The translations under genes and the position numbers were made by a program. The notes beneath the pieces are model-generated. The model did no database searches. It was not told the DNA's origin and saw only the letters and a program-made list of their open reading frames with translations. A stretch of 63,938 bases of DNA, filler included, from Lenisia limosa (taxonomy: Eukaryota > Protista > Breviatea): assembly GCA_001655205.1 (NCBI GenBank). It is 13 parts of 13 records of this genome, joined end to end, with 100 filler letters (N's around TTAATTAATTAA, not from the genome) between each part and the next. Parts side by side here need not be neighbours in the genome. Positions count along the whole stretch, not along the records: positions 47,791 to 56,673 come from LPNZ01000879.1; 12 more parts are not named here. One strand, given 5' to 3'. This document shows positions 1 through 63,938 of the stretch, piece by piece (position 1 is the first letter of the stretch; every line of letters starts with the position of its first letter).

Positions 1-166
1 CAGTGTTTTCAGATATTCGTTTGGTTTTTAACATGTTACTAATTTTGTATGTTTTCAGAACATTGAGAAATCAAGAATTTCAGGAGCAAGGATTAGTAAT
101 ATAAAACAATGTAGTTGATAGTACTCGTCCAATTATTTTCTAATTTTTATAAATTATTGCCATCAG

Positions 167-3100
167 ATGTCCCACTCATGAAGAACTCGAATATATTTGC
201 CCTCCTGATGGTAAGCTGGGGGGAGGGTACCAAATGATTCATCTTGATTATGCTACGTCAATGATAATTTTCTTAAACTGAATAGATTAAATGAACTTTA
301 TTACAAGCTTGTATATTAAAGATCAAGCCTTAATATCACAAGCCTTAATATCGTAGATGAAATTCGTTACAAGCCTTAATACCGTAGATGAAAGTCATTA
401 CAAGCCTTACTATTGTAGATGAAATTCGATGCAAACCATGCGTCAGATCTGGTCAATGCCAAGCTAATTACGGATGCTTCGATGACCCGTGTAAGGGGTT
501 CATTCATTCAAACTTTCTGGGGGAGTGAGTATTTAGTTGATGATCAGTTTTTAGACATTTCTTTTGGTACAATTATGACATTTGTTACACTTTGACAAAT
601 TAACTCTGTTCCATTGTCCCACTTTCATTTTGACTTTAACATGAATATTAAATTAATGTAAACTCTTTACTTGACTGCTTTACTGATTAACAAGTCTACT
701 ACTTTGATACTATAGTATTGCATTTTGATCAATTGTATTGCTCGTCATTTTCACACGTATAAACAGTGTTAAATCTACAACGATATCTATTTTGATTTCC
801 TCTGATATTTTGAATAATTCAATAATGAATCAATTTGACCAATTTTGACATTCCCTTCGATGACCTATTGAATATGAAATACTTGTGATCCTTACTTACT
901 CATATATTGTGAACAAAATCAATATTATGGATGTTGATCAATTCAGACGATGACTGTGTACCGTACGAAGGAGGTGCCAATTGTCCCAAAATCTGCCTCA
1001 ACCCCTACACTGGAGAGTGTGAGCCTGATAACACGGTAAAATGTTGGATTGGGAGAGTGGAGCAGGACAAACAGTAATATGGAGAATAGAGGCAAATTGT
1101 TATCAAGTAATATAAATACAATACTATCTAAAAACCATATAAGAGAGTGTGAATCTGGTCACATGTGACAATGTCAGTTTAGAGAGGATGGTTCTCTAAC
1201 ATACTTACCTTTTATAATTGTCAGTTATTAGATTCCCATTTCAACTGAAAATTTCCTGACTTTCCAGGTCCTGTCAACTGTCTACAATGTTCAGGATCGG
1301 AGTGTTTCATTTGTGAGCCGGAGTACTACCTAAGCTTCGGAGCTTGCATTCGTGAGTGGATTGTTTATTTACACTATGTTACATTGACTTGGATTCCTAT
1401 GAAACTGTTGAGTCCCCTGAAATTTTATGGACATTTGAAGAAATTTATGGGATTTCCAAATAATGCTTGGGAATCACAAGTCGATGCGCCGTAGTGGGAT
1501 GTTATTACATGACTGCTGTGTGAGGCTTCATATTGTTCCGAAAAAGACTAATTCTCGATTTAAACTTGAAAAAATCGATCTTTTGTCTTTTTGAATTCAT
1601 CTAACCACTTAGCATGTACCAAGTGTGCTCCTGATGAAGTTGTCCTTCGTGAGTGCCAACCCGACGCAGATACCATTTGTGGAGGTAAGGTTGTTTTGGA
1701 CAAAGACATCTATAGTGACCGTGATAAGTCGACCGACTTGATATCAAATCGGTCAAGAGTTATCCCGCTGTATGCTATACATATGCGTACATGTATATAT
1801 ACATACATGAATGCACCTCAATTCAAAAGTCGGAATGCAATAATGTATTTTGAAATGCATAAATTTAACATCATGTACAATACAATACAATAAGTACATA
1901 CATTTTACCAGCTGAATGGGGGAGATAGGATGAATCAATGTTTCATAATCTGGCACAGTTCCCATAGAAAAAGTTATATGAGTAACCCGATAATATTGAT
2001 CTCCAATATTGTTAATTTATACCTAAAAGACCCACAATGCGGGGACAACTGCCTTCTCTGTACTCCAAACGGCTGTCAACAATGTGCTGATGACTACTAC
2101 ATCCACCCCAGATTAAACGAATGCAGAAGTGAGTGGGGAATCGTTATCAAATGACACTGTATTGATTATTTCTGCACTGATCATTAAGTAATCTATCATT
2201 TCTTATTATGTTCATGTTCTATTGCATTCTTAATCTCGGTTTTAATCAATTAAACTGATTGTATTATATGTTTGTGATCATTTTCATGATGTGTACCATA
2301 AATCTTAAGCAATACCGGGTGATTTTATCATATGTTATGATTTTTTTGCTAGAAAATCGTAGGAGGAAATAATTGATAATGTGGATTGCAATAGTTCAAT
2401 TTTTAGTGTGTCATTTTAAATAGCATTAGGTTGTCAACTCTTAAGCCAACAACTTTTTTACGGTTTATGACAGCATGAATATTCATCAAATAAGATTATG
2501 AAATCTACAAGTGATAACATTTTGCCTATTTATAACTTTCAGTATATCATATGATCATCAACAATTCAATAGATTCTGAAATTCAAAGGTTGTAATCTTT
2601 GTCTCTTCGGTCAATGGGCGACAAGCCACCAGTGCGACAGTAATGGCAACTACATCTGCGTGGATTGGTGAGGGCAAATCACATTTTTGACATAGTTACT
2701 AAATTATTCAATGATTATATTGATATATATACAAATATGGTGACTGATAGAAATGCAAACTAAATTTGCATATTGGCAGAGAATGATGGCCCCATTCAAT
2801 CCCAAAAATGTCAGAATCTCTAATAATTCTTAAGAAATAACCAGTAGTTTTCGGATTACAAAGATCTATTTACTATACCTTTTGTGTGATAGTAATAGAT
2901 TGTTACGCAAACTCACGGGATAGCAATTAAAACTAACGCTGTTTTGATTGATACCATTAACGATTCATTTGAAAATGGTATCTTAATTGCTTCGAGTCTT
3001 TTTATGGACTGAAATGAAAGCACTTTATTTTGAATAGTATTACCAAATTCTTGGAACATTCAGGATATTATTTCAAATTTTCTTGGGACTTATTAGCTTG

Positions 3101-6100
3101 TATATTGCGGCTATTATTTACCAACCCAGCACTGATTGCCGTTCTGGACAGTATGTCCTTTCTGAGTGCGGTCCTTTCAGCGACACTGAATGTGAACGTG
3201 TGAGGGTAGTTTGATGGGGTGGTATAGGATGAAAATAATGGGGGTATGAGAAAGCGCCAATGCTTTAGTCATATTTAATGACTCTGTGCAATTACTGTTT
3301 TAAGAAACTAATTAAAGTGTCTCTCATGAATATTAGCAAATACAAGTCCAATTCACCTCATTATAGAATATATATCTAGATATATTCTAGTATATAACAG
3401 GAATTGCAGCCCATATGTGGAGGGATTATGCGGGATTGATAATGCTATTATTATTGATATTGTTTTTGTATTTTGTAGATTTTTGAGTGACTATTCAGCC
3501 TGTACCACTTGCCCCGAAAACCACTGGACTCAATCGGGTCAATGTCCAAATGGATCATATGACTGTCAAGAATGGTGGGATAAATAGTGAGACCTGTTGT
3601 TAATGGTATGATGAATAGTGTAGTGGGGATTGTTGATGTTATGATGAATTACGGTAGTGGAAATTGTTCATAATAATTATATTGTAAGGTAGCTTATGTT
3701 GTCATACCAGCATTTCAATTTATATTTACAACACATTTACAGTTCACAAAACTCCGAACAAATGATATGAGAGTTTACATTTGGAAAAATGATCCAAAGT
3801 GATGTCAATAACTAATACTTTTTGATTCTTAGACCATTTTTTATCTCAACCAATAATTTCTGCAGCACCTTCTGCGATATCGGTTTCTACGAAATCCGGC
3901 CATGTACCTTGTTTAGAGATCGCCAATGCAAGCGTATGTCTCATCGTCAATTTTTCCAAAATCATGGTGCATCAAATTTCATAATTATTATATGCTTGGG
4001 ATTCCCAATCCCAACTTTATCATAAGAACCCCTGACAATATGCAAGCCATACACCCAAAAAAATATTTTCTCAAATAGATTCTTGGAAATAGCTTTTTGT
4101 GCTAATAAGTGTGGTTACTTAGGTCACTTATTTTGAATTTTTCCTGAATGGGCTTCTAAATTTAGCAATTTTACTTGGTTTCTCAATTGTAAACAATATT
4201 CTGAGTGACCGCGATAAGTCCTGAAACGACTGATTAGGGATGTAGCTCAAATATGTATCAGTTCTTCTTATGATTTGTCATGAATTTGCCATAGTTTATT
4301 TCTCCAGAATGTGAAGTTTGTCCAGCTGGCCAGTACACTAACTCTCAAACCTGCTCTTCTTCGGGATCATATGATTGCAATGATTGGTTGGTGGGGGTCT
4401 ATTTGAATACAGAGTAATTGGGAGATATTTAACTAAAGAATGGTTGGGGATTAAATGACTAAATTAGGTGGATGGGGATTTTAAGCTTGGCTTTTACCTG
4501 ATAATCTAATTTTGAAATAGAGTAGAAGTGCTTCTAATTAATTTTAATTTTTTTGATCCATTTTTGATGCACATTAAGGAGGTTGATTGGTGGGGTGGTT
4601 TTTAGCGGGTTTTTTGAATTTTTCGAAAAATGTAACGAGCAAACTTTGGTAATTTTCATTCTCAAAATTTAGCACTATATGTAGAGATGGTCAAGTTGAA
4701 GTCAGCCCTTGTGAACCATTCTCAGATCGGGTGTGTCAAGGTGAGCTGGATACTTTACACACAAATGATTCTTAACTGTATAGTAGTTCTAATCTGTAGT
4801 TAGCTATTTTTGGGTTTTTGGAGCTAAATACAAGTCTGACGCTGTTTAAGATGTTACTTACAATATTTAAAATTGCTTTCAGCTAAATCCACCTCACGAG
4901 CAGGATTTAGCCAAGTACAAAAAAGTATATCTCAAAATTTTGCCAAGTACAAATTGAGCAAAATACAGCTAAATGCTGAAATATTAAAAGCTCCTGGTAT
5001 CCCACTGATATTAGGACCAAGTCCGCCCCGCGATGGTTGATTACATAGTGTTTAATGCTGTTTCTCATAGTGTTTTAGGGTGTACACTGTGTGACCCCGG
5101 GTTCTATTCCGAGAGTACCAGCTGTGACTCCTCTGGTGAATATTCCTGCAAGCCCTGGTAGGGGGAGACATTTACCGGTTACTCCAACTAAAAGAGCGGG
5201 CACTTAGATTTTTTAGATGAGTGTTATAGGGAACTAGCAATCTCTTTACGAGTGAAAGGTCTTTAAATGGTTCCCTCTGATTGTAAAAATTAAATCCTCC
5301 AAATTTCACAATTAATAATAAACAAAAAACAATTCAGATAATAGAAACAATACATAACAAAACCAAAAACCTCAAAAATACCTCTACCTGAATATATATT
5401 AGTTCACCTAAATTTTATCTGTTCAATTATATCCGTTCACTCATACTTTATCTGTTCACACTCATATGTTAGGTCAGTTCACCTCCATACTTTATCTGTA
5501 CATGCCACCAGAAAATACCTCCATTCACCACGCTTACAACTTCACCCATTTACACAAATTCACTCCCCTCAGAGTAGCCAACAGAGTTGATTCTGGGCTT
5601 TTTCTTTTCATAAAGTGTTCATATTTACCCTCCTCTCCAGCTCAGAATGCCCCCCGGGATATTCTGAAGTTGTTCCATGCCTCCCCTTCTCTGACAGACA
5701 ATGCGAGAGTATGTCAATGATATTTCACTACAACATCAACTATATCTATGTATTTTATCAAAAATACCATTCAATACTTGAATGTATGAGTTCTATTTTC
5801 AAAGTTTATATTTTATCATAATATTATTTTTTATTTCGAAGATAACCTGTATATTGTTATTAAAGATGCGAGATTGTACTCTTAATGAGATGTAGAATGC
5901 AACGAATGTCCAAATGGATTCTACTCTGAAAGCGGAACCTGTGTAAACGGTTCTTACGAGTGCAAGAAATGGTGAGAGATGTTGAAAGAGAATGATTGGA
6001 CATTGTTGAAAGAGATGATGGGTGATATGGTGGGGGAAGAGCAAAAAAGTTGGGGAATGTGGTGCACAAGTTCAAGAAATGGTGGAGATACTGGGCTTAA

Positions 6101-9100
6101 AAATGTCTTTATGAAAATATCTCAAATATTTGCATAAAACCCTGGGAAATATGGGCATTTGTGCTTCGGTTCATATTACCCTCTGCAGCAAAGACTGTCT
6201 TGCGGGAACCTATGAAACAAGTCCTTGTTTACCCTTTGATGATCGGAAGTGCTCAAGTAGGTGCTGTGGCTAGGCTAGGGCTTCACTTCGGTTCGAAAAA
6301 AGACTGAATGTCTCGATAAATCCTTGAAAACAATCGATATTTCACCAGTATTTGTCGAACCGAAGTGAAGCCCTAGCTGTGGTCGTACACAAAGTTGTGA
6401 GGCTAATGATTGGTTGAATTAGTATATTAGATTCCTGTATCTTTGATAAGGGTAATATTGTGAACAGCTTCGCCTAGATACATGCTTTTTTGATCAATCT
6501 TTATAAAATTTTGGTTATAATTTCTTATTTTCCATTTTTAAACCAATTTGTGCCCCCACCTTCACAATCATTCCACCCCCTCTACAGACTGCCAATTATG
6601 TCCTGATGAGTACTATTCACTCTCTCCCTTCTGTCCGAGTGGTGAATACTCTTGCCAAGAATGGTCAGTGGTCATCCTGATAATGTTGAATTAGCAAGAG
6701 AAAAAGACTGGAAATAACATACAGTTATTTTCCACTCATCAATATGATATGTCATATCCACTGTAATCGACAAGTCTCAGCATTACTCTCTGGTACACTG
6801 AGATAAACTCGCGTTATCTTCCTTATTTCGATTTGAGAAGCAAGACTTGAAAACTCTGAAATGTAAATTCTGACTTTCTGTTTGCAAATTTAACTCGACT
6901 ACAGTGACGTATGTCCTGTGGGCACCTATGCAGCAAGACCTTGCCTGCCATTCCAAAACCGTGTTTGCAGAGGTATGATTGGGTTTTTCAACGATTCTTC
7001 CTTGTTTCATATTATTTGATCTACAATTGAAAAACTTAATATGTAATAATATGATAATCTTTCTTTGGGATCCTGGTTTCAATAAAAACTTGACTGCAAC
7101 AAAATCCATTCATTACTCATGTTCCATAATTCTTGAAGGAGGTGTGTTGTTTGAGTTTTGTGCATTACATGCTGTTCTAAGTGTAACGACAATTTTCCAA
7201 TGACAACATCCGCACAGCTCTATAGTTCACAAATAAGTATCCAAATTGACAACAACGATTATATTGTTAGACTTCAACAACACTTGGACATGTTACACTT
7301 TAGACTGCCAACAATGTCCTCCTGACTACTATGCCTCCAGTCAAGACTGCATCAATGGCTCTTATGATTGCCTAAGATGGTAGGTAGTACACTACTACCG
7401 CACGTCGACTTGTGATTAAAAGCATAACATAGTAACGTTACTTATTCGTATTATTACCAAAGAAATTTTGGTTTAGTTTCCATAACTCTGATTACAATGG
7501 GTGAACAACCATTGTCCAACATTTGAAAACAATTTGCGCTACTATTGTTGTTATCAAATTTACAAACTGTGATCTTTTGAAGGTCTTACACTTTTGTAGC
7601 AATTGGAGGGTATGGAACTAAAATGTATTATTATCAGAGATTTTGGAGTTATGTATATTCTCATCAATAAATGCAAATATTCCACCAACTGATATTGTTA
7701 ATTCATTTTTTGGGTCCTCTTAGTTCAATATTAGCCCTTAAAGTTGTTTAGTGTTTCACAAGCATCCTTGTACCTTTCATGCTCAAAACACCCCTTCAGA
7801 ATATATTCATAAGTTATCCTAACCCCACAGCACTCCATGTCCCGAGGGATACTACGAGACAGTGCCGTGCACTCCTTTCGCCGATCGCGTTTGTCGTGGT
7901 AAGCTGTGGACAATACATTTCGATTCAAATTCTAATGATAAAAAATAACTGAAAATTGTATTGTGATATCAAATAGAGTGGTAAATAATACTGCTTGTGT
8001 GTGTTTTGACCAATTTTTCGTTTCTACCCCCCCCCCCCCNNNNNNNNNNNNNNNNNNNNNNNNNNNNNNNNNNNNNNNNNNNNNNNNNNNNNNNNNNNNN
8101 NNNNNNNNNNNNNNNAATGCCCAAGTGGTGCCTATGACTGCGAACCATGGTGAGTCTTTTGGTGGGGAAATAATAAATTAACATGGATGGTGGGGTTTTC
8201 GGTGGCAAAAGATGGTTAAATTCAACGCGCTGATGTTGGGGCTTTCAGTGAATAAAACGTGGCATTGAAATGCTGTTGCAAAATATCTATAAATCAGGAT
8301 TTGAGAATACAAGTCTGCTTTCAATTCATTATTCTCTTTCACCATGCACTTTATTCCTTCATCACTCATTAATGACATTCATATTTTCAGTGTAATACTT
8401 TTCAACACTTTATTCCATTTTATAACTTTATTAACTTTCACCGTGTAATACTTCCAGTACGCCTTGTCCAGAACGGTATTATGAGACCCGTCCCTGCGGT
8501 CCCTACACCAATAGAATTTGCTTACGTTGGAGGGTATTCGATAATGTTGACCTACAGTGACCGGGATAAGTCTTGACCGATTTGCTTTATAATACCAGAC
8601 GATCATATCAATTGTGTGGACATAATTTTGATTTGATCATCTGGCATCATTCGAAGCGAATTGATACACGAAGATAACACCTTGGTTCTCTCTCTAGTGT
8701 ATCGCAGTGTCACTGAGATTTCACACGGTGCATTTACTTGGAATTCCCGTATACTATATAGGAATCATGAATTTCTTCATTTTTATAAGATTCCTTGGGA
8801 TTCTCATATAAAATATGGGAATACCACCGTTTTCACAAGAATCCTAAGTCGATGCTCCGTAGTGTTGTCGATCAATTGTCGTTCGACTGGATATGAGGTA
8901 TCGTATCATAGTACTACTGAAAAATGATAGCGAATTTGTGTGAACGATCCAAAACGTAATAATAAAATATTTTGGTGGTAGTTAATGATTAATAAATGAG
9001 GAGTTGTTTAAGTTGATTGTATTATTTGATTTGTTCCTCAATCAATTGATACAATTGCATTCTTGTTCTCAAAAAACAGTTGATTTATTTATCCAAATGC

Positions 9101-12100
9101 TTACATCCAACAGCGTGCCAGGTTTGTCCTGATGACTACTACTCCCCAAGTAATAACTGCGCTTCTGGCTCTTACGACTGCAGACCCTGGTAAGTGGCGT
9201 GACCCTGGTGTGTCTTTGTATTTCTAAACTAGCATATCTCTCATTGAGAAAAACAGTCCATTTTTGATATTTCTCATATTTACTTAATGACAGACTTGTA
9301 AATGTCAGATAACAAGAGGGTTTCTCCAAGGTGTCCAAGTTTCAGTTTTACTAACAGTTGACAATTATCACAAGAGTAATTACTTGGTGTATCATATTAC
9401 TATGTTGTAACACAGCACACGTTTGAAAAAATCCCAATATGACCTATTTCAGCACACCTTGTCCAGAAGGCTACTATGAAACTGAACCTTGCACCGAATT
9501 CAAGGACAGAGTCTGTGAAGGTTTGCATAGATATGGGATGATGAACACCTAGTCACCCCAACCAACACAGTTGGGGTAACCAGGTGCATTTCTCCAGCGA
9601 TATACCTTGGGTTCATTTCTCTTCGAAATGGAAATAATTCGTATCATATAGCCTTACGGTGAACCAATGGAACTCGTCTACTCGCGAGCGGACTTGGTCC
9701 TAATATCAGTGGGATCCCAGCAATCATTCACTCAAACAAAAACAAAGAAATGGACAACATATTGATTGTAATCCTTCATTAATATAGTTGGAGATATATT
9801 CAGGTTCATCAGGTTTGTTTTGTTTTGTCCATCTCTATGTTTACCACCATTCAACCCCTCTTGCACCCTCTTTTGTTACTCCCTTTACATTATCTCCTTT
9901 ACCTCACAGAGTGTGAGCCTTGCCCAGAGGGGTACTATTCTGAGTCGGCTCTCTGCGTCCCCGGTACTTATGACTGCCGCAAATGGTAATTTGGGCTTAT
10001 TTAAACAAGGGAGTAATTTATGTCTGCAATTATAATTAATAATGGTATTTATATCATATGACATATGCTATGAAAAGACAAGACAATCTGCAATGTCGAT
10101 TATTGAAGCACAAGATAATTCCACCCAATTTATTGACATGCCTAGAGAGTGTGATGGATTGTCAAAATAATTAGTGAGCGTTTAATTGATCAATTGTTAT
10201 TGTTGAGATATACTGTCATAATTATCAACACATACTTTAGCACCGATTGCCATGAAGGATACTACGAAGTTACCACATGTACCCCATTCCAAGATCGTGT
10301 TTGTGAAAGTGGGTTTAGATCACTTGGTCATTTACACATGCCAAATATCATTTTCTACAAAGTGACTTAACATCTAACGTCAAATGATGTGACAGTTGAG
10401 GGACAAGTCTCAGTGGTATAATTGAGTCTTCATAATAAATCAGTATCAAAGTATAGTTCCCATTAGTCATTTGATAATAATTGAAAATCCCTGATAAAGT
10501 GAAACCCTGTTGATAGTCATCAAGTTTAAAACCAGATTCTACGCATATATTCCACTGTGGCTACATTCTAAAAGACTGGTGACCATGCAGAGTGTCAGCC
10601 TTGTCCTGATGAGTACTACTCACCCTCTCGTGATTGTGATGCTGGAACCTATAACTGCATCCCATGGTTAGCTGCGATTTGGGCTTTTTAGGTTGTGATG
10701 GAGTGGAAATTTATAACATTCCATAATTAGTTGGTCGTGATGTGGGCATGTTGTAAATTAGGTTGGGATAAGCGACCTCTTTGGGACATGATTTATTGGT
10801 ATTTCATTTATTGTGTTGTGTATTCACCTAATACAATATTAATGGAGGGTTTTTTACTTCAACCCTTGGTTGGGGAGTTATGACAGGGATTTTGGATTGG
10901 TCGGTATGTCTTTTAACTGAAATACGATTTTTGAATTGGGGATTGTGATAAGGTGCTGTGGGATCTAAAACAGTATTTCTTGGTTAGGGCTTCACTTCGT
11001 TTCAAAAATAGACTGAGTTTCTCGATAAATCCTCAAAAATTCATCGATATTTCACCGATATTTTCCGAACCGAAGTGAAGCCTTACTCTTGGGGGAGGTA
11101 GGTCTAATATTGGTGGTATCCTACCCGAATTATTGATCTAAAATGTTGTTTTTTCAGAGTCAGTCATTACAAATATTTAAAGTGATATAAGCGGTATTCC
11201 ATTTGTATTTTGCTTCTACAGACTTTTTGCACAAGTTCATTGTCATTATTTAGCACAAAATGTGAACATGATGAGGTTGAAATTGAGGAATGTTCGCCAT
11301 TTGACGATCGTGTCTGCCAAGAGTGCACCCCATGCCCCCCTGGTGTGTTTGGGAAGTTTTCAGCCTATTAATAATTTTATAGGGAGACTTCGGTCTGAAA
11401 AAAGACAAACTTTTCAATATTTTTGCGGTCATTACCAATTACCAGATTTTACTGAAGCACTAAACAGAAAAATAGATATGTTTATATCTGTCATTGGCTT
11501 CAATTAAACACTCCAGTATTTATATACACATACATGTATGTAATCTAAGAATTGAATCACAATTTTAGGTACTTACTCGCGTGACGGAGTGTGCACAGAC
11601 GGGCAATACAACTGTGAACAATGGTAGGAACTGGTATTGGGTAATGGGTAGATTCCACCAAATTCTCAAAATGACATGAAAACTGATAAAACAGAATTAA
11701 CCTAATTTTATACAACTCTTGGTTCTCTTTGAATTGTTTTATCGTTTTTAGCTCTCACTGCGCTGATGACCAATATCTCTATCGCCCATGTACTCCTTTG
11801 AAGGACACAATATGTCGCGGTTAGGGGGGAGTCAAGCCTAGTTGGAATGTTGTACCGTATGGTTAGGGCTTCACTTCGGTTCGAAAATAAGACTGAATAT
11901 CTCAATAAATCCTTGAAAACTATCAATATTTTACAGGTCTTTTTCGAACCGAAGTGAAGCTTAAAGTAGGTTATTCTTATATGGTGAAATAGTTTGATTG
12001 TGACAGTATTTCCCTTTATATTTCAAAAATGTTTGGATAAATGTTATGCTATTTAATGATTTTTATATATCAGTGAAGTATTTTTCGGGCATACAGCTTA

Positions 12101-14105
12101 TTTATCGTTTAAAACTGACTCATCACAGACTGCTTCAAATGCCCTGAAGACTACTATCGGACTGACTTAACCTGTGACAACGAAGGCCAATATGACTGCA
12201 TTCCTTGGTAAGAAGGGACTTGGGCGTCTTTTAACACGTTATCTACATACTGACACTTCATTAATTACCCGTATTTTTATCATTTAAGATTGAAACCAAA
12301 ATATTGTTGTCATTTTAAGATTGACCACCCTATTTCATCATATTAATTGACACCATTTAAATACTTCTTATTCCAAATTATGACACTTCATTTTGCACAT
12401 TGCTGAAAACGCATCGTATCACTGGATAACTATTCTTGTTGGAATTTTGTTTTTGTTTGAGTGAAAGATCGCTGGGATCCCACTGATATTCGGACCAAGT
12501 CCGCTCGCGAGTTGGAAAAGTCTTGTTGACATTGCAGCACGCCTTGTCCCGAGGGATACGTTGAAGTCACCCCATGTTCTGAAACGCAAGACCGTGTCTG
12601 TGAACGTGGGTCTTGGGTGGATGTATACACGTCATTTATACCGCGAAATAGATTACAAATAATTCTTTGGCAATCATGATTTTTGATTAAACACTGCCAA
12701 GTATTCTGAAGTATATCATACTTTATATTGATTCAGGTCAAATTGATTATTATTTTGAAATATTTTAAGTATTCTATTTCTTAGAAAAATTGACCTTTCA
12801 GCTGTATAGTGCAGATTAATTTCAATAAATATATAGCTATATATAAGTATTGATAATACATACATTTTACATGACAGTTATTATATAGCTAGTACTATAC
12901 TTGATTTGATAAGTATAATGTACATTTAAATGTTTTAATTTACATAATATTTTAAAAGTAACATAACAGGGTTTTTTACAAGAATAGTATAATAATCTCT
13001 ACAGCTGTCCAATGTGATGTTCCATACTGTTTGCAATGTGTAGAGGGCTATCATGACAGGTGGGTTCATTATTTTAGCATCACCTTTTGACTTGTCATTA
13101 TAATAGTAGGATATGATGTATATTAACGGTATTTGACATGTTTGGTGGACTGTCATATACTAAGTGATGAATTACGTAAGGCTATTAAATGGTAATTACG
13201 TAAGACTATTAAATTAAATGACCATATTCATGATTCAATTAGGGCTTCACTTTGACCCGTAAAATGACTGAATATAAAATATCGATATATTTCTCTATTT
13301 ACAGACATTTCCGCAACTTAGCAAATCCCTAGATTCCATTTATTGCAATTTATTGGAACAGGTGTGAGGTATGTGAAGACAACTTCTATTTGGACGTGGA
13401 CTTGACGTGCCAAGAGAGAGGATGCAAAATGCTCGTGGGTTTGGGGAATTTGTTCAAAAAACTACAAAAAAACAAAATAATAGCTTGATGTTTCCATACA
13501 ATAATGGACATAGCTCTAATCATTGGACATATTATTGTGGGAACCACATCGCTCTCGGGAATATTGACATATTTATTCCATGGTTTGTATTTCTGTTATT
13601 CTCTTTGCAACTAGGGATAGGGATTCACTTTTCTCTTCGTAAAAAGATTGTTTTTATCGAAAAATCTTCAAAGACTATCGATATTATTGTTCTTCAAATC
13701 GAATGAAACCCTACATACAGCTCCCTCTATTTCTTCTCGGCCTCTCTTTCATGACTGCCCTTGAATGTTCAATCCTCACCACTATCACCGTATTTCAATT
13801 GTTCTTTTAAATATGGGATTTCCAAATGCCGTAGTGTTCCCTATTTCAGAATACCAATTTTTACTCACCCTTCACCATTTCAAATTGTCAATTATTACCC
13901 ACTGTTCTCAAAACTCGTGTGTTGTCAGCCAACAGAGTTGATTTTGGGCTTTGTTTGTTTCATCATTTTTACCCCCACCTAGTGTGTGAATGGCCGCAAG
14001 GCCTGCCTTGGAAAATGCAGTGAGGGAACCACATGCAGAGGACTATACCTCAACAACGTCCTCAAATCATGCCAGTGCTGTGAATGTGACGACTTACTTG
14101 GATAA
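167..14105 (+). CDS. Large Cys-rich protein (>=842 aa, 5' end outside or unresolved): N-terminal furin-like/TNFR-like repeats, 13 tandem 48-49 aa TNFR-like units, Cys-rich C-terminal tail, no TM segment seen
   Basis: 34 GT-AG exons join in one frame: 167-210, 947-1042, 1268-1351, 1613-1684, 2030-2128, 2589-2667, 3130-3197, 3499-3574, 3866-3933, 4308-4386, 4673-4740, 5079-5157, 5641-5708, 5896-5971, 6189-6256, 6588-6663, 6905-6972, 7304-7379, 7831-7898, (gap)8116-8149, 8458-8525, 9114-9189, 9453-9520, 9910-9985, 10241-10308, 10591-10666, 11254-11342, 11569-11623, 11752-11819, 12129-12207, 12538-12605, 13005-13059, 13362-13434, 13983-14105 (TAA). Repeat pattern CxxCPxxxYxxxxxCxxGxYxCxx-CxxCxxGxYExxPCxPFxDRxC; the second half matches the TNFR c6 pattern (e.g. 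CTPCPEGYYETVPCTPFADRVC). One exon is partly in an N gap. Confidence 0.9.
338..430. repeat. 31-bp minisatellite x3 (intronic)
   Basis: ACAAGCCTTAATATCGTAGATGAAATTCGTT-like units start at 338, 369 and 400. Confidence 0.85.
1372..1496. mobile_element. CACTA-like MITE, degenerate
   Basis: Left end CACTATGTTACATTGACTTGGA; right end CACAAGTCGATGCGCCGTAGTG (reverse complement CACTACGGCGCATCGACTTG). Shares its right end with 8722-8864, 13810-13835 and about 14530-14640. Confidence 0.6.
1711..1772. mobile_element. Tc1/mariner-like MITE, degenerate
   Basis: TA-TAGTGACCGTGATAAG...CTG-TA; homologous to 27836-27915 and 50551-50628. Confidence 0.55.
4994..5033 (+). repeat. 40-bp palindrome-rich dispersed repeat; other copies at 9681-9720 (-) and 12472-12511 (+)
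   Basis: Consensus CTGGGATCCCACTGATATTAGGACCAAGTCCGCTCGCGAG; three near-identical intronic copies, one inverted. Confidence 0.8.
6276..6375. mobile_element. hAT-like MITE, subfamily 1
   Basis: 21-bp perfect TIR TAGGGCTTCACTTCGGTTCGA / TCGAACCGAAGTGAAGCCCTA; flanks GCTGTGGC (6263-6270) and GCTGTGGT (6376-6383). Confidence 0.85.
6376..6480 (+). repeat. Intronic repeat family A (about 110 bp, no TIR)
   Basis: GCTGTG..AGAGTT(G/A)TAAGGCAAATGATTGGTTGAATT...AGCGTGATGGTGTGGACGGCTTCGGCCA; further copies near 19144-19285, 20174-20215, 28922-29005, 29070-29120 (-), 40668-40790, 41615-41705, 44017-44112, 48664-48690, 51843-51862 (-). Confidence 0.75.
8722..8864. mobile_element. CACTA-like MITE
   Basis: Left CAC-ACGGTGCATTTACTTGGAAT, right ATCCTAAGTCGATGCTCCGTAGTG; imperfect ~22-bp TIR ending in the CACTA reverse complement. 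Confidence 0.65.
10985..11085. mobile_element. hAT-like MITE, subfamily 1
   Basis: TAGGGCTTCACTTCG...CCGAAGTGAAGCCTTA; flanking 8-mers TTCTTGGT / CTCTTGGG (6/8). Confidence 0.85.
11864..11964. mobile_element. hAT-like MITE, subfamily 1
   Basis: TAGGGCTTCACTTCGGTTCGAAAA...TTTTCGAACCGAAGTGAAGC; right tip degenerate. Confidence 0.8.
13240..13300. mobile_element. hAT-like MITE fragment (left half)
   Basis: TAGGGCTTCACTTTG...GACTGAAT...ATCGATAT. Confidence 0.55.
13618..13713. mobile_element. hAT-like MITE, old degenerate copy
   Basis: TAGGGATTCACTTT...ATCGAAAAATCTTCAAAGACTATCGATATT...TGAAACCCTA. Confidence 0.6.
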
Positions 14106-14883
14106 CCTTGATTGAGTGGAGGTGGTTAGCTTTATTGTTCTTTGTTTATTGTGATATTCTGGACAAAATTTGACTGAATAAACTGCTACTTATCCCAAAA
14201 TTATCTTTGGAGGGACTCGAGATGACAGAGTGGATATGTAGATAGCAACAACCAATAATTCACCAATTTTAACTGCATTGATGGATTATTACACATCATC
14301 TTTAGTAGTTAAGAAAGTGTCGAAGTGAAGAATTCTAAAAAAACAGTGATAAAGACGTGTACATCTGTCATTTCCAAGTTTATAATTACAAGGAGGAGTT
14401 CAGTGAAATGAAAACATATAATTTCCGTGACTAATTCCAATTCTGCTAACTTGAGTTTAGGAATTTAGCTTTTATGTGGGAATATATTATCATATGATAT
14501 CTTTATACTATAAAAAAGAAAAGAGAAAAAACTTTGGCAATCCCATAAATTCAAATTTCCATAAAATTCTATGGGATCCCCATGTAAAATATGGGAATTA
14601 CAACGTTTTCACAAGTATCCCAAGTCGATGCGCAGTAGGGTTGATTGTGGAATTTAGCATGTGGGAATATATCATATGATAGCCAATATGTACATATCAT
14701 ATCGACCAAAACCCTTGCTGACACCCCCCAAACAATCCCAGTGTCAGTTACCCCAAACACCATGGCTCAGCCATCACCAAAAGTATGCCTTCTCTCTTGA
14801 TTGCTTTTGATGATTGTCTTGCGTCTTCAACCTTTATAATTGGTTCTACATTCCCATTTATGAATTGGTTGCGCTGTTGTTAC

Positions 14884-14970
14884 TAGGGCTTCCCTACGGT
14901 CCGAAAAAGACCGGTAAAATATCGATATTTATCGAGGATTTATCGAGAAATTCAGTCTTATTTGGGACGA
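14884..14970. mobile_element. hAT-like MITE, subfamily 2, right end lost
   Basis: TAGGGCTTCCCTACGGTCCGAAAAAGACCGGTAAAATATCGATATTTATCGAGGATTTATCGAG. Confidence 0.75.
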
Positions 14971-15089
14971 GGCTTTTTTGGAGTGAGGGATTTGGACACT
15001 ACTTTATGACTATTAGAGTATCAAAAGAAACCAGTAGGTCAACAATTTCATCCAATATTACGGATTCCATTGATTCGATTGATCGCAAG

Positions 15090-15186
15090 TAGGGCTTCAC
15101 TTTGGTTCAAAAAAGACCGGTAAAATATCGATAGTATGACGATTTATCGAAAAATTCAGTCTTATTCGAACCGAAGTGAAGCCCTA
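15090..15186. mobile_element. hAT-like MITE, subfamily 1
   Basis: TAGGGCTTCACTTTGGTTC...GAACCGAAGTGAAGCCCTA. Confidence 0.85.
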
Positions 15187-17099
15187 ATCACACCTTTTGT
15201 GTTTGCAATTAGGTTGTTTGCTGTGTGAAAGAGTGATGGCTCGTACTTGTGCCTGATCTGGGGCAACAACAGATTGAAGAACCAATTAACTTGGGACATC
15301 ATCACAGTATTCTTTTTTTTATTATTTTACAAATCAGAGTTTCAAAGCCGAAACCACCCAAAACACGCCCGCCTTCAGCCAAGCCAAAATCGGTCCCTAC
15401 TTTGGATATCAAGGTAGGGTCCCTCTTTCATTAAAGCTGATATATTTGGACTCTTTTTATCACATGTTCAAGAATTGGGAGTATTATATCCATTTTTTAT
15501 GGTGGTCAAATACTACAATTATGTTTCTTATTTTTCTGTTATCATCTTTTCTTTTATTTTATTTGATTTTCATTTTCCTTTCATTTCTTTTCATCTTTTT
15601 CTCTAAGACACCTGGCATAATGCAAATGGAATAGAGAGGTCATCAAAATAAAAATATTATTGTTCTTTAAAACAATTTACAATACATAATGATATAAGTG
15701 TTTTAGATTTAGTCGCGAATAAAAATCTCAGGAAACAGTTAGAATCAAAAACCTGTGTAAAGTTAGTTGAACAGTTTATCGCGGTGAATAAAAATCTCAG
15801 TAGGCAGTCCAGGCATGAAAAATTCTGAAAATGGTTAAAAATGGCCTGGAATGTGTGAGTGACTAACCGAGGCTGTATGAGGCCAAAGAATCAAAACTCG
15901 GCAGTAAATTTCATTCAACAGTTTATTGTGGTGAAACTCAATTAACCATTTTCGAAGTCGATGGGTGACGTCATTTCTAACTGTGGGGGGGGGGGGGGGG
16001 GGNNNNNNNNNNNNNNNNNNNNNNNNNNNNNNNNNNNNNNNNNNNNNNNNNNNNNNNNNNNNNNNNNNNNNNNNNNNNNNNNNNNNNNNNNNNNNNNNNN
16101 NNNNNNNNNNNCTAAAGCCAACACATACCATCTCATCTCCTAACGCAATGAAGAACCTTCTTTTCTCTTCCTTTTTAAACCTTCCTTCCCCTCCAACCGC
16201 ACCAATGTACTGCACAACCAAATTGGTCTAGCCGAAAAGCAGAAACGCCGAGGCCCACACTGGAAAAAAGAAAAATATAAATACTTAAATTTTTACACCA
16301 TAACTCGCTAGAGCCCACTTTGAAGATTTTGCTAACTACGTCCACTCCCACAGACTAGATATTCTAGTCATCCAAGGATTACTCGGAGCAAATAGGAAAC
16401 ATGGCACCAAGTTCACAACAGGTGCCTATCGAAATATTCGGAGCATGTTATCGGCAACCTCATACTGCTGCCCATCTTCCTGCTCCACCAATGAGGTTAA
16501 AACACGATTAGAACTCATGAAATCATCCGGTAAATGTAAAAAAAAATTATTGATTATCAGCCCTGCCCCCATCCATATCGGCGGCAATTGGCGGTGATGA
16601 CATTGGCGGGGTGCCTGGCACTGAAAAGTCAGCTACCACACCAATATTATGCAGTATATTGAATTAGTACAATATAATTAGGGCTCTGTGCAAACGCAAT
16701 TAATTAATATTGGAAAATCGAAATTTTAAGTAGGACATATTGTAACACCTCTTTCATCGTTAGTAGAGGATTCAATGGAATTTTCATACCTGAAAGAGAG
16801 AGTGCTCAGCGGATCTTAGGGGATACAGGAGGAGTAACTTTGTGCAGACAACAGGGCTGACAGAGATTTCGATCTCATTTGAACTCCCTTTCTGTGAAGG
16901 GGGTCAAAACTCTCATAAATAACTTGAAGATACCACGTCACCCCAACAATAGTAGGGATAAGTTCTAAAAAAAAATAGATCATATGTCAAAAAGTAAACT
17001 GAAAAAGCAGACAAAATTTAAATAAATAAAGCCAAACCCATATAATATAAAGAAGCATACACAAAATTGTCTCTCAGAGAGAACAATGCGACTCGGGAG

Positions 17100-18317
17100 C
17101 TAATCCCCGTTGCTTGGCAGCTTTCCTCGCACTTCTGCAGATGCACCAAGATGCGTAGCTTGCAAGTGGCTATGCCTCTGCTCAGCAGTCTACAACAGTA
17201 AAATATACATACAATGCACACCATTCGTTTGTGGATGGCAAACACAGAGAGCCCAACAGCAATTGGGTGAAGATCCGCTAGCTTTTTCGCGACATGCGAT
17301 GGCGGCGTTGTTGATGCCTAAATATTAGTTTGGAGAAACAAAGTAACACAGACATGTTGGCGAAACGCCTCCTTAGTATCACCGAACTTGTCGTCTTCCT
17401 CGTTGAAGCGTTTTCTCGCCTCATCCGTCTATTATTATGTTACATCATCGCCTACTCTGCATCTGGCTGCATGGGACTCATCAACGAGCTGCTAAACGAA
17501 GAACGAAGATAACTCCTTGGGAAAAGTGTCAAACCTTTATCTCCCTTTCGGCAGATTGGTGGGCCATTGACTGCAATGGTAAATAAAAAGCAGGTGCTAT
17601 AGTTTCATTTGCTATATTGCTATTGTTAGAATGGATCATGACACTGACCGTTATAAAGGCTTGACTGACTTTTCAGAAGGAAATCTTATTCATTTATGTC
17701 AAGACTTACCACGGTCAATGTAGGCGATAGTATATCGATTATTATTTATTCGACTCTATCACTTTAGTTGTTATTATCGAATTTATTTTTGTTTACCTCC
17801 GCGGCAAACGCTTCTCTGACTCTCCGATACTCCTTGATAGTGTCACATAAGATGAAACAGAAAATTACACTTATAACACACTGCTTACATCGCTCACGTC
17901 TTCCGGGCTTTGTTCCTACCTTGTAAATAACACCATCAAAACTTGGAGATATGGCAAGGAATTAACTGAAAACCACTTGCCCATCTCCGTCTCTCTTTTA
18001 ACAGTTTCCGCTGTCTTGAGTACTCCTGCTTCTTCTGCTCCACCTCAGACAGATTTCTTATGATAATGATATGACCAAAACGACCTTACAGTACACACAC
18101 CAAGTAGCAATCAGAATAGCAAATAGTATTTCCGCGGTAGAGGTTACGTATCTCAGAACTCTCTACACTATGTTATCGAGGAGAATTAAAACCTTTTTAC
18201 CCTCATCCTCCTCCATCTCTTCCTCCAGAAGGACGTGCTCAAGAAGGGCACTTTGGCCACCAACGGGCCAATCGTGTCTTCTTACCTATGCCTTGCTGAG
18301 GACTTCATGGGACCGGG
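17100..18317 (-). CDS. Putative coiled-coil protein (partial exon set)
   Basis: In-phase GT-AG exons reading EYRRVREAFAAE / SMAHQSAEREIK / LVDESHAARCR / TDEARKRFNEEDDKFGDTKEAFRQH / ASTTPPSHVAKKLADLHP...; no family recognised. Confidence 0.4.
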
Positions 18318-18742
18318 AAATGCTGGCAAATGCTCCTTATTACAATGATTAAAGCGTTAATATAGTAAATTTAGGGGTTAGATAATGAATATCGCATTGG
18401 TAACAATAGACCCCCCCCCCCTCNNNNNNNNNNNNNNNNNNNNNNNNNNNNNNNNNNNNNNNNNNNNNNNNNNNNNNNNNNNNGGAGAACTCTTTTGAAA
18501 TTTTTAACTTTACTTCATACCTGTTTTCCACTTAAAGTTTATTGCTGTTCTTCTTTTGGCTTTTACGTTTAGTTGTCTCTACTTTTGAGAAGTACATCTT
18601 TTCTGAAGCACTTGACACTAATTTGAGAATCGCAGTCACTGTATTCTGTGTCAATATATGTACACCCTGTAAAAGTCCACGTTTTATCCAATTTAAGAAC
18701 CAGCTCTATTAAAGAATCTCATTCTCCAATTTACGGTTTTAG

Positions 18743-21610
18743 AAGCCTGAAGAAGAACCCATGCCGATCTTACAACAGTCCTCCAGCCTCACTGATCTTC
18801 TATCATCGTCTGACGAAGAAGAAACACGGGCCACCCAGCTCAAAAAGGACACGTCATCTCTAAACCCACTCCGATCACCCCATCGGAACTTTGTGGAGCC
18901 GGAACCGGAGGAAAAGAGCGGAATTGAAGATTCCGACAAAGTTGCCGATGTCACGTCATCGCTAACCGATCCGAATCACCCAGATAATTGGCCCGCGACC
19001 CGGGACTGGTCAGCTGGCGAGGATATCACGTGCGCGGTGCTTAAACCGATTTCCTGCTCAATTGAAACGCAGACGATTACGCCGACAGAGTGCGAGTCTG
19101 ACCGAAGTCACGCCGTGAGCTCAATGGGAGTTTTTGGGGGGCGGCTGTGTACAAGTATTCATATCATATACATCATATGTATGTTATATGTGTAGAGTTG
19201 TAAGGCAAATGATTGGTTGAATTAATATTGTACTCTAATCCAGTATCTCTTAGAAGCGTGATGGGCTGGACGGCTTCGACTTTATTTTTTTTTTCTCATT
19301 ACTCTATATTATGATATGTGTGGTGTTTGTGTTTTATTGAAGTATATCTATTTCGCTTACCCCCTCCCTCCCTCTGGGCTTTGTTTGTTTTGTTGTTATT
19401 AACCCTCGTTTGTCGTCAGTCAACGGAGTTGATTTGGGTTTTTTTTCTCATAAATTTTCCAATTTTACTCTCCTCCCAGCAATCCGAGGCAATATCTCCG
19501 GAAATGGTCCAAACATCGTCTCAAACAGTCACAGTGCCTGCACCAACGTTTGCTCGTGAGCTGGAAGGTTATGATAGTGAGCTGAATGTGGGGTATTTCG
19601 ATTGTGATTTGGGGGGAGTATTGGGTATATACTATATCTTTATGAGAAATCAATTATGATAAGGAGGGGAGGTTAGGATGATGAGCCGCAGTCCGATTCA
19701 GAGATCGGGAAGTTTGTTCCTATCCGCAAGTCTTATCTTCATAGAGTTAATTTTGGGCTCTTTTTTTTTTTTTTCATAAATTTCCAATTTCACCCCATCT
19801 GCCGATAATATTCTTCATCGAAATTTCTTTCAGTCATACCCCCTCCTCTTTTTCACTTCCCCAGCCCCCCTTCCCGAACCGGAACCGCTGTTCTTCGAAC
19901 CCGCCCTTTCCCTTTTCCCTGAGGGCCCTCCTTCTGCCCAACCAATTGTCAAGCCTTGTGGGGGGGAGATTATGAGTGACCATTTGAGGATTTAACATGA
20001 ATTATATTCTATATCTTCTTGCAATCAATTTTATGAAGATAATAATTGAAAATTGAAATTTAAGTGTCTAAAATGAGCTTCTCGTTACAATATGTCCTAA
20101 TTTAAATGATTAATTTTGTTTTTTCAATGAATTGCATTTGCCCAGAACCCTAATCATATTATACCAACTTACAAGCGTGATAGTGTGGACGGCTTCGGCC
20201 AGATAACCTTGTTTTTTATTCTCATTGCTGTATATATTCAATTCAGGGCTGAATATTTATTACGAATCTCCACGTATTCATGCCTCAGCTTTCGACCCTC
20301 CGGCTGCCCACCCTCTCACAATGAAGCCTTCCGTCCCAATTTCAACACAAACCTCATTTCCGTCCCAGATGCACCCCCAGATTCCAATAAACCAGGAATT
20401 TCCTATTAGCTCTGGCGCCAATTCATTGCGTAAAAGCGCTTTCACCAAGTCACAGCTGGTAATTGAGCCCCTCCCACCCGCTAGATCATCAGATCAACTT
20501 CCCTCCCGCGAGCAAAAGGAAGTAAAAGTTTACAAAACGCGCGTGCCACGCCAAGTTGAAGCACGAATGCGCGCGGCTGACCCCGATTCCCTCCCGCCGC
20601 CGGTCGAAGAAACCCCCGCTAAGTCACGTGACCGCTCGGTCTACAACCCAACATCCGCCTATTTACGGTCGCCGTATCGCCCGCCACCATCCCGGACCGC
20701 AGTGTTGGATACTCTTGTAGCCGCTCACGCCCTCGACAAATCTGCTTCCCGGCCCGACCATTCCGTCATCGCCACCTCGCTGAAGTCCATGTCTGCCATG
20801 GCGGCCGCAGGACATCCCTTATTAGGCAAGTCCGTTTCCGATGCTTCCGTCATGTTTCCGGGACACACCCGGGAACCTGCGGAGGCGATATTGCCGAAAT
20901 TGACTCGGAAGAAGAAAGTCAGAAAACAGATTCCGACGGTAAAATACGTTCGACGCAAACTGGCGTCCGCGTTGCCCTCTGATGACCCCCTTAATGAGGC
21001 CCTACATTCCCTCGGCGAAACTACTCCCCCAGTTACGGAGACCTATAAATGGGCTGAAGTAGTTGAAATGCAAGAGGTGGAGGAGGAATATCCCATCTCG
21101 GAAGCGGAAGTGAACCAAGCTTCCGACCCGATACCGCTTCCGACAGACCCTCAGATGACGTCAATGCTTCATGAGGCCTCTCAGCTTCTTCCCGTACAAC
21201 CGTCGCCCGTTGCGGAGTTGAATTCGGCTCCGCTCGCTTCCGAAGGCTTATTATCGGCTCTCAAGCGAGCCGATGGAATAACAGCCGAAATGAACCGACG
21301 ATGCGCCGACGTAAACGCCACCGCATCCCTCACACGAGAATCTGCCCTAGATTTACGCCAAAGTCGACGCCAAAGCTGCGCCAAACGCCAGAAGCTCACC
21401 CGGTCTGGAAAAGCACTCCAGGTGAAAGAGGCGCGGCTACGCGCGGGACTTGCGCCTGCACAATGGTCTGATTCTGATGGTTTTGACAGCGGATGGGAGG
21501 ATTCAAGCTGCTCCGAGCCGGATTGGATGGTTGATGACGATGTTATGGTACCGGATATTCACTGGACCCAGCCAAGGAAGAAAAAACCGCTTCCGATGAC
21601 GCCTTTGGAA
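18743..21610 (+). CDS. Large low-complexity Pro/Ser/Glu-rich protein, unknown function (partial)
   Basis: Exon-like blocks at about 18743-19114, 19480-19570 and 19833-19955, plus a 1.36-kb stop-free GC-rich exon (about 20247-21610) ending at GAA|gtgggg; no domain recognised. Confidence 0.6.
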
Positions 21611-21691
21611 GTGGGGGGTTGGGTGATCTATTCACAAATTTGGGGTTTTTTTTATAACGTATAATAAACTATTCTACTGTAGTTATTCTCT

Positions 21692-21791
21692 NNNNNNNNN
21701 NNNNNNNNNNNNNNNNNNNNNNNNNNNNNNNNNNNTTAATTAATTAANNNNNNNNNNNNNNNNNNNNNNNNNNNNNNNNNNNNNNNNNNNN
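21692..21791. other. Artificial scaffold-joining spacer (44 N + TTAATTAATTAA + 44 N); 12 copies
   Basis: Identical 100-bp construct at 21692, 24977, 27423, 32085, 33320, 42252, 44432, 47691, 56674, 58767, 60770 and 62671; the 12-mer places stop codons in all six frames. Confidence 0.97.
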
Positions 21792-21834
21792 CCCTAAAAA
21801 CTATCAAAGTAATATTTAAATCTGATCCATCCAG

Positions 21835-24800
21835 GACTCGGACGGCACACCAGCCAAATCGGGTGCAACCGTTGTGCATAACCCGGGCCTGACTACCGGC
21901 AATGATGACGTGGCTACTTTTGCTGATATGAGGTCGGGAAGGATCATAATAATGAAGGGGGGTGGAGCTCCATTTATTATTTAAAATAAAACACACTCAA
22001 ATTGTCAAAATTTCACAGTTTCAGGTTCAGAGATGGTCAATCAGGAGACTACTGCCTGGTTTTTGAGGTGGGAGTTGTGTGTGTATATGTTCTCCCGTAT
22101 AAATTATCAATATTCACCGCCATAGGTTGCAGGAATTGCGAGTGTTTGCTCGGGTGTCCTCAGTGTCAGCAATCCCAACGTCCCTGATACAGCCAAGCTA
22201 GGTGAGGGGGGGGGGGTAAATTGGGTTAGTACAAGTATGCATGTTTCCTACAGATTCCTTTCTTCACATTCTTTTTATCAAATAGTGTAACATATTCCTT
22301 TTCACATTCTTTTTATCAAATAGAGTAACTATTTCAAACAGGCAATTGCCAATCAACTTGTTACACAGCCAGAAAAAATATGGTTTTCCATGTAAATATG
22401 CCTCAGTTTTTTCTATGTAGCTCTATCCATCTGGAAAACTGTAATAAGATTCCAGGATCAATGGAACAAATTCTCCTGGGTGTTGCCGTACTAATGTACC
22501 CTGTAATGGCTGCCAATATCAGAACAATTAACCTAGTCCCTGCGCTCGGATTTCTGTGGACTGTTGCAGTGGCTGTTATCTTACTCCCAGCGTTCCTTAG
22601 AAAGTTGGCTGGTCACAAACTCTGGCGGCTTTGTTGATTATATCCCAAATCAACTCAAATATCACACCAGCGTTTTCACATCGTATGGTGAAGTCTCGTA
22701 TTTTATTTCCATATACTATACTGCGTCATATGATATGATATAGCTATAACATAACACACGGTGACTTCGATTTTTCTGAGAAACCTGTAAGTGATCCCCG
22801 CAGTATCTCCAACGAAGACTTCTTCCTGAGGATTTTCTCCTATCTCTTCATTGTGACGTCCTTCCTAATTCTGAGTATAATGACCTATAACTTCTGGACC
22901 TGGCTGAAACGGCGCAAAGTGGGGGGGGGGGGGGCNNNNNNNNNNNNNNNNNNNNNNNNNNNNNNNNNNNNNNNNNNNNNNNNNNNNNNNNNNNNNNNNN
23001 NNNNNNNNNNNNNNNNNNNNNNNNNNNNNNNNNNNNNNNNNNNAGGGGTAATGCTCTCTTTACATGGACCTCAGCTTATGATACTCTATCTCAGGCAAAA
23101 TCCTTGATTTTTTGTGTCAGCATCCCTTGAAATCTTCAATCTTGAACGTTTGAGTCACATTTTAGACCCAGAAAGCCCTATTAGCAAGGTGCTACAGAGC
23201 AGAAGACTGTATAGACGTGGGGTGTTGTTGTTCTCATTTACGGTTTTATTTCTCATCTTGTTGTTATTTTTGTTGTTCTACAGCATCAAGCAAATACTCT
23301 ATCTTTTTTAAATTTTGTTTTATTACCACTGACTTGCCACTGACCAATGTCCCAAAACATGCCCCTCTCCCTCCCACAACATTTCACTACCTAGAACATG
23401 ACGCCAGCACAGATCATAGAAGTTTCCAACAACAAAAGGGTAGGCAGCTCACATATATTGGAATTCTTCAGCCTGATATATTGAACTATTTGTGAATACT
23501 TAACTGAACGGAGTTACTTTCCACAGCGCTGTTGATCCCTTTTGACTGTAACCCAATAATTGAAAAAAACAGATATACCTTTTTTTTATTTCCTGCTATC
23601 TCTCACCCAAAAGGAGCTATTTTGGCACACCGACGACCAAAGATGCCACCTGAGCTCGAGGATTATCAAATCAGCACGAATCCTGGTCTCCACTAACGCC
23701 TTCGAAAAACAGCCGGAAAGCATACCACTTAAAATGTTGGTCTTAGGAGTTGCTCAAAATGTTGGTCTGATGTAGTGTAAATAGGTGAACAAAATCTGGG
23801 ATTATTATAATACAACTTTAAAAAGAGAGTAGATAATTCTCCATTCTGATCGTCAACATCCCTTGAAACCCGCAGGAAAATAAAAAAAGCCTTCGGTCTT
23901 CATAGAACAACGGTGAAGGAGGATCGCCAGGTTGAGAAGAGACGGTGTAATGACCTTGAAGACCCCATGCACCGCTGGAACTTCTTTAAAAAGGTGGAGG
24001 GATATTGGTTGTCAAAGGTGGTGGTATATTTTCATATTTTGCGGTCCTGGGGGGTGACCTTGTCAACCTCTGAGCTACCACTCTCAATGTTCACAAGTAA
24101 ACGCGGTTAAATAGGACAGATACCCCAATGTTTCTTATGAGGCAGATTTGGCACACAATTGTTTTGAAGCTCAAGGCTTTTGTGAAGGGAAGGCTTGAAA
24201 CTGATGTCAATGAGCACAATGTAAGGGGGAGGAAGGCTTGGGTCAAAAGAATAGCTTACTCTTTCTAATATTCAAAATAAGCCATCAAATTTACCTTATC
24301 TTTTGACGATTCAGGTGTGTACAAAGGGCTTCAAGTACCCCCAGAGACTAGTTATGACTTTTGCCATTTCTCTCATTGTATGCCCGTTGAGCCTTCATTC
24401 TTTCATTCCTTCTTTTTGGCGGATAATATAAGAATAAAGCTTCAGTTATCATAGGAAAAGTCGGAATTCATCTTGATAACCAATTTCCTTTAAACCAGTA
24501 GAATGGCGTTTACCTCCCATCCCAGATCACTTTTGTCCTTGGTTTAGTGGTGCACTGCGGCGCGTTATGGGCTCAATTCATCCTGGATGAAGTCAGGTAC
24601 CCGGGAAAATTAGGGGTAATACTGAATTCAGATCCCCAGGGAAATTAGGGGAAGTTTTAAAAAAGATCCTCTAACACCCCAGGGTTGAGGTACTTGAAAC
24701 TCGAGCATCATCGTTCTTATTTGCATCCGAAAATGCCGATACAATTGGTGGGTGGCTTTGGGCTACCTTATTCTCCATACTCTTCTCATCATCTTCCCAC

Positions 24801-24900
24801 TCCAATCTTATTCCTCATGTCTCCTGCAGATTCGACTGTGGACGTCATGAGTACCGTTGCTGAAATTCCGAATGACTTATACCTGTCGTTTGTCGGCCAG
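21835..24900 (+). CDS. Multi-pass membrane protein with an N-terminal soluble region (partial)
   Basis: Spliced exons DSDGTPAKSG...FADMR / FRDGQSGDYCLVFE / VAGIASVCSG... / SMEQILLGVAVLMYPVM...FLWTVAVAVILLPAFL / FLRIFSYLFIVTSFLILSIMTYNFWTW / VCTKGFKYPQRLVMTFAISLI / ITFVLGLVVHCGALWAQF; several hydrophobic helices. The middle exons are unresolved. Confidence 0.5.
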
Positions 24901-25629
24901 GTGGGCTGAGTGAGAGAGAAGATAGGATTTTTGTTTTGTTTTATTGTTTTTCTTCAATTTTCCAGTTTTACTCCCCNNNNNNNNNNNNNNNNNNNNNNNN
25001 NNNNNNNNNNNNNNNNNNNNTTAATTAATTAANNNNNNNNNNNNNNNNNNNNNNNNNNNNNNNNNNNNNNNNNNNNACGCCAAGGGGGACCTCGGCATGG
25101 CCAGCGTGTTTTGCAGAATCGTCCCGGACCAGGAGGTGTGTCGGGTTGAGATGGTATTGCAGCTAAGTCGGTCAGTGCATCTCGAATGTCCATTGTTTTC
25201 TTTAATTCTCCAAAATATGATGCTCTTTGTGCTCTGAAAAGAAAAAGAGACCCCTCTGAACCGCTAGGCTCAAAGTTGAATAGTACCGCCTGTGCAATAT
25301 AAAAACGAGGAAAACATCACTTCAGTCAACCCATAACCTCATCATGTGTTGTTGCATCAAAATATGGTTGAAACTCTGATAAGTTTTGAAATAATGAAAG
25401 AATGTCTCTGACTGAAGCCGTCGGAAAGAAAGGAGATTGACAACAGAAATGAAACAAGAGATTGATAAAATACTATGGATAAACATTAATTGTGATACTA
25501 TTAGCATACATAGCTGGTTCATCAAATGAATTAGAATTATTAAAACAAGATAAACTAGCTACCAAAGAGAGTTTCAATGAAAAGTGCGACAGATATGACG
25601 AATCACACGCAAACCTTTTCAGTGATCGC

Positions 25630-27243
25630 CATTGCAACAGGGGCACTGGAGTAAGACATTCTGGATAACCCCGTCGACAGCAACTTTAAAACAGAGGAAG
25701 AAGCCGCTGGAAGAGCCATGCACTTGGTGTAGGACGAAAATAACTTCTGGTCTATATTCTGGTGCAGTGATAGTGTTAATGTCAAATAATACAAATAATC
25801 AAATAATAACAAGCTAAACAGATCTGAACTCACTGCTGGCGCTGCTGGAAATAGGGATTGCTATTTCCCGAGCCGGGCCCTCATGAAGTTCAAAAAGACC
25901 AGGGAAAATTGGACTGGAATTGGAGGAAGCACATTTATTGTAATATCTAGTGGGGGTTCGGATATCCATTTTCATTCAATAAGTTTGAGATTTTTGCCGT
26001 TTTTTATTCTTTTTCCAAGGAGTTCCACATATTACGGTTTGTATTTATCCGCTATATAAAAGAAAGCATCTTTAAATATTTTGATAAAAATTCAGCATTC
26101 TCTTTTCTCTTCCCTTGACGTTTTCAGGACATAATGTGTGCAAATTGGGTACCTAACAATGCCACCACGGAGGAAATCCACCAAATCCTTTCCATTTCGT
26201 CGTCAGGCACTGCCACTAATGAAGAATACGCCACAGTCCAGAACGTAGGCCTTCTTGCCCTTCTTTTCCCTTCTTTTTGAACAGCTGTTCATATATTAGA
26301 ACCTCACTCGTTTGTCTACTTCCCTGCCCGACTTTGTGAACTACCTTGCTCTGATCCTCGCCACTCCCACAGTAGACTCTATGGTAAGTGGGTGCTGTTT
26401 TGGGAAGATTGTGGAATATTCATGATGGGTGAATATTGTTGTTATAGATTGATGGGGGGATTTTAATTTTAGAGAGTGATTGTGATAATGAAACACTGAA
26501 GACGAGTTCCGATGTCGGCATGTTATTTGTATGGTGGAGACACATGCATGCATCCATATTTTATGAAGAGACAGGAAATGCCGAGCTGAATTAGTCCAGA
26601 CGGGAGATTTATCCAAAATGTAGAGGAAGCGACCGTCTGAACCCCTCCACATCATAGCGATAAGGATGTAATACAAATACTTATTCACCGAATTTTTAAT
26701 GACAATATACCGTTTTTTATTGATCCGACCGAAGTCTGGTACTTACACCGTTATTTCTTAGCGAGTTACAAAGCATATGATTCGGTGAATAAGTATTTTG
26801 TATTAACTTCTAATCGCTATATGGTGTGGAAGGGTTCAGACGGTCGCTTCCTTTTTATTTCTATTCTACATTTTGGATATTATTGTATTAATGATTAAAA
26901 GGGGAAGGAAGGTAGGATATTTGGGCTTTTCTACCGTCCGAAAACGAACATATAGTATTGATATTTATAAGAGGATATTGGATTATATATTTACATATCG
27001 ATGTATTATATATAATATATATGCATTTCGAGAAATTTATCCTGGAGACTGTAGGGGAAGCAAAGATAGCTTAAAGCCCCGAGGGACCTTTTCTGACGGC
27101 ACAGGTCCGATTCACAGCCGGGGTTGGAGTCAAGAACAACATTATCAACAAAACCGAGTTTTACTTCACACGTCCCAACGATTTGGACGTTGTCAAGGCC
27201 GCCGTCCTCCCCCTTCTGACTGATAATGACCCCATCGTCTCGG
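25630..27243 (+). CDS. Putative multi-exon gene, unknown product
   Basis: Exon-like blocks with GT-AG borders, e.g. DIMCANWVPNNATTEEIHQ... (about 26128-26243) and VRFTAGVGVKNNIINKTEFYFTRPNDLDVVKAAVLP (about 27105-27243). Confidence 0.35.
26610..26879. repeat. Long inverted repeat (foldback element), ~85-bp arms, ~86-bp spacer
   Basis: 26610-26693 is the reverse complement of 26780-26879 (e.g. AGGAAGCGACCGTCTGAACCC / GGGTTCAGACGGTCGCTTCCT), with a short insertion in the right arm. Confidence 0.85.
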
Positions 27244-27835
27244 TCGGTTGGGCTGAGGAATATGTCATTTCATTCGTGTAGCTAATATGAGATTGCTTGG
27301 TATTTCAAGATGGCGAGGAAATTGTTGGAGTTGTATTTTGTGTTAACACATTCCAATCATGTTTTCGTTTGGTTTTATCGTCCCCCCCCCCCCTCTGACC
27401 TGGGCTTTTTTTTTTTTTTTTTNNNNNNNNNNNNNNNNNNNNNNNNNNNNNNNNNNNNNNNNNNNNTTAATTAATTAANNNNNNNNNNNNNNNNNNNNNN
27501 NNNNNNNNNNNNNNNNNNNNNNAAAATGAAAAAGTGCCCACACTCATGTGGGTGCCCACACTCATGTGCCTCCACCTATATGGTTTATATGACTTCAGTA
27601 TGTGTAGGAATTCCTTTATAATATGGTGTATAAAGCTTGTCAATATGTAATTTGTTGATATGGTTAATCCGACTTCAGTATGTGAAGGAATTTTTTTTTT
27701 TATATGGCTTCAGTATATGATATGGGAAATTTGTTTCTATGACTTCAATGTGGGAAATTCAGTTATATGGGAGAAGCTTCTTTATATTGGAAACGGGGGT
27801 TGAGTCATCTGTCACCTTCACATGGGGTTTCTTTA

Positions 27836-27915
27836 TACAGTGAACGTGATAAGTCCTGATACGGATATTGAGCTATATCTAGTCAATCGTGTCATGATTT
27901 CTCGCGGTCACTGTA
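27836..27915. mobile_element. Tc1/mariner-like MITE (76 bp between TA duplications)
   Basis: TA-CAGTGAACGTGATAAG...TTCTCGCGGTCACTG-TA; partial copies at 4203-4260, 8553-8590 and 44616-44650. Confidence 0.75.
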
Positions 27916-28074
27916 TAATATTGATCATTAGTTTGTATCAATTTCACCCGTTTGAATATCCCCCCATCTCCCAACACACTTCGTTTGATGCTTGTTTTGG
28001 AGATACCTTCTCTATTTTTGTATTGGTACTTTCCACCACCCTTTTTTTTATTTTTCTCTCTTCTTTCCCCATAC

Positions 28075-29650
28075 CTGCTGTATCTGCGGTCGTCGCGACG
28101 TCTTCCGCCGCCACGGCTGCCGCGGAGTCTGCGGGGTAAAATGAAGGAAATTTCGATGGAGAATATTGGCGTGGAAAATGTAGAAACAAAAAAAAACCCA
28201 AATTAGGACCCCAGTCGCTNNNNNNNNNNNNNNNNNNNNNNNNNNNNNNNNNNNNNNNNNNNNNNNNNNNNNNNNNNNNNNNNNNNNNNNNNNNNNNNNN
28301 NNNNNNNNNNNNNNNNNNNNNNNNNNNNNNNNNNNNNNNNNNNNNNNNNNNNNNNNNNNNNNNNNNNNNNNNNNNNNNNNNNNNNNNNNNNNNNNNNNNN
28401 NNNGGCCATACTCGTTGCACTCGAAGCACTTGACGTTGTCGAGGCGAGGGATGGAGCGACCACTGCTCTTGGTCCATTCAACTCCGATGCTAGAGTGTTG
28501 TTAGATTGGGCGATGCTGGAATGTTGTGAGATTGGGGGGGGGGGGGGGNNNNNNNNNNNNNNNNNNNNNNNNNNNNNNNNNNNNNNNNNNNNNNNNNNNN
28601 NNNNNNNNNNNNNNNNNNNNNNNNNNNNNNNNNNNNNNNNNNNNNNNNNNNNNNNNNNNNNNNNNNNNNNNNNNNNNNNNNNNNNNNNNNNNNNNNNNNN
28701 NNNNNNNNNNNNNNNNNNNNNNNNNATCTGTAAAATATCGAATTTTATCGAGGATTTATCGAGAAACCAGGCTTTTTCGAACCGAAACTGAAGTTCTACT
28801 GAAAACACCAAGATAAATTAACCGTTGTTAGATTGGGATGTTAGACTGGAGTGGGCGGTACATGATGTCTAGGGGAGAGACTCCAATGCCGAAAGATATC
28901 GAGGATTAATCGAGAATTAGCATGTGGACAGAGTTATAAGGCAAACGATTGTATTCTTTAGAAGTGTGATAATGTGGACGGCTTCGGCCAAATACTACCT
29001 TGAATATTTCTCATTTCTCTATTGGTACAGAGATAAGAAAAAAAATAATAATAAAAAAAAAAAAAATAGGAGATATTGGACTATAGTATCATAACTAATT
29101 CACCCAATCATTTCGCTTGTTTCTGAAAACCGATTGAATACAGGTCCACTGTTGGATTCATATTGCAACATCAGAAGCGCTTTCATAAAATCCCAAAATA
29201 ACAGATCAATTCTTGAGGTTATACAGATGAACCCCAGAACCCCGCAATCCCCACCGAGAGCCACGGAGGGAAGAGTCGTCAAGGTTGCGGATGGCCTCCT
29301 CAGCGTCGCGTTCTAGGCACGTGAAAGCTAGCTATGATAGAAAGGAGATCAACGAATATGGCGGAAAGAAGGGGAGGAGAACACTGATATCACATAAAAC
29401 CTCAATGGATCATCCCATTCCTACCGTCTTCGTACGTAATGAAGGCGAAAGATCCCTAGATACGAGTTAGAATAAAGAGGTAAAACACAAAGACACTGAA
29501 AGTTGTCAAACCTTGTGCTCCAGACGTTGGATACGACCATAACGTTCAAAGGCGTCCTATACGGGTTAATGTCGCAACAATAATGCATTCGCAAACCTCG
29601 AGGTCAGCAACGTTTGTATCTCTGTTAATTCTACCAATGAAAAGGGACAT
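28075..29650 (-). CDS. SRSF7: SR splicing factor, RRM + CCHC zinc knuckle + RS/RD tail (SRSF7/9G8/RSZ type), 3' end unresolved
   Basis: Exons 29650-29597, 29556-29512, 29455-29425, 29312-29255, 28489-(gap 28404), 28128-28075 give MSLFIGRINRDTNVADLEDAFERYGRIQRLEHKGSFAFITYEDERDAEEAIRNLDDSSLRGSRIGVEWTKSSGRSIPRLDNVKCFECNEYGH...RGGGRRRDDRRYS. The symbol indicates family, not tested orthology. Confidence 0.88.
28726..28798. mobile_element. hAT-like MITE fragment (right part, after a gap)
   Basis: TAAAATATCG...ATCGAGGATTTATCGAGAAA...TTTTCGAACCGAAACTGAAG. Confidence 0.6.
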
Positions 29651-29861
29651 GTTTACCTATAACCCAGTGCAAAAGAGGAATTCTTCAAAAAAAAAATTCG
29701 GCAAAAAGGACTTTTTTCCGGTATCCGTAACAAACACAAATGTAAAATTTCTAAGGAGAATTTTCGTAGTAAATTGATACTATATGTTATGAATATATGA
29801 TTCTAATAGCATAAATGTAATTATTTAGTCGTAAGTGCTGCTCATTTAGTATTTGCTCACT

Positions 29862-32038
29862 ATGGGAGCCTGTAAAATGAACTATAACCCTAACGAGGGC
29901 CTCAAAGCTAGTGAATTGGTGAGTTTAGGGAGGCGATTTTGTCTTACTAACCGTTCCCCCCAGGGTCCTCTTCAAAAGATATCGAGCAATGCCTATGCAA
30001 ACCTTCTTGATCATGAAATCAAGCGACGTGAGAAGATAAACGAACAAGCAAAGGTAAGAACCCTGATTGTTCTTCCCAATATGCCCTCTTATGGTCCATA
30101 CATCTATGCTTCTTCACCTTCCTTTGTAGATTTAGATTAAATCATGTATTTTTGTTAGCGTAATGCGGGATTTATTAACGTATCAGCCTCCCGCACCGGT
30201 AACACTACCAAAAGTTGGCGAGTGGATCGTTGATGTTAAGAAGTCAGCAAAGAAGAAGAAGGACAGCCCTCGTGTTGAAAACGAAAGCTTTGATGATAGA
30301 AGGTCTGTTGTGGACACTTAAGTAGACAATTTCCTTTTCCTTAATTAAAGGTAATTATGGACAGTATGTAGATACTTAATTACCCTTAGTTATAGTTGAT
30401 ACTTAATAACGGTCTATTGTGGATGCTCTATAGCTTTTCCTGTCTTTTTCTTACCTTCATTATGCTAGTATGTTTTGTGGGTTTTTAGAACTTCACTTAG
30501 GTATGAAAATGATCCAAAAAGTGATGATGCAATCGAAACTATCGATATTTATTTCTCGATTAATTATCGATAGTTTACCAATGTTTTCGCAGCTGAATAA
30601 AGTGTTATCTCTAACCCCTCTCGCCACTCGCTTCTGCAACAGCAATTCTCCAACTATAAGAGTTATCCCGGTCACGGTATACCTAGAATTTTAGCCTCAA
30701 ATCTATCTTCAGTTTATGAGAATTAAGCTGTTTTGTTTGGGGGTGGCGGGGCGGGTAGCGGCTTGTTCTGAAGCAGTAAGTAATGAAAGGGTTTTATTCC
30801 AGTTCTGCACGGTGATCCAAAATTCTCATAATAATTCATTGTATATATTCATCGAATGCTATGCAGGGTGTGTGATATAACTAGACAAAAACCAGATTAT
30901 ATAACTAGACAAAACCAGATTATATAACTAGACAAAACCAGACTATAAAACCAGACAAAAACCAGATTACCAAAACGTGGGGGGAGGGGGGTATATTCAT
31001 ATTTATTGATGGGGCAATGGGTGAGGAATATGCTACGGAGTTTATTGCATATAGACATTCAAAGGGGTACACAGCTTCCTTTTATAAGTGTGGGCTTCCT
31101 TGCAGTCCAAAAAAGACCAGTAAAGTATCGATATTTATCGAGGATTTACAGGGAAATTCGGGACATAGGGAAGCCCTAAATAGAGTGGTAAGGATATTCT
31201 TTAAGCTTCTCTCTTGAAAGTAGAGATCTTTGAGCTTGCCTCTTGCTATTGGGATGAAGAGTGTCTCTCTCCTGAAATTGGGAAAGTGCAGATAGCTCCC
31301 ATTAAAATTAATGAACTTTCCATTTCTGTGGAACCAATAACCTTCCTTCAATACCAAAAAACACACTCACAATGTCAGTAATGTTATTCTGATCACTTAG
31401 ATCGTCACTTTTGGCGTCGGTTCTTGCCCCAGCCGCCTCCACCACGCCCCTTCCTCAACCGTTTAGGTTGGATGGTAGATTTTTTTTAAGTTTCTATTCT
31501 TTAAGAAAGCTTAAATTTAAAATGGGGATAAAGAATAGTTATATCATATGCATATACTATAATAGGTTTACCGTTTCTCCATCCCAACATCACTTTCCTC
31601 TCCAGTCGGAGAACACTGAGCCCTCTCAAATCAAAAACAGCCCTTGCTCTGTCATCTACTGCGGTTCAAGGTGGGGGGACGTCTAATCATACATATTGTG
31701 ATTGTGGGTGGTAAATTCATTTCCCTGACCCTGTCCAGATCTCTCCCACCCACGCCGCCACAATGCTCCCCAAAACGATATGCATTTTGAGGGCCTGGAC
31801 GCCCCCATCACGGCCGCGGATTTAGTGTCGGGAGCCCGGCCTGCACCGAAGGTACCCGGGGGTTTAAGTTGCAATTGGGCCTACTGCAAATTAGCTCACC
31901 TAAACAACAGTATAGTATAATAACAGAGTCTTCTTTCAGGATTACTTTTGATTACTCAGACGATTGGAGGACAGCCTCGTTCCAAATCCGCGGCCGTAAT
32001 ACGAATCACACCGAAACACCTGAGAACCAAGGGCCAGG
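29862..32038 (+). CDS. Putative multi-exon gene divergent from the SR gene, unknown product
   Basis: Exons MNYNPNEGLKASEL|gtgagt, GPLQKISSNAYANLLDHEIKRREKINEQAK|gtaaga, PPAPVTLPKVGEWIV..., and further blocks at 31600-32038; assigning them all to one gene is uncertain. Confidence 0.4.
30876..30969. repeat. 23-bp minisatellite, about 4 copies
   Basis: TATAACTAGACAAAACCAGATTA units. Confidence 0.85.
31091..31178. mobile_element. hAT-like MITE, subfamily 2, degenerate
   Basis: TGGGCTTCCTTGCAGTCC...ATCGATATTTATCGAGGATTT...TAGGGAAGCCCTA. Confidence 0.7.
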
Positions 32039-33440
32039 TTGCGGGGGATTATTTAATATTGATCAAGGGGGTATGGGCAGGGAGNNNNNNNNNNNNNNNN
32101 NNNNNNNNNNNNNNNNNNNNNNNNNNNNTTAATTAATTAANNNNNNNNNNNNNNNNNNNNNNNNNNNNNNNNNNNNNNNNNNNNCCCCCCCCCCCCCTGT
32201 CGAGGTTTTCCACCCCAGTCGGGGTCCCCACCTAGGTATGAGTACTACGACCTCGCTTATTAAGTAATAAGAATAGATGCGAAATAAAATGGAGACACTT
32301 GTCCAAAGGAATATGATATCCAAAAATTTGAACATTTAGAGAGTATCAAATTTATCAGAGTACCCATTCTAAACACCTGAGATTGTGTATTTGTTTTCCT
32401 GCCTTACAATTTACACCTATGATACGAAATATCCCATTGATAAACCCGTCCTACCGGATATCAAGTTTAATAGGAATAGCAGAGTCCTCATCGTCAACAG
32501 CTATGGGCAAGAATGCGAACTGCAGGGGTAAAAAAACTGAAAATGAAAAAATACGACTAATATAAAAATTATATCATTTAAAATGTAATAATTTAATTGG
32601 GTACTACAGTGTCATTTAAGTGACACAAGGTCTAACTGTGAATCTGGCTTTTCAGAACATTCAAGAAAAACACAAAGAGGACCATAAAACAAGAGAGAAT
32701 AAAACTCCAATTTAAGTAGATGGTGACAAAGAATATACCATCCCTCTTTTTAGATCATGATATGTTGAGAATTTAATCACAAACGCACCACGGATAAACA
32801 ATATAATACGGGTTTAACGCCCCTACAGTTACTATAGCGCTTTGCACAGGACTTGCATCCGAGGTTCTTGTCACAGTGATATTTGGGGACCATGGGTACC
32901 TCTAGAAGCGTTATTGATAAACAAGAGGGTTAGCGTCATTTTCTGGGTTAATTCGAAGGAATAACTTCGGACTGGGTGTGGGGGGAGGGTGAATCAATAA
33001 AATGATTTTTTTTATTTGTATAAACATGTTCATACGCAATAACCTGCAAAACCATCCAAACTCAACNNNNNNNNNNNNNNNNNNNNNNNNNNNNNNNNNN
33101 NNNNNNNNNNNNNNNNNNNNNNNNNNNNNNNNNNNNNNNNNNNNNNNNNNNNNNNNTGAACATCTGATAACACATAACCACAAACCTGTCCCAACGCAGC
33201 AGTGTTGGAAGTAGGTGGCTGTGTGAGGGCGTCCACAGTGAGTGTCACTTCGACCGGATTCACTCGCAGGAAAATCTGAGGACTGGGGGGGGGGGGTTAA
33301 TCGAAGGAATAATTATGAGNNNNNNNNNNNNNNNNNNNNNNNNNNNNNNNNNNNNNNNNNNNNTTAATTAATTAANNNNNNNNNNNNNNNNNNNNNNNNN
33401 NNNNNNNNNNNNNNNNNNNCCCCCCCCCCCTCCTTCCTAC

Positions 33441-34031
33441 ATGCAAAGACCGGTTGCGTAGAGCATGACAACAGCCTCGACAAGTTTTCCGGCCTTGGGG
33501 CCAATAGCCTTGACGGCAATCTCCTTGTAGGAGAAGATGCAGAATCGGTCACTACAAGATCAACAATGGCCCTCTGAAGGTCCTGGCCTACCTGCACTTC
33601 GTCAACAGCCTGACTGCAATAATGGACAGCATGCAGACAAAAACAATGGCTACACCGCCAGCAACAATTCCAGTACATCTCAGAGCAAATGGGAGCGAGA
33701 GAACACCAGCCCCTTTGGGGAATAAAACCAAAATCCTTTCAGTTCATTCCGTGAAATACAAATATCTCCTATATTTTAGAGAGGAAGGCCGCAGAGCCCA
33801 CGAAAAAAGATAACCCCCTTACCAACGACAATGTTAATCATGTTGAAAAGCCTAAATATAGTTAATAAAAACTCTATTATAAAAATGTTACACCAACGCA
33901 GAGAAGAAGTGCGACTTAGGTCCTTCATATTCTCTGTATGGGGCAACTTCATCGTCAGAGTTGATGTTCCCCTCCGCTGGGGTTTGATATGGGACAGTAT
34001 CACTATTTAGAATGGGAGTAGTCTCAGACAT
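33441..34031 (-). CDS. Amino acid/auxin permease (AAAP, Aa_trans; SLC36/38-like), 5' part
   Basis: Exons 34031-33898, 33851-33823, 33712-33592, 33551-33441 give ...SALFNMINIVVGAGVLSLPFALRCTGIVAGG...LLTKCSDRFCIFSYKEIAVKAIGPKAGKLVEAVVMLYATGLC, the AAAP TM1-TM3 signature; cut by the scaffold end. Confidence 0.88.
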
Positions 34032-34217
34032 CTTGATACACCAAAAAAGACCATCCGCAAACCCAAAATTCCAATAAAACCAAATATAATATCGTAAATA
34101 CCTGGGTGTCTTCGGGGTTTCTATCACTTGATAGAAATGAACTGAACTGGTCATCCAGTTATATTTAAGCATTTTTTTGGTGAAAAAAATTCCTCCACTT
34201 TTTCAGAACAGAAGAAG
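34032..34217. promoter_or_regulatory. Probable bidirectional promoter
   Basis: 186 bp between the divergent ATGs of the AAAP gene (34031, -) and PDI (34218, +); inferred from geometry only. Confidence 0.55.
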
Positions 34218-36383
34218 ATGAAGTACACCGCCATTATCCTGGCCCTTTTCGCCTTCCTGGCCGTCGCCTTTGCGGACGTTGAGTATGAGAATGAAGTCGC
34301 TATCCTCACTGACGACAACTTTGATGAGGTTATCGAAGAGAACAAGGTCGTTTTCGTGATGTTCTACGCCCCGTAAGCTACCAACTCTTTTCCCCAAATT
34401 AGGCTAACTCTTTCAGCTGGTGCGGACACTGTACGAGGGAGTTACTGGAGTTGTTGAAGTCATCTATTGCAAATTAATCATTATGTCATCTTTTCTGAAA
34501 TCTTTTTTTTCTTTTATTGACTTTTTCCAGGCAAGACTGCCAAGCCTGAGTATGAGGAAGCTGCCGCTATGACTAAGGGATCTGTAAGCGGGTGTTTTCC
34601 TGTTTATTTCACCAATCGGTAATCTTTTCTGTTTTCTAACTTAAGTTAGGTCGTCTTCGGCAAGGTTGACGCTACTGAGGAGGAAGATGTTGCCCAGAAG
34701 CATGAAGTCCAAGGCTACCCCACCATCAAGCTCTTCGTGTAAGCTTTTGGCTTTATTATGTTCATTTTAATAATCAGGAGATGAATCCAGTACATTTTTA
34801 TCAATACTTACATTCCTACCCTTTTTTTTTCTTTTATTTTTTGTGATCTTTTGCTCATCTTATGCTTAGTGACGGACAAGCACAAGACTACAACGGCAAC
34901 CGCAAGGCTGCTGACTTCGCTTCTTTCGCCAAGAAGTTCGCTGGCCCCGCTTTTGTTGAGATCACAACCGAGGAGGAGTACAAGACCTTCGTCGCTGAAA
35001 ACCTTGCCGTTGTCGGTGTTTTCGAGGCTGAGTCCAAGGGTGGGTGGTGTGAACGTTTTTTTAATTATTACTATTATTATTTTATATTTGAAATATTCTA
35101 AAATGTTTCACCTTTCAGAGTACAAGGCTTTCACCCGTACTGCCAAAAAGAACCGTGGTGACTACACTTTCGGCTACGTTGCCAATGAGGAGCTCATCCG
35201 CACTCTTTCTCTCACCACCAAGACCATCACCATGACCAAGGTCAACGAAGAGAGCCCCGTCCTTTCTGAGGGTACCAAGAACGCCAAGAAGATCACCGAG
35301 TGGCTCAAGGAGAACGCTCTTCCCATCTTCGGAGAGATCTCTCCCTCCAACTACATGTCTTACATCGAGCGCGGCCTTCCCATCGTCTTTGCTTTCATGA
35401 ACCCCGAGGAGGACAACACTGAGGTTGAGAAGGAGTTCCTTGGCGTTGCCAAGAGCCTTGTCGGCAAGTACTCTGTTGTCTCTGTTGACTCCATCCGCTT
35501 CATCGGCCAGGCCAAGCGTCTCGGTCTTTCTGGTGATGTTGTTCCCTGCATCGCTTTCGAGGCTGACGAGCAGCATTTCGCTTACAGCGAGACCGCTGAG
35601 CTTACCACCGAGTCCATGCTCGCCTGGTTCAAGAAACACGAGGATGGTGAGCTCAAGCCTACCATCAAGTCCCAGCCCATCCCCGAAACCCAGGAGGAGG
35701 TTTACACCATCGTTGCTGACAACTTCAAGGAGATCGTCCTCGACGAGACCAAGGGTTGGTTGTCGATATTGATGCTCTTTTTTGACTGTTCAACTGTTCT
35801 AACTCTTTAGATGTCTTTGTCAAGTTCTACGCTCCCTGGTGCGGCCACTGCAAGTCACTCGCCCCCAAGTGGGAGGAGCTCGCTGAGGAGTTCATCGATG
35901 ATGACAACGTTGTCATTGCCGAGATGGATCTCACTGAGAACGATGTAAGAGGGGGTGCATGTTTTTTTGTTGTTGTTAAAATACATTCTCTTTTTTTTTT
36001 CTTTTTTCTTTTTTTTGTATCAACAAAACGATAGTGTTAACAATCTATTTTTGACCATTCCAGATCCCCGTTTCTGGTATCTCCGTCCAAGGATTCCCTA
36101 CCCTCATGCTCTTCACTGCCGAGTCTGGTGCCGAGCCCGTCTCCTTCGAGGGCGAGCGCGAGGTTGCTGACCTTGTCTCTTTCGTCAACGAGTCTCGCAA
36201 GTGAGAGGATTATTCATCATCAATCTACATTGTTTTCAGTTTTCTTCTCTTCTTACACATATTTACTTCTCCGGCTATTGGATTGGCGACTTTTCTGCAA
36301 AAAAAACATTCTCATCTCATTTGCTCAGGTCTGTTGATGCCGAGGAGGTCAAGGACGCCCCCCAGGATGCTGAGGAGCTCTAA
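34218..36383 (+). CDS. PDI: Protein disulfide-isomerase (a-b-b'-a'), 480 aa, complete
   Basis: Exons 34218-34372, 34417-34430, 34531-34583, 34650-34738, 34870-35039, 35119-35754, 35811-35944, 36064-36200, 36329-36383 (1443 nt). Signal peptide [19 protein letters not shown], two [10 protein letters not shown] motifs, [17 protein letters not shown]-terminal AEEL. Confidence 0.97.
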
Positions 36384-36512
36384 GTCATGTTTGAATGTAT
36401 TCTGCATCACTTATTCTGGCCCATCTGCTCTTCTTTGTTATCGAACCACTATTGGGGGTTGGGGCAGAAACGATGTTGAAATGTAAACCCAGTCGAAAAT
36501 AGAATAGTACAT

Positions 36513-37598
36513 TTAGAACACAATTTTACCGTTTTCCTTGCCATCATTGTCGCCAATGCCACCATCACACAAATAGCAGCGGAATAGCATTCTCTCAGCA
36601 TCGGCGTATTGTTCAATGACACATCCGGGTTCATCATCATCATCATCCTTCTCAGGCATCTAAAACACAGTAAAGCAATCCTAACAATCCTCTATATGAC
36701 ATTTCATAGAATAACGCAGAATAATAGTCTGTTTCATTCATACCGCGAAAACATGGGGAGTTTCATTGTCCTTGGTGGGACCCTTGGTATACACCATGTC
36801 GAAATCCTCCCTGTCGTCGAATTCAAGTGTAAGCTCATGGCATGATCCTGGAACGTTAATCAATCGGTGCTAATATCCTCCAACCATGTTCGATTTTGGG
36901 GATGATCACTTGCATCCACTTGTAGAGGTTGTAAATGTCATCAGGAGGGGATCCTTCTAGATGGGTGTCAAACTGAAAAGATTGAAAGGGAATCTCACCT
37001 CCAATTGGACGGACATCAATGAAGGTTTCTCCTCCATTTGCCATGAAAATCACCTTTTCCTCCATTCCGCTCTCTGTTGTGATCTAAAAACAGTTTAGTT
37101 TGTGGATTTGACAGAAATGCTATCATATATTGTGAAAAGTAACATGCCACACATACAGTCAATCTCATGGTGTTGGCTTCAATAGGATCAACCTCAGCTT
37201 CACGCTGGCGAATTTGATATGGCTTTCTGTCATCTCCATCATTAACAATTCCCTCTTGGACAACTTCTCCATAACCATCCACTAGAAAGTGAGTACAGAA
37301 ACCAAATTGAATTGAGCTTACAATCTTCGTTCTCCAGCATGTCTCTTAACATCTGTTGTGGGTCAAGTCCAAGGCGTTCAGCCTCATCATATGAAATTGA
37401 CTCCTTAGCTAAAACATGAAAACAAGAAATCTTTTCCCAACCTTGTTCTCTGACTTCCTGGCTTCCACCAAACGTCAATGTTTCGGCAAAGCTATCAAGG
37501 AAAGCTTCAGGATCAAAGTCCTCAGGAACATTTGCGTTACCATAAATGGCAACAAAAAGGGTAGACAACAAGATAAATACTACTGTAAGTTCTTTCAT
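36513..37598 (-). CDS. Secreted protein of unknown function
   Basis: Signal-peptide-like MKELTVVFILLSTLFVAIYG; phase-consistent exons 37598-37322, 37281-37157, 37083-36885, 36847-36744, 36659-36513 (last exon end uncertain). Confidence 0.65.
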
Positions 37599-37988
37599 GG
37601 TACTTGTAGAGGCTGTGTTATTGAAAATCAGAAACAAAACACAATAAAATGGGGAAACTTCCTTATATGGTAAGTTGTGACCGGTGATAACACCTTGGTT
37701 TTTCTGATAAAATCTGGAAAGGAAGAAGTAGAATCAGCTATTCCCCTTGACAAGTTGCTTTATTTTGTTTTTAGTATTCAATAAGAAGCAGAAGGCAGAA
37801 GGAAGAGCACAGTAACGCCAGAAATCTCCTTCTTTTGTCCTTCTAAGGTCCCTCTATGAGTGCTTTACTCTGAAATAAGGATAGCTTCTATCAATTTCCA
37901 GTAGAACACCATTCCATCTCAATCTACAAACCATCCCTCCTGATTTCGAACCCTTCCGCCAAAAATCAGTCCTTCCACCTACTTAGAC

Positions 37989-40900
37989 ATGTGTCGCTTC
38001 TGCATCTACGTAAGAGGAATGTTCTACTTTATCAATAGTTTTTTTTTGGGCCTCTGTACAGCTATCATGGACATGGAGACAGTTTTTTTGGGCCTCTGTA
38101 CAGCTATCATGGACATGGAGACAGTTTTTTTGGGCTATTTGTTTCCTTTTACCTGGCGCCTTACTTACAGACAAGTAGTAAATCCCTTTGTCTATTATAC
38201 TCGTGCATTTAGCCCAACGAGCTGATTTGTTTCATAAATTGTCCATCCTTCCTTTCTAGAATTAATAGACGTTTAGATTGGTCCGCCTATTCTGCTTGCG
38301 GACCTTGTGATCAAGCCAAAACACTCCATTATCAAACAGAGCTTGTAGGAGTGGATTCCATTTCAGCGGAACAGCAATATAGTAGTCGTTCAATTCCATT
38401 CATAATGGGATTATAGAAAATAGTGTTCTGTGTTACAATATTCCTGAAACATCCGAAATGTATGCTCAACTTTCACATTGACTAGTTCAGTTCAGGTCAG
38501 TTGCAAAATTAACACTACAGAGCTGGCGGTTTTCTCCCAGGCATTGAACATGATAAACTGTCCCCAAAGTAGGCATGGGGATTTAAAGGAGAGCTAATAT
38601 TTCCAGATATTTGATAGACACATTAGTTATTGACTTTAGTTGGGAAGTGATTATTATTATTTTGATACATACGTTATCACATCTACTATTGTTAACGCTT
38701 TAGGGAAGTGATAGACATCCGAATGCGAAATCACTCGCTAAATGGTGACGGTTTGGGGGGGGGGGAGAGACTTGTTATCATTGAGGGTTTGTGTGCGTGT
38801 GGATTATGATGATGTAGAATGAAAGTATCTGAAAAGGGGTTCTTGTTGCAACTAGGTCTTACTTTAAAATTCTCCATGGAGTCCTCTAAATTACGACGCA
38901 GGTTTTGGGATCGGCTTTTACATGGAGGATGATGCTCCACAGGGCGTATTCAATCAACCCGAGGTATGCGGGGCTTGGTGACAGAGGGAGACAGTGATAG
39001 GGAAATATCTCTAAGACATTTTTAAATGTTGCTAGACGGTATTTGGTGCTGTTTCAAGGAAACCGAGTAGGAAGTCGGTCTCACTATCGGTGCAGGCCGA
39101 AGAGTAGTTAGCAAAGAGTGCGGGGCTTTGGAGAGGATATAACGGATTATGCTTCAATTTCACGTTCAAAAGTAATGTCTGGAAATTTTCTTTTATTTTT
39201 CCGTTCTTTTGAGAACCTCAAAAACATATTATTACAACGCATACTCTGTATTTGTGTTAATAACGTTTGTGTAGGCCCCCTGTGCTTTTCAGTCTACAAC
39301 GCCCATGTGGGTGAACAGGTTAGAGGATGAACGCTTTTGGGAGTTCATAGAGATAGTATTAATACTTGTGATAGCTTGAACCAAGTTACCATGTTTGTTA
39401 ACTTTTATCATCAATTCTCGACCAGTCAATTAGATCATTTTCGCCGCAGTGTGATACTTCCTATCCACTCATAAGACAGTTGACCAACATGTCTCAATGA
39501 TACGGAAGACACTCCCTCGTGTTATCTTCGTTCATCATTTCGAATCGAAATTCTGCTATTATCAATATTAGATAGTATTACTTTACTACTAGAGATTACT
39601 TCCGCCCTCACAATAGTTTTGGGGGGATTTTGGACCGCAAATGAATTGGAAGAAAATTAAAATGTGACTTTTTACATTTTTAGTGACTTTTGCGATGCCT
39701 TTACCTATTAAAATGAGACCTTTACATAGTGTAGAAACCTCCATCGCCTCTGTGACAAGCTCTATTCGCACCTCATCTTCGCTCATGTTCGTTGTGCAAT
39801 GCCAGGATTGCCTGTTGTTGTGGGGGGGGGGNNNNNNNNNNCCCCCTATGTTCACACAAAATGACACGATGTGTATCCCCCAGTATCCCAACTGTTGTTC
39901 ACCCCCCCCCCAGGAGACAAATTGCCATCCGTTTGTCTTCGGCCCTCTTCTTTGGATGCACAATGGTGGCATCCCCAGATTCAAGGTGGGGGGGGGGGGN
40001 NNNNNNNNNNNNNNNNNNNNNNNNNNNNNNNNNNNNNNNNNNNNNNNNNNNNNNNNNNNNNNNNNNNNNNNNNNNNNNNNNNNNNNNNNNNNNNNNNNNN
40101 NNNNNNNNNNNNNNNNNNNNNNNNNNNNNNNNNNNNNNNNNNNNNNGCAATAACAAACAAGAGCAACCAACGCTAAAACTAGACAAAAACCAGATGACAA
40201 AAACACAAAAAACACAAGCCCAAGCCGAAGCCAGGGGGGGTCAAGGTGTGGTTGGCGGGGTTAAAGAGGGAGATTCAACATTATCTAGACAAATCCTAAA
40301 TATAACTATCCATCTAACTCCCACATAATTAGGCCTTCACTTCGGTTCGAAAAATACAGGCTAAATATCGATGGTTCGACGATTTATCGAGAAATTCAGT
40401 CTCTTTTTTCGCAATATAACCCCCTTAGGAGGTTTCAAGACGCATATTCGCTCGGCTTAGCCAGCCTGCCTTCAACTACATCCAAGGTAACTATAGCCAA
40501 ATGATTACTAGTTTGACGAGGGTTTATTGTGGAGAAGAGCCAGTCTATTTTGACGCTATATCCCCCCACACTCTATTGTACCCCCCGTTTACAAGGCTAT
40601 TTATTTGTTTTTTACTGTTTTACCTTAAACGTTTTTGTTCAATGGGATAAATTGGGGTGACCAGTCATGTGTGCTCAGAATTATTAGGTAAACGATAGGG
40701 TGAATTACCCTTCTGCTATAATCCAATATTTCTTTTCAGCGTGATGGTAGACGGCTTCGGCCAGAAACATGCAACCTTGTTTAATATCTCACCTCTATTT
40801 AGCTGTTTTGATAATCAGCAGTTTGAAGACACAATTGAACTAATATAGGCTCAACGGATAGCGAAATATGCGGAGCTCTGTTTCTTGACTGTTTACATGG

Positions 40901-41967
40901 AGGAGGTGGGATGGCTATTCTTCCATGACCGTCTCTCTCCCACCAATTCAGCCACGCACACACACAATGTCTCTTATCAGCGTGATGCAGTGACTGGCTT
41001 CGTACTTCTATTATCTTTTATATTATTCTTCTCTACATACTTCTCACCCCCCCCCCAGAGTGGGATGGAGTATTTCTTCGCAAGTACACAAAAGACGAGC
41101 TTATCCAGGCCTTGCAAACCACCTTACACATTGTTTCAATCATCCTGACTAACTTGGAGTGGGAGCTGGGGGGGTAAAATTGGTGACTTATATATCACAT
41201 TCCACAGCATCTGACAGTTTTAATATACAGATATCATCTACGATATATACTAGATAAAAAATTCTGTCATATGGTTATTATTTAATGATCAATCAAAATA
41301 GCAGTCTCCAAATCAGATTCACTACGTAATGTAATCTGAAATGAGCCTCAAATCTTTGATTATGGTCAATTTCAGCAAAATGCACCCCAAATTTATGAAA
41401 TTTCATTTTGGTGTAGTGGCCTGCCATCTAATTATTGCAGTACCACCCTGGCAGCCAGTTTGAACTTCGCTGTTAGTGACGGCAAGACCACTGTCGCTTG
41501 TCGTTTCCGCAATCATCTCATTGAGGTGCTGGAGGGTGTCGAATGGCATGGTATAATCTGTAGAGTGATTAGTGTTTTACTAAAGGATCTTACCGGAAAC
41601 CAGCCAAATTATGGAGTGATATCTGAATTAATATTATACTATAATAATATCTCTTATAAGTGCGAAGGTATTGACGGCTTCGCCAAGATACAACCAACCT
41701 TGTTTTATTTCTCATCTCAATATATTTTATAGAATACCCGCCACCCCCCTCCCTCATATAACATCCAAGAGCTATATTATGGGTGTTTATATGCCATTCC
41801 AGACCCCATTTCTCACTGCGATTTATTAAATTCTCTTCTCCAGGACCCCCCCTCGCTGTATTGGACAGAGCGCATTCGTCCGCACCGGACCGGAGTGAAC
41901 GACCGGGATATCAGCTCTCTCGAAACCGAGACCGGCAACGTCATTCCAGATAACGACGAGGACCAGG
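37989..41967 (+). CDS. DUG3: Class II (Ntn) glutamine amidotransferase, DUG3/EgtC/YafJ family, 3' end beyond the scaffold
   Basis: Exons 37989-38009, 38277-38344, 38521-38568, 38704-38750, 38902-38963, 39275-39318, 39735-39819, 39914-39985, 40429-40486, 40849-40905, 41059-41158, 41441-41525, 41844-41967. Motifs MCR, LADLVIKPKHSIIKQS, NGDGFGIGFY, IFAHVRC, NCHPF, WMHNGG, QGSTDSE, SLNFAVSDG, PSLY. Confidence 0.93.
38041..38135. repeat. 42-bp tandem duplication (2.3 copies) in DUG3 intron 1
   Basis: TTTTTTTGGGCCTCTGTACAGCTATCATGGACATGGAGACAG repeated exactly. Confidence 0.9.
40330..40410. mobile_element. hAT-like MITE, right end lost
   Basis: TAGGCCTTCACTTCGGTTCGAAAA...GATTTATCGAGAAATTCAGTC. 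Confidence 0.7.
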
Positions 41968-42351
41968 GTGTGTGGGGCGGCGGGTATAGTTGGGATTATT
42001 GCTTATTGGAGACAACAAAGCCCGATCATTAATGAAACAACAAAGCCCGATCATTATTGGGATTTTGAATATTGGGGCAGGGGTATCACCGAGACCAGCA
42101 ATGTCATACCAGATAACGACGAGGATCGTTGGGGGGTGGGGTGAACACCATATTCTATCTCTTCACTCCTAATCAAATCCATCATGCGGTGCTGCAGAAG
42201 CAATGGGTCAGGTATTTGTTTGTTTTGTTGTTTTATATAAATATATACTTGNNNNNNNNNNNNNNNNNNNNNNNNNNNNNNNNNNNNNNNNNNNNTTAAT
42301 TAATTAANNNNNNNNNNNNNNNNNNNNNNNNNNNNNNNNNNNNNNNNNNNN

Positions 42352-44254
42352 CGGTGAGGCTGTTGCATTAGCCAGACTACAGAGCAAGGGAGCAGTGGGG
42401 GGGTGCGGGGATAAAGTGTTTTTCAATAATACCATTCTATAATAACTGGGGCTTCCCTACGGTCCCAAAATAGACTTAATTTCCCGATAAATCCTCGATA
42501 AATATCGATATTTTGATGGTCTTTTTCGGACCGTAGGGAAGCCCTAAAAATAACAAAACCCTGCATCTGAGTGACTTCCGTTTGAAGACAATTTCATTGA
42601 CAGTATAGCCTTGGATGTCCGTTTCAGCAAGTCAGGAGAATAACCTTTCAGATATCGGCATCGGACAAATACCTCATGAACGCGTACAAGGAAATTGGCC
42701 GGGTGTGCGACCGGCTTGATGTTGGCCGGAGAGCCAAGGTGGGGATTGCCCAGGAGCAAAAACCAGCATTATCGCTATATTACAATATTATCATGAATTA
42801 ATCGTGAATTTATTTATCGTGAATTTATCGTGAATATAATGAATTATCGAGACTTGTTGTTGGGCTGTTTTTGAATTGTTTGTTATCGTTTGCCTCAACT
42901 CCGTGCAAAATAGATGTGATTGACCCCATTTCAATCTCCTCAGGACCAAGCCGACATGTTTATGAAGAAGCTTGAGGAGACACGCCAACTCAAAGTAGGG
43001 CCCTTCTTGTCGGTCCCAGAATGACTGAACTCATCATTCGTATTGGTCAAGTCCATACATACCGTACCATTTTGGTCCAGTCCACACATATCATATCAGA
43101 TGACATATCCTCTTTATTATTACAATTGCACCTGTCTTCTTGCTGTTCGTATTAGTAGCCCCCCAGGGCCTACTTGATGTTGTTACTAACCCCCCAGGGT
43201 AGACTTGATGGAGCGGTCGCGGCCGTGATTATGATTGCCTGCACGACTGTGGGGCAACCCAGGTCCTTTAGAGGTACCCGGGTTATTTTTGTGATCGGGC
43301 GGTGTCTGATACCAGACTTTTTCATTCATACGTGTATTTTCTCAATTAGCGAACCTGAGCATCTTGTCAGCTTGTAAATAATCTTTTTGGAGTGTGCCCT
43401 TTCTTTTTAACCATCATGAGAGGGGATCAACGATTTTTTATATGTATCTGTTTCCCTCAGATTGTATTTAATGAAATTATTGTTCAAACACAATGGAATG
43501 GAAATGGGCATTAAATAGGCTTTTCACTGTGTAGAAATGGATGCCGTGTCACCTGCAAGTAAAAAGGAAATCGGGCGATGCTATAAGGTGCGAAGGGATA
43601 TTGGTTTGTTATGGTCAGACTCTAAGAGAATTTTACTCGACGCAGGTGAGCCCAATCATAATATTGGCTTAATAACCTTGTCCCAACCCATCATCACCTT
43701 GTAGCATGCCCTTCGGTTTTTGGACTTGAAAGTGAAGCAAAAACAGTCAACTGCTGAGAGTTTTGTGGTCTGGGGGCTCATTCCATGTTTTAATATCCAT
43801 AAACAAGCATGTTGATGATCAAAGGTTATGATAATGGGTAAAAATCAACAGTTGAACTCTTTCGTATTTCATGAGAATTAGAATCGACTTGCCCAATATC
43901 TTATCCTCCAGGGTCGTTTTTGCAGTATGCTCGACCTCAAACCTGATGTGAGTTATCAATATCAATCTATTGGGAGACTCATTTATGTCACATTACTTTA
44001 CATATTGTACTGGGGAGCTGTGCACAGAGTTACAAAGAAATAATTGGGTGAATAAATCAACACATCTCTTAACCGGGATGGTGTGGACGGCTTTGTCCAA
44101 ATATAACCTTGTATTTTTCCCATTCTATTATGTTGTTAGTATCGATAGCCTTGGTTTGCCTCGTTCTGAATCAGAAATGCCTCTTAATGATCCAGGTGGA
44201 AGAAGCATGTAAAACAGTTGCTCACAAGGCTGCGGACGTTGCTGGGCTCGGAGG
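42352..44254 (+). CDS. GTF2B: General transcription factor TFIIB (internal part)
   Basis: Exons 42352-42394, 42652-42738, 42944-42994, 43198-43273, 43535-43587, 43705-43767, 43912-43947, 44196-44254 give ISASDKYLMNAYKEIGRVCDRL...[45 protein letters not shown]...FVGRFCSMLDL, the cyclin-fold repeats of TFIIB. Confidence 0.93.
42447..42546. mobile_element. hAT-like MITE, subfamily 2, in a TFIIB intron
   Basis: GGGCTTCCCTACGGTCC / GGACCGTAGGGAAGCCC 17-bp perfect inverted repeat; flanking 8-mers ATAATAAC / AAAATAAC (7/8). Confidence 0.88.
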
Positions 44255-44531
44255 GTGGGGGGGTGCTAATATCCTTTCTAATTGTGTTGGTTTGCTATTG
44301 CTATATTTCTTTATCATATCCCATAGCCTTTAAAACAATCACATACCCCGATTTAACCGGAAGGGGTGGTGCTGCAGAAGCGACTGGCCAAGGCTTTGTT
44401 TTTTTTTTTGTTGTTGTTTTCAACCCTAGGGNNNNNNNNNNNNNNNNNNNNNNNNNNNNNNNNNNNNNNNNNNNNTTAATTAATTAANNNNNNNNNNNNN
44501 NNNNNNNNNNNNNNNNNNNNNNNNNNNNNNN

Positions 44532-47500
44532 GGGGGGGATGCTGCCTCCGTTGCTTCCTAAAACGGTGAATTAGGAGAAATGGGAAACAATTACAGACTA
44601 TGATATAGCACTATATACAGTGACCGGGATAAGATTGACCTATTTTCCACACCCCCCACACCTGAGAATGGTGGCGTGCCGCGCTGGCTGTGGCTGGAGG
44701 CTTGAGAAGTCTTGGAGTTGCGCCTTGTGCGTCTACGTTGCGATGGGATTGGNNNNNNNNNNNNNNNNNNNNNNNNNNNNNNNNNNNNNNNNNNNNNNNN
44801 NNNNNNNNNNNNNNNNNNNNNNNNNNNNNNNNNNNNNNNNNNNNNNNNNNNNNNNNNNNNNNNNNNNNNNNNNNNNNNNNNNNNNNNNNNNNNNNNNNNN
44901 NNNNNNNNNNNNNNNNNNNNNNNNNNNNNNNNNNNNNNNNNNNNNNTGTTCGCTGAAACACAAGACGCTTTCAATTCTTTTGGAGGTATCAAGCTAAAAT
45001 AGAATGCTCACGAACAGTGTACTAAGATGGAGGGGTGCATTGAGACAAAGACACCCGTGCCTCTGACAAACATCGTCATCAAAATTACCCTTGTTCCTCC
45101 CAGGGTTTTGTTTCTCTCTTATGGTTCTCGATTCAAAAACAGTACTTGACACCCTCCCTACCAGAGCAGCAGTGAGAGACGCCTGAACCTCGGGAGAGAG
45201 GGAGTTGTTACCAGCCTGCAGCAGCATGGCCATACTCAGAGTGTTCATAGCCGTTGTGAGGCTGGGGGGGGGGGGGGGNNNNNNNNNNNNNNNNNNNNNN
45301 NNNNNNNNNNNNNNNNNNNNNNNNNNNNNNNNNNNNNNNNNNNNNNNNNNNNNNNNNNNNNNNNNNNNNNNNNNNNNNNNNNNNNNNNNNNNNNNNNNNN
45401 NNNNNNNNNNNNNNNNNNNNNNNNNNNNNNNNNNNNNNNNNNNNNNNNNNNNNNNNNNNNNNNNNNNNNNNNNNNNNNNNNNNNNNNNNNNNNNNNNNNN
45501 NNNNNNNNNNNNNNNNNNNATCATATAAAATGTAAAATATCCCCCCCCTCACGTGCCAACAGCCTCAGTGAGCGTGGACGTGGCGTCTTGGAGGGCGTTG
45601 ACAGAGTAAGCCGAGGCGACCGGGGCTGCGGCCGCGGAGGTGGTGGCGGCCGAGGTCAGAACCTGTTCCGCGGCCTGTAGGTGATGATTGTGTGGTTGAG
45701 GGGGGTATCCCATTCTTCACCCCATCATAATAGTATCTCACTTTTTGGATCTTTGACAAATGAAAACAAAGATATTGTGGTTACTATTATTTCCTGCTGT
45801 CATATAGTCTGGAAGTGTACGTATTTATTTACCAAAATTGAGCTCTCAAATACAGTATGTCTTCCCCCTACCTTTGAAGGGCTTGACGCAGCAGAGGGGG
45901 GACCCTGAGGGGTTAGAGGAAACCTTAGATTGCATAACGTGAGAGTCACCGTTTAAGAAACCTGCTTTCTGTTGGTCAAGACATACTGCAGAATAAAGCT
46001 CTTGTATTCCCAATGAAATAGCCCTCTTAGACCCACGTCAACGGACGAGACGGACGACAGAGATCGCCCCTTCTTTCTTCGGCCCTGAGCACAGTGGATG
46101 GCACATGTCAACATCTGCTGCTGTAGGGTGTGGGTGGGGACACCCACGGCTGCAAGGGACTGTTTTGGTTAATAATGTTTTGGTTAATAATGTTTTGGTT
46201 AATAATGGGACACATTGGTTAAACAAGAAACACCTTTGCTCAACTCCTTGCCGAATTCACGACCAAAAACATCTCAACACCCCCCCCCCCCTCCACCTCT
46301 ATTGACATCTTGGCGAGGCTAGCGATGCTGGATATTCCGCTCTGCAGCAGGAGAGGGAAGAACTTCTGAAGCCCGTTTCTCTGCAGCAAGCTCGACAACC
46401 CGTCCTCTGGGGGGGGGGGGGNNNNNNNNNNNNNNNNNNNNNNNNNNNNNNNNNNNNNNNNNNNNNNNNNNNNNNNNNNNNNNNNAAAAAGCCCAAAATC
46501 AACTCTCTGGGATGAAGATAAGGGAGATGATGGGGAGAAATAATAATCGAGGGCTTATCCTGAAATTCAATCTATTTGGGTCACTAGGGAAGCCTTGACA
46601 TACCTGTGACCAAGTTGAAGAGGGGGGCGGTAGCATGAGGGTTGGCCAGTCTCATAAATTCATCACCTGGGGGATCATGAAATGGATGAAAGGGATCTTG
46701 ATGTTGTGGTTGTTGTTGTTAATGATGATGTTTATGATATTTATGGTGTTAATGAAGAAGAAAATGAAAACAATGCTGTTAATGAAGATGAATATGGAGT
46801 TACGTTGTTGTTGATGATGATGTTAATGACAAAGAAGAAAATGGTAATGATGGTGATTATGATGTAAGAACACCCACCAAGATACACAGCGTAGATGTCC
46901 TTGAACTGGCGATTGACGTCCGCACCTAAAGCGGGTTAAGAAGTTGGGAAGGGTTTTGGAACATACAAAGGGGGTTCAGAAGGGGATGCTTTGGGGAAAA
47001 GCGGATAAGAAGAGGATAAGAAGACAAGAGGATAAGAAGAGGCATTAAGAGTATAATGATACTCCCACAATACACATAATACCCCTCACCTCCATAAATC
47101 ACCAAGGTATCACTGTGGGTGATGTCGCGAGGGTCCATACCCGGCCCGACTACCCAGTCTGAGTTACCAACGCCGGAGACTAGGGGGTAAAATGGCAAAT
47201 TTACGAAATAAAAAAAAAGCTCAAAATGGGTGAATGAAATAGTGGCAGTATACCCCCCCAACTAGCAGTATGGCAGGACCGCGCAGTAGGCGGNNNNNNN
47301 NNNNNNNNNNNNNNNNNNNNNNNNNNNNNNNNNNNNNNNNNNNNNNNNNNNNNNNNNNNNNNNNNNNNNNNNNNNNNNNNNNNNNNNNNNNNNNNNNNNN
47401 NNNNNNNNNNNNNNNNNNNNNNNNNNNNNNNNNNNNNNNNNNNNNNNNNNNNNNNNNNNNNNNNNNNNNNNNNNNNNNNNNNNTGTTGTGAGTGGGGGGT

Positions 47501-47676
47501 AAACAAATGACAAAAACCAACTCTCAACCATCTTTTATTACTACCTTACATTCACATTCATAGGACCCAACACTCATGCATTTTACATTAATAGGACCCT
47601 CCAACCGAGGTCAAGGACGTTGAGGTCATTGAGGATCTCACCCCCTCCCAATTCGCCTCCAAACACGGTGTAGAAC
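44532..47676 (-). CDS. Kelch-repeat + SAM-like domain protein with Ala/Ser-rich C-terminal region (partial)
   Basis: Exons FYTVFGGELGGGEILNDLNVLDL, PPTARSCHTA, ...TLVIYGGADVNRQFKDIYAVYL (Kelch GG/DL motifs), then EDGLSSLLQRNGLQKFFPLLLQSGISSIASLAKMSIE (SAM-like helix pattern); several exons fall in gaps. Confidence 0.68.
46161..46205. repeat. 15-bp perfect tandem x3
   Basis: TGTTTTGGTTAATAA x3. Confidence 0.9.
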
Positions 47677-48000
47677 CTGGGGGGGGGGGGNNNNNNNNNN
47701 NNNNNNNNNNNNNNNNNNNNNNNNNNNNNNNNNNTTAATTAATTAANNNNNNNNNNNNNNNNNNNNNNNNNNNNNNNNNNNNNNNNNNNNGAAGGACCTA
47801 CCACCTGCACCTCCACCAGTGGACGTCGAAGGACCTACCACCTGCACCTCGGGGTCACGTCTGGGGGAGGGAGGGAGGTGCAGCCTTTTCCTGGCTTCAT
47901 AAGTGTGACTAGTTGAGAGAAAGTCTTCGAAAAAGACGTATTCAGGATATTAGCGAAGACATTTGCTACTTTTTGAGGAATGAACATTAACGTCCACCAG

Positions 48001-50823
48001 GGGATGTCAGCCCTCAACGGAATTCCGACCGGAGGGCAATTCCTTCTTGATGCCATTTTGAACGAGTGAGCATTGGGTTGTAAAAACGTCTTCTTTTTCT
48101 CCTGATTGGCGAGTTTTACAAAATTTGCATACCTTTCTGACTATTTTAGTTTGATCGATTACGATGAGTAAGCAACTTGGGAGTACGTATGATATGTTGC
48201 AATTGAGCTGTTGCCTACTTTTATTTTCATTTCGAATATCATCCTTGGATCTATCTAGAATTTCAGCATTTTGTGGTATCTAGGGCTTCACCCGGGTACG
48301 AAATAGATCGCTGAACTCTCGACATATACATATAGTATATTATTATATTATGTAGATATTATATCGATAATTTATCAAGAAATTCCCTCACTGGATTGGA
48401 GTGAAGCCTTAGTGGTATCGCAGGAAGACCTGCTGATTTTTTACTCAAGTCACCACCAATATTTTTGTTGTTCTCAACCTTCGTTGATTTTGGTTTTTTT
48501 TTTTTTTTTTTTTTTCCCCAAAAAAATCCTATTTTACTCCCCAAGATTCCTCAATGGATCGCGAAACGAGGCCCAGTTCAGTTCATTCAGTACCACGATT
48601 CCGAAAATGGTGTCTATTCCAGCCCAAGCCATTCCTCTCGGTATGCTGGGGAGGTATGCAGAAAGCTGTGTGCTCAGAGTTGTAAGGCAAATGTCTGGGT
48701 TTGTCCGCAATATTGACCATTTCATTTTTCCTCATACATCAGCCATAATCTCTGCAATTGGATTTGTACCCTCGGAAGATGGGGTTTACCAGGACCAGAC
48801 GGACTCCGTACAGCAGGCAATCCGAATTATGTTTGTTGTCGTCCCAACGATATGCACTTTTTCGGGTTGGTGGTTTGTTTCTTGTTCACTGCATGCAATT
48901 TGTTAACAAGGGATTTACTGTTCTCAAAATGAGCCATTTTAATACCAATAGGGGGATTGTCTTTTTTTTGAACAAAATTTTCCTATCTTGAATATATGAT
49001 ATGATATATTATATATATAGTTATGTATGATAGTTAGGATCTGTCGTGAGTAGTACTATTCATTGAGGAGGGGCTTCAGTGACCATCTTCACTCGTTTCT
49101 TTCGTTGTTTATCATCTACCTAATAACCATTTCAGCCTTTTTGGTGAAGCTCAAGTTCCCCATCAAGACTCAACGTGGAGGGGGGGGGGAGGACGGATAA
49201 CCTATTAATATATTGATATAATATAATATACTATATAATATCATATCATTTACTATTATATTACTTGTGTGTTATAGTTATTTGTTATATCAGAATCTGA
49301 TTTCCAGCCACTGTCCGTTATAATGCATTGGTCTCTTCGCTTATCCTCAGATCAATAAGGTTCCTTTTGGATTGACGAACTCAGAGATTGTGGAGGTCAT
49401 CATGACTGGAGTACAGGCCCATATGAACGACCTTGGTTATGAGGACCCTATCACCGGCGAGTAGTGGGAGGGTATCTTGCCCTTGTAGATAGGATGTTTT
49501 ATATTTTGTCTTTCATCTTTCCTTTTTGTTCACAAAACTGGCACGTTTTCGTGTTTGTGTTTTGGTCATTGTACCTCAACTGAGAGATCTAAAGAGCTAA
49601 TTCTCGATAAATTGGTAACCGGTAATGCGAATGATATCAAAGTCTTTTGTTGAACCCAGATTACTGACAACTAACACTGACAGTATTGAGCTCCTGAAGC
49701 TCTCTCAGAAGGAACAGGACTACGCTAATCGCCTCGACAACTTCGCTTGGAAGTGCGCGGGGGGGGGGGGCATTAAAGAAATGGNNNNNNNNNNNNNNNN
49801 NNNNNNNNNNNNNNNNNNNNNNNNNNNNNNNNNNNNNNNNNNNNNNNNNNNTCAGTCGAGACGCCTCCTTCCTAGTCAAACGCATCCGAGGCATGATTGT
49901 CCTCACTGTCATCATGTTCATTCTCTTCGTCACTACTGTTGTCTTTACTTTCAGGTAGGGGTGTTTTTGAGCACTGATTGTATTTAGTTTTTTTATCACA
50001 TATTTGAGCCAGTAATTAACACTTGCACATGTAGTAAATATTATTGTTCATACATTTGGAGAAGTCACAGATATCCGCTGTTTTGTACTGGATGCAACCA
50101 TGTGATATTTTAGATTCCTGTCCGACCCTGCCTTGGCATGGGTACCCTCATTTGCTGTTATCAGTGCAGGTAAGGGGCTAACATCTTACCAGGTGGTATT
50201 TGTATTGATATAGATGAAAGTTTCCTCTCTCACAAAGTAATGAAACTGAAGAATTGTCAGATCTCATCTTGTTCTTTCCATTTGCTTTTCATAGCAGTGG
50301 AATCTGAGTATGATATGTAGCTTGTAGTATATGATATCATGTGAAATACTAGTAGACTATTTGCATACAAATGATACAATATTAACGATCCAAACCATCT
50401 TGACTGTCCTTCAGGCCTCTGCATGACGGCGACGGCTATAAACACTCTGCGTCTCATGGCTGCAAAGAACCTCAAGAAAGACCCTCCTCCAACCGACCTT
50501 GTCAGGTTTGTTCCTGAATGGTAGAGATAAGAGGGTCAGGTAATGAGATTCAGTGATGGGGACGTCTTGATCTATTTTCCTTGGGAAATCACATAGCAAA
50601 TCGGTCAAGACTTATCGCGGTCACTGTATTATTCGAAGTTAGATGGAGGACTGAATGATGGTGGTGAAGTAGATGAGATTAGTCTACACATTTGCCTTCA
50701 CGATTCTAGACGGATTGTCCAGCATAAGACCAAGGGACAGAGAGGTGGAAGTTTGATCTTTGATCAGAATCTCATTTCCAGCTGGAAGGAGAAGGAGGTT
50801 GAAACGGCATATGAAACGGATTA
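48001..50823 (+). CDS. MFS transporter, glycoside-pentoside-hexuronide (GPH/MFS_2) family, C-terminal half with extension
   Basis: GQFLLDAILNDLIDYDEFLNGSRNEAQFSSF...AIGFVP...QTDSVQQAIRIMFVVVP (DxxDYDExxxGxRxE motif); exons from 48001-48065, 48150-48167, 48546-48640 and 48741 onward. Confidence 0.85.
48281..48411. mobile_element. hAT-like MITE with perfect 8-bp TSD and an internal AT-rich insertion
   Basis: GTGGTATC (48273-48280) - TAGGGCTTCAC...GTGAAGCCTTA - GTGGTATC (48412-48419). Confidence 0.88.
50551..50628. mobile_element. Tc1/mariner-like MITE
   Basis: CAGTGA...CTTATCGCGGTCACTG-TA; same 76-bp length as the copy at 27838-27913. Confidence 0.65.
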
Positions 50824-51369
50824 CGTAAGCGGTGCAAACTTGCCTTTTATGGAAACTCATTGTTTTATACTTTTGGTAAAAAAATTTGTTTTGAAATGCA
50901 CGGGGAGAACATTATTATGGGTCCCATTCAACGCATTTCTTATCAATCGTCCAGGACACCATGTATAAGAGTTGCCATGCGAAGGAGTTTTCTAGTGGAA
51001 TGGACTTGGGTGGCTCGGAGTCGGAACTGAGATCAATTGATCATGTGGGGAGGGGGGGGGGATCCAAGATAATTGTATATATCTAAGAGATGAGGGGGGT
51101 AAAGGAGAATGTATAGGGGAGGTATAATTGCATCAAAGGGGCACTTTTAGGTGACACTTGATTTGTAATTGATTCGTGACTCATTTTCTGACTTATTAGC
51201 CCGGGGCAGGGGTACATGAGGATGAAGTTTAGTTTATAAATGTTTTCGTAAAAATGTATTTTTGACATCACAAGATAAGGAAATACACAGAAGAAACAGA
51301 CTCAAACTAAACATCTTATGAATATCTCAATAATAGACAATAATAATAACTTATAATGCTCTTATTCAT

Positions 51370-54300
51370 TCACAAAGTACCATATGTTCCCGCAGTCTGC
51401 GAGTACAGCAGCGACTTTTTTGTAGAGCTCCACAGATGAGCGTTGGGCTAAAATTGTTGTTAGTTTCCAGCTCAAAAACTATGGCCTAAAGAGGCATTTA
51501 GCTATTTTTTGGCGAGATTGGGTGATTGGAAGAGTTACTCTGACAGGAGGATGATTTTGTCCATTTGCCCAATTAAAAATCAATACCTGTCTTGTTTTGG
51601 CATTGGTACTCCCCCCCCCCCCNNNNNNNNNNNNNNNNNNNNNNNNNNNNNNNNNNNNNNNNNNNNNNNNNNNNNNNNNNNNNNNNNNNNNNNNNNNNNN
51701 NNNNNNNNNNNAAATCGCAGCGTCGGCTTCGTTTCATCTAAAAGTTACTGTGAAGACTAATTTTAATTATGATTTGTGCCTTTCGTCCCATAAGCATATG
51801 TAGCAATGAGAAATTAAAAATAAGGTATAATAATCTAATATTAATTCACCCATTCATTTGCCAACCTGCTGTGGTGGACGACAGAGTCTTGCTCAAAACT
51901 AAAAACAGTCATAAACATAGGATGAAGGCCGTGGGCTTTATGAAACACATTAGTGGTAATCTAAGAAAGACCATGAATTGGAAGTGAATATGGGAAAGTC
52001 CATTCTATCGGCAAACTCTTCTCCCTGCAAAGCTCATCATAGTCTAGTACGCTCTTGTGGTACAGGTTCTCCAGAAGGAGACGACATACCCAAAAAGGTG
52101 ACCTTCGCAGTCATTAGAGCCAACAATAACTGGGCAGAAGTGTTTAAGGTCGTAGTGGTGATTGATGATGGTGAATGAACGTAGTAGATACTATGATGAT
52201 GTCGTGGAAGTAGTGACTATGATGTATGTATGCTGTGAGAAAATGTTAGCTGTTCACACAATTCATGCAAGTGAATACTGCATTTTATCACTCTTGTTAA
52301 ACTGCACTTTCGATACTCTGATGATCTACTGACCAACAGCCAGCAAACCGCAAGCGGCAATGATGTTAATATAGCATTAAACTTACATTTTATCTTGCTT
52401 CTTCAGTTGGAAAAGAGTAATGTCACCCTAAAGAGATGAAAAATACCCTATTACAAGAGATTTAATGGATATTTTTATCTTCCAAAAAAGAATATAGCGG
52501 AGGAAAATAATTCCAAAATAGCTAAAAACAGGAACCCCACCAAGTGCTTCAGTTTCTTCACGGTTGGGGAGTCACAGACAATAGAGTCGTTCGGACTAAT
52601 GCCCTCGAGACAATTTGCTCGTATTGTCGCTTCGCCCCACTAGACATGAGAAATCACACATGAATGGTGAATCATATCAATTCAACAGTGTGGTGTGTTT
52701 TAAGAAGTTAGTTCTGTAGGAACAGTACCATGAGATAACGAGGTCTTATTGTGTCGATAATGCCTGATACTGCTTGACCAGTTGACACTCCCATTCGAAC
52801 GTGAAAATCTGCGAAGTTTTTTGAATGGTCAAACAATGAACCGATATTTATTACACTAGTTTTGGGTATTGTGTCCACATTTGACCCCCTATTGAAGAGG
52901 ACGCTTACCAAAGCTTTTTGCTCTCTCTTGGAGGCGCCAGCTCTGCAATAGTTACAATTTGGGACGAATATTGCAATTTGTTTATGATTCAATTTAGCTT
53001 GTTCTAAGCAGTTTTTGATTTGCGCTTACAATTAAAGACAGGTTTGCCTGAATATGCATGGCAAGATCAACTGTTGCTGACTGGAAAATTATATTAATTT
53101 CCATGAAATCTTCGAACATTGATACCATATGATACCTTATATATATTTATATAACATGACACCTTATGTATTTTATAACATGATACCTTATGTATATAGT
53201 ATAATCATATGATATACTATCATGATAGGGTACAAGAAAATGCCACGGATTATCCAACAGATGGATTTGGGGAGGTGTCTTCTGTGAGGGCAGCCTTGGG
53301 AGTTAAAGGAAACCAAATGCGAAGTCAATAATGATGGAATGATATGAGGATGCCTGGATACCAAAGGTGTGGATCTTTGGCGTAACCCAATGATAGAAGA
53401 AATAAATCGAAAAGTTGAAATCATGAACAAACAACACAGTGTTACATCGATTCGAATATCACCACGATAAGGTATTCTCAAGAAGTTTTCGGTCTAATAG
53501 AAAAGCACCATCAACCCCACCAACCACCCAACAATCGCCAATTGTGTACAATCGATTGCATTCACTTTCTTCGCACAAGGCATCAAATTGCCCAACTAAT
53601 ATATTAGTATTGTTAATGGATTGAAATTCACTTAGGCCAGAAACATAATCAAGTTTGATTTTTGTTGGTAATCATGGGAGCACCAACTTATTATTTTGAG
53701 ACATTCAAACAGAATGTTTGTGGGGAGATGAGAGGCTGTGTAGGTGTAATTCACCAGATCAATCTAAAGAGTCATTTGTGTTTTATCAATGCATACTGAT
53801 CAGGGTTTGACTTCAGTTTCAAAAATTTGATGTAATTGATGTTTCTTTGGGAATGATAAACTCTTATATAGCAAAAAAGTCAAGCCTATTATCTTTGCAA
53901 TTTGATCACTACCCCAATACTCTGCACCAGTCTCTTTCCCATTTACCTGAAGAATGGATGTTTCGAAAAATTCGTTCATTAGTCGCTCAGAGTTCAGCAG
54001 TCGTGTAATGACTGTTGTGGAAAATAAGTCTCTTCAACTTGTTTTATAATGACACAAACCCCCCATCCTTTACCCTTTTCAATAACACCAACAACCTTAT
54101 TTCAGTCTCAACTCCAAGCAGATCCCATTTACCAGAAGAAGGCACAAGGCTTCCCATGCACTTTGACAGAATTGCTTGCCTCTTCTCCTGCAGCTTCTGA
54201 AGGAATGACACAAAATAGATCAAGTAGCTATATCATATATTATTTATACCATATCGACATATACATGCACTACATTTATACATGTGTACCCCATTTGTCA

Positions 54301-55430
54301 TCACAAAGCTTCAAAAAAGAAATATTATTATCAAGAGATTTAACGTTCTTGTTCCGATAGGGCACTTACAACAGAAAGAAACAACTCCCGTGATTCTCGT
54401 TCAGTTCGGTAGGCGATCTGTACGGCAAACGCCAAATGGAATATGAGGATAAGGAGTCGTAAGCAGATGAACTGGCTGTTTTGATAAATGAACATTTTTG
54501 ACACAATATCAAGGATTATTTGAAATTATTGAAGTACCATTTAGAGTAGTTTTTTTTAAAAAAAAATGAAAACTGGACTTGACTAGTCCCTACATTTGAA
54601 CACCGACATAGAAGGAAGCGGCACAATGATACGTCAGTATTAATAGAGCCGTCACCAATCTGACACATTACTCGCTTGCGAAGACTACACTGGCTTACGA
54701 GTGCTTGAACATAATGTTTCCATTCATAAAATGAGCGACGAAAAGCATCAGTGTGTCAGCAAGGAAGTAGTCCTGTCTAGAGCTGTCATAGGTGCGTGAA
54801 AACCCCCAATAAAGTCATTTGACTGATTAGCAATCTTGCTGATAACACTTACTCCAAAATAGCATCTCCATCCCAAGGTGAAGCGTGGAGCAAACATATT
54901 ATTGACACGAAGGGATGGATGAAGCAGATGAGTCTGAAGATGAAAAGGACCATGGTCACCAACTTTCTTAAAGGGTTGAGTATGATGAGGAATAAATCAA
55001 GAATGAGAGATAAAGTAGCGATTTTTGTAACCATAAGTCGACTCTGAAAAGTGAATAATATGTCCAGACTACCTCTGATGCAGGCATAAATGGGGCTTGA
55101 TTATATCTAAAACCTTGTTAGACACCAATTATACGAGAAACTTACTTCACGAACAAGAGCAATGAGACTGCAATAAACGCAGTAAGGCACCCAAGTAACT
55201 GCATATTCTGAGAGAATAATCAATAACATTTCTATGCCTACTCTATGGTCTTTGACAATCCATTTATTGGTGAACTCTCGTTCAAAGCTTCCAATCTGTG
55301 GACAGTATAATTGATTATGTACAAGTAAATGGCTTATCATTTGTTCAGATCCTCCTACGCTAGTTTGAACCAATTCTGATTCCATTCCGACAAAATCCGA
55401 TACTTTAGCACTGTGTTGAACTTTTGTGAA
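51370..55430 (-). CDS. Membrane class III adenylyl/guanylyl cyclase-like protein (TM cluster + one C1-type catalytic domain); probably extends upstream to about 56600
   Basis: Hydrophobic exons at 54700-55230, then IAYRTERESRELFLSV / KLQEKRQAILSKCMGSLVP / ...FETSILQ|IDLVNYTYTASHLP...IGQFDALCEESECNRLYTIGDCWV|AALTEDTSPNPS|SATVDLAM...FHVRMGVSTGQAVSGIIDTIRPRYLM|WGEATIRANCLEG (exons incl. 53763-53688, 52808-52729, 52639-52562). The lower boundary is approximate. Confidence 0.85.
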
Positions 55431-56773
55431 GGAAAGAAACCTGAATGTTAATATCATCTGAAGTTATTGTAATACACTATAGCTTGTGTAATACAAAACA
55501 TTACCACTGAAATATATACATATCATATCATCAAATATGGTGCGACTAGTTAGATACACGATATTTTATCTTTTCAGTATCAGTTTCAGCATGTCCTACA
55601 GTTGGTGTATTCCAACACTGAGCAAAGAGAAGACCTAAACAGTCAGTTCATTTCAAATAAGCCTTTTCGGTTAAAATTATCCAGAAATTGTATTACGAGG
55701 ATTCAAACAGTTATTTACCAATGGCAGAAAATGGAAAACAGCATCACAAACCTCTTCCATATGAAAGCCCTTTTCATCCATGTTCTGTCTACATTGGTCA
55801 TATATTTCTTATTTTTTTTCAACTTACTGTCTTAAGCGAGTGCCAATTTCATTAAGTATTTCGATTTGGCCATTATAATGGGCAAAGAGATCAGGCGAGC
55901 TTAAAGGTATGAATCTTCAATATTCAAACTCACAATCTATCGGGGACTTGCGGTTTGCTTTTTGTTGGTTGAAAAAGACAATTGGTCATTTTTTGGATCT
56001 AAAACCAGTCAGATTACATTTCGTTGCTTACTGAAGGCTTTTTCTTTGAAGTCACAGGACCTGATTGGGTTACTCTCAAAAATGCTATCAATTCACACTT
56101 TACTTAACGGACTGGCTTTCGGTTTCTGATACCCAAACAATTAAATCGATATTTTCCCTATGATAAACACTAATTTATTTAGGAGCGAAAATTTGTAATG
56201 GTACCTTAGCCAGAACCAGTGGGCGGAATCATACCCTCCAAAAGACCGTTTAATCTTCAAAGCCCGCCACCAACTAGTATTGGGCGACAGCTTTGGAGTA
56301 TGTTCAAGGACCTCCATTAATGCGTCGTCAGCTTCAGATTGGCACTTCCAGACAGGAATCTGTCCAACTCCTTTGGCGTTCACCTTCGATTGTTATTGGA
56401 TCCTGCGTAACAGAATCAGCATGTTGTTTTTAGCCCAGATGTGCTCCGGTAGTGTTTGTTTTAATAAAATTGAGACATATTACAATATTAAAACTATTGC
56501 ATTACGTTTATCATGTCACCAACATACATATGATTCAAATTCCGCAGTCCAACTGCTGTGGTCAACTGTAACATTGATGTCAAGTTGTTGCCTACAAAGG
56601 TAAAGACACTATTAAACAATCTATTGAACTAACAGTATACTATAGTATATGATATATATATATATATATATATNNNNNNNNNNNNNNNNNNNNNNNNNNN
56701 NNNNNNNNNNNNNNNNNTTAATTAATTAANNNNNNNNNNNNNNNNNNNNNNNNNNNNNNNNNNNNNNNNNNNN

Positions 56774-56924
56774 CCAAGCAAACGAGCTACAATCGTAATA
56801 ACCCCAAGCAAATGAGCTGCAACCGTAATAACCACAAGCAAATGAGCTGCAACCGAAACAACCCAGCAAGTGACCTGCAGCCGTAATAACCCCAAGCAAA
56901 CGAGCTACAACCGTCATAACCCCA
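56774..56924. repeat. 30-bp minisatellite, about 5 copies
   Basis: CCAAGCAAA(C/T)GAGCT(A/G)CAACCGTAATAACC units, one shortened to 28 bp. Confidence 0.88.
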
Positions 56925-57074
56925 ATAATTAAATCATCTACACCGCCCGTCCCCACCTCGACACACGAAGTTTGTGCGGCAGTGACCGCGTAGCCGGTAG
57001 TGCTACGAGGAAACTACATAATGACGCGATAGGTGGGAGGTATGTAAAGGTAATACTAGCAAAACAGTAGTAGT

Positions 57075-57524
57075 ATGAACTTGAATTGTGGTGAAAAGGC
57101 GCGCAAAAAGAAGTATCCGGTGAATGCGTTTTATATGGGCCCTATTTGCATTTGTAATGGTAAGATGTACATGAAAACGGGCAGTCTGGAGAGAAGAATT
57201 GAGGAGGACAAGATTCCTGAAAGAGTCCCCATGGATACCTACTTTAAGTTCTCTGATCTTCCTGAAGCTTCAGTTGCACTCACTCCATTCAAGGATGCAA
57301 TGTGTCACATCAAGATCGCATCACCGACTGATAGGTGCCCCATACCACCATGCGTACTTCGCAGTCTTCTCGCATCAGGCGCCAACATCATCCTCGCAGG
57401 CCCGGCATTGTCGGCGCTATTGACTTCAGTTGGCGCATCAAAAGATATCTTGTCCAATGCGAATGTTGTAAATTCGTCTCTCAAAGGATCCAACCTATCG
57501 GCTCAAGAAGGATTGACGACCTAA
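57075..57524 (+). CDS. 149-aa intronless ORF of unknown function upstream of the Ulp1-like region
   Basis: Only a stop-free frame with plausible composition; no motif recognised. Confidence 0.3.
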   Translation: MNLNCGEKARKKKYPVNAFYMGPICICNGKMYMKTGSLERRIEEDKIPERVPMDTYFKFSDLPEASVALTPFKDAMCHIKIASPTDRCPIPPCVLRSLLASGANIILAGPALSALLTSVGASKDILSNANVVNSSLKGSNLSAQEGLTT

Positions 57525-57670
57525 TGACCGAAGCCATCCAGTAAGGATGGGGGCGAGGGGGAGCGGGGGAACTCCACCTAATTAATATTCCGGGAGGCTA
57601 CCGGATTGGAGAATCCCGGGGATTTACGTAAAACCCCGGAGAATCTCGGAAGCGTCCCGGAGATTGATGC

Positions 57671-58454
57671 GATATCATACCACTATCGCCGGGAATGCTG
57701 CTTGACATACACACGATGAATGCAAGTACTTGAGCTTATTCTATTCTATCCTTTTTTTAGTTCAACCCTTAATGTTCACCAAGGGCCGTATGTGAACCTT
57801 GTAACAACGACACGGGTTTTGCCTGCAGGTCTTATGCTTTGGAGACATACACCGACGGGTAGGCTCCTGGGCTTATATTTCTATCATAACGTTCATCAGA
57901 CCGTCCCCCCTAACAATGTCGTCGAAAACAGCTACTAGCGTCCGGCACCTCACGGACGGAAAGAAGGTTGTATTACTTCCACTGTGTTCGTCAAAGTATG
58001 GTACATGATGTGTAACTCTATAATAACACCTTTGTAGCCATTGGGCCTCGTGGCTTACGTGCGACAGAAGGAACAAATCTACCTACTTGATCCTAGCCAT
58101 GCCTTTCCTGACGTTTCCCTGTCGCCGACGGAACAACTGGCTTACGGGCGTGCAAATGGTTTGTTACCGTCATATGCGTCCTTGTTTTCTTCTTCCCCCC
58201 ACCCCCCTTCTTTAACAGCTCCTCCGTTTAGTGTCTGGCCGGCAGTCACCAGTGAACGCCTGGGTGTCGGTATCAACAACGTCCTGACGGACGGCTTTAA
58301 CTGCGGACCACATGTTGTCGCTTACATGGAGGCTATTTTGGCAAACGTAGACTCCTTCTGCACTAACCCTTCTGGCTTCCTTGCCGGCAGGACATGCAGT
58401 CCCCCGGAAACTGTTCGCGAAATTGTATGTGGTCTAAGGATTGCTTCCCTCTAA
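57671..58454 (+). CDS. Ulp1/SENP-like C48 cysteine protease domain, frameshifted as assembled
   Basis: DIIPLSPGMLLDIHTMN...KKVVLLPLCSS|N-HW(G)LVAYVRQKEQIYLLDPS...TDGFNCGPHVVAYME. His (58039) and Asp (58089) are 17 residues apart as in SENP-type proteases; Cys at 58302; 42-nt intron 57996-58037; needs a frameshift at GGG 58043-58045 and probably another at the C-run near 57905. Confidence 0.72.
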
Positions 58455-58866
58455 TATGTTGTTTCTCAGTGCCAATAACTTTGTTAGTTACGGCTAAACA
58501 TCGTGAAGCACCGTGTCGACCAGCGCCTCCGTGCTATCAAGGTGAGATTATGATGGCAGGGACGTGTTGTAGCAGTGAAATTTGAAAAATGTTGACTTGG
58601 CGATTGCAGGAGTACGATTTTTAACCCTGTTGCAGGAGTCCGCAGCCCGGCCGACCGATGTGAAGCCTACCACCAACGCCACGTCTTCCCCAGGCCAGGT
58701 TTGTCGCTGAGTGACTACATACGCCGGGGGTGGGGGGAGTATTGACTTGGCGATTGCAGGAGTACGNNNNNNNNNNNNNNNNNNNNNNNNNNNNNNNNNN
58801 NNNNNNNNNNTTAATTAATTAANNNNNNNNNNNNNNNNNNNNNNNNNNNNNNNNNNNNNNNNNNNN

Positions 58867-59244
58867 CTACACTCTTGCCGAAAACGCAGGTCTCCCCGCC
58901 ATCAAGATTGTGACCGAGCTCCGCAATCGCCATCGTAACAACGAAATCCATGCCGGTGTCAACGTCAAAAAGGTACCATTTCTTTTCTTCCTTCGTCAGC
59001 ATTATTATGAACAAAATCCCAATCTTATTTGCTCTCTTAATATTACAGGGCGGTATTTCTGATATCCGTGAGGAGAATGTGATCCAGCCTCTTCTTGTGT
59101 CTCACAGTGCTATGACCCTCGCTACTGAGACAGTCCAAATGCTGCTCAAGATTGACGACATCGTATGCTCTTTTTTTTTCACCAAAACTTTTATTTATTA
59201 TTTGATTTTTTTTTCGTCTAATACTTCAGGTTGGAACCCGGTAA
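58867..59244 (+). CDS. CCT4: Chaperonin CCT/TRiC subunit delta, C-terminal part
   Basis: Exons 58867-58972, 59049-59162, 59230-59244: [22 protein letters not shown]...[49 protein letters not shown]. Confidence 0.92.
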
Positions 59245-59618
59245 GGCGTTTAGCCTTTTTTTGTACACTATTCTAGGTTTAAGGAATGCATTCTTCTCTG
59301 CTTGTATCACTTGGGTAACAATATCAATGAATCAAAGAAAAGAGCTCCATAAATCTAGCACACCATAAAGAAAACAATAGAATAACCTGAAAGACCTAGT
59401 TGGAAGCAGCTGTCCTGGCTGCAGCCTTCTCAGCCTTCTTCGACTCTGATATTGTGAAATCTCTTTTTATTGATGCTAACATATTAGCGTATCACATGAT
59501 TGACACACCAAAGACACCTCCCATCAAACCCCTCTTCAATCTTTGAAGCTCCTTGAGGGGAACAACAAGATGATTGGCATCCTTACGTCTGAAGTAATTA
59601 TAGGGGGAATCTTTCAAA

Positions 59619-60729
59619 TTAGGACAGGGCAGTTCCAGGAAGAGCAACAAACCTTGAGTAACCTTCTTCTTCATCATCATTCTTGCCCTTCATGTGCTTC
59701 TTTGAGTCAGGACGGTAGGACTTGCGAACCGAACCACCACCGGCGTCGCCTCCAGCAAGTCTGGCTCGGACCTGGGGCATCAAGGAACAGTCAAGGGAAC
59801 TGCCTTTATTCGAGAGTAGAAAAGGGATGTAATCTGGTGCACTAAGGAGAATTGATACAATATCAAACGGCGACTTTTGCTCCAGCAAGTCGTCTTATTT
59901 ACGCCACAAGAGACGAACCTGCCTCTGTTTGAAGAAGAACTCCTTATCAGCTTCGCCAACAGTTTGAGGTGCCTCGGTCTGAGAAGTAAACACAGGAAAT
60001 AGACAAGAAAAATATCAAAATGTAATTATTCATGTTTTTCTGAACAACCTTATAGTGCTTCTCAGGCTTATGAATAGCATCCATTTGAGAGTCCTCCAGC
60101 GCAGCTAAAAAATGTTAGTTCTTCAAAAAGGACACCCTCCTTATTGAAAGGTCACAGTTTGCTTTGCACTTCACTATGTATGCTGCAGGATACTCAAATC
60201 TCCAGGAAAAGGAGAGGTGAAACAATAAACAGTTCCTTCCCAAACGTGATAATTTCTAAACATGTACCTGAATTAATTCCATTTTTAGATGAAAATTAAC
60301 ACTCCGCATACCCTGAAGTTCTTCATCAGGTTCACTTTCAGCGTTCTCGTCACCGTCTTCAGCATGTTCCTCGTCCACCTCCGGCTCAGCCTCAGCCTCA
60401 GCCTCAGCGGGCTCGGCTTGCATGGCGGCCTTGGTCTCCTCCATTTCTTTCTTCTTGAGACCTGGCAGGTAAGTTTTGATTAGGATAGAAGACACTTTTT
60501 TTATTATATATCTCAAAGCTCACCAGGAGGAAGGGTGCCGTAAAGTAGCTTTCCGGAAATGTAGTCCTAGGCAATTAAGAAATCATGGGGGTACATCCTA
60601 GTTATTGAAAACAAACGAGAGTTCTCATACTTACCTTGATAATGTATCTTCCGATTCTTGAAACATCCGTATTGCCATGGCAGGACATGAAACCTCTGGT
60701 CTTGGCAACGGCTGAACCAAGCTCCTCTC
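59619..60729 (-). CDS. LSG1: Large-subunit GTPase LSG1, C-terminal part
   Basis: Exons 60729-60635, 60566-60524, 60461-60312, 60104-60049, 59978-59919, 59771-59619: RGFMSCHGNTDVSRIGRYIIKDYISGKLLYGTLPPG...acidic linker...DKEFF...KKH. Confidence 0.82.
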
Positions 60730-60869
60730 CTGAAACGTAAAGAGGGCAAAAAGAGTAGAAAGTTGAAGCNNNNNNNNNNNNNNNNNNNNNNNNNNNNNNN
60801 NNNNNNNNNNNNNTTAATTAATTAANNNNNNNNNNNNNNNNNNNNNNNNNNNNNNNNNNNNNNNNNNNN

Positions 60870-62513
60870 GAGTGAACACTCCGGAGCAGCGACCTGATAG
60901 AATGAGAACAGGGCTTGTTTTGAAAGTAAGAATATTAACACCAATGATGTTCAAGTAACCTGCACTTTATTGCAAAATTAAAATTTGCATTGGTTGGTAG
61001 TAGTAATATGTAACCGGAACTCTATTTTAGACCCTTTATTTCTGCAATTTCTAGCCCCCCAACTTCAATATCAAGGGTGAATGATGAGAAGAGCCTCATG
61101 ACCACCTCCACTTCAGCTGGCCAATTCACGTCAAACTGACCATATAATCCTGTCACCTGGGGGGGGGGGNNNNNNNNNNNNNNNNNNNNNNNNNNNNNNN
61201 NNNNNNNNNNNNNNNNNNNNNNNNNNNNNNNNNNNNNNNNNNNNNNNNNNNNNNNNNNNNNNNNNNNNNNNNNNNNNCGTCATCATTTAGTCCACAAATC
61301 CTTCCTTATCGGCAACAATGTATGATAATAATGGTGATAGTGATGATACAAAGTATGATGATAATAACAGTAATGCCACACTCTACTATGATGGTGGTAG
61401 TATTGATCATGGCTTCCCTACGGTCCCCCAAAAGACATTTTCTCGATAAATCCTCGATTAACATCGATATTTTACCGGTCTTTTTAGGACAGTAGGGAAG
61501 CCCTAGTGATGATGAAGACGCTGATAAGGAAGATCATCACTATCACAATTATTTTCAGCAAAACATTAATATTATCAACCCCCTATATTTTGATAACAGT
61601 TGAATCATCATCAACAACATTTATTTTAAGTTCTACCTCAGGTTTCACTTAAGTTCGGGAAAATATCGAGGACTTCTCGAGGAATTCAGTCTTTTTCAAA
61701 ACCGAAGTGAAGCCCGAGATCCACCATCACCATTTGTTTAATATTCGAATTTTGGAGCATACCTGCAGGAAGGCAAGGAGAATTCTCAGCGCACCCCATC
61801 TCGAAAACAAAGAGGGACGATAGGACATGTAAAAGGTGCTGGAGGAGGGGGTGAAAAAGAAAAAAAAGAAAGAAAAAAAACAACAACAAATGGGGGGGGG
61901 GGGGNNNNNNNNNNNNNNNNNNNNNNNNNNNNNNNNNNNNNNNNNNNNNNNNNNNNNNNNNNAACACAACACATACGTTTGAGGCTCACAAGAGTTAAAA
62001 CAACAAAACAACAGGCTAGTGGCTTCTGCAGCACCCAAACACCCTCCTACAAAACCACAAGTAAAATAAACACCAGGGCAGCAAGCGGGAGGATGAACTT
62101 GTCACTAAAAAGAATGAGAGTAAATTCTAGCTTTGGAAAGGACTTCTTTAGTATGCTTTCAATAATGTCTCTTTATCTTATTTTCACAGATGAGACAATG
62201 TAAAACAGACTGGCCAGAAATCTGACACAAGTGCTGTTATCTTTGTTCATCTTTTTCGACTCAAAAGTTGTTCATATTCATACAAATGCTGTTCTTCGTT
62301 CATCTTGTTTCGACTCAAAAGTTGTCCATATGATCATGCCTTAGTAGAAATACCCCCCCTTTCCCACTTTTCTGAGCACTTCTTGCACGAAAGGCTTCGT
62401 TTGTAATAACCAGTGCTACAGGCCGCGCAGAGCCCTCCCTCGTAACCCTCAGCACAGGTTCCACTGTTGATGCAGGCGTTTGGCAGGGGGCATGGCAGGA
62501 ATACTATTGGGTC
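60870..62513 (-). CDS. Cys-rich ectodomain + multi-TM protein (TRP_C-like protist family), internal part
   Basis: CPLPNACINSGTCAEGYEGGLCAACSTGYYKRSLSCKKCS, TM FILPLAALVFILLVV, then ALRILLAFLQ|VTGLYGQFDVNWPAEV...FSSFTLDIE|VAAPECS (RIxxxFxQ, WP and PEC motifs). Confidence 0.72.
61411..61505. mobile_element. hAT-like MITE, subfamily 2
   Basis: GGCTTCCCTACGGTCC...GGACAGTAGGGAAGCCCTA; flanks TTGATCAT / GTGATGAT (6/8). Confidence 0.8.
61638..61717. mobile_element. hAT-like MITE, degenerate subfamily 1
   Basis: AGGTTTCACTTAAGTTCGG...ACCGAAGTGAAGCCC. Confidence 0.65.
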
Positions 62514-63061
62514 CTGTATCGTGAGAATTGTCAAATAAAAAGGAAACAAATACTGGGGGAAAAGAAAGAAAAACAAATGAAAAAAGACAGGAAAAACAAA
62601 TAATACAAATGGATAACACTGAATACGAATCACAAAAGACCCACAAAACCCACAAAACCCCTCCAACAATNNNNNNNNNNNNNNNNNNNNNNNNNNNNNN
62701 NNNNNNNNNNNNNNTTAATTAATTAANNNNNNNNNNNNNNNNNNNNNNNNNNNNNNNNNNNNNNNNNNNNTTTCAAAAGAGAAATCTAGATCGAGTCGAC
62801 ATAAATGGAATAAGTTCAGTTCAGTTCAGTGATTTTTTTTGTGTGTTTTATTATCCCAAGAAATTTTCTTCTTTTATTTAAAACCATTTTTAAATAAAAC
62901 TGGGCAATTTTTGGGATATATATCGCAATTATGATAAAATAAACGAAAAAAAAAAAGTCTGATGTTCACGGTCAGGTTATGTTCACAGTCAGGTTAGTGT
63001 TCACGGTCAGGTTTATACAAACAACTTTCCGTGTCACTGTAATAACATCGCTAACCAACCT

Positions 63062-63880
63062 TCAAAACAGTTTTTTTGGGTACTGCCCCTTTAGCTGAAT
63101 TGGGGGTTGGTGCATTTGAGGAAGTAGAGAGCTATGTGATAAGGAAAACACCGCTCCTACAAGTGAAACCTCCCATTTGACACCAGTTTTCTTCGATATT
63201 GGAGTTGACGGTAGAGAAGTATCTCTAGATTGGAAAGGAGATGGAGAAGATTCAATCATCTATTTAGCAGGTTAGGAGCGAACATAGGAGTATAAAAACA
63301 AGATTGTGTTTCGTGTGTTTTGCAAAATACTAAGGACAACATTCTCTTCAAGCTTACTTTTCTCTCTGGGAAGAAGGATATATTTCTTCTTGTGTTTTGC
63401 ACTAACTGCTCCTCTCGAACTAAAATAAAAATTATCAATATAGTAATAGAAGCATCACAGTTAAACAACCACCGATAACTTTTTTTCAAAAAAAAAAACA
63501 GTTGGGAACTACCATTAGTTGGAGATTGGCTGCAATGTAACGACGGGGTGAACTCTTTGGCATGATCTGAACATAAATAGAGGAGTAATAACTGCGTACT
63601 TCTCAACTCCATCGGAAGAGTTGACCTAACTCTCTTTTTGAAAAACGTTATTCTGGGTACAGGTATCATCGGTGAAGTACGTAGGACTACCAACTGTGAC
63701 ATTGGCTCGTCTTCTTCAGTTCCTGGCCTTGCAGTTGACCTGCGCTTGGTGGGTTTGAATTTCTTCTGGTCACCAATGCGAGGTGGAGAGGAAGGTGGTG
63801 TTCGGTATGGGGAAAAATCATCTTTCAAAGATAGGAGTGAAGGCATTTGTCTTGCATAGGGGTGCTGTCCTCGGAGACAA
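63062..63880 (-). CDS. Putative coding region, Pro/Ser/Lys-rich, unknown product
   Basis: 196-aa and 65-aa stop-free frames; exon borders not resolved. Confidence 0.3.
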
Positions 63881-63938
63881 GGTAAATTATATTTCGTTTG
63901 AGAATGCGTTTTTTTTTTTTGGTTTTTTTTTTTTTTTT

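Follow-up and report, generated by a model that had tools for sequence, protein, structure and literature searches.

The stretch of Lenisia limosa DNA analysed here, 63,938 nucleotides long and referred to below as the window, carries on its + strand, between positions 167 and 14105, a gene of 35 small exons (Table 1), whose alternating array exons were recovered by scanning for AG...GT intervals with open frames. Exon borders are AG/GT throughout with consistent phases, and the spliced exons form a single frame of 866 codons, which crosses 34 splice junctions without meeting a stop and closes in a TAA codon. The gene structure and reading frame demonstrated in this way are those of a real, intact, eukaryotic and very intron-dense gene, whose coding sequence is interrupted by an intron about every 75 nt and uses the standard genetic code throughout. 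Alternating exons of two sizes, 12 of 68 nt and 11 of either 76 nt (n = 7) or 79 nt (n = 4), are bounded by canonical AG and GT sites with pyrimidine-rich acceptors, and are separated by introns of 187–588 nt, to which one irregular unit adds a further intron of 128 nt. The alternating exons are exactly as given by an earlier, sequence-only reading of the locus, which had counted 34 exons rather than the 35 found here; weak splice sites make the first two exons, and that at 13362–13434, tentative.

The first visible exon begins in phase 1 and there is no ATG start exon in positions 1–166; because the 5′ end is truncated at the contig edge, the visible model contains no signal peptide. Beyond this truncation the protein may have an N-terminal anchor or further domains. 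The earlier claim that the gene is invisible to ORF scans was borne out. None of nine ATG-started ORFs from the gene region is present in the protein collection. Among sequencing runs, X1 was the only DNA run found to contain the locus, and in X2, the one RNA run from that study, no contig matched any of the exons. As for the surroundings, a neighbouring ORF of 431 aa is an orphan, with no homologue except itself among 5.8e9 proteins; no conserved gene was found in six-frame segments of 14.1–21.7 kb or in a 1.3-kb extension on ENA contig L001, and the window contains neither a marker gene nor any Rfam match.

Table 1. Exons and associated features of the repeat gene, with positions counted along the window.
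Feature	Position	Strand	Remark
Tentative exon 1, 44 nt, phase-1 start	167..210	+	acceptor 6.3, donor 10.5; gene 5′ end beyond contig
Tentative exon 2, 72 nt, Cys-rich	419..490	+	donor weak; acceptor inside 31-nt tandem repeat
Exon 3, 96 nt, Cys-rich	947..1042	+	
Exon 4, 84 nt, CxxC-rich module	1268..1351	+	no Pfam match
Exon 5, 72 nt, degenerate TNFR half-module 5′ of array	1613..1684	+	TNFR_c6 28.9 bits, profile 18–39
Exon 6, 99 nt, CxxC-rich, read earlier as furin-like	2030..2128	+	no HMM match
Unit 1, 79-nt exon, C-x2-C-x10-C-x7-C module	2589..2667	+	
Unit 1, 68-nt exon, TNFR B2-type module	3130..3197	+	
Unit 2, 76-nt exon	3499..3574	+	
Unit 2, 68-nt exon	3866..3933	+	
Unit 3, 79-nt exon	4308..4386	+	
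Unit 3, 68-nt exon	4673..4740	+	
Unit 4, 79-nt exon	5079..5157	+	
Unit 4, 68-nt exon	5641..5708	+	
Unit 5, 76-nt exon	5896..5971	+	
Unit 5, 68-nt exon	6189..6256	+	
Unit 6, 76-nt exon	6588..6663	+	
Unit 6, 68-nt exon	6905..6972	+	
Unit 7, 76-nt exon	7304..7379	+	
Unit 7, 68-nt exon	7831..7898	+	TNFR_c6 28.4 bits
Assembly gap, 76 N written, 47 nt true	8040..8115		predicted to hold acceptor and first 42–45 nt of unit-8 76/79-nt exon
Unit 8, 3′ 34 nt of 76/79-nt exon (...CPSGAYDCEP + TG)	8116..8149	+	visible after gap
Unit 8, 68-nt exon	8458..8525	+	
Unit 9, 76-nt exon	9114..9189	+	
Unit 9, 68-nt exon	9453..9520	+	complete unit 9 above Pfam TNFR_c6 cut-off
Unit 10, 76-nt exon	9910..9985	+	
Unit 10, 68-nt exon	10241..10308	+	
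Unit 11, 76-nt exon	10591..10666	+	
Irregular 89-nt exon: 68-nt module plus first 21 nt of next 76-nt module	11254..11342	+	
Irregular 55-nt exon: remainder of that 76-nt module	11569..11623	+	
Unit 12, 68-nt exon	11752..11819	+	
Unit 13, 79-nt exon	12129..12207	+	
Unit 13, 68-nt exon	12538..12605	+	
Exon 33, 55 nt, CxxC motif	13005..13059	+	
Tentative exon 34, 73 nt	13362..13434	+	acceptor weak
Terminal exon, Cys-rich tail closing ...CDDLLG	13983..14105	+	TAA 14103–14105
AATAAA polyadenylation-type signal	14178..14183	+	75 nt past stop, read from sequence

The alternating exons encode 13 tandem units of 48–49 aa with 8 Cys apiece, each unit being built from one 76/79-nt and one 68-nt exon, and all eight Cys are retained in every complete unit. 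The 76/79-nt exon supplies the first, N-terminal module (C-x2-C-x10-C-x6/7-C) and the 68-nt exon the second, a canonical TNFR B2-type module (C-x2-C-x9-C-x7-C), with the start C-x2-C-P-x-G-x-Y common to both; the array thus holds 26 modules in 13 units, to which one degenerate module upstream is added. With one four-Cys module per exon, exons correspond singly to disulfide modules and the module borders are marked by introns. The TNFR_c6 domain has three disulfides (1-2, 3-5, 4-6) in an elongated ladder fold, to which the two additional Cys of each unit would add a predicted fourth. A mixed alignment of the unit with half-unit rows and relatives was mis-registered owing to the similarity of the two modules. 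The codon for the fifth Cys of the unit is always split, the 76/79-nt exon ending in TG and the 68-nt exon starting with C or T. Neither exon length is a multiple of three, whereas the exon pair (144/147 nt) is, and skipping of a whole pair would therefore keep the frame. In the irregular unit the intron is displaced 21 nt downstream with the summed length conserved (89 + 55 = 144 = 68 + 76 nt).

The one assembly gap in the array is bridged by a Logan contig of 2204 nt, made from DNA run X1 with an independent assembler, which covers 6346–8578 and, apart from omitting 29 of the 76 N at 8039, shows zero differences. This omission demonstrates that the two sides of the gap are continuous and lie 47 nt apart, a distance that would accommodate either 42 nt of absent exon sequence and the last 5 nt of the intron, or 45 and 2 nt respectively. 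Depth in run X1 is flat at ~32, at which the repeat gene is single-copy, and the matching contigs carry zero differences and break only at dispersed repeats; the array is therefore not an assembly artefact.

Identification of the units as TNFR-type cysteine-rich domains (CRDs) is supported by their sequence at several levels, as is their description as 'TNFR-like' in the sequence-only reading. Unit 9, the only unit tested whole (48 aa, spliced), scores 39.0 bits against Pfam TNFR_c6 (E 1.1e-9, residues 5–47 on positions 1–39 of the 39-position profile), where the gathering threshold is 29.4 bits, and the six canonical Cys of the unit lie in TNFR_c6 register. Translations of the 68-nt-type exons match profile positions 19–39 in 14 of 14 cases (E<=0.01, best 5e-7), and the module that they encode carries the signature C-T-x-x-x-D-x-V-C. 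When the PDB was searched with the 68-nt-exon profile, 33 of the 34 matches belonged to the TNF-receptor family (DR5, TNFR1, TNFR2, CrmE, RANK, DR6 and CD40), the remaining one being the plant protein CRINKLY4, matched weakly (E 0.028). The 76/79-nt exon alone gave matches below the cut-offs only, to TNFR_ELAPOR1_6th (18.3 or 12.7 bits against 33.2) and Ephrin_rec_like (GCC2_GCC3; 15.3 or 11.6 bits against 23.1). These belong to a growth-factor-receptor Cys-rich group (ELAPOR1, Ephrin_rec_like, furin-like R-spondin and CaSR NCD3G) with which the 76/79-nt exon shares the C-x2-C-P-x-G-x-Y start, and a further match to this group is likewise below its cut-off (15 versus 38.9 bits). The exons upstream of the array had been read as furin-like repeats, a reading now dropped: no Furin-like HMM matched the exons at 1268–1351 and 2030–2128, taken singly, or the unit, even at E<=10, and the exon at 1613–1684 is itself a TNFR half-module.

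The duplication that produced the array is old, as had been proposed earlier for an exon-pair expansion. Units are 32–69% identical to one another, synonymous differences between them are saturated (mean pS 0.82, compared to pN 0.41), and the paralogous introns are unrelated. The earlier statement that the introns have no shared sequence needs correcting for dispersed repeat insertions only: a MITE-like element of ~100 nt recurs, as do two shorter ones, often inverted and at non-homologous positions; the terminal repeat of the MITE was not found in JGI metagenome contigs. The array probably arose when the exon pair was duplicated in tandem along with its introns, and purifying selection has probably preserved the Cys framework ever since.

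The visible product, of at least 866 aa, is Cys-rich (16.5%) and acidic (pI 4.2), and is laid out as a short CxxC-rich region, 13 TNFR-type CRDs and a short Cys-rich tail before the stop. No hydrophobic or membrane segment occurs in the visible 866-codon model, and the C-terminus (...CQCCECDDLLG) is non-hydrophobic and resembles neither a membrane tail nor a GPI-type signal. A death domain or TRAF-type exon was found neither in the model nor among its Pfam matches, with no such coding signal downstream to 18.7 kb, and no VWA, LamG, TMEM132 or cohesin domain occurs in the visible 866 aa, which begin where the contig edge truncates the gene.

Like canonical TNF receptor ectodomains, in which the CRD is modular with an A-type and a B-type half (PMC6224509), the units combine A and B halves, contain a B2-type module and keep the TNFR_c6 register. 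They differ in having 8 Cys per CRD, two more than the canonical domain, so that the N-terminal half resembles a two-disulfide module, and in forming a chain of 13 CRDs with no membrane helix or cytoplasmic signalling domain, where typical TNF receptors have one to four CRDs (PMC6224509). The sequence-only reading overstated the contrast with known biology, as TNFR-type CRDs and long module arrays are on record in choanoflagellates and a cryptophyte, and CRDs also in plants. Choanoflagellates possess 44 and 84 CRD proteins, and death domains are absent from CRD proteins outside Planulozoa (PMC4979521), while the CRINKLY4 ectodomain, a plant example of a TNFR-like module (PDB 7A0K, Physcomitrella; bioRxiv 10.1101/2020.08.10.245050), has a single CRD beside a WD40 domain in a receptor kinase rather than an array.

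In database searches the spliced model matched giant TNFR-Cys repeat proteins best (E 1e-59 to 1e-96), including those of Monosiga brevicollis (XP_001743798, 3677 aa), Barroeca monosierra (EP01147_P003157) and Guillardia theta (XP_005833984), and the metagenomic proteins P0001, P0033, P0027 and P0009. Identity to the nearest relatives is 25–33% and largely Cys-driven. In common with the gene described here, these proteins are large, apparently extracellular and made of long tandem arrays of four-Cys TNFR-type modules; they repeat one B2-type module with a period of 24–25 aa, whereas here two module types alternate with a period of 48–49 aa, and the module C-x2-C-x10-C-x2-4-G-x-Y-x-C is present in none of the ~160 relatives retrieved. 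They also carry VWA, laminin G, TMEM132 or cohesin domains, unlike the visible part of this protein. A degenerate DNA pattern for CPEGYYET found only three loci, all unrelated: one is an exon resembling C-type lectins, another lies on a GC-rich contig of bacterial type, and the third corresponds to an AT-rich CxxC protein.

Taking these observations together, the best reading, to which we give a probability of roughly 0.7, is of an intact, single-copy, intron-dense gene for an extracellular-type protein of at least 866 aa with 13 TNFR-type CRDs, generated by old duplication of an exon pair. An alternative is that the visible array is only the C-terminal stalk of a far larger multi-domain adhesion or matrix protein, with its N-terminal domains upstream of the contig edge. 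The phase-1 first exon and the lack of a start codon or signal peptide in 1–166 are consistent with this, as are the best relatives, which join TNFR-module arrays to VWA, LamG, TMEM132, cohesin or kringle-bearing neighbours; the postulated domains, however, lie outside the visible sequence, and at 25–33% identity, mostly from Cys, the architecture of the relatives need not transfer, which leaves this a tentative and rather unlikely alternative. That the gene is a decaying or never-expressed relic, or that the array is a repeat assembly artefact, is scarcely credible: such a reading can point to the lack of RNA support and to the assembly gap within one exon, but it is opposed by the 866 stop-free codons over 34 junctions, the 8 Cys of every complete unit, a pN well under the saturated pS, and the contigs of an independent assembler, which give the same arrangement at uniform depth with the gap bridged. 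On the open frame, the kept Cys and pN < pS, a pseudogene is largely refuted and this interpretation was dropped.

Two further explanations concern function. Giardia VSPs and ciliate immobilisation antigens are also Cys-rich, periodic and extracellular with CxxC motifs, and a variable surface-coat antigen of this style, a coat being one of the functions raised as possible in the earlier reading, would suit the abundance of Cys, the CxxC periodicity, the length of the repeat array, the scarcity of N-glycosylation sites and the metagenome-like sample. There is, however, no HMM kinship, with a Pfam VSP match in none of the exons or units; the ...CDDLLG terminus is not a membrane tail and lacks the hydrophobic character of a GPI-type signal; the genetic code is standard, the gene is single-copy by depth, and the units are old and diverged without recent homogenisation. 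We consider a variable coat antigen very unlikely, and a GPI- or TM-anchored coat protein was dropped as a candidate on account of the C-terminus and the missing VSP match. A true TNF receptor superfamily member, such as a soluble decoy-type receptor binding a TNF-like trimer, would account for a unit above the TNFR_c6 threshold and for PDB matches to the ligand-binding CRDs of DR5, TNFR1 and TNFR2. Soluble receptors without a membrane helix do exist, osteoprotegerin being one, and this counts in its favour. Yet 13 CRDs far outnumber the typical one to four (PMC6224509), receptor CRDs do not resemble the 8-Cys unit, the model lacks a membrane helix, a death domain and a TRAF motif, the closest relatives are giant proteins that are not receptors, and CRD proteins outside Planulozoa have no death domains (PMC4979521), all of which make receptor identity highly improbable.

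Under the preferred reading of an old exon-pair array, the product would be a long, rigid, disulfide-laddered rod, as suggested by analogy with TNFR ectodomains and with multi-domain protist relatives. From the size of TNFR ectodomains, 13 domains correspond to a rod of ~30 nm. We infer secretion, rod shape and disulfide pairing, with the rod either released or attached to the cell surface by an N-terminal part beyond the visible sequence; purely by analogy, it might contribute to adhesion, matrix or ligand capture as a spacer or a scaffold for binding, and is probably not a signalling TNF receptor. More speculatively, and in our view unlikely, the gene would come from a non-animal, barely sampled eukaryote and represent a subfamily of its own, made of chains of at least 13 complete 8-Cys TNFR domains (a two-disulfide A-type module plus B2) in which every module has its own exon, and cassette splicing could yield rods of graded length or varied binding surfaces.

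The domain family has been described before in animals, choanoflagellates and other protists, and long arrays of its modules are likewise known, which limits the importance of the finding. What the gene adds to the TNFR-type domain family is an architecture of 13 repeats of a full, 8-Cys CRD, and it bears on whether long arrays that lie outside the receptor family, or that preceded it, made use of complete CRDs and not just of single modules. Since it is invisible to prokaryote-style ORF calling, such proteins would be under-counted in metagenome-derived protein catalogues. It also provides a clear example of a long extracellular repeat protein built by exon-pair duplication, in which one unit records a 21-nt intron shift.

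The window consists of AT-rich eukaryotic DNA, with a GC content of 33-40% across the gene (plus strand, 167-14105). A bacterial-style ORF list returns only short fragments, and cysteine-rich, stop-free plus-strand segments recur every ~350-400 nt. A search for AG...GT intervals with open frames revealed two alternating exon classes, one of 68 nt (12 exons) and one of 76 or 79 nt (seven and four exons, respectively), and canonical splice sites flank all 23. G occupies intron position +5 in 33/34 donors, and acceptor tracts are 64% pyrimidine. Joined, 35 exons give a single 866-codon frame without a stop. Phases alternate strictly, with one leading and one trailing base on each 68-nt exon and two of each on 76/79-nt exons; as the latter all end in TG and the former all begin with C or T, the junction codon always encodes cysteine. 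The array of two-exon units proposed in the sequence-only reading is confirmed as 13 units of 48-49 aa, each with eight cysteines spaced C-x2-C-x10-C-x6/7-C-x2-C-x2-C-x9-C-x7-C. One irregular unit has its intron shifted by 21 nt in the 3' direction, so that its exons measure 89 and 55 nt while still adding up to 144 nt. No start exon was found in 1-166, so the 5' end of the gene is cut off at the contig edge. RNA run X2, from the same study as the window-matching DNA run X1, provided no transcript support, having no contig over any exon.

Features of the gene and its surroundings (positions along the whole stretch)
Feature	Positions	Strand	Remark
Stop codon TAA	14103-14105	+	end of spliced frame
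AATAAA	14178-14183	+	3' of TAA
Tentative exon	167-210	+	weak splice sites
Tentative exon	419-490	+	weak splice sites
Tentative exon	13362-13434	+	weak splice sites
Tandem repeat, 31 nt, 3-4 copies	335-437		overlaps acceptor and first bases of tentative exon 419-490
Degenerate extra unit	1268-1351 + 1613-1684	+	upstream of array; 1613-1684 alone matches TNFR_c6
MITE-like element, ~100 nt	6276-6375; 10985-11085; 11864-11964; 13240-13273 (partial); 14884-14968; 15090-15186		four introns of the gene, two copies downstream
Short dispersed repeat set 1	9680-9746 / 12446-12512 / 4994-5026
Short dispersed repeat set 2	8779-8867 / 14555-14643
Short dispersed repeat set 3	5576-5608 / 13927-13959
ORF, 144 aa	18761-19195	+
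ORF, 113 aa	19318-19659	+
ORF, 431 aa	20369-21664	+

The TNFR-like label given to these units is likewise supported. Translated alone, a 68-nt exon scores 25-29 bits against the C-terminal half of Pfam TNFR_c6 (positions 19-39), all 14 exons of this type match at E<=0.01, and the single unit tested whole spans profile positions 1-39 at 39.0 bits (cut-off 29.4). Against the PDB, the 68-nt-exon profile matched 34 sequences, 33 of them TNF-receptor family chains and one the plant CRINKLY4 CRD. The 76/79-nt exons alone gave nothing beyond sub-threshold matches, to TNFR_ELAPOR1_6th (7/11) and Ephrin_rec_like (4/11), and in the PDB to R-spondin and CaSR; a C-x2-C-P-x-G-x-Y start is common to both exon classes. 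Under Naismith and Sprang's module scheme (summary in PMC6224509), each unit would combine a two-disulfide A-type module with a B2 module, this pairing being a prediction, with one module per exon.

The product is not a TNF receptor proper: it has 13 CRDs and lacks both a membrane helix and a cytoplasmic domain. Nor is it VSP-like or i-antigen-like, as it shows neither an anchor signal nor a family match. The furin-like repeats claimed for the upstream exons were not confirmed by domain search, and a furin-like identity is not demonstrable by profile (HMM) comparison. That the array is a collapsed or invented repeat is argued against by flat X1 depth (~32) and by X1 contigs that break at dispersed repeats only. 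At the gap in unit 8 (8040-8115), the final 34 nt of the 76/79-nt exon directly follow the N run; a 2204-nt X1 contig from a different assembler covers 6346-8578, otherwise identical and omitting 29 of the 76 N, so the two sides are continuous and 47 nt apart. That distance has room for the 42 nt lacking from a 76-nt exon together with 5 nt from the end of the intron, or alternatively for 45 and 2; the left flank closes with a C13 run that could plausibly serve as acceptor tract. Inside the gap the frame is consistent with the exon model, the gap letters themselves being unread; as X1 may be the source sample, its contig gives read-level, not independent, support. All three assembly gaps adjoin long homopolymers (C13, 8027-8039; G18, 15985-16002; C11, 18411-18423) and probably reflect sequencing or assembly failure there, not large missing inserts; the first, written as 76 nt, is really 47.

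Pairwise unit identity is 32-69%. Synonymous differences are saturated across 45 unit pairs (mean pS 0.82, minimum 0.66) and pN is lower (0.41). Paralogous introns have nothing in common but copies of mobile-type repeats: a ~100-nt element bearing inverted ends, along with two shorter ones, the copies often being oppositely oriented. The unit duplication is therefore old, with the cysteine framework maintained since. The MITE-like element has terminal inverted repeats TAGGGCTTCACTTCGGTTCGAA... and possible TA flanks; its X1 depth, up to ~1.2e5 versus ~32 for unique sequence, implies thousands of copies in those data, and it is absent from JGI metagenome contigs. The short dispersed repeats measure 33-89 nt, are 82-97% identical and in some cases stand in inverted orientation; they occupy introns and the downstream sequence, and several coincide with high-depth X1 bins.

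Three ORFs further downstream could together form the exons of a single gene encoding a disordered, Ser/Pro-rich protein. Their sole domain match, MBD_C, is sub-threshold (19 bits vs 27), and among 5.8e9 proteins the only homologue is the gene itself, making it an orphan; the same ORFs occur on ENA ERZ3820729 NODE_2614 (7009 nt).

A profile search of 1.84e9 representative proteins gave 168 matches, the best to the spliced model having E values of 1e-59 to 1e-96 at just 25-33% identity. A true orthologue carrying 13 of these units would score far above the best match, and the searched library contains none. The top relatives, from Monosiga brevicollis, Barroeca monosierra, Guillardia theta and metagenomic or transcript-like contigs, are giant proteins in which many TNFR_c6 matches are combined with VWA, laminin G, TMEM132 and cohesin domains. 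One 1925-aa relative (TNFR_c6, FXa_inhibition, Fibrinogen_C and COLFI matches) lies at 3001-8778, beside an SNF2 helicase, on L002, a gene-dense, intron-free 508-kb metagenomic contig (JGI 3300027828) that could derive from a giant virus or an intron-poor microbe. CRD proteins are already recorded from choanoflagellates (44 and 84) as well as from bacteria and plants, in every case lacking a death domain (PMC4979521). Whereas these giant relatives repeat a single module every 24-25 aa, the gene here repeats a two-module unit of 48-49 aa, and its first-module signature was found in none of the relatives. The gene is a variant architecture inside a known domain family, and its product would form a rod or a binding scaffold outside the cell.

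Follow-up and report, generated by a model that had tools for sequence, protein, structure and literature searches.

A putative half adenylyl cyclase in Lenisia limosa, with a six-helix membrane block and a single C1-type catalytic domain

A gene on the minus strand of one short contig of the breviate Lenisia limosa is predicted to encode a protein in which an N-terminus of ~100 residues is followed by six hydrophobic helices, then by a linker resembling a transducer element, and last by one cyclase domain of class III; the residues of that domain are those of one half of a catalytic site. The reading preferred here, held tentatively and with its chance put just short of even, is that of a stand-alone gene for a C1-type half of a membrane cyclase that needs a complementary partner. 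The product, of ~510 residues, would begin in the cytosol with a short N-terminal stretch, cross the membrane in six helices and continue through a transducer-like helical linker into its only cyclase domain, a class IIIa domain of C1 type (or of the type found in soluble guanylate cyclase alpha), the stop coming a few codons past the end of the domain. Most likely it would form a head-to-tail dimer with another cyclase domain, encoded by a separate gene, which would supply Lys/Asp (or Glu/Cys), Asn and Arg; each dimer would then have one active site, as C1-C2 and alpha-beta pairs do. Both that partner and any activity of the half cyclase are putative.

The window, by which is meant the whole stretch of DNA analysed, is 63,938 nucleotides long, filler included, and the contig at issue occupies its positions 47791-56673 (LPNZ01000879.1). 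This is AT-rich eukaryotic DNA, of ~38% GC and with many short exons, and every bacterial-style open frame in it is <170 residues. The contig, 8.9 kb long, is bounded by a TA microsatellite on one side and a tandem repeat of 37 bases on the other, which explains where assembly stops; apart from these end repeats, Rfam, tRNA and tandem-repeat scans of the contig found nothing relevant. An ungapped assembly of the locus, ENA ERZ3820729 NODE_1982_length_8877_cov_28.8 (L001), was reached via an exact-protein look-up of one exon frame, and by blastn its bases 38-4999 correspond to window positions 56673-51712, and its bases 5048-6818 to 51622-49852, in both cases at 100% identity. The assembly gap at 51623-51711, which in the window is 89 N, is 48 real bases in L001 (5000-5047), and a second gap, at 49786-49851, is 34 bases there. 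What could the first of these gaps have concealed? Its closure was a check proposed in the first-pass annotation, and the 48 bases that fill it hide no cyclase exon. Since the gap falls within an intron of the gene model, continuity of frame across it is not required. A frame at the gap containing LIFNWANGQNHPPVRVTLPIT resembled an N-x-A...P-x-x-I-x-V-S motif and was considered as the remnant of a second cyclase; it was dropped, as the 74-residue frame open across the closed gap matches no Pfam family, nor did tblastn align it with a cyclase domain from bacteria. The two assemblies agree on the layout of the locus, and may derive from the same reads.

The gene was modelled by hand from a three-frame reading, and the preferred version, model A, spans 51362-55781 on the minus strand in 17 exons, with 1536 coding bases, being 511 codons and a TAA stop at 51364-51362. 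Exons 1-4 are at 55781-55719, 55617-55560, 55420-55146 and 55043-54853; exons 5-8 at 54776-54699, 54659-54594, 54475-54370 and 54196-54133; exons 9-12 at 54011-53947, 53763-53688, 53595-53516 and 53080-53030; and exons 13-17 at 52942-52909, 52808-52729, 52639-52541, 52427-52387 and 51470-51362, all on the minus strand. A script check found the chain in frame, with GT..AG at every junction and no internal stops. The intron donors are mostly GTAAGT, GTAAAT or GTAAGC, and the introns range from 39 to 183 bases except for two, of 435 and 875 (15 of the 16 being at most 435). An earlier placement of the gene at 55430-51370 gives way to these wider limits, 55781-51362. We infer the exact exon chain and the stop codon in use; the model is least certain at its first two exons, at the 53516/53080 junction and in its last exon. 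That junction, between exons 11 and 12, has a weak GTTGAT donor, and upstream of the modelled start there are open frames with splice signals as far as 56392, so the true start is uncertain. The largest upstream frame has a fibronectin-III-like strand pattern, which is not significant, and could not be chained in frame to the cyclase exons.

For the 3′ end there are two competing versions. In model A the proposed last exon (51362-51470, minus strand) ends in VAAVLADCGNIWYFVNE followed by the stop and is in frame with exon 16 via the acceptor TTTTTGAG; by resemblance of pattern it may encode the final beta hairpin of the domain, and neither Pfam nor PDB gave a match to it. In model B the alternative last exon (52044-52190, minus strand), which begins YLLRSF, contains FCPVIVGSNDCEGHLFGYVVSFW and ends AY before its stop, is joined by a phase-0 junction straight to exon 15, and has no family match. 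Whichever is chosen, all 3′ variants, plain read-through of exon 15 or of exon 16 among them, give one cyclase domain only. The three frames all stop between ~51395 and 51362. A possible GTGAAT donor is present 4 codons ahead of the stop at 51362.

Is the domain that of a class III cyclase? Pfam and PDB were searched exon by exon, the joined protein being used for the frame check, for hydropathy and for one local blastp. The cyclase homology domain, formed by exons 9-16 (52387-54011, minus strand), is delimited by PF00211, PDB and blastp matches. Two single exon frames match PF00211, with E values of 9e-4 and 3e-3 and single-exon scores, 19.3 and 17.6 bits, that are under the cut-off of 21.9. 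Exon 11 matches C1 of the animal cyclase AC9 (E 5e-5, 16 identities in 29 residues), and C2 of the same chain scores ~0; its weaker matches are to AC5 C1 and to the catalytic domains of soluble guanylate cyclase alpha-1 and alpha-3 (E 0.2-1.1), and AC9 C1, AC5 C1 and soluble guanylate cyclase alpha are all metal-binding halves. For exon 14 there is an alignment, at E 0.12, to the RxGxxxGxxxxGxxG region of AC2 C2. When spliced, the predicted domain gave a blastp match at E 4e-21, with 32% identity over 166 residues, to a Rhizobium plasmid cyclase domain (L004:2144-2770). At the level of sequence similarity its membership of the class III nucleotidyl cyclase domain family (PF00211) is confirmed, far above chance. 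Several of its exons are very divergent and without a PDB match, and neither the start nor the tail of the domain found a match in PDB or Pfam. A word search with the exon 14 frame brought up no candidate relatives, and the protein atlas, queried with two exon frames, gave no usable outcome.

Which half of a catalytic site is it? Residues were assigned from the alignment with the Rhizobium domain together with canonical spacings, and all of the codons are on the minus strand. The first metal-binding Asp, D324 (53760-53758, in QIDLVNYT), is 44 residues before the second, D368 (53536-53534, in LYTIGDCW), and 4 residues before the latter, at the base-specifying Lys/Glu position, is Tyr 364 (53548-53546). 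At the second specificity (Asp) position there is Leu 428 (52734-52732, in RYLMW), with 7 residues from it to Ile 435 (52624-52622), which is at the transition-state Asn position, and a further 4 from Ile to Cys 439 (52612-52610), at the transition-state Arg position, both of these being in ATIRANC. These spacings are canonical. Arg 424 (52746-52744), three residues before Tyr 427 in RPRY, aligns with an Arg of the bacterial domain. Both metal Asp are thus kept and the other four catalytic positions are substituted (Y, L, I, C), and the GFT (phosphate) loop reads NYT. The first-pass annotation had quoted the two Asp in QIDLVNYT and IGDCW, and the substitutions as Tyr in LYTIGD, Leu in RYLMW and the whole of TIRANC; every one of these motifs is present on the minus strand, the Asp at their canonical spacing. 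As read from the predicted protein, the residue pattern is that of a C1 or alpha-type half.

Among class III cyclases a domain with the C1 or alpha pattern of residues makes no active site with its own copy. For the self-sufficient homodimeric type, of which Rv1625c is the example, the required Lys/Asp (or Glu/Cys), Asn and Arg are missing from the domain here, and because the base-specifying pair, the Asn and the Arg are absent a homodimer would have no complete active site. To judge from its residues, the single domain alone should be inactive. Two outcomes fit these residues as they are read: a heterodimer with a separate C2-type subunit, and a regulatory pseudo-enzyme. The divergent exons and the reading of GFT as NYT mean that even C1-type function may be impaired. 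Could the protein then be non-catalytic, whether as a regulatory pseudo-enzyme serving as a membrane sensor or dominant-negative partner, or as a truncated duplicate drifting to a pseudogene? The loss of four of the six catalytic residues, the NYT, the start and tail of the domain without PDB or Pfam match, and a shortfall of 5 residues in the domain between the second metal Asp and the Leu position would all suit such a protein. However, all 17 exons are open with their splice sites intact, and what has been kept, the two Asp and Arg 424, is exactly what a C1-type subunit needs, a pattern expected of a working heterodimer subunit and not of random decay, and it is considered somewhat unlikely that the protein is non-catalytic.

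The preferred reading, of a half cyclase of C1 type, draws also on what precedes the domain. The membrane block (54370-55420, minus strand; exons 3-7, residues ~100-265) has about six hydrophobic helices, with peaks of 1.5-2.35 on the Kyte-Doolittle scale in a 19-residue window, and a FEREF-type motif ahead of the first helix. These peaks, with the PF00211 and AC9 C1 matches, bear out the original description of the locus as a membrane block plus a C1-type domain. No Pfam family was matched by the membrane-block exon frames, and an exhaustive search with a 118-residue membrane-exon frame among 1.84 billion representatives returned only the frame itself and two repetitive false positives. A scan of metagenome and prokaryote contigs with P0001, the contig's own open frame, gave only GC-rich actinobacterial nitrate-reductase loci, whose DHRVGIEM in common with it was put down to chance. 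Between helix 6 and the catalytic domain is the linker (53947-54196, minus strand), with a transducer-element-like centre, S-L-V-P, at 54151-54140. The centre of the transducer element is an invariant SxL/MP ahead of C1 and NxLP ahead of C2 (PMC9552081). In SLVP the Ser and the Pro fit the former, with Val in the place of Leu/Met; the centre looks more like the serine type seen before C1 than the asparagine type seen before C2. Taken with the residues of the domain and the match to AC9 C1, it points to first-half (M1-C1) identity, and speaks against the protein being the final half of a swapped enzyme.

Swapped enzymes do exist, as in Dictyostelium GCA and the alveolate guanylate cyclases the domains are exchanged and the metal Asp are in the second domain. 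That the protein is the C-terminal half of such a domain-swapped 12-helix cyclase, with the first half upstream and off the contig, would accord with a stop almost directly after the domain, as in C2 domains, and with a start codon uncertain enough for open frames with splice signals to extend to 56392. But none of the 17 same-strand frames in the 930 bases upstream matches PF00211, the largest of them, the fibronectin-III-like one whose resemblance is not significant, is not chainable in frame, and both exon 11 and the centre of the linker look C1-like, all of which makes this origin very improbable. A supposed upstream cyclase tail, IFESNPIRSCDFKEKAF, noticed at a tblastn E of 0.47, was dropped, Pfam and PDB giving no cyclase signal for it.

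Is there then a second half downstream? No polypeptide in which a second membrane block and C2 follow the first (M1-C1-M2-C2) was seen on the contig. Between exon 16 and the contig end there are 76 same-strand frames with a length of 20 residues or more; none matches PF00211 at E<=10 and none is helix-like, and with a bacterial cyclase domain as tblastn query the significant matches on the contig were confined to exons of the single known domain. Since Pfam picks up only ~2 of 6 exons from the domain that is present, it might miss a C2 domain split over exons. The remaining 3.6 kb downstream of the cyclase stop is filled by a convergent multi-exon gene (47977-51086, plus strand) which runs off the left contig end and whose probable last exon is 50955-51086, with a GTAAGC donor at 50827 and a CAG acceptor at 50954. 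One of its exons weakly matches MFS_2 (PF13347) at E 0.057, over profile positions 379-419 of 427, i.e. the last 40. In model A just ~280 bases separate the two convergent stop codons, which replaces an earlier estimate of 1.5-2 kb for the spacing to the MFS gene. The statement in the first-pass annotation that no C2 partner was in sight holds for the contig, both in the gap and in the downstream frames, and a convergent gene follows the stop; a downstream C2 domain, which it had named among the counter-evidence to look for, was not found among the contig's same-strand frames, by PF00211 or by the helix check.

It is the nearness of the convergent stop, at ~280 bases, the size of the other introns, at most 875 bases, and the lack of downstream exon candidates that suggest that the gene ends where model A ends it. 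Alternatively, what is seen may be the first half (M1-C1a) of a 12-helix two-domain cyclase whose C1b-M2-C2 exons are beyond the opposite-strand gene or off the contig, or the contig may be mis-joined, and the transcript would then splice out ahead of the stop at 51362. Exon 11 being nearest to animal AC9 C1 and the linker centre being pre-C1-like are as expected of such an enzyme, and the membrane cyclases that PMC9552081 describes all carry M2-C2 after their C1. The contig, moreover, is just 8.9 kb long with repeat ends, and there is the GTGAAT 4 codons before the stop. The cost of this alternative is an intron of >3.6 kb in which a whole gene is nested, while the other introns are of 39-875 bases; with 15 of the 16 introns at most 435 bases, such a hidden intron would be an outlier. 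Nor does the downstream sequence have a C1b-like open frame, a helix-like frame or a PF00211 match, and two assemblies share the layout, though possibly from the same reads. A longer, two-domain gene is therefore judged unlikely.

How does the proposed half cyclase compare with systems already known? Like M1-C1a of the animal enzymes AC9 and AC5 it has six helices and a helical linker whose centre is close to the serine type, and like their C1 it has both metal Asp and is without the Asn/Arg pair. Unlike them, its frame stops right after the domain, C1b, M2 and C2 being absent from the contig; its membrane exon is without a detectable relative, and its GFT loop is NYT. From hydropathy and the exon model, it resembles Rv1625c/Cya of Mycobacterium tuberculosis in having one six-helix anchor and one class IIIa domain, the architecture of Rv1625c/Cya being a hexahelical anchor with a single class IIIa domain (PMC9433096, PMC9552081). 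Rv1625c differs, however, in having all six catalytic residues and the active sites of a homodimer, four of the six being missing from the protein here. Complementary mutants of Rv1625c were reportedly engineered by Guo et al. in 2001, and the L. limosa protein is nearer to one such engineered mutant than to the wild type. With soluble guanylate cyclase alpha it would share, as proposed here, being a separately encoded metal-binding half of a heterodimeric site; that subunit, though, is soluble, with H-NOX, PAS and coiled-coil parts instead of a six-helix anchor, and, unlike the protein here, it has a known beta partner.

Soluble guanylate cyclase is a well-known case of complementary halves with a gene each, and bacteria are well known to have cyclases with six helices and a single domain. 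In the searchable literature no description was found of a naturally split membrane adenylyl cyclase. That L. limosa has one, with M1-C1 and M2-C2 encoded by separate genes and the products an obligate heterodimer, is a more specific proposal than that of a half needing a partner, and it is a doubtful one. Membrane adenylyl cyclases are thought to go back to a six-helix homodimer of bacteria, through duplication and fusion and then the specialisation of C1 and C2 (PMC9552081). A split cyclase would be either a surviving intermediate on the way from that homodimer to the fused 12-helix enzyme, or the product of a later fission of the fused gene. Should the gene in fact continue beyond what is seen here, or be a dead remnant, the matter is an ordinary one, and on present evidence the half cyclase is a moderately interesting lead. 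If the proposal is true, a free-standing, C1-specialised half in a eukaryote would mean that asymmetry is possible without covalent linkage of the two halves, and L. limosa would offer a natural system for how two membrane anchors and two catalytic halves find each other.

Upstream of the cyclase gene, and on the same minus strand, lies an open frame of 83 residues (window 56392-56144, equivalent to 319-567 of L001, the ungapped ENA assembly of this locus) which contains TPKLSPNTSWWRALKIKRSFGGYDSAHWFW. In the PDB its only matches are to a fibronectin type III domain, over the final strands, and at E 1.4 these are not significant. There is a candidate ATG at 56317. A splice-compatible next exon is present at 56079-56025; an in-frame chain from the open frame to the cyclase exons was sought and was not achieved. 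An adjacent gene on the same strand may end with this frame, only some 20-230 bases from the cyclase start.

The convergent gene (47977-51086, plus strand) is truncated by the left contig end, and of its MFS_2 domain only the final part, 48598-48870, is visible. The exons that follow encode two or three additional hydrophobic segments, e.g., RDASFLVKRIRGMIVLTVIMFILFVTTVVFTF, a C-terminal extension that is unusual for the MFS_2 transporter family.

Are errors of frame to be reckoned with? Homopolymers of G or C, 10-13 bases long, and a stretch of about 24 T (51611-51622, 49759-49770, 51052-51062, 49180-49191 and 48494-48517), adjoin both assembly gaps and also occur within exons of the plus-strand gene; one G run has 13 G in L001 versus 12 in the window, and errors in homopolymer length could cause local frame shifts.

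The introns of the two genes share similar AT-rich low-complexity stretches made up of the words TATA, CATATG and GATATC, as at window 53197-53129 (L001 3514-3582), at 49320-49280 (L001 7391-7431) and in several other introns, and within such sequence the 435-base intron of the cyclase gene has a 24-base tandem repeat. Within the membrane block the in-frame cyclase model requires a 39-base intron (54698-54660, minus strand, GTAAGC...CAG), and upstream of the proposed cyclase start are two minus-strand candidates of 34-39 bases, at 55828-55790 and about 55932-55899. Introns of this size may form a very short class in this organism, alongside its usual introns of 90-180 bases.
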